Origin: Nitrospinaceae bacterium
GTDB taxonomy: Bacteria > Nitrospinota > Nitrospinia > Nitrospinales > Nitrospinaceae
Reading direction: 5' to 3'
Assembly: GCA_965223665.1 (NCBI GenBank)
Contig: OZ245011.1
Location: forward strand, 3,328,001 to 3,392,000
Length of the DNA: 64,000 nucleotides
In this document: positions 1 through 64,000 of the stretch, in pieces
How the letters are laid out: every line of letters begins with the position of its first letter
How positions within the stretch are numbered: position 1 is the first letter of the stretch
Made by a program: the position numbers and the translations under genes
Notes under the pieces: generated by a model
What the model saw: the letters and a program-made list of their open reading frames with translations, nothing else
Told to the model about the DNA's origin: nothing
The model's database searches: none

Positions 1-1830
1 GGTAGGAATAAACTTATCATACTTTCCTAATGAATTTTTTCCCCAGAGAATGTTTCCTTCCCCTAATCCTAAAGCTTTGGGAGATAAATGGCAACTTGCA
101 CAAGATCGAACTTTTTTTCCCACAGAATGAGGTGAAACCGCAGATGCAGAGTGAGTAACGGAATAACCACTCGGGTTAGTAAATTCCCATTGCTTATATT
201 TACCCATATTGTCGCCAAATTCACTAAGGACAGGAATAAAATGTTCCTGATCATCTATAGCTGTAAAGGTATTGGGTTTATGAGCAGACATAGGAACCAC
301 TTTTCCTCGAGGACCAATCATTAAACTAGGCTCTTTTGTCTGAATGTGGGAAAAGTTTTCTGAAAAGACCTTTGATGGATTAAAAGCATTCTGTGGTTTT
401 AGAGTTAGATGGCAACCTTTACATTCCGGGACCCATTGAGAATGACAGGAGGTGCATTCTAATTTCTGTCGATGTCCGGGAAAATTATGGATGGTCCACC
501 ATTTCTTTGTCTGTGGTGTCTTAAAAGAAATACCATTTCGCTTACTAAATGTAATTACTTTTTTGTTTTGATATTTAACATTACTCATTTTATTGTTACG
601 CGAAGTAAGTACCATGGAGTCACCAACAGAAATTTTTACTCCCTGATAATGTTTACTTTGACGAATGACAGGATCTTTAGAATCGATTATTTTCTCAAAT
701 TTTGGGCTGGTTCTGGAAGAGCCATGGCAAGTTTCACAGCGGATTTCAACAGCTTGCTTTTGTTTTGAGTATATATTTCCATCGCCCATGATATCAGACT
801 CAGTATGGCAGTCAATGCATTCCATTCCCGCGGAAAAATGGACATCATGTTTTACCTGTCCTAGTCCAAATGAGAAATTTCCGATGTTTTTAGTTTCCTC
901 TGGTTTTTCTTCAAGACGGGGAGTTCTTAATATACCTTTGTGGCATTGTGAACAGATTCCGATTGGCGGAAGTGCTGTCAATTGGTGGGAAGCAGGGTAT
1001 CCTTCAATTCCCTTGGGAATTGTTTCATCCTGACCTTGGTAAATACCCTCAGGATTATAACGGAAATGACATGCAGCACAACCCTGTGATCGGAATTGTC
1101 CAGGGGGGGGTGGAGAATCTATATGACATTGGGAACATGAATCGCGAATAAAAAAATCCCCTGGGTGTTTAGAGATTGGAATAATAGGATCTGGAAAATT
1201 TTTATTCTTCAAATCCAAGGGTGAAAAATAAGGAATTGCTTCTAATTGCTCCACGGCTAATGATTCTTTAGGGATTTTCCCGTCGGTGTCAGTAATAGAA
1301 TAAATTCCATATTTAGCTTTTGGTGAAGGTTGGCCACCCCATTGAAACCTTAGTCCTGAAATTACACCTGCCATCGTTCCCATTATAGATTTTAATACAC
1401 GGTCGACATGATTGAGAGATTCATCTTGATGACCTGAATGGCATTGAGCTTTTCCGCAACTTTGCCGTACTACCTTTAAAGACGATGGATTACGCTTTCC
1501 GGTGCCGGCGTTTGGGTCATATATCAATGTTGAATGAGCTTTTTCTTTATCTAGTGAATCTGGTTTCCCACCATGGCAAATGGTACAGCCCCAATTTAAA
1601 GGATGAGATGTGCTGACTTGTTTAATTCCTCTATGACAGTTTAAACAAAGTTCCCGGCTGTCTTTGTTCTGTAGATTATACAAGTTCTCCAATGACAAAG
1701 AAGACGGGTTTAGCGGTTTGTTGTCAAGAGGTAGCTGTTTTAAATCTTGAGCAAGAATTGTCCAAGGGAATAAAAGCTTAAAAGTAAATACTGTCCAAAA
1801 ACAGAATGTTAATTTGGAGAAAAAGGTCAT
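1..1830 (-). CDS. Exported multiheme c-type cytochrome, 3' end beyond window edge (at least 610 aa)
   Basis: Manual minus-strand translation from ATG at 1830 (MTFFSKLTFCFW..., hydrophobic N-terminus) is open to the window edge. It has 10 CxxCH motifs (CLNCH, CTICH, CSQCH, CAACH, CSQCH, CIDCH, CETCH, CTSCH, CKGCH, CASCH) plus CGKAQCH. Absent from the ORF track because there is no stop codon in the window. Confidence 0.9.
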   Translation of the reverse strand, partial: MTFFSKLTFCFWTVFTFKLLFPWTILAQDLKQLPLDNKPLNPSSLSLENLYNLQNKDSRELCLNCHRGIKQVSTSHPLNWGCTICHGGKPDSLDKEKAHSTLIYDPNAGTGKRNPSSLKVVRQSCGKAQCHSGHQDESLNHVDRVLKSIMGTMAGVISGLRFQWGGQPSPKAKYGIYSITDTDGKIPKESLAVEQLEAIPYFSPLDLKNKNFPDPIIPISKHPGDFFIRDSCSQCHIDSPPPPGQFRSQGCAACHFRYNPEGIYQGQDETIPKGIEGYPASHQLTALPPIGICSQCHKGILRTPRLEEKPEETKNIGNFSFGLGQVKHDVHFSAGMECIDCHTESDIMGDGNIYSKQKQAVEIRCETCHGSSRTSPKFEKIIDSKDPVIRQSKHYQGVKISVGDSMVLTSRNNKMSNVKYQNKKVITFSKRNGISFKTPQTKKWWTIHNFPGHRQKLECTSCHSQWVPECKGCHLTLKPQNAFNPSKVFSENFSHIQTKEPSLMIGPRGKVVPMSAHKPNTFTAIDDQEHFIPVLSEFGDNMGKYKQWEFTNPSGYSVTHSASAVSPHSVGKKVRSCASCHLSPKALGLGEGNILWGKNSLGKYDKFIPT

Positions 1831-1886
1831 TGGGAAATGAGTGGATTTAAAACAGCCGCGTAAGGAAATCTGCGGGTAAATTTAAA

Positions 1887-2207
1887 CTATTTGTAGACAA
1901 CTTTCACATTATCTAAATAATGAGTTAATTCTTCAATGGATTTTCGGACGGTTTCAACATCTTTTTTTTCGGCCGCATGTTCAAGGGATTTGCCAATTTT
2001 ACTTAGGTCATTGAAACCAAAGCTACCTCCCGACCCTTTAATGATATGTCCAAGACGTGAAATGGAAGAATAATCATTTTTGAAAAAGCTGCTTTTTATT
2101 TCCGATAAATCTTCCCGCCTTTTTTTGAGATAGTCTGGGATTAAATCCTTTATATCCGAATCGACCGTGACCACGGGTTTACCAATTTGTTTCCAGAGTT
2201 CATTCAT
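1887..2207 (-). CDS. Stand-alone Hpt (histidine phosphotransfer) domain protein
   Basis: HIIKGSGGSFGF matches the Hpt H-x-x-KG-S motif; 106 aa helical protein. Confidence 0.85.
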   Translation of the reverse strand: MNELWKQIGKPVVTVDSDIKDLIPDYLKKRREDLSEIKSSFFKNDYSSISRLGHIIKGSGGSFGFNDLSKIGKSLEHAAEKKDVETVRKSIEELTHYLDNVKVVYK

Positions 2208-2303
2208 ATTAAATTGTTTGCTTAAATAAAAAAATCCCTGTGAGTTTGTTATCTATTATAAGACTTGGAAATGTATAAGGAAAAAATAATTACTTAATGA
2301 GGT

Positions 2304-4409
2304 TTATTTTAATCTTAATACTACAAGACTTCTAGGTATTAATGAAATTTCATTATTTTTGAGAGATATTGAAGTGTCTTCTTGGGTGCTATTTGTATTT
2401 AGAATGATCTCCCAACTTTGTAAGGGCTTCAAAAAATTTGGAAGATGAAATGCTTTATTTGTATTTTCTGCATTGATTAATATCGCGAGTGAATATTTCA
2501 AAAATGAGTTTGGCTTTTCTGGATCAATGTTCAAGGGTTCTGATGGAATTACAATTGTTATGGATTTAAAAGCTTCATCATGCCAGAATTTATCATTCAT
2601 TTCTTCTCCTTCAGGATTCAGCCATAGAACATCTTTTTCATCCTTTGAAATATTTTCATCAAAAAATCTGGCTCTCTGTAAGGGTGGAAATTTCTGTTTC
2701 AATTGGATTGCTTTTTTAAAAAAATTTAAAAACTCCTCTTGCTCTTGATTTAAGTTCCAATGATACCAATTTGTTTCATTATCCTGGCAATAAGTATTAT
2801 TATTTCCATTTTGCGTTCGACTTAATTCATCGCCGCCTAGAATCATAGGAACTCCTAATGAAGTCAGAAGAGTAACTATAAGGTTCTTCTTTTGTCGATT
2901 TCGAAGAGAGCAAATGTCAGAATCGTTGGTAGGTCCTTCAACCCCATAGTTTTCGCTATCATTATTGGTGGTTCCATCCTGGTTTTTTTCCATGTTGGTT
3001 TCATTGTGTTTATCTTTGTAGCTCACTAAATCTTCAAGAGTAAAACCATCATGACAGGTGATATAATTTAAACTTGCTTTAGGTGATCTATTTTTTGGAC
3101 TATAAATATCACTGCTTCCCGAAAATCGGCGGGCAAATAAACCAATATGTCCCGGGTCGCCTCGCCAAAAACGTCGCATGGTTTGGCGGTATTGATCATT
3201 CCACTCCGACCATTCATTGGGGAAACCGGAAACTTGATAGCCTTCTGGGCCGAGATCCCAGGGTTCAGCAATAAGTTTGGTATGAGTCAGGACGGGATCT
3301 TTGCGAATTTCTTTGAAAATTTCTGCTTCTTCTTCAAAATGGATTGGCCCACGCCCTAAAACTGTTGCCAAATCAAATCTAAATCCGTCAACATGCATTT
3401 CCTGAACCCAATACCGTAAAGAATCCATAATTAGTTGACGAGTTTTTGGATGATTCATGTTAATGGTATTTCCACAGCCGGTATAGTTCAAAAACTCATA
3501 ATTCTTTTTTTCGTCTAATTTGTAATAAGTAAGATTATCAATTCCTTTTAAAGACAAAGTTGGTCCTGATTCGTTGCCTTCTGGAGTGTGGTTAAAAACT
3601 ACATCTAAAATTATTTCGATTCCAGCTGAATGCAAAACTTTAACCATTTCCTTGAATTCCCGAATTGGGTCACCATTGTTTGTTGCAAACCTTTTGTCAG
3701 GAGCAAAAAAAAGGAGGCTATTGTATCCCCAATAATTCCTTAAATTGTTTTCGTATAAATTCTTCTCGGTGATAGCTTGGTGAATCGGAAGCAATTCAAC
3801 AGAGGTGATACCTAAATTTAAAAGATGATCTATTATGGGAGATGAAGCCAGACCTAAAAATGTTCCTCTCAGTCTTTCGGGTACTTCCGGATGTAGTTTA
3901 CTAATACCCTTTACATGCGTTTCGTAAATAATGGTTTTATCCCAAGGTATTTTAGGACTTGAGTCCTCTTCCCAATCAAAAGATGATTCCACCACCTGTC
4001 CTAAAGGAGCGCAAGAAGCCGAATCTTGGAAATTGAGATCATGGATGGAAGACAAACCCCCTTTAGAAAGGGAGAACAATTTATCATCCCATTTTAAGGA
4101 TCTACCTAAGAGAGGAGCGTAGGGATCAATTAATAGCTTCGAGGGGTTAAACCAATGACCCTGACTGGGGTTAAAGGGACCAAAGACGCGATACCCGTAT
4201 AGAGTCCCCGGACCGGCATTTTTTACAAAAACTTGCCAAAGATGATTTGAATTTTTTTTTAAGGGTAAACAATAAGTTTCTTGCTCAGCCTCGGCAGAAT
4301 CAAATATACAAATTTCCACCCGGGTAGCATTTTCAGAATATAAAGAAAACTTTGTGCCCTGGGGCGTACAAACCGGTCCTAACTTTATTACTTCCGTTGG
4401 ATTCAACAT
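2304..4409 (-). CDS. glgX: Glycogen debranching enzyme (isoamylase, GH13)
   Basis: NYWGYN, DVVFNHT, VDGFRFDLA, LIAEPWD, NYITCHDGFTL and QNGNNNTYCQDN motifs. Confidence 0.95.
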   Translation of the reverse strand: MLNPTEVIKLGPVCTPQGTKFSLYSENATRVEICIFDSAEAEQETYCLPLKKNSNHLWQVFVKNAGPGTLYGYRVFGPFNPSQGHWFNPSKLLIDPYAPLLGRSLKWDDKLFSLSKGGLSSIHDLNFQDSASCAPLGQVVESSFDWEEDSSPKIPWDKTIIYETHVKGISKLHPEVPERLRGTFLGLASSPIIDHLLNLGITSVELLPIHQAITEKNLYENNLRNYWGYNSLLFFAPDKRFATNNGDPIREFKEMVKVLHSAGIEIILDVVFNHTPEGNESGPTLSLKGIDNLTYYKLDEKKNYEFLNYTGCGNTINMNHPKTRQLIMDSLRYWVQEMHVDGFRFDLATVLGRGPIHFEEEAEIFKEIRKDPVLTHTKLIAEPWDLGPEGYQVSGFPNEWSEWNDQYRQTMRRFWRGDPGHIGLFARRFSGSSDIYSPKNRSPKASLNYITCHDGFTLEDLVSYKDKHNETNMEKNQDGTTNNDSENYGVEGPTNDSDICSLRNRQKKNLIVTLLTSLGVPMILGGDELSRTQNGNNNTYCQDNETNWYHWNLNQEQEEFLNFFKKAIQLKQKFPPLQRARFFDENISKDEKDVLWLNPEGEEMNDKFWHDEAFKSITIVIPSEPLNIDPEKPNSFLKYSLAILINAENTNKAFHLPNFLKPLQSWEIILNTNSTQEDTSISLKNNEISLIPRSLVVLRLK

Positions 4410-4451
4410 GTTTCTATGTTAAATGCCAACGACCCTTTGTAAAAATTTTTT

Positions 4452-4961
4452 TTAATAAACCGGATTATGAAAATAGTAAAGGGCATCATCTCCTGGAACA
4501 ATTGTATAATCCGGCAGGCTCGAACAATGTTCGTGATTGATTTTCCATGACCCACCATTTTTGACAAAACCATAGGTACATACACTATGCTGTCGTTCAT
4601 CCGAACTCAATCGAGAAGAAACGTTAATCATTTCGTCGACCAGTAGAAAACCGACGTTAGAACCAACGTTACCGGCTAAAATAGTTCTTTCATTTTTACA
4701 TTTCATATTTTCTAGATCACTAATCATACTTTCGTAATCTTTAATTCGGTCTTTAAGTAAAATTCTGTGATCGTCAGAAATTATTGTAATTTTTGGACTA
4801 TAATAATCAGATAATTTTTTAGGACTGGAGCAAACCACTGCGTCTACTTTTTTTAGAATATTTAAAAGATCATTTTTTTCATCAGCCCAAGCGAAGTTTG
4901 TGCTGAAGACAAATAAACAAAATAAACATGTTGCCCAAGTCAACTTACCCATTCTATTCAT
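4452..4961 (-). CDS. Exported NTF2/SnoaL-like fold protein
   Basis: Signal peptide ending AWA; C-terminal T-YGFVKNGGSWKINHEHCS is typical of NTF2-like proteins. Confidence 0.65.
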   Translation of the reverse strand: MNRMGKLTWATCLFCLFVFSTNFAWADEKNDLLNILKKVDAVVCSSPKKLSDYYSPKITIISDDHRILLKDRIKDYESMISDLENMKCKNERTILAGNVGSNVGFLLVDEMINVSSRLSSDERQHSVCTYGFVKNGGSWKINHEHCSSLPDYTIVPGDDALYYFHNPVY

Positions 4962-5020
4962 CTAAATTTCTCCAAAATCGGATTAAATTGGTCATTAATT
5001 AATTGTAAAAAAAAGTACTC

Positions 5021-7204
5021 TTAGGGAAAATTTTGGAAATAAATTTCCACGGTTTCTCCCTCGTGTGCCCATCCGAAGGAATCGGTTCCTGCTAATGTAG
5101 TAATGATTCCTTTGTTATCTACCTTTCGCACGCGGTTATTACCCATATCGGTGATATACATATTTCCTTTTGAATCGAAGGCAATATCAGCAGGTTGCTT
5201 CAACATGGCCTTGGTGGCCGGACCGCCGTCACCATAAAAACCTTGAATTCCGGAACGACCTGCGACGGTAACTATTTTGCCATCTTTACCAATTTTTCGA
5301 ATCACATGTGTTCCCGTTTCAACAATGTAAAGTTCACCAGAGGGGCTAATCTCAATTTCGCCTAAAGAACGAATTCCTGCTTTAAGCGCTGGACCGCCAT
5401 CCCCTGAATCAACATGTTTTCCATTGCCGGCAAATGTGGAGACTATGCCTTTGGTATCAATTTTTCTAATTACATTGTTTGCCGAATCTGCAACATATAA
5501 ATTACCAGCTTTATCAAATACCATTCCCTGAGGGTCCCTAAAGGAAGCTTTAAGAGCTGGACCACCATCTCCGGAATACCCGGCTTCTCCGGTACCTCCA
5601 ATAGTGACAATTTGTCCCTTGGAATCAATTTTTCGAATTTGATGATTTATTCTGTCGGTAATATATAGCAGGTTATCAGGGCCAACAATAACCTCAGAAA
5701 ACTGAGAAATTACGGTAATTTCAGATTTCGCCGAGGTAGCGTACCCAGAGTCTCTCTTGACGGATTTTTGGTAATGATCTTCCCCGGTATTCATTACTTC
5801 ACTAATAATACCTTTTGAATCAATTTTTCTTATAAGGCTTACAAATCCGCTTGGACTAATAAAATATAACTCATCATTTTTACTAAGGTCCATGACGGTC
5901 GGGAAAACAGAAGCCTTGAGTGCAGGTCCTCCGTCGCCAATGTTGCCTCGTACTCCCGTTCCTGCAAAGGTATTAATAATTCCATCAGGACTAATTTTTC
6001 GGATACGGTAATGAGATTTATCTGCCACTAAGACGTTGTCTTTACTATCTACTACAATTCCATGTGGAAAGTTAAGAATAGCTCCATTTCCTGGTCCACC
6101 ATCGCCTCCAAATTTCTTTATTCCATTTCCTGCTACAGTTTCAACCTTGTTGCCGCGCATACTCATTCGACGAATTCTATAATGCGAACGGTCAACCACT
6201 AAAAGATCTCCGTTTTTATCCAATGCCACGTCAAACGGAAGGTGAAGGCTGGTTTCTCTAGCAACTTCTGCATCGCCGTTATATTCCTGTTGCCCTGTTC
6301 CCATAATGGTGCGAATCATTCCTAATGGGTCCACAACCCGAATTCGATTATTGTATCGGTCCGCAATGTACAGGTTTCCCTTGTCATCCAATACAATCCC
6401 TGTGGGGCCGGCTATGCTAGCTCGGTATGCAGGCCCATTATCACCAATAAAATAAAATCCACCGTCCCCTGCAACGGTGCTGATTAAACCTGAAGAATCA
6501 ATTTTCCGAATTCGATTATTTCCACGATCAGCAATATAAAGGTTTCCTTTTTTATCCAAAGCTAAGCCAAAGGGTTTATCGATGGTTGCTTTAAGAGCGG
6601 GCATATTGTCACCGTTATAACCTTCGGCACCACTTCCCGCATAAGTACTAATATTGCCTTTGGAATCTACGACACGAATTCGATTGTTCGAGCGGTCCGA
6701 GATAAAAATATTTCCACTTTTATCGACAGCCACTCCAGAAGGTAAATTGAGATTTGCTTGAGTGGCTGGGCCACCATCTCCGCTAAAACCCGCAATGCCA
6801 TTCCCAGCTATGGTAGAGATAATCCCTTTTGTGTCGACTTTTCGAACACGGTGGTTTTCTCTATCAGCAATGTATAAATTCCCTTTTGCATCAAAACAGA
6901 GTCCTGCGGGGACCCTTAGTTTAGCCTGGGTAGCAGGCCCACCATCCCCTGCAAAACCAGATGCGCCGCTACCCACAACATTATGTAAGAGACCACGACT
7001 ATCGATTTTGCTAATGATGTTATGATCTCGACGGGCGAAGTAAATATCTCCATTATCAGCAACCGCAATGCCATCTACTAAAGAAATAGAAATAGAAGTG
7101 GCTTTGACAGGACCTTTGGCGGCAAACACAGGTACTGTTGTAAGTAACACTATCAAAAAGCTATAAAAAATTTTATGAGTCAATTTTGATACACCAACAA
7201 TCAT
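5021..7204 (-). CDS. Exported NHL-repeat beta-propeller protein (probably two propellers)
   Basis: About ten GDGGPA-type repeats with LYIADxxNxRIR blades. Start moved from 7279 to ATG 7204, which follows AAGAGG and begins a signal peptide. Confidence 0.9.
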   Translation of the reverse strand: MIVGVSKLTHKIFYSFLIVLLTTVPVFAAKGPVKATSISISLVDGIAVADNGDIYFARRDHNIISKIDSRGLLHNVVGSGASGFAGDGGPATQAKLRVPAGLCFDAKGNLYIADRENHRVRKVDTKGIISTIAGNGIAGFSGDGGPATQANLNLPSGVAVDKSGNIFISDRSNNRIRVVDSKGNISTYAGSGAEGYNGDNMPALKATIDKPFGLALDKKGNLYIADRGNNRIRKIDSSGLISTVAGDGGFYFIGDNGPAYRASIAGPTGIVLDDKGNLYIADRYNNRIRVVDPLGMIRTIMGTGQQEYNGDAEVARETSLHLPFDVALDKNGDLLVVDRSHYRIRRMSMRGNKVETVAGNGIKKFGGDGGPGNGAILNFPHGIVVDSKDNVLVADKSHYRIRKISPDGIINTFAGTGVRGNIGDGGPALKASVFPTVMDLSKNDELYFISPSGFVSLIRKIDSKGIISEVMNTGEDHYQKSVKRDSGYATSAKSEITVISQFSEVIVGPDNLLYITDRINHQIRKIDSKGQIVTIGGTGEAGYSGDGGPALKASFRDPQGMVFDKAGNLYVADSANNVIRKIDTKGIVSTFAGNGKHVDSGDGGPALKAGIRSLGEIEISPSGELYIVETGTHVIRKIGKDGKIVTVAGRSGIQGFYGDGGPATKAMLKQPADIAFDSKGNMYITDMGNNRVRKVDNKGIITTLAGTDSFGWAHEGETVEIYFQNFP

Positions 7205-7302
7205 GAGAGACCTCTTATTTTTAAAATATGAAAGAACTTGGCTGGATGGCCGAGTCCCATTAAACATGTATTTTTTCATTTAAACTATCATTTAGCAGAG
7301 GC

Positions 7303-7356
7303 AAAAAAAAAGTCCAACCCAGAAAAACTTTATTAAAAAAATTGGAATGGGACTTT
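7303..7356 (-). terminator. Intrinsic terminator/attenuator-like hairpin upstream of the NHL gene
   Basis: Minus strand AAAGTCC...GGACTTT imperfect stem followed by a T-run (7303-7311). Confidence 0.5.
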
Positions 7357-7484
7357 CGTTTTCTCAAGTAACCGTTGTCTTTGACAGTGATCTTGACGTT
7401 CTCAAATATTTGAGGAAAACAAAATCTCCTGAAATTTATATAAGCAAGGAGAACTTTTAACCTCTGAAATTATATGTGTTTGTC
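7303..7484 (-). ncRNA. Candidate structured sRNA or cis-regulatory leader (~180 nt)
   Basis: Bounded by a consensus promoter and a terminator-like hairpin; internal stems TCTCCT/AGGAGA, GTTTTC/GAAAAC, CTCAA/TTGAG, TCAAG/CTTGA. Confidence 0.45.
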
Positions 7485-7488
7485 CTGA

Positions 7489-7516
7489 ATTATACGGAGT
7501 AAGATAGTCTTGTCAA
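7489..7516 (-). promoter_or_regulatory. Consensus sigma70 promoter
   Basis: Minus strand TTGACA-N16-TATAAT. Confidence 0.75.
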
Positions 7517-7741
7517 CGGAATTTAGAAAAAATGGCTCTAATGAAAATGTTTTAAAATTAAGTCCCCAAATATTTTTTTTGGATTGGTTTGTAAATTTGG
7601 GTCTTGTTTTGGAAAAATGGTATTATAGTGCTTATTCAAATGGAGGAATCTGCATCCAATAATACAATCTTGGTGATTCAATTTCTTTGTATTTAGAAAA
7701 ACAAACCATTTGATACTAATTTTAGATAAATAGGTTTATCC

Positions 7742-9556
7742 ATGAAAATCCTATTAATTTTTCCGCCAGATTGGCTTCCTTCGGAACCCTACCTGAGTTT
7801 ACCGGCTTTGACATCAGTATTGCGACCTGCAGGCCATGAAGTTGTCCAAAAAGACATCAATGTTGAGATGTATGACTTAATGTTTAGCGAGAAATTTTTG
7901 CGACATGTGCAAAAACGAATTCATTTTGAATTGAGGCATTTGCAAATTCAAGCCGATCGACAAGGACTTGATGAAGAAGAACGAGAGCTGAAAAACGCTC
8001 TCGAAATGCAAACTGAGGAAATTTTTGTTGAACTTATTGCCAGTGTGAAAGAAGCCAAACGAATACTTAAAACGGAAGATTTTTTCGAAATTGAAAAATT
8101 AGAATGGGCTACAAGTACTCTACACCATGTAATGTCGGTGATTTCTCTAGGATATTATCCTGCACAAATTTGTTTTCCTCCTATTGAAACGGATTTGGTT
8201 TACAAGCCTTTTATGTCTACTGAAATAATAGAGGCTCTTGAAGATAATCAGATCAATGTTTACCGTGACGTTTATCGATTTTTGTTAGAGGACCTAATTG
8301 CTGAAGAAAAGCCAGATGTTGTGGGGATATCTGTAGTCCAGCAAAAACAGCTAATTCCTACCTTTACTTTTTGCAAATTAATCAAGGAGCAAATGCCAAA
8401 TACCCATATCACTTTGGGTGGAAATATCATTACACGCATACGCGATGTAATGGTGGGAAAGGATAATTTATTTGAACTTTTTGATACCGCGGTTCTGTAT
8501 GAGGGTGAGAGTGCTTTTTTAAAATTGATTGAATCCTTGGAAAGAGGTGAAACGGATTTTTCTCAAATGCCTAATTTGATGTACAAAGGGGCTAATGGAA
8601 TACAGGTGAATAAAGAAGTACTTTCCGAAAATATGGATCAATTACCACCCCCGGATTTTGACGGCTTGCCTTTAGACAAATATTTTGTTCCGAGATTGAT
8701 CCTTCCCTATTTGGCAACTCGCGGTTGTTATTGGGGAAAATGTACGTTCTGTGATCACTTTCAGGGTTATGTGGAGGGCTATCGTACTAAGCAAATTGCT
8801 CAGATCACAGAAGAAATTCGTTTTTTAAAAAATAAATATGGCAACCGTTATTTTCATTTTACTGATGAATCCTATCCACCCGCGTTATTTCGAAAATTAT
8901 CCCGTTCGTTAATTGACAATAAAGTAGATATTGCCTGGACGACTCATATGCGATTCGAGGAAACTCTGCTTGATGATGAAGTGTGGAAAGATGCACAAGA
9001 ATCTGGCTGTCGATACTTACATTTTGGTTATGAATCGGGAAATGAACGCGTACTAAAGCTAATGGACAAAGCAACTCATTTAGATGCGATTCGTACTAAT
9101 TTAGCAATGTCTGCTAAGCATGGAATTTGGAATCACATTATGGGGTTTTTCGGTTTTCCAGGGGAAACCTCCGAGGAAGCAGAGGATAGTAAAAAGTTTG
9201 TTCATGAAAATCGTCAAAATGTCCATTCTTTAGGTTTTATGACCTTTGTCCTGGGTAAATATAGTCCAATTGCCATGGAACCCGAAAAGTATGGAGTGAA
9301 TGCTTATAAAAACCCTGAATGGGACTTGGCATTAGATTACTATTTTACTGTTGATGAAGGATTAAATATTCAAGAGGCGTTAGATGTATTTGAAGAGTTC
9401 GAACGCAATCACGATGGAAAATGGGATTTAAGAACTTGTGTGCGGGAATATATTTTCCTCTATGTGGATCATTTCGGGACTAATGATCTCAAACAACTCC
9501 ATATCCAACCTCACCAACGTCCAGAAATTTACAACAACCCAGTTGGCATGGTTTAG
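7742..9556 (+). CDS. B12-binding domain radical SAM protein
   Basis: N-terminal cobalamin-binding-like region (PYLSLPAL, PDVVGIS, ITLGG, YEGE); RGCYWGKCTFC cluster motif; FTDE and GYESG. Confidence 0.9.
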   Translation: MKILLIFPPDWLPSEPYLSLPALTSVLRPAGHEVVQKDINVEMYDLMFSEKFLRHVQKRIHFELRHLQIQADRQGLDEEERELKNALEMQTEEIFVELIASVKEAKRILKTEDFFEIEKLEWATSTLHHVMSVISLGYYPAQICFPPIETDLVYKPFMSTEIIEALEDNQINVYRDVYRFLLEDLIAEEKPDVVGISVVQQKQLIPTFTFCKLIKEQMPNTHITLGGNIITRIRDVMVGKDNLFELFDTAVLYEGESAFLKLIESLERGETDFSQMPNLMYKGANGIQVNKEVLSENMDQLPPPDFDGLPLDKYFVPRLILPYLATRGCYWGKCTFCDHFQGYVEGYRTKQIAQITEEIRFLKNKYGNRYFHFTDESYPPALFRKLSRSLIDNKVDIAWTTHMRFEETLLDDEVWKDAQESGCRYLHFGYESGNERVLKLMDKATHLDAIRTNLAMSAKHGIWNHIMGFFGFPGETSEEAEDSKKFVHENRQNVHSLGFMTFVLGKYSPIAMEPEKYGVNAYKNPEWDLALDYYFTVDEGLNIQEALDVFEEFERNHDGKWDLRTCVREYIFLYVDHFGTNDLKQLHIQPHQRPEIYNNPVGMV

Positions 9557-9769
9557 TCCTACCAAGAAAATAAAACTAGAATCTATAATTCAATTGAACT
9601 TGAATTTTTATTTCAAATAAAGAGAGGTTAACTTTCTATTAAAACCTATCAAATAGAAAAGTGTTGGGTAATAAAACTCATTGTTTTTTAATAAATCCTT
9701 GAAGAAATTGTTTAAAAAATCTCTCCATTTAAAATACTTTTAATGGTCCCTAGCCAGGAATAAGATGAG

Positions 9770-10171
9770 TTATTTATTGGGATTGTAAGAAACCACGGGT
9801 TCTTGTTCTGTGGCAATATTACGACTAATGACAGCGATAGCAGGCTCAGAATCGCTTAAATTTTTCGGTTGATGCGGAATTCCTGGTGGTATAAATAGAA
9901 AATCTCCCTTTTCCGTGATTATCGATTCTTTTAATTCTTCCCCAAACCGGTTGTCAACGCGACCCTCAAGTATATAAATAGCTGATTCAAACCCATCATG
10001 AAAATGTGGTTCAGCTTTTCCTCCTGGAGGAATTTTAACCAGGTTCATGGAAAGATTTTGTGTGCCAGCGGTACGTTCAGAAATTCCAAGGAAATAATTT
10101 AAATTCCGTTTGCTCGTAAAAGATTCATCTGGACGAACTCTTACCAATTTTTTTTGTGGGTGGTCGGTCAT
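9770..10171 (-). CDS. Cupin domain protein
   Basis: PHFHDGFESAIY and GDFLFIPPGIPH cupin metal motifs. Confidence 0.85.
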   Translation of the reverse strand: MTDHPQKKLVRVRPDESFTSKRNLNYFLGISERTAGTQNLSMNLVKIPPGGKAEPHFHDGFESAIYILEGRVDNRFGEELKESIITEKGDFLFIPPGIPHQPKNLSDSEPAIAVISRNIATEQEPVVSYNPNK

Positions 10172-10272
10172 AAAAACTACCTCCTATATTTCCTAAGTAA
10201 TTTTATTTACTATTATATCAGACTAAATGAATCCTTGGTTTTGACTTGATCAATATTGGTTAGAGAAAATAA

Positions 10273-10848
10273 TTGTATAAAGACTTTCTAAGTTTAGTAG
10301 CTATTGCGCTTACCTTCATGGCATTCTTTCCTTATATAAGTTCCATTAGACGAGGGGTCACTAAACCCCATGTGTTTTCTTGGATTATATGGGGGGCAAC
10401 TACATTTATTGTATTTCTCGCGCAGCTTTCAGATAAAGGGGGTGTTGGAGCGTGGCCAATTGGGTTTTCTGGAATAATTTCCATCTATGTTGCAGTATTA
10501 GCATATAAAAAACAATCAGACAGTTCAATTACACGGACGGATTTGATTTTATTTATTTTTGCAATGACCTCATTGCCTCTTTGGTATTTGACGTCGGATC
10601 CTTTTTGGGCTGTGGTTATTTTGACCCTAATTGATCTCGTAGGATTTGGTCCAACTTTTCGTAAATCTTATCAAAACCCCTTTGAAGAACAATTGAAATT
10701 TTTTGTGTTAATGGCATTGCGTAATGTTATTTCCATAATGGCATTGGAAAATATTTCACCTACAACTCTTATATTTCCTGGAACCATGGCAGTAGTCTGT
10801 CTAATATTTATTGTAATGGTTATTTATAGAAGGCGAATTCCTGTTTAA
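10273..10848 (+). CDS. Conserved multi-pass membrane protein (PQ-loop-like)
   Basis: About 7 hydrophobic segments with an internal two-fold pattern (FFPYI...TKP; FGPTFRKSYQNP..E). Confidence 0.6.
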   Translation: MYKDFLSLVAIALTFMAFFPYISSIRRGVTKPHVFSWIIWGATTFIVFLAQLSDKGGVGAWPIGFSGIISIYVAVLAYKKQSDSSITRTDLILFIFAMTSLPLWYLTSDPFWAVVILTLIDLVGFGPTFRKSYQNPFEEQLKFFVLMALRNVISIMALENISPTTLIFPGTMAVVCLIFIVMVIYRRRIPV

Positions 10849-10889
10849 TATGGAAAGAATAATTAATACTTTTCAAGGAATTCAAGTGT

Positions 10890-10919
10890 TTGACCCTCTT
10901 GGGAGCCCTGTGCTAGAAT
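10890..10919 (+). promoter_or_regulatory. Sigma70-type promoter of the dap operon
   Basis: TTGACC-N18-TAGAAT with extended -10 TG. Confidence 0.55.
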
Positions 10920-10995
10920 CGACCCTTCGTTTAGGCGAATCCTATCCGGCCAAGTATCATCCAAATAAGAAATATAATATTTTCAGGGAAATCCA

Positions 10996-11817
10996 GTGAA
11001 CATACCTTTTACCAAAATGAGTGGTAGCGGTAACGATTTCGTAATTATCGACAATCGTGCTGCTGTAATAGATTCTTCAATTAAAAGAGACTTTGTACAG
11101 AAAGTTTGTCGGCAAAAAGTATCTGTGGGTGCAGATGGAGTTATTTTTTTAGAAGAATCTGAGAATGCAGATTACAAGTGGGATTTTTATAATAATGATG
11201 GCAGTTCAGCAGAAATGTGTGGCAATGGAGGCCGCTGTGTGGCGCGTTACGCATTTGAAAATTCTATTGCTCCACAAAAACATTCTTTTGAAACGGTGGC
11301 TGGAATCATCTCTGCAGAAGTTAATGGTCCTGTGGTGAAAGTAAAGTTGACTCCCCCTCATGATTTGCAAAGAGATTTAGAAGTTTCATTTGATGGAATG
11401 TCGTACAAAGTAGATAGCGTAAATACTGGTGTTCCACATGCGATTGTATTTTCTACTGATGTGGAAAGTGAAGATGTTGACAAAATTGGTCGTGGTATTC
11501 GTTATCACTCAGTTTTTTCCCCATCTGGGACCAATGTGGATTTAGTGGAAAAAAAAGATGGCAGTTCTTTAAAAGTAAGGACATATGAAAGAGGGGTCGA
11601 AGGAGAAACTTTAGCTTGTGGAACTGGAGTCGTTGCCTCTGCACTTCTAGCGGCAAAGCGTTTTGAAATTGATTCGCCCATTAGTGTGGAAACTCGTGGG
11701 GGCGAATCATTAAAAGTTTATATTGAACCTTCTTCCAATGGTGAGGGAGATTCTCCTTCCGTTTTTTTAGAGGGTCTAACTAAAGTTACTTTTGAAGGTC
11801 AAATTAAAGAATTATAA
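10996..11817 (+). CDS. dapF: Diaminopimelate epimerase
   Basis: GSGNDF, AEMCGNG, NTGVPH, ERGVEGETLACGTG. Confidence 0.97.
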   Translation: MNIPFTKMSGSGNDFVIIDNRAAVIDSSIKRDFVQKVCRQKVSVGADGVIFLEESENADYKWDFYNNDGSSAEMCGNGGRCVARYAFENSIAPQKHSFETVAGIISAEVNGPVVKVKLTPPHDLQRDLEVSFDGMSYKVDSVNTGVPHAIVFSTDVESEDVDKIGRGIRYHSVFSPSGTNVDLVEKKDGSSLKVRTYERGVEGETLACGTGVVASALLAAKRFEIDSPISVETRGGESLKVYIEPSSNGEGDSPSVFLEGLTKVTFEGQIKEL

Positions 11818-11845
11818 TTACCATTTAGAGGAATAACTTAGCCAT

Positions 11846-12721
11846 ATGTTTGAAGGATCTTTTGTAGCGATAGTCACTCCATTTAAAAATGGTAAATTAG
11901 ATGAGCCGTCTTTTCGAAACCTGTTAAAGTTTCATATAGAAAATGGGACTGACGGGATTGTTCCTTGTGGAACTACGGGTGAGTCTGCTACTTTGACGCA
12001 TGAAGAACACCATCAAGTTATTTCAATTGCCGTTGAAGAATGTAAGGGAAAAATTCCTGTGCTAGCTGGGACTGGGTCAAATTCTACCAAGGAGGCGATC
12101 GAACTCACTCAGCATGCGGAAAAGGCTGGGGCTGATGGTGCTCTATTGATAACGCCTTATTACAATAAACCTTCACAGGAAGGTTTGTATCAACATTTTT
12201 TGGCTGTGGCAAAGGAAACCAGCCTACCCATTATTTTGTATAATGTCCCTGGTCGAACCTCTGTGAACATGCTTCCTTCCACAGTGGGTCGATTGGCTAA
12301 GGATCGAAAAAATATTGTTGGTATTAAAGAAGCCTCTGGTTCCTTGGGACAAATTAGTGAAGTGATAGCTTTGTGTGGGGGTGATTTTTCTCTACTTTCT
12401 GGTGATGATGCTTTATTGTGGCCTATTTTGGCAGTGGGTGGGAAGGGTGTTATTTCTGTATCCGCCAATGTAGTTCCTGGTAAGGTCTCAGATTTATGTA
12501 AAAAGGCTAAAAACAATCAAAACGATGACGCCCGTAAATTACACTATCAGTTGATGCATTTAAACAATATCATGTTTATTGATACCAACCCGGTCCCTGT
12601 AAAAGCCGCACTTTCTTTAATGGGGATGATTTCTGCTGAACTTCGTCCTCCTTTGACTGAGTTATCTGAAGAGCATCTCAAAATCCTAAGATCCACTCTG
12701 AAAGAATACGCTTTACTTTAG
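11846..12721 (+). CDS. dapA: 4-hydroxy-tetrahydrodipicolinate synthase
   Basis: GTTGES, PYYNKP, LYNVPGRT, GIKEAS. Confidence 0.97.
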   Translation: MFEGSFVAIVTPFKNGKLDEPSFRNLLKFHIENGTDGIVPCGTTGESATLTHEEHHQVISIAVEECKGKIPVLAGTGSNSTKEAIELTQHAEKAGADGALLITPYYNKPSQEGLYQHFLAVAKETSLPIILYNVPGRTSVNMLPSTVGRLAKDRKNIVGIKEASGSLGQISEVIALCGGDFSLLSGDDALLWPILAVGGKGVISVSANVVPGKVSDLCKKAKNNQNDDARKLHYQLMHLNNIMFIDTNPVPVKAALSLMGMISAELRPPLTELSEEHLKILRSTLKEYALL

Positions 12722-12812
12722 TCGACTTTTCATCTTCAATAATAAAAATTTCTTAAAATGTATTGATTTCAATTTTTAATGTCCTGAAGTTAATTAATAA
12801 GGAGGTTGAGTT

Positions 12813-13619
12813 TTGTTAAGAATAGGTGTGATTGGTGCGGCAGGGCGCATGGGTAGGACCATCGTTTCATGTATTGAGGATACGCCGGATGCAGATATTG
12901 GGTGTGGAACAGAAATGGCTGGTAATCCTTTTTTGGGGCAAGATGTGGGAGAATTAGCTGGTTTTGGAAAAAAAAATGTTTTAGTTACTGAGGATTTAGG
13001 TAAAGCAATCAATACTTGTGATGCAATTATTGATTTTACCACTCCTGAATCGAGCATGAATACCCTCCGTGTGGTGAAGGAGCATAATAAATCTGTAGTT
13101 TTTGGAACAACCGGATTTTCTGATAAGCAAAGATCTGAAATTTCTGAGGCTACTCAATCCATTCGATGTGTTTTGGCTCCCAACATGAGTATTGGTGTTA
13201 ATGTTCTATTTAAAATAGTTGGAGATGTGGCAAAAATATTAGGAGATGCGTATGATGTTGAAATAGTGGAAGCACATCATAAATTTAAAAAGGACGCTCC
13301 TAGTGGAACTGCTGTGCGAATTTCTGAAATTATTGCCGAGAGCTTAAAACGGGATTTAAGTGAGGTAGGGGTTTATGGACGTCATGGTTTTAGTGAAGGC
13401 CGAGGTGACAAAGATATTGGAGTGCATACAGTTCGTGCAGGGGATATAGTGGGAGAGCATCGAGTCATGTTTGGGGGAATGGGTGAAACATTGGAAGTGT
13501 TCCACAGAGCCCAAAGCCGACAAACATTTGCTCGTGGAGCCGTACGTGCCGCGCAATGGATTATTCACCAACCGCCGGGTTTATATGATATGCAAGATGT
13601 ATTAGGTTTGAGAGATTAA
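12813..13619 (+). CDS. dapB: 4-hydroxy-tetrahydrodipicolinate reductase
   Basis: GAAGRMG, IDFT, GTTG, EAHHKFKKDAPSGTA. Confidence 0.97.
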   Translation: MLRIGVIGAAGRMGRTIVSCIEDTPDADIGCGTEMAGNPFLGQDVGELAGFGKKNVLVTEDLGKAINTCDAIIDFTTPESSMNTLRVVKEHNKSVVFGTTGFSDKQRSEISEATQSIRCVLAPNMSIGVNVLFKIVGDVAKILGDAYDVEIVEAHHKFKKDAPSGTAVRISEIIAESLKRDLSEVGVYGRHGFSEGRGDKDIGVHTVRAGDIVGEHRVMFGGMGETLEVFHRAQSRQTFARGAVRAAQWIIHQPPGLYDMQDVLGLRD

Positions 13620-13621
13620 TT

Positions 13622-14389
13622 ATGGGTTTTTGGAAATCAAATTGGAATCGCCGATTTTTTTTGAAAGCGTCTTCTTTATCTTTGGCAAGTTTTTTGTTTC
13701 CAAAGAAAGGTGGGGGAACAGTTAATTTTCAAAATAATAAAAATATACCTTCCAACTATATACAAAACCGCGACACCCCGGGATTCTATATTCGAAGTGC
13801 AAACCCTTTTTTAGGAGTTGATATTAATAAATGGTCTTTGGGAATTAAGGGGATTGTGAAACAGCCTTTAACTTTGGGTTATGAAGATTTATTTGGATTT
13901 CCCAGAGTTTCTCAAGTATCGCGGTTAAAATGTGTGGAATGTTGGTCTGCCAAGGCGGAGTGGGAAGGATTTCGTTTCCAAGAGATTGTAAAGCGGGTGC
14001 AACCGGACCCAAAGGCTAAATATGTAACTTTTCAATCTGCTGACTCTTATTATGAAAGTTTTCTTTTGGAAGAGTTGTTGAGACCCAGAGTTTTATTTGT
14101 ATTGCGAATGAATGGAAAGCCTCTATCAAAAGATCATGGGTTTCCTTTAAGGCTTATTGCTCCTTTTAAGTATGGATACAAAAATGTTAAATATATTACA
14201 AGTATAGAGTTTTCAGAAAAACGTAGCCGAAATTATTGGGCAGACTATGGACCTTATTCAGTGGATGGAACGATTCAACCGGGAATTGATCATCCTCTGG
14301 ATTATAAGAAAAAACCCTTACCTATTAATGGAGGAGAGGTCTTCCATTTTTTCGATAAACGCCCTCCCAAATCTCCAAATGGCATATGA
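13622..14389 (+). CDS. Tat-exported molybdopterin-dependent oxidoreductase (sulfite oxidase/MsrP-YedY family)
   Basis: NRRFFLK twin-arginine motif; LKCVECWSAKAEWEG; HGFPLRLIAPFKYGYKNVK. Confidence 0.85.
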   Translation: MGFWKSNWNRRFFLKASSLSLASFLFPKKGGGTVNFQNNKNIPSNYIQNRDTPGFYIRSANPFLGVDINKWSLGIKGIVKQPLTLGYEDLFGFPRVSQVSRLKCVECWSAKAEWEGFRFQEIVKRVQPDPKAKYVTFQSADSYYESFLLEELLRPRVLFVLRMNGKPLSKDHGFPLRLIAPFKYGYKNVKYITSIEFSEKRSRNYWADYGPYSVDGTIQPGIDHPLDYKKKPLPINGGEVFHFFDKRPPKSPNGI

Positions 14390-15111
14390 ATCCATGGCGA
14401 AAACTATTTTCGTTAATCGTTTTTTTATTTTTTTGTTCCTGTTCTGATAACTCAGTCGAACAAATTTCTGTAAAAATTCCCCCTAACTTAAAAGTTCCTG
14501 AAGAAATGGTTTACATTCCTGAAGGCGAATTTGTATATGGTCATCCTAGCGATCCTAAAACAAGTTTAGGAAAAAAAGTTCATTTGCCAGCTTACTTCAT
14601 TGACAAGTTTGAAGTGACCCGTGGAGATTATCAAACAGCAAACACAAAGTATTGGGTCACTCCGGGCAAGGAACTTTTCCCAGTAAATTTAGTTAGCTTT
14701 TTAGAAGCGAGTACTTATTGCCAATCTTTGGGTAAACGGTTGCCGACAGAAAAAGAATGGGAAAAGGCGGCTCGAGGGATAGATGCCAGAAAATGGCCTT
14801 GGAAGCAGTTTCAAGAGCATCCTAATAATGGATTTTCAGGATTTATTCCTGAACCGGTGGATAAAAGGGATGATTGGATCAGCCCATATGGTATTTATGG
14901 AATGGGACATAATGTTTGGGAATGGACTGTGGATGATTATGATTTTAATGGGATGCCAGGAACTGAAAAAGGTAAATATAAAGTCATCCGTGGAGGGCTT
15001 TTTCAATCCCACTTAACAATAAAATTCTCTGCGACTTGGGCTAGAAATTATATGGAACCGCAAGCACGTTATAATTTTTTGGGATTTAGATGTGCTAAGG
15101 ATCTTGATTGA
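14386..15111 (+). CDS. FGE-sulfatase (SUMF1/PvdO-like) domain lipoprotein
   Basis: IDKFEVT, KRLPTEKEWEKAARG, NVWEW, GFRC; signal peptide with Cys; ATGA overlap with the upstream gene. Confidence 0.85.
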   Translation: MNPWRKLFSLIVFLFFCSCSDNSVEQISVKIPPNLKVPEEMVYIPEGEFVYGHPSDPKTSLGKKVHLPAYFIDKFEVTRGDYQTANTKYWVTPGKELFPVNLVSFLEASTYCQSLGKRLPTEKEWEKAARGIDARKWPWKQFQEHPNNGFSGFIPEPVDKRDDWISPYGIYGMGHNVWEWTVDDYDFNGMPGTEKGKYKVIRGGLFQSHLTIKFSATWARNYMEPQARYNFLGFRCAKDLD

Positions 15112-15191
15112 GGAAAAAATCTTTGTAAACTTTCTATCAGATGCTTTTTAGAAAGAACTCACTGTCATTATTTCTTTTTAAAAATTCCAAT

Positions 15192-15225
15192 AAAAAAAGG
15201 GCTGCCAAAACATTTGGCAGCCCTT
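15192..15225 (-). terminator. Intrinsic terminator
   Basis: Perfect inverted repeat AAGGGCTGCCAAA/TTTGGCAGCCCTT followed by T7 on the minus strand. Confidence 0.85.
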
Positions 15226-15255
15226 AGAAAACTATGGAACCTCCGGGAAACTGAA

Positions 15256-15300
15256 TTAACAATTTCCTACGGAGGTTCCAAGTCTACAATCGCTAGACAA
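15256..15300 (-). CDS. Putative 14-aa peptide MSSDCRLGTSVGNC
   Basis: TTG start 7 nt after the GGAGG core of an extended Shine-Dalgarno; TAA at 15256-15258. Confidence 0.35.
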   Translation of the reverse strand: MSSDCRLGTSVGNC

Positions 15301-15596
15301 TGGATCACCTCCTTTCATCCAGGGGGTGAACATCCGCGCCGAGACTCCCCTGGCGCCCCAAACGCTTCACTATAATTAGCTATAGATTGTACTATTTTTT
15401 TGAAAAAGTCAAAATGGAAAATTTAGCCAGGTGGCCCATTGGATCTAGTGAGATATCTATTTGATTTCTATCGAGAACTAACAAATTAAATCTTAATGTT
15501 GCGGTGTGATTTTTCCAAATTTTGGTGTTTTTTGTAGAGCAAATTTTTTATTAATTGGATCCTTTAGTTTTTTGCAATTTCCCCAAAAATTGAATT

Positions 15597-15893
15597 TTAA
15601 TAAATCTTCTTGTTTTTTCTTTTTTTGTAAAAAGCTTTTTGACATTCGGCTGAACAATATTTTGCGGCACGATGTCTGGGATGAAATTCCTTTTCACAAA
15701 CCACACAGAACTTGTTATAAAATTTTTGTTTGGGTTGTCTGGGTTTAGCATCTCGCATTTTGGTAATCGTGCGTAAACCTTTTATCGTAGATTTTTGTTG
15801 GAGGAAATTTAGTTTTTCTTTTTCCAGGTCTCTATACTTTAAAACTTTTTTTAATTTGCCGTTTTTATCATAGACTTTACACTCATAAATCAT
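15597..15893 (-). CDS. Small basic zinc-finger-like protein
   Basis: CVVC-x11-CSAEC motif, very Lys/Arg-rich, GGTGA SD-like element 7 nt upstream. Confidence 0.7.
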   Translation of the reverse strand: MIYECKVYDKNGKLKKVLKYRDLEKEKLNFLQQKSTIKGLRTITKMRDAKPRQPKQKFYNKFCVVCEKEFHPRHRAAKYCSAECQKAFYKKRKNKKIY

Positions 15894-15963
15894 TAAATTG
15901 TCACCAGATATTCGGGTTAATAATTTTATTTCTTTAACCCTCCTCTCTAAATTTCTAAGCTAA

Positions 15964-16037
15964 GTCCGGCTATCCAGTTTGCGCCTGAAATGGGTTTTTA
16001 ATTTCACTGGAAAGCTCCCCAGAGCCTTTCGCCGGAC
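15964..16037 (-). ncRNA. Candidate multi-stem cis-regulatory RNA upstream of the zinc-finger gene
   Basis: GTCCGGC/GCCGGAC closing stem enclosing GAAAGGCTC/GAGCTTTC, TCCAGT/ACTGGA and TGAAAT/ATTTCA. Confidence 0.4.
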
Positions 16038-16184
16038 CATTGCCTACTTTAGTTATCTACTTTTTATTCTCCAAAAAAAATTTTAAATGCCTAAATAGTC
16101 ATATTTTTGTATTTTGAACGATGTTTTCTATAGCCCTCTCTTTAAAGATATTATATGGTATAAAAATTCATAAAATCAAATTTT

Positions 16185-16241
16185 TTGTCTAAAAAACTTG
16201 AAAAAATTTTAAAATTGTCTAAAATTTAATTGTTTGTCTAA
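16185..16241 (+). promoter_or_regulatory. Direct-repeat operator candidate upstream of the CarH-like gene
   Basis: TTGTCTAA at 16185, 16215 and 16234. Confidence 0.45.
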
Positions 16242-16291
16242 CTATTGATTTGTAGGCAAGGTTTTGGGTTTTATTTAGTGGACTGAGAAAA

Positions 16292-17248
16292 TTGGAAAAA
16301 GAATTAACAAGAGAAAATGATTTAGAGCTTCCTATTCGCGAGTTTTCTCGAATTACTGGAGTGAGCCCTCATACTTTACGCATTTGGGAGCGTCGCTACG
16401 GTGTTCCTAAAACAAGGAGACTGCCTTCCGGACATCGTAGGTATTTAAGAGAGGAAATTCCCCGGATAAAAGCTGTTGCTTGTGCTTTAGACGCTGGGTA
16501 CCGTCCGGGAAAAATAATTCACGCCTCCCTTCAAGAATTAGAAGATTTAATTAATGTTTCTTCGTTAATTCATTCGGTCAAAAAGCCTGCGGTTGATTCA
16601 AACAGAATAAGGGACTTTAGTATTCTCGATAAATGGATGAATGCGGTTCGAAAATATAATGAAGATTTATTGAGTCAAGAGTTTCATTATCAATGGCAAA
16701 AGATGGGGCCACTAAATTTTGTTCAGGATTGTATAACTCCTTTTATCTACCGTGTGGGTCTTGAGTGGGAAACTGGGGAATTATCTATTTCGCAGGAGCA
16801 TTTTGTTTCTGCCAGGCTCGGGGATTTTTTGGGAACCATGTGGCGAAAACTCAATGAAAGAAACCAGGGACCTGTGTGTGTGTTGGCGAATTTGCCTGAT
16901 GAGCCTCATTCATTGGGTTTGCAAATGGCCGCAGTTTTAGCGGCTTTAAATCAAAAAAAAGTAGTTTTTTTAGGAAGAGATACTCCTGTTGAGGATATTA
17001 TTTTCGCCGTTGAACAATGTAATGCTGAACTTTTAGGAATTAGCATTTCATGTATTTATGATGCCAAAACGGCACGAATCCAGCTAAAAAAACTACGGCA
17101 AAAAATTTCTCAGGATTGCAATATAATTGTCGGTGGGGAAGGTGCTCAGTGTCCAATTCCAGGGATTTTAAAAATGCAAAATTTATCCGAGTTTTTTAAC
17201 TGGCTTCAAGAGACTGGTAAAACAGGGGAGAAGGCTTATGAAAACTAA
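16292..17248 (+). CDS. MerR-family cobalamin-binding regulator (CarH/LitR-like)
   Basis: RIWERRYG and GHRRY in the HTH; W-x9-EH (WETGELSISQEH) and E-x-H-x2-G (EPHSLG) B12 motifs; VGG. Confidence 0.9.
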   Translation: MEKELTRENDLELPIREFSRITGVSPHTLRIWERRYGVPKTRRLPSGHRRYLREEIPRIKAVACALDAGYRPGKIIHASLQELEDLINVSSLIHSVKKPAVDSNRIRDFSILDKWMNAVRKYNEDLLSQEFHYQWQKMGPLNFVQDCITPFIYRVGLEWETGELSISQEHFVSARLGDFLGTMWRKLNERNQGPVCVLANLPDEPHSLGLQMAAVLAALNQKKVVFLGRDTPVEDIIFAVEQCNAELLGISISCIYDAKTARIQLKKLRQKISQDCNIIVGGEGAQCPIPGILKMQNLSEFFNWLQETGKTGEKAYEN

Positions 17249-17801
17249 AAACATTTTTTCCTTTTTGGTATTTGTGACTATTGGGTTTTTGTTTGTAAAT
17301 AATTTGAATGCGAACGAATCTGTCAATCGAAAGCAGGTTTTGGAGGTGGGTAAAATGCTTCCCAATGCTACTTTGTCCCAGTACCAAAAACCTGATATTC
17401 GATTAGATGATCTTAAAGGTTTTGTGAAAATTCTTAGCATTGTTCCCCAACTCAATACCCCTGTTTGTGATGAACAAACCCATCGTTTTAGTGAAACGAA
17501 CGGCGGGTTAGATCAGCATGTAAAAATTATTACCATCAGTACGAATTCTGCCGTTGGGCAATTTCGCTTTGCGCAAAAAGCTAAAATTAAAAATATTCTA
17601 TTTTTATCTGATCGTCCCCAATTTGATTTTGGTAGACAAACCGGGTTGCTCAATAGTGATTTTGGATTTTTAAGACGTACAGTTATGGTTGTTGATGAGG
17701 ATAATGTGATTCAGTATGTGGATTTTGTCCCGGGGGGTGGACTTCCCCAAATTAAAAAAGCTCTCAAAGCCGCTAAGCGAATTATTGAGAAGAATTCCTA
17801 A
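17238..17801 (+). CDS. Exported Tpx-like peroxiredoxin (single Cys)
   Basis: VPQLNTPVCDEQ (PxxxTxxC), LRRTVMVVD; N-terminal signal peptide; 11-nt overlap with the regulator. Confidence 0.8.
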   Translation: MKTKNIFSFLVFVTIGFLFVNNLNANESVNRKQVLEVGKMLPNATLSQYQKPDIRLDDLKGFVKILSIVPQLNTPVCDEQTHRFSETNGGLDQHVKIITISTNSAVGQFRFAQKAKIKNILFLSDRPQFDFGRQTGLLNSDFGFLRRTVMVVDEDNVIQYVDFVPGGGLPQIKKALKAAKRIIEKNS

Positions 17802-17984
17802 GTTGTTTTTTGATTTTTTCCTCTAAATTTATGTCCTGGGTTCTACTTTTAAGTTTGAAGCTATAATTTTCTTTCCGCTTCTTCCCCTTGTTTTACTAAT
17901 TATCCTTCATATTAGGCTTGTTAAGTCCTTAGCTCGTCCTTTATCGAACTTGTGAAATTTCTGATATTTTCCTTTTAATATTTA

Positions 17985-18014
17985 TTGACTTTTCGCCTTT
18001 TTTTCGTCTATGAT
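17985..18014 (+). promoter_or_regulatory. lexA promoter with candidate direct-repeat SOS box in the spacer
   Basis: TTGACT-N18-TATGAT; TTCGC-N6-TTCGT lies between the hexamers. Confidence 0.6.
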
Positions 18015-18078
18015 GATGAAGACGTATCACCCTGAGACATTTATCAATGAACCATTGTAGTAAGAGGAGGGATGCAAT

Positions 18079-18672
18079 ATGCATCTGACCAAACGGCAAC
18101 GGGAGATTTATGAATATTTAAAAGAGCATATTCGTGAAAAGGGATATGCTCCTAGTATTATGGAAATCGGTGAGGAGTTCCATTTATCGTCTCCAGCCAC
18201 TGTCCATAAGCATTTAAGTCACTTAGAGGTTAAGGGGTTGATTCAACGTAAACATAATATGAGCCGAGCGATTGAACTCGTAGATGAAGAATCTGCAGTT
18301 CCTGAATATCATTTATTAGGACATATTGTTGCGGGTAAACCCATTGAGACGTTTGAAATGCGAGAAATGGTTTCTTTATTTCCTGCGGCACAAGATAAGA
18401 ATATTTTTGTGCTACGTGTTAAAGGGGATTCGATGATCGATGACCATATACAAGATGGGGATTTTGTTATCGTTGAAGGGCGAGAGGATGCGAATAACGG
18501 GGAAACAGTTGTTGCTTTACTCGATAATGAATGTGCAACTTTAAAGCGTTTTTATCGTGAAGGTGATCGTGTGCGGCTACAACCTGCAAACGAAGCTATG
18601 CAGCCTATTTTTATCAAACAAGGCGATCTTAAAATTCAAGGTGTGGTTATTGGTGTCATGCGTAAATTCTGA
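18079..18672 (+). CDS. lexA: SOS repressor LexA
   Basis: N-terminal wHTH (GYAPS, SPATVHKHL); AG cleavage site (IVAGKP); catalytic GDSM and ATLKRF. Confidence 0.95.
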   Translation: MHLTKRQREIYEYLKEHIREKGYAPSIMEIGEEFHLSSPATVHKHLSHLEVKGLIQRKHNMSRAIELVDEESAVPEYHLLGHIVAGKPIETFEMREMVSLFPAAQDKNIFVLRVKGDSMIDDHIQDGDFVIVEGREDANNGETVVALLDNECATLKRFYREGDRVRLQPANEAMQPIFIKQGDLKIQGVVIGVMRKF

Positions 18673-18710
18673 TGAGCGTCAGAGGTAGAAAATATTTTTG
18701 AGAAGGCTGA

Positions 18711-20096
18711 ATGAATTTAACAAATCAGAGAGATATGGCAAATAAGCGTTTGCGCCCTTGTATAGAGAGAAAGATTTTACATATTGATATGGATGCATTT
18801 TTTGTATCGGTAGAGCAGGTGTTGGATCCCTCTTTAAAAGGGAAGCCGGTGATAGTTGGCGGCCTGGGGGGACGTGGTGTGGTTTCGGCGGCTTCTTATG
18901 AAGCGCGATCCTATGGAGTGCACTCAGCAATGCCCATGACACGAGCGCGACGTTTATGTCCGCAAGCTATTTTTCTCAGTGGTTCTCACGGTAAATATAG
19001 TGAGTTTTCTGCACGTATTTTTGAAATCTTAGATCGTTATTCACCGTTAGTTGAACCGATGTCTTTGGATGAGGCTTACCTTGACTTGACCGGTTGCGAA
19101 CGGTTGCAGGGTCCAATATTAAAGGCAGCAACGCGTCTTCACAATGAAATTCAAGAACGTGTTGGTATCAATGCATCTATTGGTATTGCCTCGAATAAAC
19201 TCATGGCAAAAGTGGCATCCAACTTGGCAAAGCCTAACGGAATGTTGCGTGTGTTGCCGGGACAGGAGGAACGGTTTCTGGCACCATTTCCAATTAAGTG
19301 TATCCCTGGCATTGGACCTAAAATGGCGACTCAATTGAAACGTATGGGAATCCAGAAAGTGAGTCAATTAGCATTGCTGTCGTGTGAGTTGTTAGAAAAA
19401 GCTTATGGGATATGGGGCAGAGGTTTATATGAAAGAGCGCATGGTATTTGCCGATCCCCAGTATTAAAGCGAGAAGAAACTCGATCTATCAGCCATGAGA
19501 CGACTTTGAAAGAAGACTCAGAAGACCCGCAATTTTTGGAATCGAAACTTAGTTATCTTGTAGAAAAAGCTGGATCGCGCTTGCGCGCATCGATCTTGCG
19601 TGCACGTTGCGTTACGCTCAAACTGCGTTATTCCGATTTTAAGACAGTCACTCGTTCTTTTACTTTGACTCAACCAGTGGACGAGGATTATGTGATTTTA
19701 CAAACCGTATTGGGCTTATTTCGAAAGTCGTTTACTCGACGAACTCGTGTTCGATTGTTAGGAGTGGCATTGACGTCGTTATCAGAAGTGACGGGGAGAA
19801 TTGCTCAGCGCGGAACTAACAGCCCTGGTTTGATGATGCAGGAAGAGCTTCAATTGGGAAGGGAAGAGTTGATTCGTCACCCTCTACCAGAAGTACAGAT
19901 TCGAGAAGAGAGTTCCAGCCAAACTGAAGAGATTTTGCATGCGATTAGAAATTCTCTCTCTCAAAGAGGGGCGCAGATGGAATTGTTTGAGTCTTTGGAA
20001 GATCAACGCTGGCAAAAGTTATATGCAGGAATTGATGGCATTCGTAAAAAATACGGCTTCCGTTCTATTTTACGCGCTTCCAGTCGATGGAATTGA
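18711..20096 (+). CDS. dinB: DNA polymerase IV (Y-family)
   Basis: HIDMDAFF, ASYEAR, SLDEAYLD, little-finger VRLLGV, QMELF clamp-binding-like motif. Confidence 0.93.
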   Translation: MNLTNQRDMANKRLRPCIERKILHIDMDAFFVSVEQVLDPSLKGKPVIVGGLGGRGVVSAASYEARSYGVHSAMPMTRARRLCPQAIFLSGSHGKYSEFSARIFEILDRYSPLVEPMSLDEAYLDLTGCERLQGPILKAATRLHNEIQERVGINASIGIASNKLMAKVASNLAKPNGMLRVLPGQEERFLAPFPIKCIPGIGPKMATQLKRMGIQKVSQLALLSCELLEKAYGIWGRGLYERAHGICRSPVLKREETRSISHETTLKEDSEDPQFLESKLSYLVEKAGSRLRASILRARCVTLKLRYSDFKTVTRSFTLTQPVDEDYVILQTVLGLFRKSFTRRTRVRLLGVALTSLSEVTGRIAQRGTNSPGLMMQEELQLGREELIRHPLPEVQIREESSSQTEEILHAIRNSLSQRGAQMELFESLEDQRWQKLYAGIDGIRKKYGFRSILRASSRWN

Positions 20097-21253
20097 AAAC
20101 TATGGGAGAAATTGATTGGAAAGCATGGCGAAAGGAATTTCCGGTAACTCAAAATCAGATATATTTAGATCATGCGAGAGTGGCACCTTTACCCCAAAGG
20201 GTACAAAATAAAATATCCACGTTTACACAGCAAGCTTGTCAGCAGGGAACGGTTCATTATCAACAATGGATGCAAGAAATAGAAGAAGTCCGTAAAAGCT
20301 TTGCCCGTCTCATAAATGCTAAATCTAGCGAAATCGCCTTTATAAAAAATACTTCTGAGGGGATTTCTATTATTGCCAACGGAATAAAGTGGAAGAACGG
20401 CGATAATGTCGTTATACCTAACATAGAATTCCCGGCTAATGTATATCCTTGGATGAATTTAGAGCGATTAGGTGTAGAAGTAAGGTTTGTTAAAGCGGTC
20501 CGTGGTTGTATTCCGTATGAGCAAATTATTGCCCAAATAAATCATCGCACCCGGATTTTATCAATCAGCTCTGTAGAGTTTAATAGTGGCTTTCGGAATA
20601 ACTTAAAAAAATTGGGCGAATTTTGTAGAAAAAAAGGAGTGTTTTTTTGTGTGGATGGGATACAATCACTTGGCATTGTGCCGATAGATGTAGAAGAAAA
20701 TCAAATTGATTTTCTTGCGGCAGATGGCCATAAATGGTTATTAAGTGTGGAGGGATTAGGGGGGCTTTACATCTCTTCAAGAGTATTGGAGCATATTCAC
20801 CCGATCATGGTAGGTTGGGATAGTGTGGTCAACTCACGTGATTATACTCAATACGATTTTACACTTAAACCCGATTCGAGAAAATTTGAAGGAGGAAGCT
20901 TCAACACCATGGGAATCCATGCATTTGGAGCAGCGCTTTCAATTTTTCATGAAATTGGTGTTGAACCAATTTTGAATCGGGTTCTAAGTTTGGGTGATTA
21001 CGTAATTGATCAACTTAAAGCGCGTGGATTAAAGATATTAAGTTCCACAAAAGAAAGTGAGCGTTCTGGAATTATATGTTTCAAGATAGAAGGAGATTTA
21101 GAAAAGTTTTCCCGATTCCTTGAAAACCGGAAAGTTACGGTTTCTGTTAGAAATAGTTTTATCCGAGTATCGCCTCATTTTTATAATTCGCAAGAAGAGG
21201 TTGAGCATTTTTTCCATTATTTGGATGAGTTCTTAAAGGAATCGCGAGTATAG
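20087..21253 (+). CDS. Class V PLP-dependent aminotransferase (cysteine desulfurase-like)
   Basis: YLDHA, NTSEG, VDGIQSLG, DGHKWL, RVSPHFYN. Confidence 0.9.
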   Translation: MELKTMGEIDWKAWRKEFPVTQNQIYLDHARVAPLPQRVQNKISTFTQQACQQGTVHYQQWMQEIEEVRKSFARLINAKSSEIAFIKNTSEGISIIANGIKWKNGDNVVIPNIEFPANVYPWMNLERLGVEVRFVKAVRGCIPYEQIIAQINHRTRILSISSVEFNSGFRNNLKKLGEFCRKKGVFFCVDGIQSLGIVPIDVEENQIDFLAADGHKWLLSVEGLGGLYISSRVLEHIHPIMVGWDSVVNSRDYTQYDFTLKPDSRKFEGGSFNTMGIHAFGAALSIFHEIGVEPILNRVLSLGDYVIDQLKARGLKILSSTKESERSGIICFKIEGDLEKFSRFLENRKVTVSVRNSFIRVSPHFYNSQEEVEHFFHYLDEFLKESRV

Positions 21254-21256
21254 ACA

Positions 21257-21499
21257 ATGGTTTCTTCGAAAAAGAGGGGAAAAAAAATGAGGCAAGCTAT
21301 CCAAAAATTAAAATATGTTGTTCGCCATGCAGACCCTGAGTACGCCGAGGCTCTTTTAGGAATCATTAATGATTTTTATTCTACTTTAAGAATTAAACAG
21401 GGCGTAGATCAAAAAAGCTCTCATGGGGTATTAGTTCCCTTACCTAAATGTTCGCAAAAGGAAAAAGAGGACGATAAATCAAATCGCTTTACAGCATAA
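21257..21499 (+). CDS. Hypothetical protein
   Basis: ORF 3 nt after the upstream gene; alternative ATG with GAGGGG SD; no motif recognised. Confidence 0.5.
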   Translation: MVSSKKRGKKMRQAIQKLKYVVRHADPEYAEALLGIINDFYSTLRIKQGVDQKSSHGVLVPLPKCSQKEKEDDKSNRFTA

Positions 21500-22005
21500 A
21501 AAAATAACATTGACTTCATTTGATTTTTTAGCTGTAAAATAAAAAAATGTTTAATTCTGTAGAGTTAAACTAGTATCCTTTCAAGGTTTAATTACTCACC
21601 TCAAATATATAATCACTTATTTTATTCACTGGTATAAAAAGTTTTTCTAATTTTCAAAAATTTGGTAATTAAAGATTCTCAGTTGGGTGGGTTAAATTTT
21701 CCTGAAATCACAACCGGGCTTTTTAAATTTCATATACAATAAAAAGTCTCTGAAATAGGGTTGAATAAAGAATATAAGCTTATTGGAATATGATAGGAAT
21801 ATTGTCATAGGAGAAGGCGTCGTTTAAACTGGTTATAAATTGAAAGTTAATCCGCAATTCAACCAGAAATGGTTTTTCCTAAATTTTAAAGAAGAAAGTT
21901 TGAAATAAATTCCAGTTTTCACCCGACTAATTCAACGGTGTATAAAATTTTTGATTAACCAATTAACGAAATAAAGTTAATGGTGAAAAAAGGGGAGGAT
22001 GTTCC

Positions 22006-22635
22006 ATGAAAGTAATGAACTTGGCAAAAACATGGCTGATTTTGTTGGTACTTTTTTCCATGTTTCACGTTACTACCGTTCAAGCGTCAGCAGTTACAGA
22101 TGGATTAAAAACAACCATTGATAGTGTGATCAACGTGGTTACGGATCCTAAATACAAGGAAGACCGTAACGCACGACGTCAAAAGCTTCGAACGATAATA
22201 AGCCCTAAATTTAATTATGAGGAAATGGGGAAACGTTCTCTTGGAGCTAAATGGAAAAGTTTATCTCCTGATGAAAAAAAACAATTTCTTTCGCTATTTG
22301 AAAAGTTATTGGAAAATTCTTATGCAAGTAAAATCGAATCGTATCAGGATGAAAAAATTAATTATAATGAAGAGATAATTAAGGGGAAATATGCAATGGT
22401 CAAAACAGAAGTCGTTCGAAGAAGCGATTCTGTCGAGGTAGATTATAAATTGTTAAAAACAGAAAGTGATTGGCAGGTTTATGACTTTATTATTGCAGGT
22501 GTGAGTATGGTCCGTAATTACCGAACTCAATTTTCCAAAGTAATCCGCAAGGAATCGATAAAAGGTTTAATTGAAAAAATGAAAGAAAAAATAGATGAAT
22601 TAAATGATGGATCCATTACTGAAGAAAACCTTTAA
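22006..22635 (+). CDS. MlaC/Ttg2D-family periplasmic lipid-binding protein
   Basis: Signal peptide; LGAKWKSLSPDEK, WQVYDFIIAGVSMVRNYRTQF; strong GGAGG SD. Confidence 0.9.
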   Translation: MKVMNLAKTWLILLVLFSMFHVTTVQASAVTDGLKTTIDSVINVVTDPKYKEDRNARRQKLRTIISPKFNYEEMGKRSLGAKWKSLSPDEKKQFLSLFEKLLENSYASKIESYQDEKINYNEEIIKGKYAMVKTEVVRRSDSVEVDYKLLKTESDWQVYDFIIAGVSMVRNYRTQFSKVIRKESIKGLIEKMKEKIDELNDGSITEENL

Positions 22636-22712
22636 TATTATTCGTTAATTTTTTTAATCTTTAAGAGACTATTTTGGAATTCCCCCCATTGTGACTCTTA
22701 CCTTAAGTCATT

Positions 22713-23711
22713 TTGTTTATGATTGAAAGTACTTGCCCTACCCGAATTGACTTTGCTGGAGGAACTTTAGACCTTTGGCCCTTGTATTTATTTTTTGGAA
22801 ATGCTCCCACTATTAATGGGGCAATCAATTTATTTTCAAAAGTAAAAATTTATCCTCGCAAAGATAAGGCTGTAATTGTTGAGTCTAAAGATTTAAAAAT
22901 TCGAGAGCGTTTCTCTAATTTACGTTCACTTCCTGAAAAGCACCCTTTAATTTTAATTCTTAAGCTATTAAAATTTTACAATCCCATAAAGGGATTGGAG
23001 TTAATAACAGATTGCCAGGCTCCTGTTGGGTCTGGGATTGGGGGGTCATCAGCGTTAAATATTGCATTAAATGGTGGTTTAAATAGGTTCACCAAAAAAA
23101 ATCTCAATCGTGAAACTATGATTGAGGTGGCTAAAAATATTGAAACCCAGGTAATACAAGTCCCCGCTGGAACTCAAGATTATTATTCAGCCATGTTTGG
23201 GGGTATTCAAAGTATCCGCCCTGGGTTTACGGGAATTACAACAAAAAAAATTCGGTTAAATTTGAAAGATTGGTCTGATAGGTTTGTGCTTTGTTATACA
23301 GGAAAACCTCATAACTCGGGAATTAATAATTGGGCAGTTTATAAGAAAGCAATAAATGTAGATGCAAAAGTGCACAAAAGCCTATCTCGAATCGCTTCTC
23401 TATCCACTAGGATGGAAAATGTCCTAGTCAACCAAGAGGAATCAAAGTTTCCAAAGTTATTTAGTGAAGAATGGAAAGCACGAAAGGCTTTAGCTCCTGG
23501 AATAAGCACAGCCAAAATTGAACACTTAATTAAATCAGCTTCTTCCTGTGGAGCCTTGGCCGCTAAGGTTTGTGGTGCCGGTGGAGGAGGTTGTGTAGCA
23601 TTTTTTGTTCGAAAAGGCACAAAGAATAAGGTTAGTGAAATTTTACAACAACAAGGAGGGCAAGTCCTACCTATCCGTTTTGTTTCTAGTGGTTTACAAG
23701 TAACGGGTTGA
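22713..23711 (+). CDS. GHMP kinase (HddA-like heptose/sugar kinase)
   Basis: PTRIDFAGGTLD, PVGSGIGGSS, GTQD, KVCGAGGGG. Confidence 0.88.
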   Translation: MFMIESTCPTRIDFAGGTLDLWPLYLFFGNAPTINGAINLFSKVKIYPRKDKAVIVESKDLKIRERFSNLRSLPEKHPLILILKLLKFYNPIKGLELITDCQAPVGSGIGGSSALNIALNGGLNRFTKKNLNRETMIEVAKNIETQVIQVPAGTQDYYSAMFGGIQSIRPGFTGITTKKIRLNLKDWSDRFVLCYTGKPHNSGINNWAVYKKAINVDAKVHKSLSRIASLSTRMENVLVNQEESKFPKLFSEEWKARKALAPGISTAKIEHLIKSASSCGALAAKVCGAGGGGCVAFFVRKGTKNKVSEILQQQGGQVLPIRFVSSGLQVTG

Positions 23712-23820
23712 TTCCCTACCTAATAATACTGTTAAATTCCTTTATTTTCCCTCAATAAGATAAGACTGAGTTATAATCTACCCATGCGTCTGATGATTTG
23801 CCCTTAGAGAGGGCTAAGTT

Positions 23821-24543
23821 ATGAAAAAATTTCTAACACTAAAAAATGTTTTTCTTTTAGCAGGATTTGCCATTTTAGTGGCGCTACCATTTTCTGTTTT
23901 AAATAAAACTCCAAAAATTCAAAAAGACGATACCATTAATCCCTATCCTGTACCAAAGGATCCAGCCTCAGCTCATATTCAAAAAGCATCGGAGCATTAT
24001 TTTTTCCGCGAATTTCCAGAAGCTGAAGAACATTATCGTAAAGCTATTGCACTTTATGAAGAAAGGAAGGATTTCCTTCATGTGGCAAAAACATATGAGG
24101 CTTTAGGAGATTTATATCTTTGGGCAAGGGAACCCAATGAGGCAAAAGAAAACTATTTAATTGCGGTGAAATATTTTTCCGACCAAAACAATATTTTGGG
24201 GAAGGCGAATGCCTTAAAAGAATTGGGTGACATGTTTATGGGGCTTAATGAAATTGTTGAATCTGAGAAGTGGTATAAACAAGCTTTGGAAATTTTAAAA
24301 CAAGAAAAACCTAATCGTGTTTTAGGTGCTGTTCATGAAGGAATGGGCCACTTATATTGGAAAGCTGAAAAAATTTCTCAAGCATTAGATTCTTTTTCTT
24401 TGGCTAGAGATACCTTTAAAACTTTAAATTATAATTTAGGTTACGATCATATGACTAATGTGATTGATCGATTGCAAAATGGTACAAAAGATTTGCACCC
24501 TCATGCTCTTCGAAGAGATCCTTTAACCGGTAAGCCCTATTAA
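23821..24543 (+). CDS. Membrane-anchored TPR protein
   Basis: N-terminal TM segment; repeated A..Y..LG..Y TPR pattern. Confidence 0.8.
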   Translation: MKKFLTLKNVFLLAGFAILVALPFSVLNKTPKIQKDDTINPYPVPKDPASAHIQKASEHYFFREFPEAEEHYRKAIALYEERKDFLHVAKTYEALGDLYLWAREPNEAKENYLIAVKYFSDQNNILGKANALKELGDMFMGLNEIVESEKWYKQALEILKQEKPNRVLGAVHEGMGHLYWKAEKISQALDSFSLARDTFKTLNYNLGYDHMTNVIDRLQNGTKDLHPHALRRDPLTGKPY

Positions 24544-24548
24544 TATAT

Positions 24549-25034
24549 TTGCTATTTTTAGATGTGATTAATTTTCTGAATCGAATCTATATATTTATTG
24601 GGTTAATTTTTTTAATTTCATTTAGCATCCATACAAGGGTAAATGCTGCCAATGATGAAACTTCCATCAAAGGTCCTGCTTTTGAAGCGATCTTATTGAA
24701 AAACCCTAATAGTCCAAGGTCTTCCAATCGTTTTAGCTGTTTGGAACCGATATTTCTTAAGATTACATGGCACAAAATTTACGGAAAACATGAAGCTTCC
24801 GTAATTTGGTTTAATTCCATTGGGGAAAAGCAAGAAGCCACCGAATCTCATTTCCAGGGAAAAAATGACATTGAAAAATCCTGGTTTGCCCTTGAGTTTA
24901 CCAATGTTTTCGAAAAAGAAAATTTTGCGAAGCCGAGGGAAGCGGGGAGGCAGTTTACGGGTACCTGGATGGTTAAAGTGTTTTTAGATGGGAAAATCTT
25001 GGACACTCAAAGTTTTTTTGTGGATTGTGGATAA
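24549..25034 (+). CDS. Exported hypothetical protein (Ig-like beta sandwich likely)
   Basis: Hydrophobic N-terminus; GTWMVKVFLDGKIL strand pattern. Confidence 0.55.
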   Translation: MLFLDVINFLNRIYIFIGLIFLISFSIHTRVNAANDETSIKGPAFEAILLKNPNSPRSSNRFSCLEPIFLKITWHKIYGKHEASVIWFNSIGEKQEATESHFQGKNDIEKSWFALEFTNVFEKENFAKPREAGRQFTGTWMVKVFLDGKILDTQSFFVDCG

Positions 25035-25066
25035 GGCTCTAAGAAGAATAAGTTAATTTTATTACA

Positions 25067-25375
25067 TTAATTGGTATCTATTTCCTCACCGTGGGTTTCA
25101 GAGTCTTCCTTTTTTTCTAAAAAACGTTTTTCCATTTTTCCTAAATCTTTTTTATTTTTGTTGATTTTCTTTAATAAGGTTTTAGTTTCTTGGTCCTGAA
25201 AAAGTTCATTTAAATCCAATTCCTCTTCAGGAAAAAGCAAATTCAAATCAATTTCGTCTTTGGATTCTTTATCCTCAAGATTAGGAGCTTCCTGGGGCGG
25301 GGAAGTATTCTCGTTTGATTGGCTATCCTCATTTATGGAAGTGAAGGTTTCTTCATCGGGCATGTTGGACTCCAA
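25067..25375 (-). CDS. Acidic hypothetical protein
   Basis: ORF at the end of the pepA gene run; E/D-rich. Confidence 0.55.
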   Translation of the reverse strand: MESNMPDEETFTSINEDSQSNENTSPPQEAPNLEDKESKDEIDLNLLFPEEELDLNELFQDQETKTLLKKINKNKKDLGKMEKRFLEKKEDSETHGEEIDTN

Positions 25376-25420
25376 TTAAAATTTTTTCACCATGTTACTG
25401 AAAAATTATTTTCTACTCAA

Positions 25421-26032
25421 CTAAGAAATTTCAAAGAAGGGAAGAATTTTTGGAATTAAGGCAATGGCTAACTTTCGGTCAAAGTCCAAAAGAAACTTAA
25501 GAGTTCGTTTGGCTTTATCCCAATCAGGGTTTGTTCCTTGTAAGGCTTTTTCTAAACGCTCCAATTCGAAAATTATTTCTTCTTTTTCCCGTTCATTGAA
25601 ACTCAGTTTATCTATCAGGGGTATATAGAGAGTTCTGTTAAATTCAATTCCTGAGAACGAGAAAGGTTCTTCCGGGACCCTATTTATTTTGATAGGCTCA
25701 CTGGATGCAGAAATTTTTTCTTTTAGTTGTTTGTCTTTTAATATATCTGCGACGAGATTCAGAATCTCTATTGCTAAATCAATATCGCATGTCAATGCGA
25801 TTCGATCGTTAATTTCATTTTGTTCCTCTTTTTTCTTTGAGAGAAAAAAATCGGAAGCAAAGCGGATTTCTTCAAAAGTGGGTTTCTTAGCTGGAGTATG
25901 TTCTGAAATAAACTGAGCTGTTTTAATTTTCCATGGAGAGAAATTTCGGTCATTACGGTTCCAAGCATCCGCCTTCAATGCTTCAGCTTCTTGAATTAAA
26001 GTATTTAGTTTCTTTTCCCAAGATCCTGACAT
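25421..26032 (-). CDS. Hypothetical helical protein
   Basis: 203-aa ORF tightly packed in the pepA operon. Confidence 0.7.
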   Translation of the reverse strand: MSGSWEKKLNTLIQEAEALKADAWNRNDRNFSPWKIKTAQFISEHTPAKKPTFEEIRFASDFFLSKKKEEQNEINDRIALTCDIDLAIEILNLVADILKDKQLKEKISASSEPIKINRVPEEPFSFSGIEFNRTLYIPLIDKLSFNEREKEEIIFELERLEKALQGTNPDWDKAKRTLKFLLDFDRKLAIALIPKILPFFEIS

Positions 26033-26038
26033 GACTCT

Positions 26039-26521
26039 TCAGTAACGTGCTAAGTAAACTCCTAAGAAAAGGGCCATCCCAATAGTCCACATACTGGCTT
26101 GACTAAGTAAACGCATTTTTTCTAAGGTAGGGCGAACCAAGCTCTTGTTTTCGGGTCTTAAATCTAAATTGGCGATTTTGGATCTAAGTCCGAAGGTAAG
26201 ATAAGCACTGAGAAAAAATGCAATTACCGCAAAAATTAATTTTATCCCAAGGACATTGTAGTAACCATCCTTAAGGTTTACTTGATCCGTATAATTTTCC
26301 ATTAAGTAGTAGATGCCCGATCCAACTAATAAAAGAACACAAACAAAAATAGTAGGGGCAAGCGTTTCCATCATTTTATAAATTATCGAGTTTTCATCTA
26401 GAGTTTGTTGAGAGGCATTTTTTTCTATTTTAGGAAGTAATAACAAAAGGCAAAACACCGACGCTCCAACTCCAATGGACGCCGATAACAAATGGACAAA
26501 AATTATAATGGAGTTTTGCAT
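26039..26521 (-). CDS. CopD-like four-TM membrane protein
   Basis: HLLSASIGVG, LLLVGSG, LGIKL pattern; four hydrophobic helices. Confidence 0.65.
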   Translation of the reverse strand: MQNSIIIFVHLLSASIGVGASVFCLLLLLPKIEKNASQQTLDENSIIYKMMETLAPTIFVCVLLLVGSGIYYLMENYTDQVNLKDGYYNVLGIKLIFAVIAFFLSAYLTFGLRSKIANLDLRPENKSLVRPTLEKMRLLSQASMWTIGMALFLGVYLARY

Positions 26522-26525
26522 AAAT

Positions 26526-28049
26526 TTAAAGATTTCTTAAATAGTTTATTAGAAGTCTAACCCCGTATCCTGATCCTCCCTTGGGAACATAGGGCTTTTC
26601 TTGACTGGTCCAGGCGGTACCCGCAATATCCAAATGTGCCCAGGGAAAATCCCCAACAAATGGTTTTAAAAATGCTGCGGCTGTTATGGTGCCAGCCCCC
26701 ACTCCAGGACTCCCTATATTTTTTAAGTCTGCAATATCGCTCTTTACAGCTTTTTCAAATTCATCGTAAAGAGGTAGTTGCCAAACACGTTCGCCCACCG
26801 TGTTGCCGCACTGAATTAGTTTTTGAATTAATTTTTCATCACTTCCAACTACCGCGCTTGCTACATGACCTAATGCAACAATACATGCGCCAGTTAGGGT
26901 GGCTAAATCAATGATAGCTTTGGGTTTGTATTTTTGGGCATATACTAAGGCATCAGCCAATATCAGTCGGCCTTCCGCATCGGTGTTTAGCACTTCAATG
27001 GTTTTGCCATTTGAAGCTTTAAGAATATCGCCAGGTTTTAGAGCAGAACCTCCAGGCATATTTTCCGTAGCAGGAATTATTCCAATAACATTGACAGGAA
27101 GCTTTAAGCTGGCAGCTGCTTGTAATGTTCCAATTGTTACAGCTCCACCGGACATGTCGAACTTCATTTCATCCATGTTGGCCCCTGGTTTTAGAGAGAT
27201 GCCTCCAGTATCAAATGTAATGCCTTTGCCCACAATAGCTATAGGAGCTTGTTTTTTCTTTCCCCCAAAGTATTCCAGTACTATAAATTTGGGAGGTTCA
27301 TGAGAACCTTTGGCGACTCCCAATAAGGAACCCATTTTTTCTTTTTCCATTGTTTCTTTATTTAAAACTTTACAGGTGAATTTATATTTTTTAGCTATTT
27401 TTTTTGCAGTATCTGCTAAATAGGTTGGAGTTGCTTTATTACTTGGATGGTGCATAAGATCTCGCGTGCTTATTACCGCATCACATAATAACTGTGCCGA
27501 TTCTATGCCTTTTTTTATCGAAGCTACTTTTGCCTTAGCAGGTGTGATTAAGGTAATAGTTTCGATTCGACTAGGAGGGTTATCTTCGTCAAGAGTTTTA
27601 TATTCATCGAAATGGTATAAACCAAGTAAGGCCCCTTCAATTAGTGCGGATGCAACAGGATTTCCCAATTTGCTTTTCCCTGATTTGGAGATTTTGTTAA
27701 ATTCAGAGTCACCCAAATAAAAAGATATTGAGTTAAATTTTAATTTCTCAGCTACCTTGGCCGAAGTTCCGGCAGTTTGTCGAACTTTTTCTTCATTTAA
27801 ATCCTTGAGGGTACCTAATCCAACGAGAATTAAATTTTCAGCTTCAAATACACATTTGGCACTAAAGGAAATGGTTTGGTTGAGTTTACCTTCAAACCGT
27901 TTCGATTCCATAGCTGCACTAATGGCACCATTAAATCGATCATCAATAGTTTTGATTAATCCAGAAGGTTTTTTTTGAGGGCAAAATATTACAAGGCAAT
28001 CTGCTTTATGATCCAAAGCATTCGAAGCGACAACATTTATTTTTTTCAT
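26526..28049 (-). CDS. pepA: Leucyl aminopeptidase (M17)
   Basis: VGKGITFDTGG, MKFDMSG, NTDAEGRL, ATLTGA, HLDIAG. Confidence 0.97.
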   Translation of the reverse strand: MKKINVVASNALDHKADCLVIFCPQKKPSGLIKTIDDRFNGAISAAMESKRFEGKLNQTISFSAKCVFEAENLILVGLGTLKDLNEEKVRQTAGTSAKVAEKLKFNSISFYLGDSEFNKISKSGKSKLGNPVASALIEGALLGLYHFDEYKTLDEDNPPSRIETITLITPAKAKVASIKKGIESAQLLCDAVISTRDLMHHPSNKATPTYLADTAKKIAKKYKFTCKVLNKETMEKEKMGSLLGVAKGSHEPPKFIVLEYFGGKKKQAPIAIVGKGITFDTGGISLKPGANMDEMKFDMSGGAVTIGTLQAAASLKLPVNVIGIIPATENMPGGSALKPGDILKASNGKTIEVLNTDAEGRLILADALVYAQKYKPKAIIDLATLTGACIVALGHVASAVVGSDEKLIQKLIQCGNTVGERVWQLPLYDEFEKAVKSDIADLKNIGSPGVGAGTITAAAFLKPFVGDFPWAHLDIAGTAWTSQEKPYVPKGGSGYGVRLLINYLRNL

Positions 28050-28237
28050 ATGTAAAATTCCTTCATTCCCTAATTTATATGGGTATTTTCAAATTTGTGG
28101 AAGGGTAAGCAGTTTTTGGAGAAACCTCGGGTTCTCAGTTGATTCTCATCATTCTAAGGAAAAAATTGTGGCCAAACAAGGGGAAAGTCTATTCATCAAT
28201 TCCAAATTTGAAGGGTTATATTTAAATATTAAGTTCT

Positions 28238-31200
28238 TTACGCTGCTTTGGAAGGGGTTCCCAGCCTAAAATGAGATAAGCTTTTTTGAGAAGAAATTAA
28301 TTTTTTAAGAGCTTGCATGGCAAAAAAGTATTCACCATTATTCGAGAGACCGGTTTCCAAACAGATACGGTACCAATCAATGGCTTCCTCTATTCTCCCT
28401 TGAGTTTGGGCTTTGAAACCTAGGAAAAAAGAATATTCGCAGCGTTTTTTAGGGGTGTTCATTTGAAGGATTATTTCTTTCTTTGAAACCTTATGTAATA
28501 GAAAAAGACCTAAAAGGCCGTATTTATCTTCTTTCATTCCTGGAAGGTTATAGTAAGCTTTTAACTGATTGATTTCTTTTTGAGAAATATTTAAATAAAT
28601 TAAAGAGGAGGCTGCTCTTAACAACCAGTTGTAGCCATCGGGAGATTTCATTACTTTCCACAATAATTCAAAATGTCCATCGGCAAAAAAGTACATAGCG
28701 GCAGGTCCCATTAATTGTTGGGGAAGATTTTCTCTTAACCAGTTTACTGCTTTTTTCTCACCGGCGAATTCTTTTAAATATTTGTACATTGTGATTCGAA
28801 AAATAACTGATTCCATACTTTGAAGATGAACCTTTTGTGATAGTCTAAATGCTAGTTCATTTTGACCTAGCTCAAAAGCCGATTGAGCCCAAATTTTTAG
28901 AATTTTATTTTTTGAGTAAGAAGTGATTTGTGTAATCGCATATAGTGCCTGTAGAGATTGCTCCAATGGTCTTTCTTTAAAAATTTGTATGAACTCATAT
29001 CCCAGTTGTTGCCAATTATGAGTAGTCATGAGGTAAGGGTGATTTTTTATTAAAAGAGCCGCTTTAGCTAAATCGGATTGGTTCCAATAAAATCCAACAA
29101 GATTTGCAAGATATTTTGCAGAAGTAGGGTATCTTTGGTAACAACGAATAAACATTTCTTCCGCCTCTTTCTGTTGCCCAAGTTCTTGGAAAATTTTTCC
29201 TGCCCAACTTAGTGACCCTCCGGTATAACTTGGAACTGCTTCCAAAATAACTGGTAAAGCTTTTTTATATTGTTTTTCTTGATAATACGTTTTGGCCAGT
29301 TTAGTTAAAGCATGTGGCATTTCCAGATTAGTTGTTAAAACTTTTCTATTTAACCAATCCTGAATGACAACTCTTGCTGTATCATATTCTTTGTTTTTTA
29401 AAAGATAGTTAATGTAGGGTTTTCGTGCTTGCCAATTTTGGGGATCTTCCTTAACTATAGTTTTAAACCAATTTTCAATTGCGGAGGATGGAACTTCCTC
29501 AAATTTGTTTAGTAATCCGACAATATAGGATTTTAGCTTTTTGGGGGTGGTGGGGTCTCGAAGTAGTTGGAGTAATACGTTTTGATCTCGATTCAAAAAA
29601 GAGAAATATGCTTGTTGAGCAAAATAGCTCTTATCCGCAACCTTAATGAGCTGTTTTGTCAGTTTTTCATAAAGTTTTAAATCTAGCAAATTCTCATAGG
29701 CAATATCTGCCATTGCTTTTAGGTGCTCAGGACGAGTATCCAGTTTAGAAACCATTCTGCGTATACATACCCAAATTCCTGGATCTCCACTATGTAGATG
29801 TTTTTGAAGTTCTTGCCAGGTTCTCAGAACTAGTGGTGTTCCCCATTGATTAAAACCCATCAATTGTTCTATCATTTCATCTTTGTCAAGCTGTGAGTTA
29901 TAAGCTTGAGTCAAATAAAAGTACCAATTTGATATTTGGTGGGTTTGGTTGGGTTGAAAAAGTGAAAAAGAATCCACGGAGCTTTTTAATTTGTTAAAAA
30001 ATCTTTCTTTGGAAAATACAATTTTCTTAAATTTGTTTACCGTTTTTTGTCCTTTTACTAAAATACTATTGGAATTGGTATTAAGGATTTCAGCAAATTG
30101 GTTGGCACTCTTCAGGTCACTTAGGTTGTCTAAATAGAATAATCCCTCAGTAAAAATTGAAGAATAAAAATAGCTTCTAAAGAATAGTTCAAAGTCTTGC
30201 GAATTGAAGAAAACCCCTGAATAATTTTCAGTTGGTATGGAAATTTCGATCTCGAATTTATTTAGAAGAGATTTCAGATTTATGGAAACACCTAATATTT
30301 CACCTAGTGAGGTTAAAAATTGATTATTGTATTCGCCATTCGTGAAAACTTTTGATAAGGTTTTTATAGGTGGGTTCCCTGATTCTCTTGATAAATTTAA
30401 TAGAATTAATAATTGAGCTAATTTTGGAAAATTCCGCTTTGAATAAAAAGAGTCCAAGTTAAATCCGGTTTTTATTATTGAGAGTTGAGTAATGTCTTCT
30501 TTAAATGCCTTTTCTAACCAATGTTGCCATTTATCAAATTTTCCCTTTTTAGCAAGTCTTAATAACCAGAGATACTGAGTTTCTTTACTGGTTTTTTGGG
30601 AATGAGCTAGCTTTTTAAGGATCGAATCTTCTTTTAACAAAAATAACCTTAGGGGATCGTTTAACGGTAAGGTAAGAGCCAAAAGATTAGCATGAGATGA
30701 ATAACCTAGAGCTTCTGCAATTAAAGTCTCTTCACGGGACATGGCAGATGCTGTCAATCCTCGTGCAAGAGCTAAGTTGCACAATGATTTTGCCTTAAGT
30801 GCATCGGTAATTTCTATAAGGTCTAAGGTTTGAAATACAATTTGCGCAAGCGCTGTGGCCGCAGATTGAATAACCCAGTTATGATGAATCCCCTGATCCC
30901 AAAACTTGTTGGACATTTGGGCCACGAGTGCCATAGATGGAGTAAAGTAATTATTTAATTCATTTTTAATTAAAGTATGACTGGGATTGAAAATTTCGTT
31001 TGAAAGAATAATCGGGTATTTTCTATTTAAGCTTTTTGTCCAATTTACTAATAGGGTCATGAAATTGGAGAAATCTGGAAACTCTGGGATGGAACCTACA
31101 TTTATTCCTTGATAGCGGATATGCCACAAAATTCCGTCAAAATTAATTTGAGGATCTGAAGGTTTTTCCCCAGTAAAAAATGTGTGAATATCTGCGATTG

Positions 31201-31438
31201 CTAGTAAAAACCTTTTGTCGGGTTGCAAACGATAGCTATCTTCCAGTGTGTTGCGCATTTGCTGTGGAGGAACCTCCATGATATTGGGAATTTTTTCATC
31301 TAGAGGTGTAGCTTGGATCTTAGTAAATTGAGTGGGTTTGGGATTAAGACTTTCCCAAAACCAATTTGGTTGAAAAAACTGAATGTAGGAGGCGAAAGCC
31401 AGTGTGACGCCTAAAAGACCAAATAAATAGGGTCTCAT
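28238..31438 (-). CDS. Large membrane-anchored protein with C-terminal TPR repeats
   Basis: N-terminal TM segment, 1066 aa, TPR-like helices in the C-terminal half. Confidence 0.75.
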   Translation of the reverse strand: MRPYLFGLLGVTLAFASYIQFFQPNWFWESLNPKPTQFTKIQATPLDEKIPNIMEVPPQQMRNTLEDSYRLQPDKRFLLAIADIHTFFTGEKPSDPQINFDGILWHIRYQGINVGSIPEFPDFSNFMTLLVNWTKSLNRKYPIILSNEIFNPSHTLIKNELNNYFTPSMALVAQMSNKFWDQGIHHNWVIQSAATALAQIVFQTLDLIEITDALKAKSLCNLALARGLTASAMSREETLIAEALGYSSHANLLALTLPLNDPLRLFLLKEDSILKKLAHSQKTSKETQYLWLLRLAKKGKFDKWQHWLEKAFKEDITQLSIIKTGFNLDSFYSKRNFPKLAQLLILLNLSRESGNPPIKTLSKVFTNGEYNNQFLTSLGEILGVSINLKSLLNKFEIEISIPTENYSGVFFNSQDFELFFRSYFYSSIFTEGLFYLDNLSDLKSANQFAEILNTNSNSILVKGQKTVNKFKKIVFSKERFFNKLKSSVDSFSLFQPNQTHQISNWYFYLTQAYNSQLDKDEMIEQLMGFNQWGTPLVLRTWQELQKHLHSGDPGIWVCIRRMVSKLDTRPEHLKAMADIAYENLLDLKLYEKLTKQLIKVADKSYFAQQAYFSFLNRDQNVLLQLLRDPTTPKKLKSYIVGLLNKFEEVPSSAIENWFKTIVKEDPQNWQARKPYINYLLKNKEYDTARVVIQDWLNRKVLTTNLEMPHALTKLAKTYYQEKQYKKALPVILEAVPSYTGGSLSWAGKIFQELGQQKEAEEMFIRCYQRYPTSAKYLANLVGFYWNQSDLAKAALLIKNHPYLMTTHNWQQLGYEFIQIFKERPLEQSLQALYAITQITSYSKNKILKIWAQSAFELGQNELAFRLSQKVHLQSMESVIFRITMYKYLKEFAGEKKAVNWLRENLPQQLMGPAAMYFFADGHFELLWKVMKSPDGYNWLLRAASSLIYLNISQKEINQLKAYYNLPGMKEDKYGLLGLFLLHKVSKKEIILQMNTPKKRCEYSFFLGFKAQTQGRIEEAIDWYRICLETGLSNNGEYFFAMQALKKLISSQKSLSHFRLGTPSKAA

Positions 31439-31588
31439 CCGAGCACCAGGACTAATTTAAGTAAGATTGAAATTCGCTGTAAATATAAAAAGTATAAAGG
31501 ATTGTGGTCTTAAAAAACAGAAAATTAATATCTGCGGTTCCAAGAGGTTTTTATATAAAGATATAATGGAATAAAAAATCTGGGGGAT

Positions 31589-32653
31589 TTGGTTATGTAT
31601 ATATTGATAAAACGATGGATTATATTTTTCTTGGGACTGGTAATACTTTGGAGTGATCTAAATTCGGCCTATGCATTCACAATTCATGAATACAAAACTC
31701 CAACAAAAGACAGCAGTCCTTCAGATATAGCAATTGATGGAAATGGTAATTTATGGTTTACAGAAATTAATGCCAATAAAATTGGCAAATTGATTCCTTC
31801 TCAGTCTAAACCTGGAACATCTGAGGGAATTATAGAATATGATTTGCCTCAACCCAATAGTAAACCTCATTACATTACGGTAGCTCGGGATGGATTGATA
31901 TGGTTCACCGAGATGGAAGGAAACCGTATAGGAAAACTCAATCCTGAAACTGGCAAGATTAAAGAATATGAAATTCCTACTCCTAAAAGTGAACCTCATC
32001 AAATAAAAGAGGGACTGGACGGGCACATATGGTTTTTAGAGTTTGAAACAAATAAAGTTGGCCGATTCAATCCTCAATCCGAATCATTCAAAGAGTTTCC
32101 AATATCAAAAGGCCATCCTCATGGATTGGCTTTAGATGGAAACAAAGTATGGTATACACAAGGGGGAAAATTTTGGGCACAGATATTTTTTAACAAAGTA
32201 GGAGTTCTTGATACTGAAACAGGAAAAGTTGAAGAATTTACAATCCCACCTGAAAAATCTGTTCCCCATGGAATCACTCTTAGTACTAATGGTGTTCTAT
32301 GGTTTACCCAGATGTTTGAAAGTAAATTGGCCAATTTAACTTTTCCAAAGGGCCAGCCTCCCAAAATAACAGAATATTGGCTTGGAAAACGAAAAGGACC
32401 ACATGATTTAATTGTCGATGATGAACGTAAATGGGTTTGGTTTACTGCAAATCGTCCGGCCAGCATTGGTAGATTAGATTTAGCTAAAGCTACACCAGGT
32501 ACAAATAATGGTGTAGAGTTTTTCCCCACTCCTACTCCCAAAAGTCACCCCAGCCAATTGGTAATAGATAAAGAGGGAAATATCTGGTTTACAGAAATGG
32601 GATTGTATTTCCGCGGAAAATATTTAAACCAGATTGGAAAGCTTATTCCTTAA
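31589..32653 (+). CDS. Exported Vgb (virginiamycin B lyase)-like beta-propeller protein
   Basis: Repeated G.LWFTE...NKIG.L.P blades and PTP.S.P motifs; signal peptide. Confidence 0.85.
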   Translation: MVMYILIKRWIIFFLGLVILWSDLNSAYAFTIHEYKTPTKDSSPSDIAIDGNGNLWFTEINANKIGKLIPSQSKPGTSEGIIEYDLPQPNSKPHYITVARDGLIWFTEMEGNRIGKLNPETGKIKEYEIPTPKSEPHQIKEGLDGHIWFLEFETNKVGRFNPQSESFKEFPISKGHPHGLALDGNKVWYTQGGKFWAQIFFNKVGVLDTETGKVEEFTIPPEKSVPHGITLSTNGVLWFTQMFESKLANLTFPKGQPPKITEYWLGKRKGPHDLIVDDERKWVWFTANRPASIGRLDLAKATPGTNNGVEFFPTPTPKSHPSQLVIDKEGNIWFTEMGLYFRGKYLNQIGKLIP

Positions 32654-32877
32654 ATTTGTTTTGCCTTCCAAATAATTTTCCTCACTTTTCCCCATCTAAA
32701 AAATTAAGACACACAATTTTTTTGTTTCTATGGTTAAGTTTTTTCTAATTCTTTTTGATTGAGAAAAGGATCATTAAATAAAAACCCATCTTTAGGCGCT
32801 AAAACAATTTGGAACCTATTATTGAGGCCATTAAACTTATTGTGTTACCCAAGTCATTTTTTCAAAAGGAGTCATTC

Positions 32878-33585
32878 ATGAAAAGGTTTTTTAACCTTGT
32901 TTTAGTATTTGCTTTTTTGCAATTTAGCCTTTTATTAACCTCCTCTGGATTTGTTTATGGAAAAGAAAATTCTAATTTGCAAAAAGACAAAGCCTTTTTG
33001 AAAAAAATTATGCAGGACGAAAAAATTTTAAAAAAAGATCCCAATAATCCGCGATTGAATTATGAAATGGGAATGAACTATTTTTTAATGGAAGAATATA
33101 ATTCGGCAAAGTCTTATTTTAAAAAAACCCTGAGGTTAAAACCCCAAGATGATATTCTTCGTTATCGTTTGGGGCTGAAATTTGCCCAAGCCAGTCGAAT
33201 AAAGGATGCATTAAACTTTTTTAAGGAAGCACTTGATTTGGATCCCAACAATAGCCTTGTGCATATTGAAATGGGGCAACTCTATTTTAAAATGAGGAAA
33301 TATAACAAGGCTAGAAAACATTATAAATTGGCCGCCGAACTGGATCCATTGTATGAAGAAGATTATCGTGACATTGAAAAACAAATTCGACAAAAAATGG
33401 TGATCGAAAAGTATCAAAGGATCTTAAGAAAAAACCCCCAAGATGCTTTGACCCACGGGAAATTGGCTGATATTTATCGAACATTGGGAAGGGAAAAAGA
33501 AGCTGTTTTTCATTACAAAGAAGCTGTTAGGGTGGACCCAAATTTTAAGAATTTTGTTCCAGCGGATATAGAAATTTTAAATTAA
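32878..33585 (+). CDS. Exported TPR protein
   Basis: TPR repeats ending LDP/LKP; start moved to ATG 32878 after AAGGAG. Confidence 0.85.
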   Translation: MKRFFNLVLVFAFLQFSLLLTSSGFVYGKENSNLQKDKAFLKKIMQDEKILKKDPNNPRLNYEMGMNYFLMEEYNSAKSYFKKTLRLKPQDDILRYRLGLKFAQASRIKDALNFFKEALDLDPNNSLVHIEMGQLYFKMRKYNKARKHYKLAAELDPLYEEDYRDIEKQIRQKMVIEKYQRILRKNPQDALTHGKLADIYRTLGREKEAVFHYKEAVRVDPNFKNFVPADIEILN

Positions 33586-33753
33586 ATTTTATGGTAAGAT
33601 TTGGGAAAAATTTTCGCAGGTTTTTTTAATTAGGAACTTAATTAAAAAAATAAAAAGCCCCCCTTGATATTCTAGTACTCTTAAGAAAAACCTAGTACAG
33701 AATTTCTAAAGAAAAAGCCGAGGAAACGACATAATGGTTTGGGAAAAGTAGGT

Positions 33754-33954
33754 CTATTTTGGTACTACTTTTGCGGCTTGCGGGCCTTTTTGCCCTTCGG
33801 TCACTTCATACTCAACATCTTGTCCTTGCTTTAAGGTTTTATAACCATCGATCTGAATTTCAGAAAAATGTACAAAGACATCTTTTCCTTCTTCAGATTC
33901 AATGAAACCATACCCCTTGGAATTGCTAAACCATTTAACTTTTCCCACAGCCAT
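33754..33954 (-). CDS. Cold-shock protein (CspA family)
   Basis: KWF, KGYGFI (RNP1), DVFVHFS (RNP2), KGPQA. Confidence 0.97.
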
Positions 33955-34303
33955 AAATCCCCCTTTTTTAAGAACATTAAGAGCGCATATACTACCACAG
34001 GTAGATAAAGAAACCCAAGAAACTCTACTCTATTTTTGTAAAAAAATGGGGGTAAAAAATCCCCCTCTTGAAGGTTTTTTTTGGGCAAGATTTTGAAATT
34101 TAAGGATTTTACTTTTTGAAGGTTAAAAGAAGCAAAATTGATCCTTTTTCCGTAAATTTTAAATTAGAATTGAATCAAACTATATAAAATCTAAATAGGT
34201 TCCTTGCCGCCACCAATAGTACTTATAAATTTTCTTTTATTTAGTCAATTTGCTGAAACCATCTTAGCCAAAAAATAAAAAACGAGATATTGAAAGAAGA
34301 ACT

Positions 34304-34471
34304 TTATTTGTTAATTTTATTTTCTCTTAAAAAATTTGGTCCATAAACTTCTTCCATAGTTCGATATTTTTTAGCCTGACGCAATTTTTGTCTTTCCTCA
34401 AATGATTTGGGATATTGTGGAGTGGGGGGAAATTTTACGTTACTTAATTCTCTTTCTTGAGTCGTCTGCAT
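34304..34471 (-). CDS. Unannotated 55-aa small protein (MQTTQERELS...RENKINK)
   Basis: Manual translation; AAGGAGG 7 nt before the ATG; below the ORF-track size cut-off. Confidence 0.6.
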   Translation of the reverse strand: MQTTQERELSNVKFPPTPQYPKSFEERQKLRQAKKYRTMEEVYGPNFLRENKINK

Positions 34472-34501
34472 GTTCATTCCTCCTTGAATGACTTTTTCTA
34501 T

Positions 34502-34529
34502 TTATCGGTATCAATAAAAAATCTCATTA
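34502..34529 (-). promoter_or_regulatory. Possible sigma28 (FliA)-type promoter
   Basis: TAAT-N16-ACCGATAA versus consensus TAAA-N15-GCCGATAA. Confidence 0.35.
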
Positions 34530-34832
34530 AATATTTTTTGGGAGTTAAAAATGCTAATTGTTAATTGATGAATATTTTGGGAAAAATTATAGAAAAAGTA
34601 TTGCTCGAATGATTCTTTGGGAGGCTTAAAGAAATATGGGTAAGTGGATACTCCCTAACCCTTCAAAAAATAGGCGATTACATGTGAATTTTGTATTGCC
34701 TTAATATCACAAAAATTTTAATGATTCTTTGCTTGTTTTGACGATTTTTTCATTGATATACTGACCCCAAATTTGGGAATCTTGAGTCTTTTTGGACTTA
34801 AAGATGTTTCTTTACAGGAGGCAAAGAACATC

Positions 34833-35441
34833 ATGAATAAAATTGTATCAATAGTCGTAACATTATTTTTATTAGTTGTTTGGTCTCAAGTCACGTGGGC
34901 AGGACCCCGAGGAAAGTTTAATAATGGAAGAAGTGGATTTAATCACCGTATAGGGAAAACACCTTCACATAAACTCACCATCCGGGGAAATAGATTTTCT
35001 AATCAAATTCGTACAAGAAAAAATTCAGTTTTTCATTCTCATAAATTAAATACTCGAAAATCTAGATCCATTAATAGAAATAGAGGTTTTAGATCTTCGT
35101 CCAGATTCAATAGGAGGAATAATCTTAGAGGATCTGCAAGGAATTTTCGTAGTTTTGGGAGACAGCAACAAAACCGAAATGGTTTGATAAGAAATAATTT
35201 GAGAAATAAATCAGTAGCCTTGAGACCTCGCTATAAATATCGAAATAAATACCGTCAACCCTCTCGTCGTCCTTATGTCAATCCGCATCGTGGAGCGTAT
35301 TACCCGAATAGAGGATACTATCAATACGGAAATTATTACTCTGACTACCCACCCAATTATAATATTTTTGTTTTTCCAGGCGTGGTCGGGGTCGGACCGT
35401 ATGTAGTATTGCCGCCTGTTAGAGGCTTCATCGGCTATTAA
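34833..35441 (+). CDS. Exported Arg/Asn-rich low-complexity protein
   Basis: AGGAGG SD before ATG 34833; signal peptide ending TWA; basic R/N-rich middle; Tyr/Pro-rich tail. Confidence 0.7.
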   Translation: MNKIVSIVVTLFLLVVWSQVTWAGPRGKFNNGRSGFNHRIGKTPSHKLTIRGNRFSNQIRTRKNSVFHSHKLNTRKSRSINRNRGFRSSSRFNRRNNLRGSARNFRSFGRQQQNRNGLIRNNLRNKSVALRPRYKYRNKYRQPSRRPYVNPHRGAYYPNRGYYQYGNYYSDYPPNYNIFVFPGVVGVGPYVVLPPVRGFIGY

Positions 35442-35552
35442 TCTTTTAGTTTTTTTCATCTGGTAATTAAACTAAGGTGCTATTCTTTAGGCTCCTTTTG
35501 GAGACTCTACAAGGCCCCAATTTTTTTTAAACCTGTTGAGAAAGGCATTGCG

Positions 35553-36425
35553 TTGGAAAATTATAATTGCCTGAAAAAAGGTTTAAATAATTTAAAACTA
35601 TTGGTTTTAGCATTTTTATTTCTTATTTTGGGCTTGGGATGTAGTCAAACTCAAATTGTCTATAATCTTTCGGATTGGTTCCTATTAAAACGAATCGATA
35701 AATATTTTAATCTCACCTCTAAACAAGAAGAGTTTTTAGAAAAAAAAATTGAGGGTTTGCAACAATGGCATCGACAAAATGAAATTCCCAAATTGGTCGA
35801 GGTTCTTGAAAACCTACAGGACCGCTATAGAGACGGGCTGAATTTGGAAGATGTTCTTTGGATTCAAAAAACCCATTGGGGGTTTTGGGAAAGATTGTTT
35901 AAAAAAGGTTTGTGTGATTTTTCTGGGTTTTTAAGTATGGTGAATGATGATCAAATTTTACACTTGGAATCTCAATTCCAAATTAACAACCAATATTTGA
36001 TTGATCAAACTAAACTGGCACCTCCAGAATTGCGGGCAGAAACATTAGATTGGTTGTTCAAATTTTTAGAAGACTGGTATGGTTATTTGACCCCTGAGCA
36101 AAAAGCTAATATGGAAAAACTGGTGACCGAAGATCCGGAATGGATCAAAATAAAGCTCGAAAAGCGCCAAACATTTCAAAAAAACTTTGTTCGGATTTTA
36201 AAGAAACACCAAAGTTCATCGAAAATTTGTAAAGAACTTAGCCCTATGATAATTGATGCAAAGGCTACATGGCCAGCCAATTTTAGGACACGCTTCGAGC
36301 AAAAAGAACAGAAATGGCAACAGATATTTTTGCAAATAGATGCAACTATGCAACCTAATCAAAGAAAAAATGTCTTACAGCGGATTGAAAATTATCGCTT
36401 GGACTTCAAGGAATTATTGGGATAG
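35553..36425 (+). CDS. Helical lipoprotein (DUF6279-like)
   Basis: LGLGC lipobox; YNLSDW...YFNLT..Q...WHRQNE.P; DWYG.LT.EQ. Confidence 0.7.
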   Translation: MENYNCLKKGLNNLKLLVLAFLFLILGLGCSQTQIVYNLSDWFLLKRIDKYFNLTSKQEEFLEKKIEGLQQWHRQNEIPKLVEVLENLQDRYRDGLNLEDVLWIQKTHWGFWERLFKKGLCDFSGFLSMVNDDQILHLESQFQINNQYLIDQTKLAPPELRAETLDWLFKFLEDWYGYLTPEQKANMEKLVTEDPEWIKIKLEKRQTFQKNFVRILKKHQSSSKICKELSPMIIDAKATWPANFRTRFEQKEQKWQQIFLQIDATMQPNQRKNVLQRIENYRLDFKELLG

Positions 36426-36494
36426 GTTAAATTCTATTTTAAATGTGGCTATTTAATTTATGGGATTGGAGACTCTGGGATTACCTGAAAGAGA

Positions 36495-37007
36495 TTAAAG
36501 CCCTCTGAGGTTTTTCAAGATCTGCTGCGCGGCTTTTTCATAAAGTTTATCAGGAGATCCTCCGGTCATTCCTCCAGACACCCAACTTTGAACTTCCCAG
36601 GCGCCCAGCATGCCTTCTTGACTCAGGAGGGCGACTTTTACATTCATCAATGCGCGTGATCCATCATCAATTCCAAAGGTAACAAATCGTTTAAATCTAT
36701 TACCGTGATCAAACATCGTGACTTGAAATTTCAAATGGTATTTGGCTTTAACGTTGTTAGGAACCACCTGGAACATAGAATCCGTCATTTCTGTTTCCAG
36801 GGCGCTCCTTAGTCCGGAACTTGCCCCTTGTAAGGAAAACTTTTTAGTTAAATCTTTAAGGATAATAGTGTTTTGATGAGTTTCCCATCGTTTCCGAGTA
36901 ATGGATTCCACACCGGAACAAGCAGTCAAAGCAAAAACCAGTAATAGTGCTAAAATACTGATTTTATTAAACCTTACTGGTCTGATTTCAATGGTTTTCC
37001 TGTTCAT
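36495..37007 (-). CDS. Lipoprotein (DUF4410-like)
   Basis: LTAC lipobox; DHGNRFKRF..FG pattern. Confidence 0.65.
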   Translation of the reverse strand: MNRKTIEIRPVRFNKISILALLLVFALTACSGVESITRKRWETHQNTIILKDLTKKFSLQGASSGLRSALETEMTDSMFQVVPNNVKAKYHLKFQVTMFDHGNRFKRFVTFGIDDGSRALMNVKVALLSQEGMLGAWEVQSWVSGGMTGGSPDKLYEKAAQQILKNLRGL

Positions 37008-37057
37008 GATGGGAGTATTCTAGCAGGCAAAATAAGTTTTGCAAAGAGGAAATTAGG

Positions 37058-38881
37058 CTACGAAAACCAGTGGACCACAGCTTCCTCCAATCCACTAAAC
37101 CAAGTTTGGAGTTCAATGGGGATTAAACTATTAATATAGGTTAATTTCCCGGTTGCCAATGCCCAGCCTAGAAAAATTAAAAGGACTCCGCTCAACACAT
37201 TTGTAGAATGCAAAAGTATAGAACGTCCACCCAAATTTAAAGTCCAACCCCGACCCCTTAAAACTTTCCAGAACCAACTGTCTTTTCCCATGTTGCTAAA
37301 AAGTGAGGCTAACAATATGAGAGGCAAGCCCAAGCCTATTGCAAAGAAAAATAAGAGAGCCATTCCTTCATAGATAGTTTTTTCAGAAGCCGCAAGAACT
37401 AAAATTCCGGATAAAATGGGTCCTACACATGGAGTCCAACCCATAGCAAAAGTAGCACCAAACAGGAAGTACCCAATGAATGTAGATGTGGGAGCACTCT
37501 TGAAACTGGCGCCGGAAAATCCTTTACCAAAAACGGTCATAATCCCAAAAATTAATACTAGAATTCCCCCCCAGGTGGTCAGGGAAAATAAATAGTCTCT
37601 TAAAAGACTTCCAAGAAAGCTTGCAGACGCTCCCATCAATACAAATAAAGAAGCCAAACCACAGAAGAATGCAAAAGAATTCATAGTCATCTTAGTTCGA
37701 CTGGCTTGGGCAGTAACTGCAAAATAAGCTGGTAATATGGGTAATGTGCATGGAGAAAGAAAACTAAACATTCCGGCCATAAAGGAAAGGATAATGAGTA
37801 AAAAAATACTTGCCTTGGGTAAAGGTGATTCAGGCTCAAATGGACTGAACCCTGACTTTGTTGGGGTCACATCGTTTGATGTTGAAGGGGAAGAATTTGA
37901 AGAAGGGCTGGCTGAACCAAAAGACAAAGGTTCGTTTGAATTGGTTTTTAATGCTTCCTGAGTTGAGGGTGGGGGATTTAAAATTTTTGGTTTTGTGGAT
38001 GTCACACAGCGAAATCCAACATCGGGTGCTCCCTGGCTTGGGTCAGCATACTGACGGTAACCGGCACGTGCGAATTCTTTTAGAACTTGTAAGTACGATT
38101 CTCCAGGAAAATGCCCGATGTTTGAAGACGATATTCCTCTTAATACCTTGTAGCCTGCGTTAAAGGAGTCATCTTGATAAATATTTCCCGGATAAGCCGA
38201 GTAGTCTTCAGCAATCCATTCCCATACATTGCCGACAAGGTCATGAACTCCCTGTGGAGTGGCCCCTTGTGGATGCACTCCAACTTTAGTGAGCAAGGTT
38301 TTGGATCGTGCCTGTTTAGGTAAATTAGAATTTTCTAACTTAAAATCATTACCCCAGGGATATTCTCTTCCATCCGTCCCTCGGGCTGCGCGTTCCCATT
38401 CCTTTTCCGTAGGCAATCTTTTTCCTGCCCATTCACAAAAATTGGAGGCATCATACCAAGTGACCCAAGTCACTGGAAAATCTTCTTTCCCCAGTGGAAT
38501 TTCCCCCTTTTCCCAATTTTTTGGAGGAGCATATTTCCCAATATTTTTAATGATTGGTTTAAACCGGGGATCGTTTGGAATATCTTCCAAAAAGTTTTTG
38601 TATCGCCTGTTAGTCACTTCGTAGCGATCTATATAAAACCCTTTTAGGAAAGGCTTTTGTTCTGGGTGCTCATCTTTATAAAGCGCTTTGGGTACTCCTA
38701 ATGCCAGAAGTTCGCCACTTTCATCCTCTTTGTTAGTACCGAATATAAATTGTCCTGCAGAAATAAATGCCATGTCTCCTTCTAGAGTATTTTCCCCCTC
38801 AGTATCCTGTGCCCAACTGTATACTGCGGTGGTCAGTAGGAGTAAAGTGCAAACAATAAATTTGTATAGAGAAAATTTCAT
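37058..38881 (-). CDS. Fusion of exported FGE-sulfatase domain and CcdA/DsbD-beta membrane domain
   Basis: Signal peptide, RLPTEKEWERAARG, GNVWEW, GFRC; Ser/Pro linker; FLSPCTLPILP and GWTPCVGPIL. Confidence 0.9.
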   Translation of the reverse strand: MKFSLYKFIVCTLLLLTTAVYSWAQDTEGENTLEGDMAFISAGQFIFGTNKEDESGELLALGVPKALYKDEHPEQKPFLKGFYIDRYEVTNRRYKNFLEDIPNDPRFKPIIKNIGKYAPPKNWEKGEIPLGKEDFPVTWVTWYDASNFCEWAGKRLPTEKEWERAARGTDGREYPWGNDFKLENSNLPKQARSKTLLTKVGVHPQGATPQGVHDLVGNVWEWIAEDYSAYPGNIYQDDSFNAGYKVLRGISSSNIGHFPGESYLQVLKEFARAGYRQYADPSQGAPDVGFRCVTSTKPKILNPPPSTQEALKTNSNEPLSFGSASPSSNSSPSTSNDVTPTKSGFSPFEPESPLPKASIFLLIILSFMAGMFSFLSPCTLPILPAYFAVTAQASRTKMTMNSFAFFCGLASLFVLMGASASFLGSLLRDYLFSLTTWGGILVLIFGIMTVFGKGFSGASFKSAPTSTFIGYFLFGATFAMGWTPCVGPILSGILVLAASEKTIYEGMALLFFFAIGLGLPLILLASLFSNMGKDSWFWKVLRGRGWTLNLGGRSILLHSTNVLSGVLLIFLGWALATGKLTYINSLIPIELQTWFSGLEEAVVHWFS

Positions 38882-38968
38882 GTAATAAGATTGAAATCTA
38901 AAGATATTTTTAAAATAAAAAAAGCGAGTTAAAAAATTTTAAGTGATAAAGGTTTTGTTGAGGGTCCT

Positions 38969-39541
38969 TTACTTTTTTTGGGACAATAATTCTTCAAAAT
39001 ACATAATAGTATCTGGCGCAGCCCAATTCTCAGCCCCATGCAGAATACCAACAATTATCCCCTTTGGGTCAATCAAAAAAGTAGTTGGTAAACTGGTAAT
39101 TCCATAGTCTTTACTTATGTCCATTTGCGGATCAAGCAAGATGGGAAAAGTTATTTTATTCGCCTTTACATAGGGCTCGACTACTCTGGTCCCAAACATG
39201 TCATTGGAAATACCGATGACTTTTAATGATTTACCTTTAAACTTTTCATGAAGATAATTTAAGGATGGCATTTCAATTTTACATGGTCCACACCAGGTAG
39301 CCCAGAAATTGAGAAGAATGTAATGTCCCCGTTGATCAGATAAATTAAAGTTTGACCCATTTAGTGTAGAAAGTGAAAAACCAGGGGCAATTTGGTTCTC
39401 CTTTAAGGCAACCGCTGACTGGACACTAATCACAAATCCCAGGAATAATCCAATCATGATCATAGCCATAAACTTAAAAGTTTTTCTGAAAAAATAAAAA
39501 CCCGGCAATGTTCCCCGCCGGGTTTGATATATGGTCTTCAT
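38969..39541 (-). CDS. TlpA/ResA-family thioredoxin-like disulfide reductase
   Basis: LNFWATWCGPCKIEMP, LPTTFLID; N-terminal hydrophobic anchor. Confidence 0.92.
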   Translation of the reverse strand: MKTIYQTRRGTLPGFYFFRKTFKFMAMIMIGLFLGFVISVQSAVALKENQIAPGFSLSTLNGSNFNLSDQRGHYILLNFWATWCGPCKIEMPSLNYLHEKFKGKSLKVIGISNDMFGTRVVEPYVKANKITFPILLDPQMDISKDYGITSLPTTFLIDPKGIIVGILHGAENWAAPDTIMYFEELLSQKK

Positions 39542-39588
39542 AATGATTTTATTTATCCAAAGTTCCTGGATCTCAAATTTGGATGATT

Positions 39589-39819
39589 TTATTCCACGGC
39601 TTCAATACAGCGTACCATAGGAATTGCCTTTTTTAGAGCCCTTTCAATTCCCATTTTTAGAGTCATAGTTGAACTGGAGCACGAACTACAGGACCCAACC
39701 AAGCGTACCTTTACAATACCGTCATCGATATCCACCAATTCTACATTGCCCCCGTCCTTCATAAGTTCCGGACGAATGGTGTCTAAAACGGACTCCACTT
39801 CCTCTTTCATTTCATCCAC
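39589..39819 (-). CDS. NifU C-terminal domain (Nfu-type Fe-S carrier)
   Basis: IRP.L..DGGNVELV, GSCSSC, TLKMGIER. Confidence 0.92.
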   Translation of the reverse strand: MDEMKEEVESVLDTIRPELMKDGGNVELVDIDDGIVKVRLVGSCSSCSSSTMTLKMGIERALKKAIPMVRCIEAVE

Positions 39820-39859
39820 AATAAAGATCCTTACGTTATTGGTGCAGAAAAATTTAGAA

Positions 39860-40111
<252 letters not shown>

Positions 40112-40160
40112 TTATTATCTCCTTCAATAAAGCAGTACACTGCTTTATGCTGTGAAAAAA

Positions 40161-40619
40161 TTAATTCAATTGCTTTTCAAAAGCCTTTGTCTCCTGACTC
40201 CATTTGAAAAAGGCCTCATCTTTGATTTCCTTATTATACACTGAAATTACCAAATACTGTGCTCCAGGATAGGTGGGTTCCCCATCAAATAAAGCCATCC
40301 GTTTATCTTCCTCTGAAAAATAGGCATCGTGATCCGGATGGGAATGGTAGAACAACTTCACCGCTAATCCTTTTTCATTGGCACTCTTAAAAATTTCCAT
40401 CAATTCTTTCGGATCAATGAAAAAAGCGGTTCTGGCGTCCCTTACATAAGTTTTAGGGTCCTTTTCATGTAATTGATTTTGGATATTGGTGCATCTGAAA
40501 TGGATATCCTCTTGATCATTTTCTGGGTTTCCTATAATAATTCCGCAACATTCATAGGGGTATTCTTCCAGAGCATGATTTCGCGCTTGCTCAAGATTGT
40601 CTTTTGCCAATAAAATCAT
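40161..40619 (-). CDS. JAB/MPN (M67) metallopeptidase, Mec-like
   Basis: YPYECCG and HSHPDHDAYFSEED JAMM motif. Confidence 0.9.
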   Translation of the reverse strand: MILLAKDNLEQARNHALEEYPYECCGIIIGNPENDQEDIHFRCTNIQNQLHEKDPKTYVRDARTAFFIDPKELMEIFKSANEKGLAVKLFYHSHPDHDAYFSEEDKRMALFDGEPTYPGAQYLVISVYNKEIKDEAFFKWSQETKAFEKQLN

Positions 40620-40689
40620 ATACTTAAGATCGTTGGTTTTAAATTGAAAAATTCTAGCTCAATATAACCAACCTAAATAAACTTGGGGT

Positions 40690-40989
40690 TTAAATATGTG
40701 ACCGTACTACTAAATTATCTTCCACAGTTATTTGACACGCGAGTCTTAAATTTGGATTTTTATTTAATTGTTTTTTTAAATTATTAGATTCAGTTTCATT
40801 TAGGGGGGCCACTTTCCCGGACACTATTTCCACTTTACAAGACGAGCAAAGTCCTCTTCCTCTACAGTTTAATAATTTAAAAATGTGGGCATAAATTCCA
40901 ACTTTGTTGGCAATTGCTGCTTCCCGAAGATTTTCCCCTGGTTCGACCTTAATAGTGCGATTTTGTTTTTCAAAAGTAACTTCTAGCAT
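40690..40989 (-). CDS. [2Fe-2S] ferredoxin
   Basis: CRGRGLCSSC and RLACQ. Confidence 0.9.
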   Translation of the reverse strand: MLEVTFEKQNRTIKVEPGENLREAAIANKVGIYAHIFKLLNCRGRGLCSSCKVEIVSGKVAPLNETESNNLKKQLNKNPNLRLACQITVEDNLVVRSHI

Positions 40990-41336
40990 GCTTCCACCTG
41001 AACATATTCTCCCAGTTTACCCTTACCCCAATATCCATAGAAGGCGTTACCCGCTGTGGAACAAAAGGATCTTAAATGAACATATTCTATGGCTCCATGA
41101 TCCGCCTTTAATACGCCCACCTGAGAGTATGGTGGGATTTTTTTACCACAATTCGCGCAATCCACAGAATAATTTTTGCATTGTTTAAGCAAACAGGCTC
41201 GACAAAGAACGGGATGAAACAAGTGAATTTCCTGGCCTTCAAACTCAATATAGGTAGGTTGCTCCTCTACGGACAATTGGCAATCGCTGCACTTTAGGAT
41301 ACCTGGGTTTTGGCTTTCTACAGAGGATGAAACCAT
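40983..41336 (-). CDS. Cys-rich putative metal-binding hypothetical protein
   Basis: CSDC, CRAC, CANC and H-x4-C motifs; 7-nt overlap with the ferredoxin gene. Confidence 0.7.
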   Translation of the reverse strand: MVSSSVESQNPGILKCSDCQLSVEEQPTYIEFEGQEIHLFHPVLCRACLLKQCKNYSVDCANCGKKIPPYSQVGVLKADHGAIEYVHLRSFCSTAGNAFYGYWGKGKLGEYVQVEAC

Positions 41337-41394
41337 TTTCTAAAAAATGACTGTTTGCTTTAATTAAAAGAATCCATTCTATACCAAAAGGGAC

Positions 41395-42438
41395 TCAATT
41401 TATGCAAACTTTTCTCATTTCGAGGAAGTTGTCTAAAACGGCACCAGCTCCTTTGACTATACTGGTAAGTGGCTCGGTAGGAACAAATGTTTTTAGGCAG
41501 GTAGTTTCTTCAACAAGTTTATCTAATCCGGGAATTAAAGCCCCTCCACCGGTAATATAAATTCCATTAGAAAAAATATCCGCAGAGAGTTCGGGGGGTG
41601 TTTTTTCCAGAGCTCTATGGACAACGGTTTGGATGGCGGTAATGGGTTCTTTCATGGCTTCACGGATTTCTTCATCATTAACTGTAATTGAGGTAGGAAC
41701 ACCAGTTTTAATGTTGAGACCTTTTACGTCAATATACTTTCTATCCATTAAGGGGTAAGCACTTCCTACTGCAATCTTAATGCGTTCAGCCTCAAAAATT
41801 CCAATACTTAATTGGTGCTCAATTCTCATATATCTAAGAATGGCCTCGTCCATTTCATCTCCTGCAACCCGAATTGATTCTCCATAAGCAATTGCAGACA
41901 AGGAAGTGATGGCCACATCAGTAGTTCCCCCACCGATATCAATAACCATATTACCTTCCGGCTTATGGACAGGAATTCCTACGCCAATGGCAGCGGCCAT
42001 AGGCTCCTCAACCAAATAAACCTCACGAACTCCAGAAAGAATGGCCGCATCGATTACAGCTTTCTTTTCAACTTGGGTAATACAAGTTGGAATTCCAACA
42101 ACCATCCTCGGCTTTATGACTCGAAATCGTTTTAAAACTTTTTCAATAAAATAACTGATCATTTTATTAGTAATTTCGAAGTCTGCAATTACTCCATCTT
42201 TCATTGGTCGAATGGTTTGTAAACGCGCATGGGTTCGACCAAACATTTTCTTTGCTTCAAGTCCAACAGCTTCCACATTACTGTTACCATTTCCGTTAGT
42301 GGATATAGCAACAATAGATGGTTCGTTTAATAAGATACCGTGATTTTTTACATAGATTAAAGTATTCGCCGTTCCAAGATCCATTGCGACATCTGCAGAA
42401 AATTTATCTAAAAGATTGGAAAAAAATTTTGGTATCAT
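41395..42438 (-). CDS. mreB: MreB-family actin homolog
   Basis: DLGTANT, RPMKDGVIADF, EEPMAAAIG, DIGGGTT, ITGGGALI. Confidence 0.93.
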   Translation of the reverse strand: MIPKFFSNLLDKFSADVAMDLGTANTLIYVKNHGILLNEPSIVAISTNGNGNSNVEAVGLEAKKMFGRTHARLQTIRPMKDGVIADFEITNKMISYFIEKVLKRFRVIKPRMVVGIPTCITQVEKKAVIDAAILSGVREVYLVEEPMAAAIGVGIPVHKPEGNMVIDIGGGTTDVAITSLSAIAYGESIRVAGDEMDEAILRYMRIEHQLSIGIFEAERIKIAVGSAYPLMDRKYIDVKGLNIKTGVPTSITVNDEEIREAMKEPITAIQTVVHRALEKTPPELSADIFSNGIYITGGGALIPGLDKLVEETTCLKTFVPTEPLTSIVKGAGAVLDNFLEMRKVCIN

Positions 42439-43850
42439 TCGGTTTCTTCCTTTGTATCAAATGCTCTCGACCTGGAAGCACTTATAAGCCCCTCTAGGTG
42501 TTTCCCGTCCTTAGGGTATCTGGCCAATCCCAATCGAATTTCTGGTTGAATAAGCTTGTCTCTTCCTAATAGGTTAGGGTTTTGGATGCCATCTTGCAAT
42601 AGAGTGTTTTGTATATCTAAAGATTCTTTGTCTTTTCCTGCTAATAAAATAATTAGTGTGTCTTCTGAAAATTTAAATATAAACTTGGGAAGGGCTAAGG
42701 ACTCGGAGGCTTGTGATACGATTTGATTGATTAAGCGATCACCCTGTTCAATACCATCAGCTTCATATATAGAATTTAAATTTTTGATATGAATTGTAAT
42801 TACGCAGATTGCATTATCCTTGAAGGCCTCTTTCTCAATGATATTGAGATGTTTTAATAGAAAACGGTAATTAGGAAGCCCAGAAATTTGACAATGATTT
42901 TTATCATTTTCCCACTGTTGAGTTATTTCTGAATAATCCAGCGCTTGGGCGCCTAAAGTGGTTAATAACATTAGTTTTTGCAGATCAGAATAATTCATTC
43001 CATCGGCTGACTTATGAGCACAAACCACTAAACCTTGTAATCCTTTTTTCCCAATCAGAGGTGATATGATTACGGATTCGAAAGGTTCTGGTTTTTCGTC
43101 TTTTACAAAGATGAATCGACCCGTTGACCAAGGATGATGTATTAGTTTGGCTTCTGAATTCTGTTGAAAAGACCCGCAAATGGATTCTCCCGATATAATG
43201 CAAAAAGATTTAACGGGTTGTTTCCAACCTTTGGCCTGGGTCACTCTTCCTGTACCATCACTTTTAAACCAAACCACTGCTAAGGCGTCAAAAGGGATGT
43301 GATTTTGAGAAGTTTGAAGAAATCTTTCAGCTAATGTTTTTCGATTGGGTGATTCGGCCAGATATTGACCCCATTCGATTAAAGATATCGGAGAAATTTC
43401 TTTTTGAAGATCTTGGTTAGGAAATTCATTTTCCTTTGTAAGGTGCCAAGCCATTTGCTCGGCTAATCCAGTCACCAGTTTTTGCATTTTTGTTGAAAAA
43501 CTATAACCCTCCTTGGAATCAACCACCAGAACCCCAATCAATCCATCGCGATTAATTGGAACAGCTAGAAAACATTTAAGATTCTCTTTATTCCCATATA
43601 TTTCTAAGGTGGGTGATGTTTCTAATGAAAAATCGAGTAATTTGGATTGTTTCTCCTCAGCAACTTGTCCAATGAGACCTTGTCCTAAATCTATAGCGAC
43701 ATCGGGTTTAAAGTTGGGGCTTAGGGATAGGTAATCTACAACCTTTAGTTGTTGTGAATGGGAATCGAGTTGAAATAAGGCCGTGGTATAGGCATCCGCA
43801 ATATTACTCGTAATTTCTATTAAATTTTTTAGCAGAGGATTTGAGGCCAT
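42435..43850 (-). CDS. Tandem GAF domains plus degenerate GGDEF-like domain
   Basis: GQGLIGQV...FLAVP...GVLVVDS (GAF); ISGLPNYR...FSEDTL...GLARYPKDG (GGDEF fold lacking the GG[D/E]EF motif). Confidence 0.8.
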   Translation of the reverse strand: MASNPLLKNLIEITSNIADAYTTALFQLDSHSQQLKVVDYLSLSPNFKPDVAIDLGQGLIGQVAEEKQSKLLDFSLETSPTLEIYGNKENLKCFLAVPINRDGLIGVLVVDSKEGYSFSTKMQKLVTGLAEQMAWHLTKENEFPNQDLQKEISPISLIEWGQYLAESPNRKTLAERFLQTSQNHIPFDALAVVWFKSDGTGRVTQAKGWKQPVKSFCIISGESICGSFQQNSEAKLIHHPWSTGRFIFVKDEKPEPFESVIISPLIGKKGLQGLVVCAHKSADGMNYSDLQKLMLLTTLGAQALDYSEITQQWENDKNHCQISGLPNYRFLLKHLNIIEKEAFKDNAICVITIHIKNLNSIYEADGIEQGDRLINQIVSQASESLALPKFIFKFSEDTLIILLAGKDKESLDIQNTLLQDGIQNPNLLGRDKLIQPEIRLGLARYPKDGKHLEGLISASRSRAFDTKEETE

Positions 43851-44130
43851 TCGTTAGAGGTTTTAATATAGTTGATTTTGGTAATTCATTAAGAAATAGT
43901 TGGGTGGGCCAAACCATCAAATTTGTATCAAGTAAAAAGGCAAGAATAGTAATTGGTTAAGCCAGGGTTAACTAAGAAACATAAGTCACCCAATGGACTT
44001 TTTATTTAAACTATGGGAAGTCTCCTTTCAATCTAATTATTTTAAAATCAGCAAGTTGTGGTGTCAATTTTATAAAATGAGTCAATTAATGTGATTTGAT
44101 TTAAACAACGATTTATTAATTGAAAACAGC

Positions 44131-44159
44131 TTGACAGAGAAGATTTCGATTTATATACT
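44131..44159 (+). promoter_or_regulatory. Sigma70 promoter of the tRNA pair
   Basis: TTGACA-N17-TATACT. Confidence 0.8.
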
Positions 44160-44200
44160 CCCTGATCTTTGATATAAGGGAACCAGCGGAAATTAAAGAT

Positions 44201-44276
44201 GGGCTGATAGCTCAGCTGGGAGAGCATCGGCCTTACAAGCCGAGGGTCACAGGTTCGAGCCCTGTTCAGCCCACCA
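44201..44276 (+). tRNA. tRNA-Val(TAC)
   Basis: GGGCTGA/TCAGCCC acceptor stem, TCGGC-CTTACAA-GCCGA anticodon arm, GGTTCGA T-loop, CCA end. Confidence 0.97.
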
Positions 44277-44391
44277 TTTTTCCGAGAAACTTTTTTACCA
44301 AAGCATTTATTTTTACAAAGTAACTTTTACTAGTAAAATTTTTGCAGTTCATTTTTTTTAATTAGTAATTCCTGATTAGATTGAAACCAAC

Positions 44392-44468
<77 letters not shown>

Positions 44469-44473
44469 TTTAT

Positions 44474-44518
44474 AAACAAGCACCTAAAGGCAATTTCCTT
44501 TAGGTGCTTGTTTTTTTT
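44474..44518 (+). terminator. Intrinsic terminator after the tRNAs
   Basis: 17-bp perfect inverted repeat AAACAAGCACCTAAAGG/CCTTTAGGTGCTTGTTT plus T-run. Confidence 0.92.
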
Positions 44519-44579
44519 GAATCTTTATTTCTAATTCCGAAAAATAAAGCTCCCGATCTCCCTCAAATATTTTTAATCC

Positions 44580-44606
44580 TGTCACGATTTTCCTTTCTGA
44601 TTCGTC
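44580..44606 (+). promoter_or_regulatory. ECF41-type promoter
   Basis: TGTCACG-N16-CGTC versus the known ECF41 consensus TGTCACA-N16-CGTC. Confidence 0.8.
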
Positions 44607-44634
44607 TTAGATATATAATTTAAAGGAGGTTGAT

Positions 44635-45159
44635 ATGTTAAAGAAAATTGTGAAATGGTCTATTAGTAATTTTGAGAAAAAAACAAGATACAATGCAACT
44701 TATATGAAGGTAATGGCTGAATCTTCTTTATCTTTAGCCAGGCAGTTTTCAAAGTTTATTAAGTTAAATGGATATAAAAAGCATACCCCAGACGATATTA
44801 TGCAGATTGCTAAGATTACCGCTCTAAAAACAGAAGACTGCGGAACATGCTTACAGCTAAATATTGATTACGCACTTAAATCGGGAATGGCCAGGAAACA
44901 TATTATAAATACAATCCAAAGCCCAGAAAAATTACCTGCAAGCTTAAAACTTATTTATGATTTTTCTTATAAAACTTCCACCAATGCGCCGGATTTGGAA
45001 AATTATCGAAGCCAGGTTGAAAAAGAATATGGCATCGATATTTTAATTGAACTGGCAATGGCCATTGCGACTTCCAGGGTCTACCCTGCAATTAAAAGAG
45101 CAATGGGGTACTCAACTTCTTGTTCAGTAATGCAATTTAATTTTGGAGAAGGGCAGTAA
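44635..45159 (+). CDS. Carboxymuconolactone decarboxylase/AhpD-like protein
   Basis: EDCGTC CxxC motif; typical partner position upstream of an ECF41 sigma factor. Confidence 0.8.
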   Translation: MLKKIVKWSISNFEKKTRYNATYMKVMAESSLSLARQFSKFIKLNGYKKHTPDDIMQIAKITALKTEDCGTCLQLNIDYALKSGMARKHIINTIQSPEKLPASLKLIYDFSYKTSTNAPDLENYRSQVEKEYGIDILIELAMAIATSRVYPAIKRAMGYSTSCSVMQFNFGEGQ

Positions 45160-46053
45160 ATGCAAAATGATAGTTTGAATATTTTTTTGCAATATAAAAA
45201 TCCAATGATGGCTCTAGCATATAGAATGCTTGGATCCATATGTGAGGCTGAAGAAATAGTTCAAGATGCTTATATTAAGTGGCATGACCATGCAAAAGAA
45301 AATATTCATAATCCCAAAAGTTGGCTTTTAAAAGTTTGTAGCAATCTAGCATTGGACCGTTTAAAAAAATCGTATAAGAAAAGGGAGGAATATGTTGGCC
45401 CTTGGTTACCAGAACCCGTAGTTAATAAATTAGGTTATTGGGAAGAAGATCATTTAGAAAAGTCTGAAAGTCTTTCAATGGCTTTTTTACTTATATTGGA
45501 GAATCTAAATCCGATGGAAAGAGTGGTTTATCTTCTGCACGATATTTTTGGATACTCTTTCAAAGAAATAGGATCTATTGTTGATAGAAGTGATAGTCAT
45601 TGCAGAAAAATAGCGGAAAGGGCTCGAAAGTATATTCAAACCAACAAGCCTAAATTTGATACTCCTTCAAATCAAGATTTTAAAATTCTAGAAAAATTTT
45701 TTGAGAATGTTAAAAACGGAAAAATTAACAGGATTAAAGAATTATTTAGTGAGAACCTTGAGTTTTGGTCTGATGGAGGTGGTAAAGCCATTGCGCTGCC
45801 AAAAGTTATGGTAGATCCAGAGAAAATTGGCAAATTCTTTATTGGAATTCTTAAGCAGGGGTTTAGTAAAGAAGTCGAATTCAAAAATGAATTTACAACT
45901 ATAAATAATCGACCTGGTTTAATTTTTTCCAGTAAAACTAGAAAGACAGATTGGAAACTTGAGACAGTTTTTTCATTTGAGTTTGAAGAAGGAAAAATTT
46001 CAAGAATTTTCGCCGTGAGAAATCCAGATAAATTGAGTCTGAATAAAGTTTGA
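45160..46053 (+). CDS. ECF41 (SigJ-like) RNA polymerase sigma factor with SnoaL-like C-terminal extension
   Basis: REEYVGPWLPEP, SDGGGK and RNPDKL signature motifs. Confidence 0.93.
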   Translation: MQNDSLNIFLQYKNPMMALAYRMLGSICEAEEIVQDAYIKWHDHAKENIHNPKSWLLKVCSNLALDRLKKSYKKREEYVGPWLPEPVVNKLGYWEEDHLEKSESLSMAFLLILENLNPMERVVYLLHDIFGYSFKEIGSIVDRSDSHCRKIAERARKYIQTNKPKFDTPSNQDFKILEKFFENVKNGKINRIKELFSENLEFWSDGGGKAIALPKVMVDPEKIGKFFIGILKQGFSKEVEFKNEFTTINNRPGLIFSSKTRKTDWKLETVFSFEFEEGKISRIFAVRNPDKLSLNKV

Positions 46054-46163
46054 TTCCCTTTGTATGCTAGAAAAAATGTAGCAAATAAATTAAAAAACCC
46101 CCTTTTATAACCCTTCCATAAATTTTAAATTTAGTGTATTTTACGTCAATAATTATAGATAGA

Positions 46164-46219
46164 GCCGATACGGGAGGGCAGTGTGCAACATCGTGGGGAT
46201 TTGTATGCTGGTTATCGGC
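46164..46219 (+). other. GC-rich long hairpin in a convergent intergenic region
   Basis: GCCGATA/TATCGGC plus CAGTGTGCAA/TTGTATGCTG (three G-U pairs on the + strand). Confidence 0.5.
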
Positions 46220-46409
46220 CCTAAGTTTATTTTGAATTCCTCTACAAAAAAATATTATCTCACCCTTTATTACCTCTAATTCCTTTCTGCGGCATCTAAA
46301 TAAAAAATATTTTAATTTGAGCAGCAAACTTTTTCTTACCAGAATAAAAAATTAAGGGCGTTTAAGAATAATTAAAAATCGAGATTGATTTTGCTAGCCT
46401 ATCCAGCAC

Positions 46410-46976
46410 TTATAATCGATATTTTTGAATTAAGATTTTTGCGGCATTTTGTGCTTGTCTCGCAAATTTAGAAGAACCATTTATTTGAGACATAGTAATG
46501 GCTCCCTCTAGCAACAAAAGCAACTGTTCGGCAAGTTGTTTTGGTTTGCCAATTTTTGCCTGGGTTGCTAATCCAATAATATAATCCAGGACTAAACTTT
46601 TAAACTCTTTGCAAATATTTCGAATGGCGGTTCCTTGTTCTGGAAATTCACCCGCAGCGCCTACAAACAAGCAACCAAAATAATCTTTTTGATTGAACCA
46701 TTTTTCAGCCACCTCGAAAATAGCTATCAGTCTTTGTTGCGGAGATGTTGTTATTTTTTCCACTTCGCGCATAAAATTATTGCGAAACTCTTGGTCATAA
46801 TATCGAAGTACAGCTAAAATGAGTTCATCCTTAGATTTAAAATGATTGTAAAGCGTTCTTTTGGCAATCCCTGATTCCTTTAAAATTAAATCAATTCCTA
46901 CCGCATGAAAACCATACTGTGAAAATAGTTTGTGAGCAGTTTTAATTAGTTTTTCACGTTTTGAAGCTATAGCCAA
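46410..46976 (-). CDS. TetR/AcrR-family regulator
   Basis: GFHAVGID, TLYNHFKSKDELI HTH; FGCLF in the C-domain. Confidence 0.93.
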   Translation of the reverse strand: MAIASKREKLIKTAHKLFSQYGFHAVGIDLILKESGIAKRTLYNHFKSKDELILAVLRYYDQEFRNNFMREVEKITTSPQQRLIAIFEVAEKWFNQKDYFGCLFVGAAGEFPEQGTAIRNICKEFKSLVLDYIIGLATQAKIGKPKQLAEQLLLLLEGAITMSQINGSSKFARQAQNAAKILIQKYRL

Positions 46977-47178
46977 GATTTATGCCTCTCATTTCTATAC
47001 TAATCTGTTTTAAGTAAATTTAAAATAAATATAAATTTAGACCTTTATTTTAAATGAATTTTGAGACTTAACAAAAAAAACTTAAAAAAATCTGTAATGA
47101 AATCAAAATTTTTAATACTAATTTGTCTACCTCGTTGCGAGAGACTTTTAAATTTATTTTAACGATAAGGAGTAGACA

Positions 47179-47697
47179 ATGAATTTTTCAACATTAAAAA
47201 CCAAATTAGTACCAATAATTACACTGATGATCGCTCTTATTTCCAATTTTGCTTTTGCCGGGCAAGGTGGAATGATGAATGGCGGAGCTATGACAAAAAT
47301 GGATTCTACTTCCATTTTGGAAACCAATATTGTGGGGGTTCAAGGTTATGATCTGGTTTCTTACCATAAAAATGAAAAGCCTCTTAAAGGTAATGGGAAC
47401 CACGTAGTTGAGCATCATGGAGTTACCTATTTGTTTATTAATAAAACTAATCAAGAAGAGTTTGCCAAAAACCCTCATAAATATTTACCTGCCTTTGGTG
47501 GTTATTGTGCTTATGGAGTGGCAGTAGGTAAAAAATTTGTGGGAGACCCAGACGTTTGGAGGATTGTGGACAATAAACTGTATTTAAATTTGGACAACAA
47601 AATACAAGGGATCTGGAATAAAGATATTTCCGGCAACATTCAAAAAGCAGAAGTAAATTGGACAAAAATTAAAAATAAAAAAGCTGCCGATCTTTGA
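47179..47697 (+). CDS. Exported YHS-domain protein
   Basis: GYDLVSYH, YLF...N...F..NP.KYLPAFGGYCAYG, DP..WRIVDNKLYLN. Confidence 0.88.
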   Translation: MNFSTLKTKLVPIITLMIALISNFAFAGQGGMMNGGAMTKMDSTSILETNIVGVQGYDLVSYHKNEKPLKGNGNHVVEHHGVTYLFINKTNQEEFAKNPHKYLPAFGGYCAYGVAVGKKFVGDPDVWRIVDNKLYLNLDNKIQGIWNKDISGNIQKAEVNWTKIKNKKAADL

Positions 47698-47732
47698 TTT
47701 TTTATAATCCGTTGACCTTTGGTCTATAGGAA

Positions 47733-47785
47733 AAAAGGAGCTATAAGGTTAGAAATTGTAAATCTGTAGCTCCCTTTTCTTTTTT
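47733..47785 (+). terminator. Terminator-like hairpin between the YHS and P460 genes
   Basis: AAAAGGAGCTATA...TGTAGCTCCCTTTT plus T-run. Confidence 0.6.
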
Positions 47786-47833
47786 AATACAATTGGTTCG
47801 CATTCTAACACTCCGTTCATAAAGGGATCTAAA

Positions 47834-48448
47834 GTGAAATACTTTTCAAAGCTAATATTCATATCAGTTTTTTTCTGTTTGTACTTCAGTGTGATAGTTT
47901 CAGCCCAAAATAATACTCATACATCATTCGCACCCAATGTAAATTTAAAAACCGGGACAATTTCTGTTCCAAAGGATTATAACTTTTGGCCTGTTTTGGG
48001 GACTTGGTCCCATGCAATTGGGAAAGAAAAACCCGGGACGAAAGAATTTCATATCGTATACACTCAGCCTGAAACTATTGCTTATTATAAAAAGCACAGA
48101 AAGTTTCCAGATGGTGCTGTATTAGTTAAGGAACTTATTAATACTAAAACAATGTCCATGACTACCGGTCCATTTGTGAGTCATGCAACTACAATAAAAG
48201 GATGGTTTGTTTTAGTTCGAGATACTCAAAATCGGTTTCCAAATTCAAAGTTATGGGGCGAGGGCTGGGGATGGTCCTTCTTTAAGGGAGAAAATTCTGT
48301 TGAAACAGTTTCAAAGAATTATAAAGAAGATTGTCTTGGATGCCATTTACCTGCAAGGGATTTAGCTCCGGCTCAAGCAAATGATTCTGATAAATGGATT
48401 TACACCTTTGGGTATCCTTTTCTGAATAAAGAAAATGATAGCCCTTAA
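47834..48448 (+). CDS. Cytochrome P460-family protein
   Basis: Signal peptide; FPDGAVLVKE; GWGWSFF; single C-terminal CLGCH. Confidence 0.85.
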   Translation: MKYFSKLIFISVFFCLYFSVIVSAQNNTHTSFAPNVNLKTGTISVPKDYNFWPVLGTWSHAIGKEKPGTKEFHIVYTQPETIAYYKKHRKFPDGAVLVKELINTKTMSMTTGPFVSHATTIKGWFVLVRDTQNRFPNSKLWGEGWGWSFFKGENSVETVSKNYKEDCLGCHLPARDLAPAQANDSDKWIYTFGYPFLNKENDSP

Positions 48449-48511
48449 AAGCTTAAAAATGTATGAAGGGGGTTTGATAATTGGCCAGGTCAAACTTCCT
48501 TCAGCTTTTAT

Positions 48512-49531
48512 TTATTCTTGTTGATTTGCCAGGTCAAAAATTACTTTACTTAAACCTTGAACCACCAAGGCTAACTTTTCAAAGTCTACTTCGCCAATGG
48601 TATCGTCATAAGTGTGGTAATGTGGATAACGAAAGGGTGCTGTATCTGTTACCATAATTGCCGGATACCCTTCTTGCCAGAAAGACCAATGATCAGACCA
48701 GCCAACTCCTGGAATCCACCCAGGAATTATTCCGCCTTCTGAAGGAAATTGAGTATGTTTTCTAAAAAGTTCAACGGATAAAGTTACCAAATCTCTAGAG
48801 GAATGGTCGCCCACGAACGCTATAAAGTTCCCAGTGTCGGGGTAAAAATACTTTAAAGGAAAAGGATATTCCTGGCTGCCTTTTTCATCCGAATAATAAC
48901 CCATTGTTTCTAATGAAATCATCCCAACAATTTTTTCATTTTTTTCTTTCAATTTTTTGGAATAGACACGACTTCCCATTTCATCCGTTTGGAAAAAAGG
49001 AGGTTCCTCATTCACAAAGGCAACAAACCTTACACTTCTGGATGGAGGATTAGTTTTTAATACCCGGGCTAATTCTAATAGTGCGGCGACACCGGACCCA
49101 TTATCATTTGCTCCTAAAGAACCGTCTACGCTGTCATAATGTGCGCCAATAATTAATATTTCATCCGGCTTTGTGGTGCCAAGCAGGCGAGCTTCAATAT
49201 TTCTAAAAGGTTTTTCTCGGATTAGATATTCCTGAGTGGTTACAGAATAACCTAGAGATTGAAACTCTTCTGCAATGTATTTTTCTGAATTTTCCAGGTT
49301 TTTGTAATTCCAAAAATTTCTTTCTCCTATTACTTCAGTTAATTGTTCAACATGACGGGTGAGTCTATCCATTAATTTTTTTTCGATTGTTGTGAGATTA
49401 GGAAGGGTACCTGTATAGGATTCGCCCGGCATGTTTGTTTTGAATATCAATCCACAGGATTGTAAAGTAATGGCTATCCCACCGAGTAAACTAACGGTCA
49501 GGGTTTTTTTTAAGTTTTCACTCATACTCAT
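48512..49531 (-). CDS. M28-family peptidase (lipoprotein)
   Basis: GAHYDS, GANDNGSG, NEEPP, SDH, YH. Confidence 0.9.
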   Translation of the reverse strand: MSMSENLKKTLTVSLLGGIAITLQSCGLIFKTNMPGESYTGTLPNLTTIEKKLMDRLTRHVEQLTEVIGERNFWNYKNLENSEKYIAEEFQSLGYSVTTQEYLIREKPFRNIEARLLGTTKPDEILIIGAHYDSVDGSLGANDNGSGVAALLELARVLKTNPPSRSVRFVAFVNEEPPFFQTDEMGSRVYSKKLKEKNEKIVGMISLETMGYYSDEKGSQEYPFPLKYFYPDTGNFIAFVGDHSSRDLVTLSVELFRKHTQFPSEGGIIPGWIPGVGWSDHWSFWQEGYPAIMVTDTAPFRYPHYHTYDDTIGEVDFEKLALVVQGLSKVIFDLANQQE

Positions 49532-49621
49532 TTATTTCCAGGATCGAAAATTTATTAAATTCAACAAAGATTGAAGTGAAAAGTTAAAATTAATTTAGAT
49601 TAATCATTAAAAAGTTGTAAG

Positions 49622-50023
49622 TTACCAAAGCCCAAAAGATTCATCAGGAATAGTTGTTTCCTGGAATTCACCCTTAGCATTAATGGTTACTTTAATAACT
49701 CCTTCATCATATTTTGCTTCTGCAGTGGCCAGGAACTGTTCCTGAGTACCATTTAGGATGCTGTAATCCCATTTATTTGAAAGAGGAGCAGTCGCTAATT
49801 TTTTAGCAATTTTTAGGTTGCAAATTTCTTCAGAGGCTTTGTCATTGTTCCAATGGCCTTGGCAGCTATGGAAAATTTCTGTCAATGATTCACGTGCTTC
49901 AGAATTTGACGGAGGATTAATAGGGGTTTTAAATTTTTCATAAACTGGAATCCATAAAGCTCCAATGACCAATACTAAAATAAAGATTTTAAGGGGTTTT
50001 GAAAAATACAATGGTTCGCTCAA
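49622..50023 (-). CDS. Hypothetical membrane-anchored protein (pilin-like possible)
   Basis: N-terminal TM segment, Cys pair, FLATA...TIN..G. Confidence 0.5.
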   Translation of the reverse strand: MSEPLYFSKPLKIFILVLVIGALWIPVYEKFKTPINPPSNSEARESLTEIFHSCQGHWNNDKASEEICNLKIAKKLATAPLSNKWDYSILNGTQEQFLATAEAKYDEGVIKVTINAKGEFQETTIPDESFGLW

Positions 50024-50169
50024 TTGGAGGAAAAAGAAATTGATAGCGCTGAAAGCATAGAATAATTCAACTGAATTATAAACTCCTTTCCTTATATTAA
50101 CCCATAATTTGTTTTTTTATGTTCTCTTTGCTCCCAAGAAAATGAAAAATTGCTATTATTAAAACTATA

Positions 50170-50871
50170 TTATTTTTCATTTCCTCCAAAAAGTGTTTTA
50201 TAGGTTACTCCAGCAATTACTGCCCCGGCAATAGGTGCTACCCAAAACACCCACAATTGAGAAATTGCCCAATCACCTGCATAAAGAGCCGTTCCTGTAC
50301 TTCGGGCTGGGTTTACGGAGGTATTAGTCACAGGAATGCTAATTAAGTGTATTAAAGTTAAGCCAAGCCCAATAGCAATTGGAGCAAATCCGGAAGGTGC
50401 ACGAGAATCTGTTGCTCCAAGTATTATCAATAAAAACATAAATGTCATGACAAATTCGCAAACCAAAGCTGCAGTGAGAGTGTATCCTCCGGGAGAATGG
50501 TTTCCAAAGCCATTCGATGCAAAACCGCTGCTGACATCAAATCCAGTTTTTCCAGTAGCAATAAAATATAGGACTCCGGCTCCTATTAAAGCTCCCACGA
50601 CTTGAGCGAAAATATAAGGAAGTAAACGATTTGCAGGAAATCGTCCTCCCATAAACAATCCAATAGAAACCGCTGGGTTTAAGTGACAACCTGAAATGTG
50701 ACCAATGGCATATGCCATTGTTAAAACTGTCAATCCGAATGCAAAGGAAACTCCAACTAATCCAATCCCTACTTCGGGAAAAGCGGCTGCCAGAATTGCG
50801 CTTCCACAGCCCCCCAAGACTAACCAAAATGTGCCAATGCATTCGGCAGTTACGCATTTAGCTAATGACAT
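50170..50871 (-). CDS. aqpZ: Aquaporin Z
   Basis: [10 protein letters not shown] and [13 protein letters not shown] boxes. Confidence 0.96.
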
Positions 50872-51119
50872 GGTTCGGCTCCTTAAGTTAATTATGTGGT
50901 TAGGGTTAGGCTACAATTTTTAAAACCAATTAAAGAATTTCATAATTAATTTCGATTATATATTAAATGGTTAGATATGGCTACATTGAAATGGCTTTTG
51001 TGGGGTCGGACTGGCGTGGGATATTGAATTATGTTTTTTTGTATTTTTGATTAAAAGTAAAATTTTTGACGAATTGCCCTTGAAAAAGTCTGGACAGATT
51101 ATTGTGTGATTAAAAATTT

Positions 51120-52784
51120 TTATTTTAGGAGAGGATGTTTTCTGTTTAATATTTCCCTGAGTTTTGTTTGCAGTGTTATTTTGTCCCCAGAGAATCGTTT
51201 GCCATCAAAGTATAAAATCACTGGATAAAAAGGATCGGAGTTCTCATCCGCATTTAAGGCTACTTGGTCTGGATTAATAGAATGTTTTCCAATCGCTTTA
51301 GAGGTGGCAAAGTCAATATTAAAAAAAGTTCTATAGGCTAACTCTGAGCAGACGATTTTTTTTTCTGTGTTTACGTCAAAGTTGAAATCATAATCCTTTC
51401 CAATTTGCTTAAAGGCTTCCAGTAGATACTTTTGTTTATTATTTCTAGTTAAGCAGAATTTAATTGAATTATTTCCGGATGGGCAATCTTTTGGTCTTAA
51501 TATGGCGAGATCATCAATATTTAAAAAATTTCGAAGTGAGTTTATTTCCACTCCTGGTCGTAGAGCTTCAATAATACTTTGCCCTTTGCGAATGGATTCC
51601 TGAAATGAAGGCCCCTTGTAAGCGTAGTGTATTTTAGCCAGGTTATAATAATGTGGAAGTTTTTCCCAAACTCCTAATTCTTTTAGTTCTTTTTCCGTCC
51701 CTACCCAAATTGCAACATGACCATAGTGACCTGGAATAAATCTGTCAGTGAGGCGAAAAGGAGTCTTTTCCAAAAGAATATCCAAGGGCCTCATCTCTTT
51801 CTGTAAAGTTTTTAATTCTTGTTTAGGTAAATCCCAGAGTTTTCCTTTTCGGGTTTGAATGACTCCAATGCTGTTTCCAAAAACCATGCTTAGGGCATGC
51901 GTAGTATGATTGTTTGTTAAAAATATATTGTCATTGTTTTGTTTAATAAACCATTGGAACCTATTTATTAAACGTGAAATAAGGTTTTTTTCTTCCAAAT
52001 TCCTACTGAGTTCTTTAAAAGTAAAACTTTCATTTATCAAATGGTTCAATTCTGTTGGATAAGGTTTGGATCTATTATTTTTATAGCGAAATGGTTCAGT
52101 CTTTTTATAAAACTTAAACGCCTGGATTAGACGATTAGAATATTTGAATGTTCCGTTGTAATTATTCCAGATTTGTTGAATAGATTTTGAAATTTTTTTT
52201 TGTGAATCTGGAAAATCGAAAAAAAGACTTCTCCGCATTACCTGTTTTTTTAAATAAGGATCCAAACTGAGAATGTAGTTATCAATTAGAATTAGAGATC
52301 CGGCAAAGGCAATCTCAAAGTTTCTCAAAAAAGCTTCACCAAAAGGATCGTTTGGATTGATTTGAATAGGGTCGTTGTGTAAATCAGAAACTTTTTCTGG
52401 AGTTATATTAATTTGGTCATAATCAAATTTAAGAAAGTCAGGGTTAATTAAGTTTATAACAGGCTTTCTAACCTGCAATATATAATATGCAAATGAATCA
52501 TGTAATTTGCGAGTATTTAAAGAAGATAGGCGGTCGTCGTGTGTATTAAAAAACTCCGATATTTCATGATAATAAGTATTCGCCTCTTTTCTCCATTCGA
52601 TAGATTTCTCCCAATATGTTAATAAAGCCAATATTTTCTTTTCAGCTTTTAAGTACTGATAAGTCTGGTTTGAGCTTTCCTTGGGAGAATGAATTCCTGG
52701 TGGTAAGCCGGAATAGTTGTTAAATGCGCATCCTGTCAAAAAGTAAAGAAGGATGATATTCCAATATAAATATTTTTTAAACAC
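51120..52784 (-). CDS. Lipoprotein with YiiX/YebB-like permuted papain (NlpC/P60) domain
   Basis: LTGC lipobox; PLDILL, GHYGHVAIW, IEA, GKDYDFNF, VCSEL. Confidence 0.85.
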   Translation of the reverse strand: MFKKYLYWNIILLYFLTGCAFNNYSGLPPGIHSPKESSNQTYQYLKAEKKILALLTYWEKSIEWRKEANTYYHEISEFFNTHDDRLSSLNTRKLHDSFAYYILQVRKPVINLINPDFLKFDYDQINITPEKVSDLHNDPIQINPNDPFGEAFLRNFEIAFAGSLILIDNYILSLDPYLKKQVMRRSLFFDFPDSQKKISKSIQQIWNNYNGTFKYSNRLIQAFKFYKKTEPFRYKNNRSKPYPTELNHLINESFTFKELSRNLEEKNLISRLINRFQWFIKQNNDNIFLTNNHTTHALSMVFGNSIGVIQTRKGKLWDLPKQELKTLQKEMRPLDILLEKTPFRLTDRFIPGHYGHVAIWVGTEKELKELGVWEKLPHYYNLAKIHYAYKGPSFQESIRKGQSIIEALRPGVEINSLRNFLNIDDLAILRPKDCPSGNNSIKFCLTRNNKQKYLLEAFKQIGKDYDFNFDVNTEKKIVCSELAYRTFFNIDFATSKAIGKHSINPDQVALNADENSDPFYPVILYFDGKRFSGDKITLQTKLREILNRKHPLLK

Positions 52785-53117
52785 AGCACTCCTTTATCGG
52801 ATCCTCAATTAAATAGAGATGATTGTAACTGAATTTAGTATTTTCTTTTGTTGCAACCTCCCCTTTTTATGTTAGGCAGGTTATATTTATTAGTCTAAGA
52901 AATTTATCAATAAGCCAAAAATTTTTATTCCTTCTTAAAGTGTTAAAAATTAAAAATTAATTAACTTCCCCCTTTAAATCAATAAGTTTATGTGCAATAA
53001 TCCGCATCGAAATCACCAAAAATATATTCGGATATTAGAAAACTAATTTACTGAAAACTGTTTTAAAAATTTAGCTCGTGTTTCAAAAGTAATGTAGGCC
53101 AACTTTAACCTTATTAA

Positions 53118-53603
53118 ATGGAATATGGATCGATGGAAAATCTAAAAATTGCCCAAAGAAATAGAAATGATTGGCATAGAATCGCCGCCGTTTTACTTTT
53201 TCTCATAGCTTTGGTAATCCAAACGGGTTGTGCGGTCAAATTTGTTTCATCTTATGACGAGCAAACAGATAAAGCTGTTACAGCTTTACAAAGGAAAGTT
53301 GAAACATTTCTAGTACTTTCACAATTTAAAGCAGGAAGTCCAGATTGGACATATGATAAAACCAAGAATTTTTATAATGATATAGCAGTCGATCTAAGTG
53401 CAATTCGAGTAAGAGCACAAGCAATCGATAAAAATGAATTGACCATTAAACAATTAGCGCTGGTCCAGGATAATTTTAACAAGATGGAGCAATTGCAAAA
53501 ATCAGGTCAGTTCTCAGGACCAGTAATTGAAAATCTTAGAAATTCATTAAATTCTCAATTTACGGCTATTTTAAAACTTGAACTAGCAAAAAAACGTCAA
53601 TAA
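53118..53603 (+). CDS. Hypothetical lipoprotein
   Basis: QTGC lipobox-like motif; helical body ending LELAKKR. Confidence 0.7.
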   Translation: MEYGSMENLKIAQRNRNDWHRIAAVLLFLIALVIQTGCAVKFVSSYDEQTDKAVTALQRKVETFLVLSQFKAGSPDWTYDKTKNFYNDIAVDLSAIRVRAQAIDKNELTIKQLALVQDNFNKMEQLQKSGQFSGPVIENLRNSLNSQFTAILKLELAKKRQ

Positions 53604-53641
53604 AAATACTGATTCCCAAATTATAAATACAGGAGTTTGTT

Positions 53642-53971
53642 ATGGGATTAAAAATTTCTAGTTTATCTAAAAGTATGTTATCCGCTGCCAAAGGGACTTT
53701 TAAAGAAAAGTGGCCAGAGATAAAAGATTATGCTGAATTAGAATCCAAAAAGTTGGCCCAAAGTTTAATATCAATTGAGAAAATGTTTGTAAAAGGGACA
53801 ATTGATAAACAAACTGCAAAGCTATTACTGGACATAAATAAAAATACAACAAAAACAGTATTGCTTACAGTAGAAGGAATGGGATTAATTGCTGCCGAGC
53901 AGGCTATTAATGCTGCCTTAAAGGTGGTCAAGGATAGTGTGAATAGTGCAATCGGTTTTGCTCTTATTTAA
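53642..53971 (+). CDS. Hypothetical amphipathic helical protein
   Basis: AGGAG SD; 109 aa; co-oriented with the upstream lipoprotein. Confidence 0.7.
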   Translation: MGLKISSLSKSMLSAAKGTFKEKWPEIKDYAELESKKLAQSLISIEKMFVKGTIDKQTAKLLLDINKNTTKTVLLTVEGMGLIAAEQAINAALKVVKDSVNSAIGFALI

Positions 53972-54017
53972 AAGAACTTTAAAAAAAGAGCGTTTGAAAT
54001 TTAAAATTGGCTGGGTT

Positions 54018-54812
54018 TTAACGTAAAATTGTGTTGAATCTAAGGCTTTCTTTGTATTTAAACCAAACCCATAAAAGCCAAGCCCAAGTGGATAATATTC
54101 CGAACCAACCAAAGGCGGTTACCACAGAGGCAAGGGCAGTATCTTTTTCTAGTAAACCAAAATGGGAAAAGATATTTTTCCAATCATGAGCTTCTTCGCC
54201 TAAACCCCCGATCAAGGGCAGGGCCAGAGCTCGGGCATCTGCCATATAAACTGCAACGTCGAGGCAATTTTCAAAAAACCAAAATAAGCCAAAAGCAAAT
54301 CCTACAGCATCTCTCCTCGTCCAAAAGGAAGCGGTGACTATTAATGGAATTAGCAACTGGTTCATACTTCCTCCCAAAATTGTCAAAATACTAATTCCAA
54401 AAACTCCAAAGATCCAATGGCCAGCTTCATGAAACACTAAGTTCACATTATGAGTTAAATACAGTAATTTTGAATCTGAACCCATCATGTCCTTGGTAGC
54501 CAATAAATAAACCATAAACACCCACCCAATAGAAAATGATAGAACCGTCACTTTTGAAATTGGTTTCCAGGGAATTGATGCTGTTTCTTCCAGGTAAGCA
54601 AAGTATCTTTTAAATTGTGTACTTAATCCTAAGGATTCTTCTTCAGGAGAATTTATTGATTCATCATTTATTGAATTTTGGATTTCTGAGTCAAATTCAG
54701 GGGGTGGGACTGATTTTCTTTGTTGGATCTCAATATATTTGGAAATAACTATCCCGCAATAAGGACAAGATTCAGAGGATGGAAAGTTATTGCTGCATTT
54801 GGGGCATTTCAT
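54018..54812 (-). CDS. Zinc-ribbon plus membrane HExxH protein (M50-like)
   Basis: CPKC...CPYCG N-terminus; VFHEAGH; HDW; multiple TM segments. Confidence 0.75.
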   Translation of the reverse strand: MKCPKCSNNFPSSESCPYCGIVISKYIEIQQRKSVPPPEFDSEIQNSINDESINSPEEESLGLSTQFKRYFAYLEETASIPWKPISKVTVLSFSIGWVFMVYLLATKDMMGSDSKLLYLTHNVNLVFHEAGHWIFGVFGISILTILGGSMNQLLIPLIVTASFWTRRDAVGFAFGLFWFFENCLDVAVYMADARALALPLIGGLGEEAHDWKNIFSHFGLLEKDTALASVVTAFGWFGILSTWAWLLWVWFKYKESLRFNTILR

Positions 54813-55206
54813 TGCTAATTCATTTTAGTTTTTCCTTTAGATTAATGGCAATGTTTTTCAAATTCAATGAGTGGAAAATTGAATCGCTATTGCTCGTTAA
54901 TATTAAGATAGGCAATCCCTTCAAATCCTTATTATATTAAAGCCGCAAAATTCAAAGAAAAATGTATAAAAAATTAGAGGGAGTGGTTAATTTTTTAAAC
55001 GTCATTTAATTAAAAATAAAATTGTGTGTTTGAAAACTATTGAAAAATAGCTAGTTATGATTTGAATAATTTTTGGCCTCCTTTTTGCTATAAAAATATC
55101 GATGTAAGAATATCAACCTTCTGAATTGTTGCTCACCTTCAAGATAGATTATTCAATTTTTCTTATTTAGGTTTTACAAACTAATGAGTATCTATAAGGA
55201 GTAAAT

Positions 55207-55620
55207 GTGCAGATCCTTACCATTGATAAAAATAAGAAGATATGTAAATTCATTGAGGGAAACTTGTTGAATATTGGGTATTCTAACAAACCCCTGGTGC
55301 ATCATGCTTTTAATATTGATGAGGCTTTAGAATGGCTCCAAAAATTACAGTTTGATTTAATTATTATTGATCCCCTGGTCTCCAATCAATATAGTTTACC
55401 ACTTATAAGTATGGCAAAAACCTTATTTCCTTTTACGAAAATAATTACCTTTAGTTACTTTTCTCAAAACCCTTCTTTTTTCGAAAGTAAAAAAGAGTGT
55501 ATTACTTGGGGAGCTGATTACTGTTTAGACAAGACAATGCAATGGCAAGAATTTCCAATTGTATTTAAGAAAATATTGTTTCCTTGTATACGAGGAACCT
55601 TTAGTTATGAAAATAATTAA
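55207..55620 (+). CDS. Single-domain, atypical response regulator receiver
   Basis: ILTIDK, FDLIIID, GADYCLDK. Confidence 0.7.
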   Translation: MQILTIDKNKKICKFIEGNLLNIGYSNKPLVHHAFNIDEALEWLQKLQFDLIIIDPLVSNQYSLPLISMAKTLFPFTKIITFSYFSQNPSFFESKKECITWGADYCLDKTMQWQEFPIVFKKILFPCIRGTFSYENN

Positions 55621-55806
55621 AAAAAAATACAATCTGGTATTTTCGGTATTGGATTTAAATATTAAAGTTGCCTTTCCCGTCCCTATTTAATCATTTTTCC
55701 AATTTATCTTTAATTTGGTTTTCTATTGCCTTATATTTTTATATATAGGGTAAATAAATCAAATATGTAAGAAATTTTTGCTATATATTTATAGGGGCTA
55801 TTTTCT

Positions 55807-57045
55807 GTGTCAAACCAAACAATTCTCGTAGTTGATGATGATTTAAAAGCATGTTCTAACATTAAACGCTATATGACCAACCAGGATTTTGAAGTGGAAT
55901 CGGTGCCCGATGGGGAAGAAGGTTTAGCCAAAGTGGATGAGTTGGACCCTAGTTGCGTTCTTTTAGATATTCGTATTCCAAAAATTAATGGCGTGGAGTG
56001 TTTGAAGAAACTGCGAAAAACTCACCCTAAACTTCCAATATTTATGATCACTGGGATAGATCATGATGAATTAAAGGAAGGGTGCTTAAAGGCAGGGGCA
56101 AAAGGTTACTTTAAAAAACCAATTGATTTCGAAAGTCTTTTGGCAGAAATAAATAGTGCAATATCTATAGATCAGAATGGACATGGACATGCCTCCTCAA
56201 AAGAGGGCGGTGGGCTCAATGCTATAGATATTGTTGACGATGTTGTTGCTTCTCCTCCAACGATTTACCATCAACTACAACAAGCGATAGATGATCCAGA
56301 AAGCGGGTTCAATGATTTTGAAAAGATTATCAGTAATGATCCGGCTTTGTCAGCTCGCCTGTTAAAAGTTGTAAACAGCCCATTTTATGGTTTGGGATCA
56401 AAGGTTTCGACAATTACGCATGCATTGAATATTGTGGGAACGGACCAGTTAGCTGATTTAGCGTTAGCAACGGGAGTTTTGACCCAATTCAAAGGAATTC
56501 CAAAAGATGTGATCAATATGGATTCTTTTTGGAAGCATAGTATTGCGGTTGGTTTAGGAGCTCGCATTATGGCTAAACATCTTCAGGTAAAGGATGTAGA
56601 GAAGTTCTATTTAGCCGGAATGTTGCACGATTTAGGAAGTTTGATTTTGTTTAAAGAAGCTCCAGAAAAAATGAAAAAAATATTAGATTCTGCTATAGAG
56701 CGAAAAACACATTTGTTTGAAGAAGAAGATCAATTTTTAAATTTTACGCATGCGGAAGTGGGACAAAATTTATTAAAGAAATGGGACCTCCCGAAAAGTT
56801 TAATTGAAGGAGTTGCATTTCATCATAACCCATTAGAAGCCACAAAACACAAGACCCAAGCCCTGATTGTGCATATTGCCGATTCTATGGCGTATAAGCT
56901 TGAATTAGGAGCTAGTGGAGAACCTCAAGTACCACAACTGTCCGCAGAGGTCTTAGAGGAAATTGGATTAACTGAAGATGACTTAAATGGTTTTGAAGAG
57001 ACATTGACCAGTGAATTCAATGAGGTCAGTGGAATGTTTGTTTGA
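55807..57045 (+). CDS. Receiver plus HDOD domain signalling protein
   Basis: LVVDDD, LLDIRIP, KP; DPALSARLLKVVNSPFYG, FWKHS, GMLHDLG, HAEVG. Confidence 0.92.
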   Translation: MSNQTILVVDDDLKACSNIKRYMTNQDFEVESVPDGEEGLAKVDELDPSCVLLDIRIPKINGVECLKKLRKTHPKLPIFMITGIDHDELKEGCLKAGAKGYFKKPIDFESLLAEINSAISIDQNGHGHASSKEGGGLNAIDIVDDVVASPPTIYHQLQQAIDDPESGFNDFEKIISNDPALSARLLKVVNSPFYGLGSKVSTITHALNIVGTDQLADLALATGVLTQFKGIPKDVINMDSFWKHSIAVGLGARIMAKHLQVKDVEKFYLAGMLHDLGSLILFKEAPEKMKKILDSAIERKTHLFEEEDQFLNFTHAEVGQNLLKKWDLPKSLIEGVAFHHNPLEATKHKTQALIVHIADSMAYKLELGASGEPQVPQLSAEVLEEIGLTEDDLNGFEETLTSEFNEVSGMFV

Positions 57046-57145
57046 TTTTTATAAATAAACTTTCCTTTAAATATCTTTATTTCATATCAATTTCAAATAC
57101 AAATATAATCTTGCCTTAATATTTTTATAATAAAATTAGGAAATC

Positions 57146-58042
57146 CTACCCGAAGGCTGATTCTAAAGCCGGATAACTAAATCCCAATATATGAAATGTG
57201 TTAAGTAGAAAATGGAATAAAACGCTACTTTCAATACGGTTGGTTTTTTGATAAACCCAACCGTAGAAGAAACCGGCAATAAATGCGAGAAAAATATATT
57301 TAGGTCCACCGGCGAAGTGGTCTAACCCAAATAAAAAGGAAGATATTGTAAGAGAAGCTAAAGGACCCCATGAAAAATTTTTCCAATATGAAGAAAGTTC
57401 TCTTTGAATGAATCCCCGAAAAATAAGTTCCTCAGGCAAGCACGTAAAGAAAAACATTTTTAAGGCCCAGATCACAAAAAAGTCGGGGAACTTTGGATCC
57501 CATTTAATATATCCTAATAAAAAGGAAAGTATTAAAACTAAAAATGACCCAATAAGAAATATGGGGGAAATAGTGGTCACCATAGATTTTAATTCTTTTG
57601 TTTTATGAATTAAATTGGGAATGATTAGCAGAAGAAAAAGCCCCACAATGCCTTTATCAAAATTTAGATAAAAACTATAGGGTATGCTGTCAGGGGACAA
57701 TTTAGTCTCTGAAACTATTTTCCAATTGAAAAAACCCGGACTAAAATGGTGTGAAAGAATAAGTCCCCAGAGAACGATTACAAATGCTAGGAAGGTTTTT
57801 ATTAAGCTTTTATAGTTTCTGGAATAATAAAAAAAGATGAGGGCTCCGAATCCCACTATATTTAAAAGACCTAAAAGAGCTATTCTTCCAGAAACTAATC
57901 CGATTATTGTAGAAAGCAAAAAAAATACAATCCACCATTTTCGATAATTAATGAACCAGAGAAAAATGATGGATATAGTTAATAGAGAATAGGTTGCGAT
58001 TGATAAGATATAGGCAGAATTCATAAAAATTTTATTAGTCAT
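57146..58042 (-). CDS. CPBP (Abi/CAAX) intramembrane protease
   Basis: PEELIFRG, FGLDH, HFLLN. Confidence 0.9.
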   Translation of the reverse strand: MTNKIFMNSAYILSIATYSLLTISIIFLWFINYRKWWIVFFLLSTIIGLVSGRIALLGLLNIVGFGALIFFYYSRNYKSLIKTFLAFVIVLWGLILSHHFSPGFFNWKIVSETKLSPDSIPYSFYLNFDKGIVGLFLLLIIPNLIHKTKELKSMVTTISPIFLIGSFLVLILSFLLGYIKWDPKFPDFFVIWALKMFFFTCLPEELIFRGFIQRELSSYWKNFSWGPLASLTISSFLFGLDHFAGGPKYIFLAFIAGFFYGWVYQKTNRIESSVLFHFLLNTFHILGFSYPALESAFG

Positions 58043-58094
58043 TAATATTTTAAAAATAAATTATTCTAAAACCATTTAATGGATGGAAAATTAA

Positions 58095-58805
58095 ATGAAA
58101 TTGATTAAAAAAGCATTAACAATTTTAATCTTGATTAGTTTGGGGGTATCGGTAGGGTGTTCACAACCTACACAATTCAATTCCAACTTAGCCCGTGGGC
58201 TGGTTTACAAAAATGCATATACCATTAAAGGAGAAAAAAATTTTTGGAAAGGATACCCTGCAAAAACCTTTAATGGAATGACAAATGCGGTAATTGAAAT
58301 TCCAACAGGTACAAACGCCAAATGGGAAGTTAATGAGCACGATGGAACCCTTCAATGGGAACATAAAAAGGGAATTCCAAGAATGGTTCGTTATATCAGC
58401 TATGTGGGCAATTATGGAATGATTCCTCAAACTCTCCTACCCAAAGAAGAAGGTGGGGATGGGGATCCTTTGGATATTTTAATATTAGGACCTGCTTTAC
58501 CTCGTGGATTGGTTGTGCCTGTGAAAGTAATTGGAATGCTAAAATTGTTAGACCGCGGAGAGCAGGATGATAAATTAATTGGCGTACCTGCTTCAAATTC
58601 GATTTTGGATATAAATTCTCTAAAAGACCTTAAAGAAAAATATCCTGGAACCCTGGAAATCATCCAGCTTTGGTTCCAAAATTATAAGGGACCAGGAAAA
58701 ATGGAAACCAAGGGATTCGCTGGGTTGGATGAGGCACAAAAAAGACTTCTAACTGCCATTGAAGGCTATAAAAGATTACAAAATCCTACGACAGCACTGA
58801 ATTAA
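58095..58805 (+). CDS. ppa: Family I inorganic pyrophosphatase with export/lipoprotein-like signal
   Basis: IEIP.GT.AKWE, NYGMIPQT, DGDPLD, DRGEQDDK, WFQNYK; hydrophobic leader ending VSVGC. Confidence 0.85.
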   Translation: MKLIKKALTILILISLGVSVGCSQPTQFNSNLARGLVYKNAYTIKGEKNFWKGYPAKTFNGMTNAVIEIPTGTNAKWEVNEHDGTLQWEHKKGIPRMVRYISYVGNYGMIPQTLLPKEEGGDGDPLDILILGPALPRGLVVPVKVIGMLKLLDRGEQDDKLIGVPASNSILDINSLKDLKEKYPGTLEIIQLWFQNYKGPGKMETKGFAGLDEAQKRLLTAIEGYKRLQNPTTALN

Positions 58806-58826
58806 ATAATTTGATAATATGAAACC

Positions 58827-59444
58827 ATGAGTTTCTATTCCGAGAATATTTTACCTTACGGAGTCGAATGGTGCATGCGGGGAAAGCCTTTCCAAGAGAT
58901 TCGAGGTAAATACTTAAAAGATGTTCAAGGTGTTGTATTAGAGGTTGGTTTCGGTTCTGGTTTGAATCTTCCTCATTTAAAAAATGAAATAAAAGAATTT
59001 TTTGCTTTAGATCCTTCCCTCATTGGTCGGCGGTTGGCTAAGAAAAGAATTTCTAAATTCCCCTCTAAAATAAAGTTTGTAAATTGGATCCAGGATTCCA
59101 TTGATATGCCGGATAATTCTATTGACTCTCTTGTTACTACCTGGACCTTGTGTACTATTCCTTATCCAATTCAGGCTTTAAAGGAATTTAAAAGGGTGTT
59201 AAAACCAGACGGTGTTTATTATTTTATTGAGCATGGTCAATCCCCGGATAAATCCGTTGCACGTTTACAAAATTTGTGGAACCCAATTCAAAAGAAATTT
59301 GCAGGGGGTTGTCACGTAAATCGCAATATGGAAAGTTTAATTCTTGATTCCGGATTTCATCTGGAACAACTGGACAAGTTTTACATGGAAGGACCAAAAA
59401 TATTCACTTATTTATATTGTGGAAGAGCTAATCCAAAGGGTTGA
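58827..59444 (+). CDS. Class I SAM-dependent methyltransferase
   Basis: VLEVGFGSG, TLCTI, RVLKPDG, EHG, GGCH.NR. Confidence 0.9.
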   Translation: MSFYSENILPYGVEWCMRGKPFQEIRGKYLKDVQGVVLEVGFGSGLNLPHLKNEIKEFFALDPSLIGRRLAKKRISKFPSKIKFVNWIQDSIDMPDNSIDSLVTTWTLCTIPYPIQALKEFKRVLKPDGVYYFIEHGQSPDKSVARLQNLWNPIQKKFAGGCHVNRNMESLILDSGFHLEQLDKFYMEGPKIFTYLYCGRANPKG

Positions 59445-59477
59445 CCTATGGCTTATTGGATAAAAGTTTTTTAGAAT

Positions 59478-60287
59478 TCAAGCCACGGCGTTTAATAAGC
59501 TTCCGATTTCTTTTCCGGTGTTAGGCTGAGAAAAGTTTTGAATAATTTTTTCCCTATTAGATGGTGGTCCCCCCCGAACTGAGTTGACCTCCGAAATATT
59601 TTCAGAATTATTATTTGATCTTTCTTCTGAAACTTTAGAAGGTTTCGAATTGAAGTCCAAGGCAGGAGAGCTTTCTTCTTTTTCTGAAGTCTTTTCAATT
59701 TTCTCTTGGGCAAGCTCCTGGCGAGCTTGGGCTTCCATTTTGGAAGCGGCTGCTGCAACGCTACGATCTTGGGCCGAAGGTTCTGCAGGGGCTGTTGCAG
59801 CTCGTCGAATGGTTTGAGCTTTACGAATAGTGGCTTCAGGATTGTCAGGGACAGGTGAAGTATCTATCTGAACCTCTCCTCCAACAGCATATCGTTTCCC
59901 ATCAGGTCCAGTGGTATAAGTATAAGAAGGACCTCCTCGAGCTAATCCTCCGGCGGCGGCTTGGTGCGCGCGCTCATGGGCTTTTACTTCCCTATCACGT
60001 GCTTTCAACTGCTCTACTATTTTTTGCTCTTCTTGGGTAAGCTCCTCTTCACAATCCTCACAATCTGAATTATTGTTTATAACTGTTGTTTTTTCATTTT
60101 CTTCGGTTGTTAAAGAAGAGGGAGATCTTTCAGAATTTTTACCACTTAACACGACCTTATCTTGAACAGCAGCGGCAATTGAATTGGCAGGGTTATCTTT
60201 TGTAAATTTAGGGGTGCTGGAGGAATTTCTCAGGTCCAATCCTGTATATGTTGAAGAAATTATTTTTTCGCTAACTCCAATTTCCAT
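59478..60287 (-). CDS. SprA-related family protein (putative CJM1_0395-like)
   Basis: LKARDREVKAHERAH, GPDGKRYAVGGEV.ID, APAEPSAQD. Confidence 0.88.
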   Translation of the reverse strand: MEIGVSEKIISSTYTGLDLRNSSSTPKFTKDNPANSIAAAVQDKVVLSGKNSERSPSSLTTEENEKTTVINNNSDCEDCEEELTQEEQKIVEQLKARDREVKAHERAHQAAAGGLARGGPSYTYTTGPDGKRYAVGGEVQIDTSPVPDNPEATIRKAQTIRRAATAPAEPSAQDRSVAAAASKMEAQARQELAQEKIEKTSEKEESSPALDFNSKPSKVSEERSNNNSENISEVNSVRGGPPSNREKIIQNFSQPNTGKEIGSLLNAVA

Positions 60288-60334
60288 TAGCTATCCAAAA
60301 ATTAAAGATTCAAATGAAATTTTCCCTTATCTTT

Positions 60335-60362
60335 TTTTCGGAAAGTTTTCTTAAAAACTTTA
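60335..60362 (-). promoter_or_regulatory. Possible sigma28 promoter for the SprA-related gene
   Basis: TAAA-N16-TCCGAAAA. Confidence 0.4.
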
Positions 60363-60410
60363 GAAAAAAATAAAATTTTGAGAAAATATATAATGGCGGA
60401 AATCAATGCT

Positions 60411-60427
60411 TTTACAAAAAACTAACA
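60411..60427 (+). promoter_or_regulatory. Pho-box-like direct repeat upstream of phoB
   Basis: TTTACA and CTAACA at 11-bp spacing. Confidence 0.45.
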
Positions 60428-60528
60428 GAAAATTTTTGGGTTCACATCAAATTCTTATGCAAATGCTACTAAATTCAAACAAAATTTCCATTCAATGGTA
60501 AGCTCATATAAGACAAACCGGAGGAAAT

Positions 60529-61224
60529 ATGTCTAGAGAACAAATTTTAGTAGTAGAAGATGAAGAGGATATCCTGGAACTGATACAGTATAATTTGGCA
60601 AGAGAAGGCTATAAGGTAGCCTGTGTGGAAACTGGAGAGCAGGGTCTCCAAACCGCTAAAAATGAGAATCCGCAATTAATCGTACTAGATCTTATGTTAC
60701 CAGGAATTGATGGACTTGAAGTTTGCCGGAACCTAAAAAGTAATTCTAAGACACGTCATATTCCCATAATTATGGTTACGGCGAAAGGAGAGGAATCTGA
60801 TGTAGTTGCTGGTTTAGAGTTGGGAGCCGATGATTATATTACCAAGCCTTTTAGCCCACGAGTGTTTATTAGCAGAATTAAAGCGGTTCTCCGTCGACAA
60901 AAAGACCCTAAAGCCCCCAATGATGAAGTTATTCAGATAGGAGATCTGCTAATTCATCCTGGAAGACATGAGGTAAGAGTTCAAAATAAGCCAGTGAATC
61001 TAACGTTTACAGAATTTAAAATTCTACATATTTTAGCAATGCGGCCTGGGTGGGTATTTACTCGAGGTCAGATTGTAGATGCCATCCGAGGAGAAGATCA
61101 CGCTGTGACAGATCGTTCGGTGGATTTTCAAATTGTGGGTTTACGAAAAAAACTAGAATCTTGTGCCCAATATATTGAGACGGTTCGTGGCGTAGGATAC
61201 CGGTTTCAAGAAGAAATATGTTAA
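60529..61224 (+). CDS. phoB: Phosphate regulon response regulator
   Basis: OmpR-family receiver and wHTH (LDLMLP, GADDYITKPFS, TVRGVGY); directly upstream of a PhoR-like kinase and pstS. Confidence 0.88.
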   Translation: MSREQILVVEDEEDILELIQYNLAREGYKVACVETGEQGLQTAKNENPQLIVLDLMLPGIDGLEVCRNLKSNSKTRHIPIIMVTAKGEESDVVAGLELGADDYITKPFSPRVFISRIKAVLRRQKDPKAPNDEVIQIGDLLIHPGRHEVRVQNKPVNLTFTEFKILHILAMRPGWVFTRGQIVDAIRGEDHAVTDRSVDFQIVGLRKKLESCAQYIETVRGVGYRFQEEIC

Positions 61225-63014
61225 GAAGAAACCTTTTTCAACAATTATACCCTTCCTATTTACTTCTAATTATTATCTCTTTGAGCGCTATTGGGTGGTA
61301 TACCGTCAGTTCCCTGAAGGATTTTTATTACCAACAAACCATTAAAAACCTGGAATCTCATGCCGAGTTTTTAAAACAAGAGATTCCCCCTCTGTTGGAA
61401 AGCTCACAAAAAGAACTTCAGAAAATTTGTGAAACCTTTGGTCATTCAAGAGAAATCCGAGTGACCTTAATTTCAATCGACGGAAAGGTATTGGGAGATT
61501 CTGAAGAGGATCCGCTGCGTATGGATAATCATTCGGATCGACCAGAATTTGTTAAGGCCTTGTCAGGGGAAATGGGATCTTCTATTCGTCCAAGCAAAAC
61601 ATTAAAAACGGATCTTTTGTATGTTGCAGTTCCAATAGATAATAATGGTCAGGTTGCGGGGGTAGTTCGGACATCTATTCCTCTTACAATTTTGGATGAA
61701 GCCTTAAAAGATTTGATATGGAAAATTATTTTGGCCGGAGTATTAATCGCACTTGTAGCTACTCCCATAAGTTTGTATATATCTCGCAAAATCAGTCAAC
61801 CTCTCTCCATAATGAGAAAAAATGCGGTTCGTTTTGCAGGGGGAGATTTTGGTTCGCGCATTCAAGTGCAGGGTACAGAGGATGTTATGAGCTTGGCAAA
61901 AACTCTTAACCAAATGGCGGCCCAGTTAAATGAACGGATTCAGATGATCACTTCTCAAAGGAATGAACAGGAAGCGATATTAACCAGTATGGTAGAAGGG
62001 GTTATTGCTGTAGACTCTGAGGAAAATGTAATTAGTATTAACCAAGCCGCAGCGCATCTTATAGGAACCCCTCCTGAACAAGCCCAGGGACGAAGTGTGC
62101 AAACCGTAATCAGGAATATTCAATTACAGGAATTTGTTCAGCGAATCTTAAAAAGTGAGCAAACTTTAGAAGAAGATATTGTATTCCATAATATTGAAGC
62201 TGAACGTAATTTGCAGGCCGTAGGTAACGTTTTACGGGATTCACAGAATCAAGCTGTAGGTGCCGTTATTGTTTTAAATGATGTAACACGGTTGCGTCGT
62301 TTAGAAACGGTCCGGCGGGATTTTGTTGCCAATGTTTCTCACGAATTAAAAACTCCCATTACTTCTATTAAGGGTTTTGTTGAAACTTTGTTAAATGGCG
62401 CAAAAGAAAACCCTGATGATACGGTTCGTTTTTTGAGAATAGTGGCTAAACAAGCAGACCGTTTGAATTCGATTATTGAGGATCTATTAAGTTTATCCAG
62501 AATAGAGCAAGATGCAGAAAAAGAAGGAATAAAAGTGGAAAATAGTCAGTTAAAACCTATTTTTGAATCCGCTATTTTAGATAGTAATGCAAAGGCAACT
62601 GATAAAAATATTCAAGTGAAATTAGAATGCGATCCCAATCTACGTCTGATGATTAATTCTGCACTTATGGAACAAGCTGTTTCTAATTTGGTTGATAATG
62701 CCATTAAATACAGTGATGATTCCAGTACGGTTGAAGGGGGTGCTCGAATTGAAAATAAAAGCATTATTATTTATGTAAAGGATCAGGGGCAAGGAATAGC
62801 TAAAGAGCATTTACCTCGCTTATTTGAGCGGTTTTATAGAGTCGATAAAGCCCGTAGCCGAAAATTGGGTGGCACTGGCTTGGGCCTTGCAATTGTCAAA
62901 CATATTGCCCAGGCACATGGTGGTGAAGTCAGCGTCGAGAGCAACTTAGGACAGGGCAGTACATTCAAAATCCTCCTTCCGGACCACAAACTCTCTGAAA
63001 TTTCGAAAGTTTAA
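61218..63014 (+). CDS. phoR: Phosphate regulon sensor histidine kinase
   Basis: Two TM segments, NHSDRPE sensor motif, HAMP, PAS, DFVANVSHELKTP, RFYRVDKARSRKLGGTGLGLAIVKH. Confidence 0.9.
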   Translation: MLRRNLFQQLYPSYLLLIIISLSAIGWYTVSSLKDFYYQQTIKNLESHAEFLKQEIPPLLESSQKELQKICETFGHSREIRVTLISIDGKVLGDSEEDPLRMDNHSDRPEFVKALSGEMGSSIRPSKTLKTDLLYVAVPIDNNGQVAGVVRTSIPLTILDEALKDLIWKIILAGVLIALVATPISLYISRKISQPLSIMRKNAVRFAGGDFGSRIQVQGTEDVMSLAKTLNQMAAQLNERIQMITSQRNEQEAILTSMVEGVIAVDSEENVISINQAAAHLIGTPPEQAQGRSVQTVIRNIQLQEFVQRILKSEQTLEEDIVFHNIEAERNLQAVGNVLRDSQNQAVGAVIVLNDVTRLRRLETVRRDFVANVSHELKTPITSIKGFVETLLNGAKENPDDTVRFLRIVAKQADRLNSIIEDLLSLSRIEQDAEKEGIKVENSQLKPIFESAILDSNAKATDKNIQVKLECDPNLRLMINSALMEQAVSNLVDNAIKYSDDSSTVEGGARIENKSIIIYVKDQGQGIAKEHLPRLFERFYRVDKARSRKLGGTGLGLAIVKHIAQAHGGEVSVESNLGQGSTFKILLPDHKLSEISKV

Positions 63015-63117
63015 AATTTGGTGGGTTTTTAATCAAACCAAATTCAAATCTTCTTCTCATTTCAAAATAATCTCCAATTCATATTATTTGGGTGTTAGGG
63101 CGTGGTGTGATTGAAAT

Positions 63118-63145
63118 TTAACCTTTCCCTAATGAAAATCTAATA
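63118..63145 (+). promoter_or_regulatory. Pho-box-like triple direct repeat upstream of pstS
   Basis: TTAACC (63118), CTAATG (63129), CTAATA (63140): exact 11-bp periodicity. Confidence 0.6.
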
Positions 63146-63189
63146 AATAATTATTAGGCTGAATGAAATAAAATTAGGAGAATTTGAAA

Positions 63190-64000
63190 ATGAAGAAACC
63201 AAACCTTTTTGTGACCCTATTGAGCATTTGTTTTATAGGCACATCCCTTGTAAATTCGGCATGGAGTGGAACGGTCCAAGTGGATCCTTCAATTGCCGGT
63301 TACAAAAAAGTACAGGGTATCAGTGGAAATCTTTCCAGCGTAGGTTCTGACACACTTAACAACCTCATGACATTTTGGACGGAAAAGTTTCGTGAATTTT
63401 ATCCAAATGTAAATATTCAGGTAGAAGGAAAAGGATCTTCAACGGCTCCACCAGCCTTAATTTCAGCGGTTTCCCAATTAGGACCCATGTCACGGCAAAT
63501 GAAATCCTCTGAAATGGATAAATTTGAAAAGAAGTTTGGTTATAAACCTACAAAAGTTCGTGTTGCTATAGATTCTTTGGCGGTTTTTGTTAATAAAGAT
63601 AATCCAATCAAGGGGCTTTCTTTAGAACAGGTCGATTCAATTTTTTCTAAAACTCTCAAACGTGGCGGAAAAGATGCGATGACATGGGGAGATGTAGGTT
63701 TAACTGGATCTTGGGCCTCTCAACCGATTAGTTTATATGGACGAAACTCTGCTTCAGGAACCTACGGGTTTTTTAAGAAAAAAGCTCTTAAAAAAGGGGA
63801 CTACAAAAGCACAGTTAAAGAACAACCTGGCTCTGCCTCAGTGGTTTTAAGTGTAAGTGTTGATCCTTATTCCATTGGTTATAGTGGCATAGGTTATAAA
63901 ACTGCAGGCGTTCGTGCTTTACCATTGAGTGAAAAATCAGGTGAACCTTTTGTTGAAGCAAAGGCAGAAAACGCCTTGTCAGGAGATTATCCTTTAGCTC
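63190..64000 (+). CDS. pstS: Phosphate ABC transporter substrate-binding protein, truncated at window end
   Basis: Manual translation: signal peptide, [52 protein letters not shown]. Confidence 0.95.

Follow-up and report, generated by a model that had tools for sequence, protein, structure and literature searches.

Small mRNAs of the rre class (“ribosome-regulated expression”), with rreB and rreR as representatives, were described by Hahn et al. (2016, RNA Biol 14:1353; PMC5711450). As set out in the available part of that article, rreB of the Bradyrhizobiaceae is a 165-nt mRNA that combines a 17-nt complement to the 16S rRNA 3′ end with a GTG-initiated open reading frame (ORF) of 14 codons. 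It co-sediments with 30S subunits, its translation is weak owing to both the extended Shine–Dalgarno (SD) sequence and the GTG, and destruction of the start codon prolongs its half-life from 10 to 37 min; a 20-fold overproduction of the ribosome-binding rreB RNA left growth unchanged (PMC5711450). The counterpart in Rhodobacterales, rreR, has 18 codons. The same part of the article gives Caulobacterales, Rhizobiales, Rhodobacterales and Rhodospirillales as the only orders with such RNAs, and its authors call the function elusive (PMC5711450). In the literature outside subscription-only papers, we found no functional follow-up on rre RNAs. The papers that we found to cite PMC5711450 come, judging by author name, from the same laboratory. 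An Rfam family of similar appearance, RF01867, is named after CC2171, a Caulobacter sRNA for which the available part of one preprint states that the function was not identified (bioRxiv 10.1101/2022.01.24.477521).

Here, we describe a locus of this design in a Nitrospinaceae bacterium (contig OZ245011.1 of GenBank assembly GCA_965223665.1). It occurs in a window of 64,000 nucleotides, i.e., the whole stretch of DNA that was analysed, and all coordinates below are those of the window. We read the sequence as a unit of about 185 nt on the minus strand, at 15187–15412, with the following parts:

15407–15412, minus strand: −35 box, TTGACT (from sequence)
15384–15391, minus strand: predicted −10 region, either TACAAT after a 15-nt spacer or CAATCT after 17 nt (from sequence)
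15336–15365, minus strand: 5′ hairpin P1, with arms at 15355–15365 and 15336–15345 and the G-rich loop GCCAGGGGA (15346–15354) (RNAalifold)
15319–15330, minus strand: C-rich tract UUCACCCCCUGG, predicted to pair with the P1 loop (pseudoknot) or, alternatively, with the SD (anti-SD mimic)
15301–15316, minus strand: 16-nt super-Shine–Dalgarno sequence (super-SD) GAAAGGAGGUGAUCCA, complement of the whole single-stranded 16S rRNA 3′ tail
15256–15300, minus strand: TTG-initiated ORF of 14 codons, MSSDCRLGTSVGNC, with stop codon TAA (15256–15258) (from sequence and homologues)
15235–15280, minus strand: hairpin H2, with an 11-bp outer and an 8-bp inner stem, over codons 7–14, the stop codon lying in the apical loop
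15187–15225, minus strand: intrinsic terminator, a 13-bp stem followed by a U-run (terminator prediction)

By its sequence, the locus is a member of the rre class and not of Rfam family RF01867; new to the class are its host lineage, its TTG start and its 5′ pseudoknot domain. With a probability of roughly 0.7, we read it as a stand-alone rre-type small mRNA, transcribed from the minus strand, the main partner of which would be the 30S subunit itself, by analogy with rreB. The initial annotation of the window had suggested a ribosome-binding RNA or a switchable mRNA, and an undescribed system. The former suggestion fits the conserved super-SD, start codon, ORF length and hairpins, as well as the rreB analogue; the latter does not hold, since the class was published in 2016 (rreB/rreR, PMC5711450).

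Pairing with the 16S rRNA tail and relation to Rfam CC2171

Positions 15301–15316 read TGGATCACCTCCTTTC on the plus strand and GAAAGGAGGTGATCCA on the minus strand, as first annotated. The genome’s own 16S rRNA ends in ...GCGGCTGGATCACCTCCTTTCT / ...GCGGCUGGAUCACCUCCUUUCU, and the super-SD is complementary to this end at 16 of 16 nt, a property of the rre class; the perfect complement proposed from the window is thus confirmed. The computed duplex has a free energy of −30.4 kcal/mol, vs. −9.2 kcal/mol for AGGAGG alone. Pairing stops at the A before the TTG codon (15300–15298), which follows directly on the super-SD: the next 16S base, a C, faces a U. With up to two mismatches allowed, the 16-mer occurs once in the window against 0.02 expected occurrences, and only two of 100 shuffled sequences reach one match. 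A search of the complete 4.35-Mb genome, as the initial annotation had advised, found the 13-mer core AAGGAGGTGATCC twice, at this locus and at the 16S end. The 16S complement is not a chance match.

At Rfam gathering thresholds, nothing was found at the locus. Below threshold, RF01867 (CC2171) scored 34.7 bits (E 2e-5) against a gathering score of 75, so that a scan suggested at the outset did return a resemblance, and no family membership. The locus is the sole match of this model in the genome, and the alignment covers only the SD-start end and the terminator end. In its 5′ consensus, the RF01867 model opens with the same super-SD and continues with a start codon and UCU; it likewise closes with a terminator. 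Among the loci scored, only those of the Bosea and Roseiarcus type pass the threshold (88.5 and 82.9 bits), while an rreB-type locus scores 49.4, an rreR-type locus 38.4 and the Sphingomonas type 41.4 bits; the locus in the window falls in the same sub-threshold range. RF01867 thus represents one subfamily of the class rather than the class. Two other weak Rfam matches were discarded: suhB/mmgR (25.1 bits, with an E cut-off of 10) covers the terminator alone, and SAM-II (15.1 bits, E 3.5) is at chance level.

A two-piece tmRNA is an alphaproteobacterial trait. In the host genome, the tmRNA is of the one-piece kind (202 bits) and a two-piece tmRNA of the alpha type is absent, and among the control genomes the two-piece model matches only Caulobacter; the host is therefore not an alphaproteobacterium and stands outside the published range of rre RNAs. 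The tag encoded by the tmRNA of this genome reads ANDYEVAVAA, and a 16S primer for Bacteriovoracaceae had no match.

Conservation and structure of the element in the host order

With BLAST, we identified the element in 31 of 41 relatives, belonging to four families. A covariance model built from 28 sequences (model R1; alignment A2) found it in 86 of the 102 genomes of the host order, representing 20 of 22 genera, and in 48 of the 51 high-quality genomes (at least 90% complete). Each positive genome harbours a single copy, with the exception of two fragmented genomes. R1 matched none of the 18 other genomes of the phylum, where sequences that fit the pattern with one mismatch resemble ordinary genes or chance matches. 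The element is a near-universal single-copy gene of the host order, outside the Alphaproteobacteria. Fifty homologues were examined in detail (30 from the BLAST set and 20 added later), and the super-SD, start codon, ORF length and hairpins are kept across the order, as anticipated if the annotated unit is genuine.

Between 14 and 17 pairs with the 16S tail are kept in 50 of 50 homologues. Calculated with the 16S tail of this genome throughout, and not with that of each relative, the duplexes range from −24.9 to −31.1 kcal/mol (median −28.8). The core 12-mer is changed in five sequences, in four of which the pair is kept as a G-U wobble; relatives with AGAAAGG have 17 pairs, the gain being at the other end of the complement. 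The comparison of these sequences shows that pairing with the 16S rRNA is maintained by selection.

The signals that delimit the predicted transcript recur likewise. The annotated promoter-like element is present as sequence: TACAAT (15391–15386) is separated by a 15-nt spacer from TTGACT (15412–15407), a pair that our promoter scan did not list because its rule demands a spacer of 16–18 nt. Inspection by eye revealed CAATCT-like words at 17-nt spacing again in relatives, and TTGAC[AT] occurs upstream in 38 of the 50 homologues, mostly 91–107 nt before AGGAGG. The annotated 13-bp terminator is equally real, its 13 pairs spanning 15225–15197 on the minus strand, and 47 of 50 homologues carry a hairpin that resembles a terminator and has a T-run.

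The gene downstream of the locus in the window is convergent and encodes an FGE-sulfatase-like protein (14386–15111). In relatives, the downstream genes encode a histidine kinase, GatC, a pyrophosphatase, an FliG_N-like protein and others, in either direction, so that the locus is not the leader of a particular gene; the upstream genes differ among relatives, too. A tiny ORF, a hairpin and a terminator do resemble an attenuator, and the plus strand equals the 16S 3′ end, which could bring to mind a relic of an rRNA operon. The same-strand downstream gene that an attenuator would regulate is absent here, and the genes next to the relatives’ copies are unrelated. The rRNA match is limited to 16 nt with no other rRNA nearby, as already noted in the initial annotation, and a structured single copy is kept in 86 of 102 genomes. 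We regard an origin as leader, attenuator or rRNA-operon relic as barely credible.

The 5′ part of the unit appears to be a structured domain (alignment A2). In hairpin P1, 11 of 12 pairs are changed on both sides and 83% of the alignment cells are paired. The P1 loop GCCAGGGGA and the C-rich tract UCACCCCCUGG just before the SD can form an H-type pseudoknot, in which 88.7% of cells are paired and an A-U pair is replaced by C-G in five sequences. Genera added later provide further matched variants, CAGGGGAA/UUCCCUG and UCAGGGA/UCCCUGA. One homologue (L206) is devoid of the entire 5′ domain. Several of the helices drawn in the initial annotation take another form in this comparison. The proposed GCGCC/GGCGC pairing represents a register that only this genome has; in the conserved P1, 15355–15365 pairs with 15336–15345. 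The CCAGGGG/CCCCUGG pairing, thought to compete with the 5′ hairpin, is the pseudoknot stem, which is compatible with the conserved P1. GTGAA/TTCAC and the hairpin GTCTA/TAGAC are both present here and, by eye, both restricted to the host genus (2 of the 28 rows of A2 in either case).

Over the whole structure, 87.3% of cells are paired, vs. 78.3% in shuffled alignments, of which none of 500 is as high. Changes on both sides occur in 16 of 30 pairs, and the structure surpasses all 500 column shuffles, in paired cells and in covariation score, as well as all slid versions. The comparison shows that P1, the pseudoknot and H2 are under selection.

For the minus-strand RNA, the computed folding energy is −85.7 kcal/mol (z = −7.1), a value that none of 200 shuffles reaches; the opposite strand also folds better than its shuffles (z = −9.0). 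Since both strands fold well, the strand must be decided by other signals. The terminator U-run and the −35 box are both on the minus strand. Furthermore, a hand tally of the comparative structure gives 85 G-U wobbles among 832 paired cells, and these would be C-A mismatches if the other strand were transcribed. Transcription from the minus strand is the best explanation of the terminator, the −35 box and the wobbles.

Instead of pairing with the P1 loop, the C-rich tract may possibly mask the SD (UCACCcCCU with AGGaGGUGA). The computed duplex energies are −15.0 kcal/mol for the pseudoknot vs. −11.9 kcal/mol for the tract with the SD. The SD-masking helix has 85.7% of cells paired, indistinguishable from shuffles (209 of 500) and without covariation support, and it is weak where the tract reads UUCCCUG (genera g6 and g22). 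The pseudoknot is the stronger helix in 42 of 49 sequences, a rough figure, as a wrong G-run was taken in about seven of them (L010, L028, L032, L212–L215). We infer that the pseudoknot may play a gating role, holding the tract or releasing it.

The conserved tract UCACCCCCU resembles the 16S anti-SD, and the transcript could in principle be a trans-acting base-pairing sRNA that blocks the SD sites of other mRNAs. The tract is, however, engaged in the pseudoknot and, in genera g6 and g22, changes to UUCCCUG together with its partner. Such an sRNA would explain neither the super-SD, nor the start codon, nor the ORF length; we deem it highly improbable.

The super-SD could also be a target of a protein that binds GGA motifs. 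The initial annotation had listed such a sponge among its options, and locally this is conceivable: CsrA is encoded in this genome (86 bits), CUGGAUGAAAGGAGG holds two GGA motifs, at the SD and in the GGAUGA just upstream, and H2 provides more of them. The two best motifs, though, are separated by only 8 nt, and GGAUGA is replaced by CUGAGA in genera g6 and g22. The same kind of RNA exists in Alphaproteobacteria, and in one of these, Caulobacter, with its CC2171 RNA, a control search for CsrA gave no match; moreover, CsrA binding needs no 14–17 contiguous pairs with the 16S rRNA. A sponge or target for CsrA or a similar protein seems very unlikely to us.

The short reading frame and its hairpin

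The TTG start and the 14-codon ORF MSSDCRLGTSVGNC with TAA at 15258–15256 are present in the sequence as annotated. All 50 homologues have a start codon in place (34 TTG, 15 ATG and one GTG), and never a non-start codon. The 16 homologues that start with ATG or GTG are from genera g6, g22 and g7; as sequence variants, they argue that some lineages want more translation. The ORF is 13–15 codons long in 49 of the 50 (13 codons in four, 14 in 41 and 15 in four) and 18 codons long in the remaining one, and all three stop codons are used. As initially described, the stop codon of the locus indeed lies in a loop, on top of a perfect 11-bp stem (UGGAACCUCCG/CGGAGGUUCCA) that is extended by an inner stem (GGAAAUUG/CAGUUUCC). 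In H2, 90.6% of cells are paired and four of the 11 outer pairs are changed on both sides; the stop lies in the apical loop of 40 of 50 homologues (39 computed, and L221 determined by hand).

A conventional gene encoding a functional micropeptide of 14 residues, with a super-SD that only serves the translation of a very short structured mRNA, would account for the invariable presence of a start codon, the narrow range of ORF lengths and the 15 ATG starts. The N-terminus M-S-S/N and a central G-A-S (codons 8–10 in most homologues) recur and, in our own reading of the alignments, 26 of 50 peptides end in Cys. The nucleotides do not evolve as in a coding sequence, however. Over codons 3–7 of the TTG-type sequences, the summed column entropy is 3.21, 4.73 and 4.76 at codon positions 1, 2 and 3, i.e., there is no third-position excess and no coding-type substitution pattern. 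At the second codon, all 29 distinct TTG-type rows read TCT, without any synonymous variant. The recurring G-A-S coincides with the 5′ arm of H2: here, GCU is changed to ACC and the 3′ arm follows. In homologue L204, a 1-nt insertion alters the frame and the C-terminal half (18 codons), and H2 is nevertheless kept. In addition, the available part of the rre article describes the RreB and RreR peptides as unstructured and reports that putative overproduction of RreB was without influence on growth (PMC5711450). We judge the micropeptide gene to be quite unlikely. The two-Cys micropeptide of the initial annotation is weakened in particular, as the homologues do not conserve the Cys of codon 5 and their substitutions do not follow a coding pattern. 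That annotation had asked whether peptide or structure is conserved: the structure is (87.3% paired cells, unequalled in 500 shuffles) and the peptide, showing no coding-type pattern, is not. What selection appears to keep is the 16S pairing, the start codon, the ORF length, the stop codon in the hairpin loop and the 5′ pseudoknot, and not the peptide sequence.

Phyletic range, proposed working and known systems

A scan of species genomes for the SD-start word returned at least 117 loci, with ORFs of 10–27 codons at 110 of the 117 listed. They include the rreB and rreR types (MSxxKRCHLAGIAR, 14 codons, and MSRxVLExGVGT..., 18 codons, respectively). Of 80 titled loci among the matches listed, eight are from Gemmatimonadota, two from Gammaproteobacteria and one from a Planctomycetaceae MAG; a further one, from Saprospiraceae, proved to hold an ordinary gene of 135 codons, and the other titled loci among these matches have alphaproteobacterial or unspecific (Pseudomonadota/proteobacterium) titles. 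The copies in Gemmatimonadota and Gammaproteobacteria open with NUG-UCU-AGU-GA, as in the host order, and several of them have a CCACCCUG-like tract before the SD. When R1 was run on 100 of the 117 loci listed (alphaproteobacterial, Gemmatimonadota and other), the scores were at most 25.8 bits and the SD and first codons alone were aligned. Because only this short part aligns, common descent with the loci of other phyla is not established.

Judged on these sequences, the locus is a real and strongly conserved feature of a published but obscure class. Very few RNAs of the cell, those of the rre class among them, appear to be under selection for pairing with the complete tail on which the ribosome docks its mRNAs. 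That an unrelated order has the same design, and that look-alikes occur in some Gammaproteobacteria and in Gemmatimonadota, speaks for a basic role linked to the ribosome and against a peculiarity of one lineage. The comparison of 50 sequences names the parts under selection and so turns a vague puzzle into specific mutants.

We propose the following working for the rre-type mRNA. The conserved signals suggest that the RNA is transcribed from its own sigma-70-like promoter and ends at its own terminator. As the 5′ part emerges, P1 would form and its G-rich loop would capture the C-rich tract in the pseudoknot, a structure that has covariation support. The tract, a near-copy of the 16S anti-SD, would thereby be kept off the real SD, leaving the latter open; where the pseudoknot fails, the tract could mask the SD instead. 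By analogy with rreB of Bradyrhizobium, the super-SD would pair with the whole free 16S tail (about −30 kcal/mol computed) and tether the 30S subunit. The over-long SD helix and the weak TTG start would make initiation rare, as was shown for rreB with its GTG. A ribosome that does initiate would read the 14 codons, melt H2 and stop in its loop, exposing the RNA to decay.

That binding and initiation matter more than the peptide is the best explanation of the conserved parts, for which reason the preferred reading of the transcript is that of a regulatory RNA coupled to the ribosome, or a “parking” RNA, for free 30S subunits. The level of the RNA would then report initiation capacity. Simple ribosome titration as a major function is unlikely, because overproduction of rreB left growth unchanged.

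The 3′ exonucleases attack 30S subunits from the 16S 3′ end. In the boldest reading, which we offer as speculation and consider doubtful, rre RNAs would be old, multi-phylum “30S caps”. By pairing with the whole 16S tail, a cap would keep the idle 30S subunit protected and ready for initiation, for instance by leaving no single-stranded end for 3′-to-5′ exonucleases, or it would test the maturity of the tail. Rare initiation on the tiny ORF would eventually eject and destroy the RNA. The host order would have added a gate: a co-transcriptional pseudoknot, made of the G-rich decoy loop and the anti-SD mimic, that sets whether a transcript is born open or closed to ribosomes.

The 6S RNA is an abundant RNA that binds the RNA polymerase holoenzyme as a mimic of an open promoter and is released when used as a template. 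The resemblance is one of analogy: the transcript of the locus may also mimic the natural nucleic-acid ligand of a core machine and hold that machine. It would differ in binding the 30S subunit, as an over-perfect ribosome-binding site; the sequestration is hypothetical, and the outcome of rreB overexpression speaks against it as a major function.

Switches between SD and anti-SD pairing operate in mRNA leaders, in RNA thermometers and in the expression platforms of riboswitches. The locus would share with them a C-rich anti-SD-like tract with two possible partners, the SD and a G-rich decoy that lies upstream. It differs in that the decoy is placed in a hairpin loop, forming an H-type pseudoknot, and in that the SD-masking state is without covariation support; neither a ligand-type conserved core nor an Rfam aptamer was found at the locus.

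The closest relatives remain the rre RNAs, among which 30S binding, translation and decay were measured with rreB. The start codon is TTG here vs. GTG in rreB, and its first base, which is part of the complement in the published RNAs, is left out at this locus, where the complement ends one base earlier. The peptides are unrelated, and the host is not an alphaproteobacterium. Where the locus carries the 5′ hairpin-pseudoknot and the anti-SD-like tract, the alphaproteobacterial copies among the matches listed lack this domain and show, directly before the SD, a CA-rich tract (…caacaa…). In common, they have a predicted stand-alone transcript of about 165–185 nt with its own promoter and terminator signals, a perfect complement of 16–17 nt to the whole free 16S 3′ tail with the canonical SD inside it, and a non-ATG start codon directly after this complement, opening an ORF of 14 codons (as in rreB; 18 in rreR). 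Both also have a conserved downstream fold, in a genomic context that is not conserved between lineages.

Genes around the element

The genes of the window that are considered here are the following.

window 15597-15893, minus strand: very basic ORF of 98 residues, upstream of the element and on the same strand
window 16292-17248, plus strand: MerR-type HTH fused to B12-binding domains
window 7742-9556: B12-binding radical SAM gene

The 98-residue ORF, located 184 nt upstream of the element's -35 box and retained in the sister genome, specifies a CxxC...CxxxC arrangement near its C-terminus (CVVCEKEF...YCSAECQ); its sole Pfam match, Ecl1, scores 22.9 bits, which is under the cut-off. We found no terminator-like site between this ORF and the element, and transcription may therefore read through from the former into the latter. 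The MerR-type HTH with B12-binding domains has the domain layout of CarH-like regulators, which depend on light or B12.

In genus g9, the element is directly 3' of a gene for an HflX-type GTPase (loci L026, L027 and L033), a linkage restricted to that genus. The assignment is based on the domains GTP-bdg_N, GTP-bdg_M and MMR_HSR1, identified by a domain search of a single locus, L026. HflX is a GTPase that acts on ribosomes.

Duplicate and deviating homologues

The covariance model of the element (R1) yielded two full-length matches in only 2 of the 102 genomes: G059 (contigs C115 and C135) and G093 (C134 and C202). Both assemblies are fragmented (320 and 220 contigs, respectively), so that the double matches may reflect either true duplication or mixed strains.

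Homologue L204 (G027:C29:108140-108590) has one additional G in its ORF (UGGGGGAGC), by which the reading frame is shifted to 18 codons and the C-terminal half is altered, while H2, the hairpin over codons 7-14, is unbroken. The frame shift is either tolerated or an assembly error; if tolerated, it counts against a role for the peptide. In L206 (G024:C1:1721450-1721900), from a complete genome, the SD, the ORF, H2 and the terminator are retained, whereas the 5' hairpin and pseudoknot domain is replaced by unrelated sequence; its R1 score is 46.6 bits, as compared to 59-140 bits in the other homologues.

rre-like units beyond Alphaproteobacteria

Among the matches listed, rre-like units, which combine a super-SD (the extended complement of the 16S 3' tail) with a start codon and a reading frame 10-26 codons long, also occur outside Alphaproteobacteria, the class for which the ribosome-binding rre mRNAs were published.

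Gemmatimonadota by title: L035, L040, L045, L047, L051, L063, L106, L114
Gammaproteobacteria by title: L048, L110
Planctomycetaceae: L057
entry without lineage title: L128

In the Gemmatimonadota copies listed, a CCACCCUG-like tract is located 8-10 nt 5' of the SD. Several of these listed units share the opening NUG-UCU-AGU-GA (M-S-S-D/E) with the order to which the Nitrospinaceae window belongs, the UCU and the next codons being retained at the nucleotide level across phyla.
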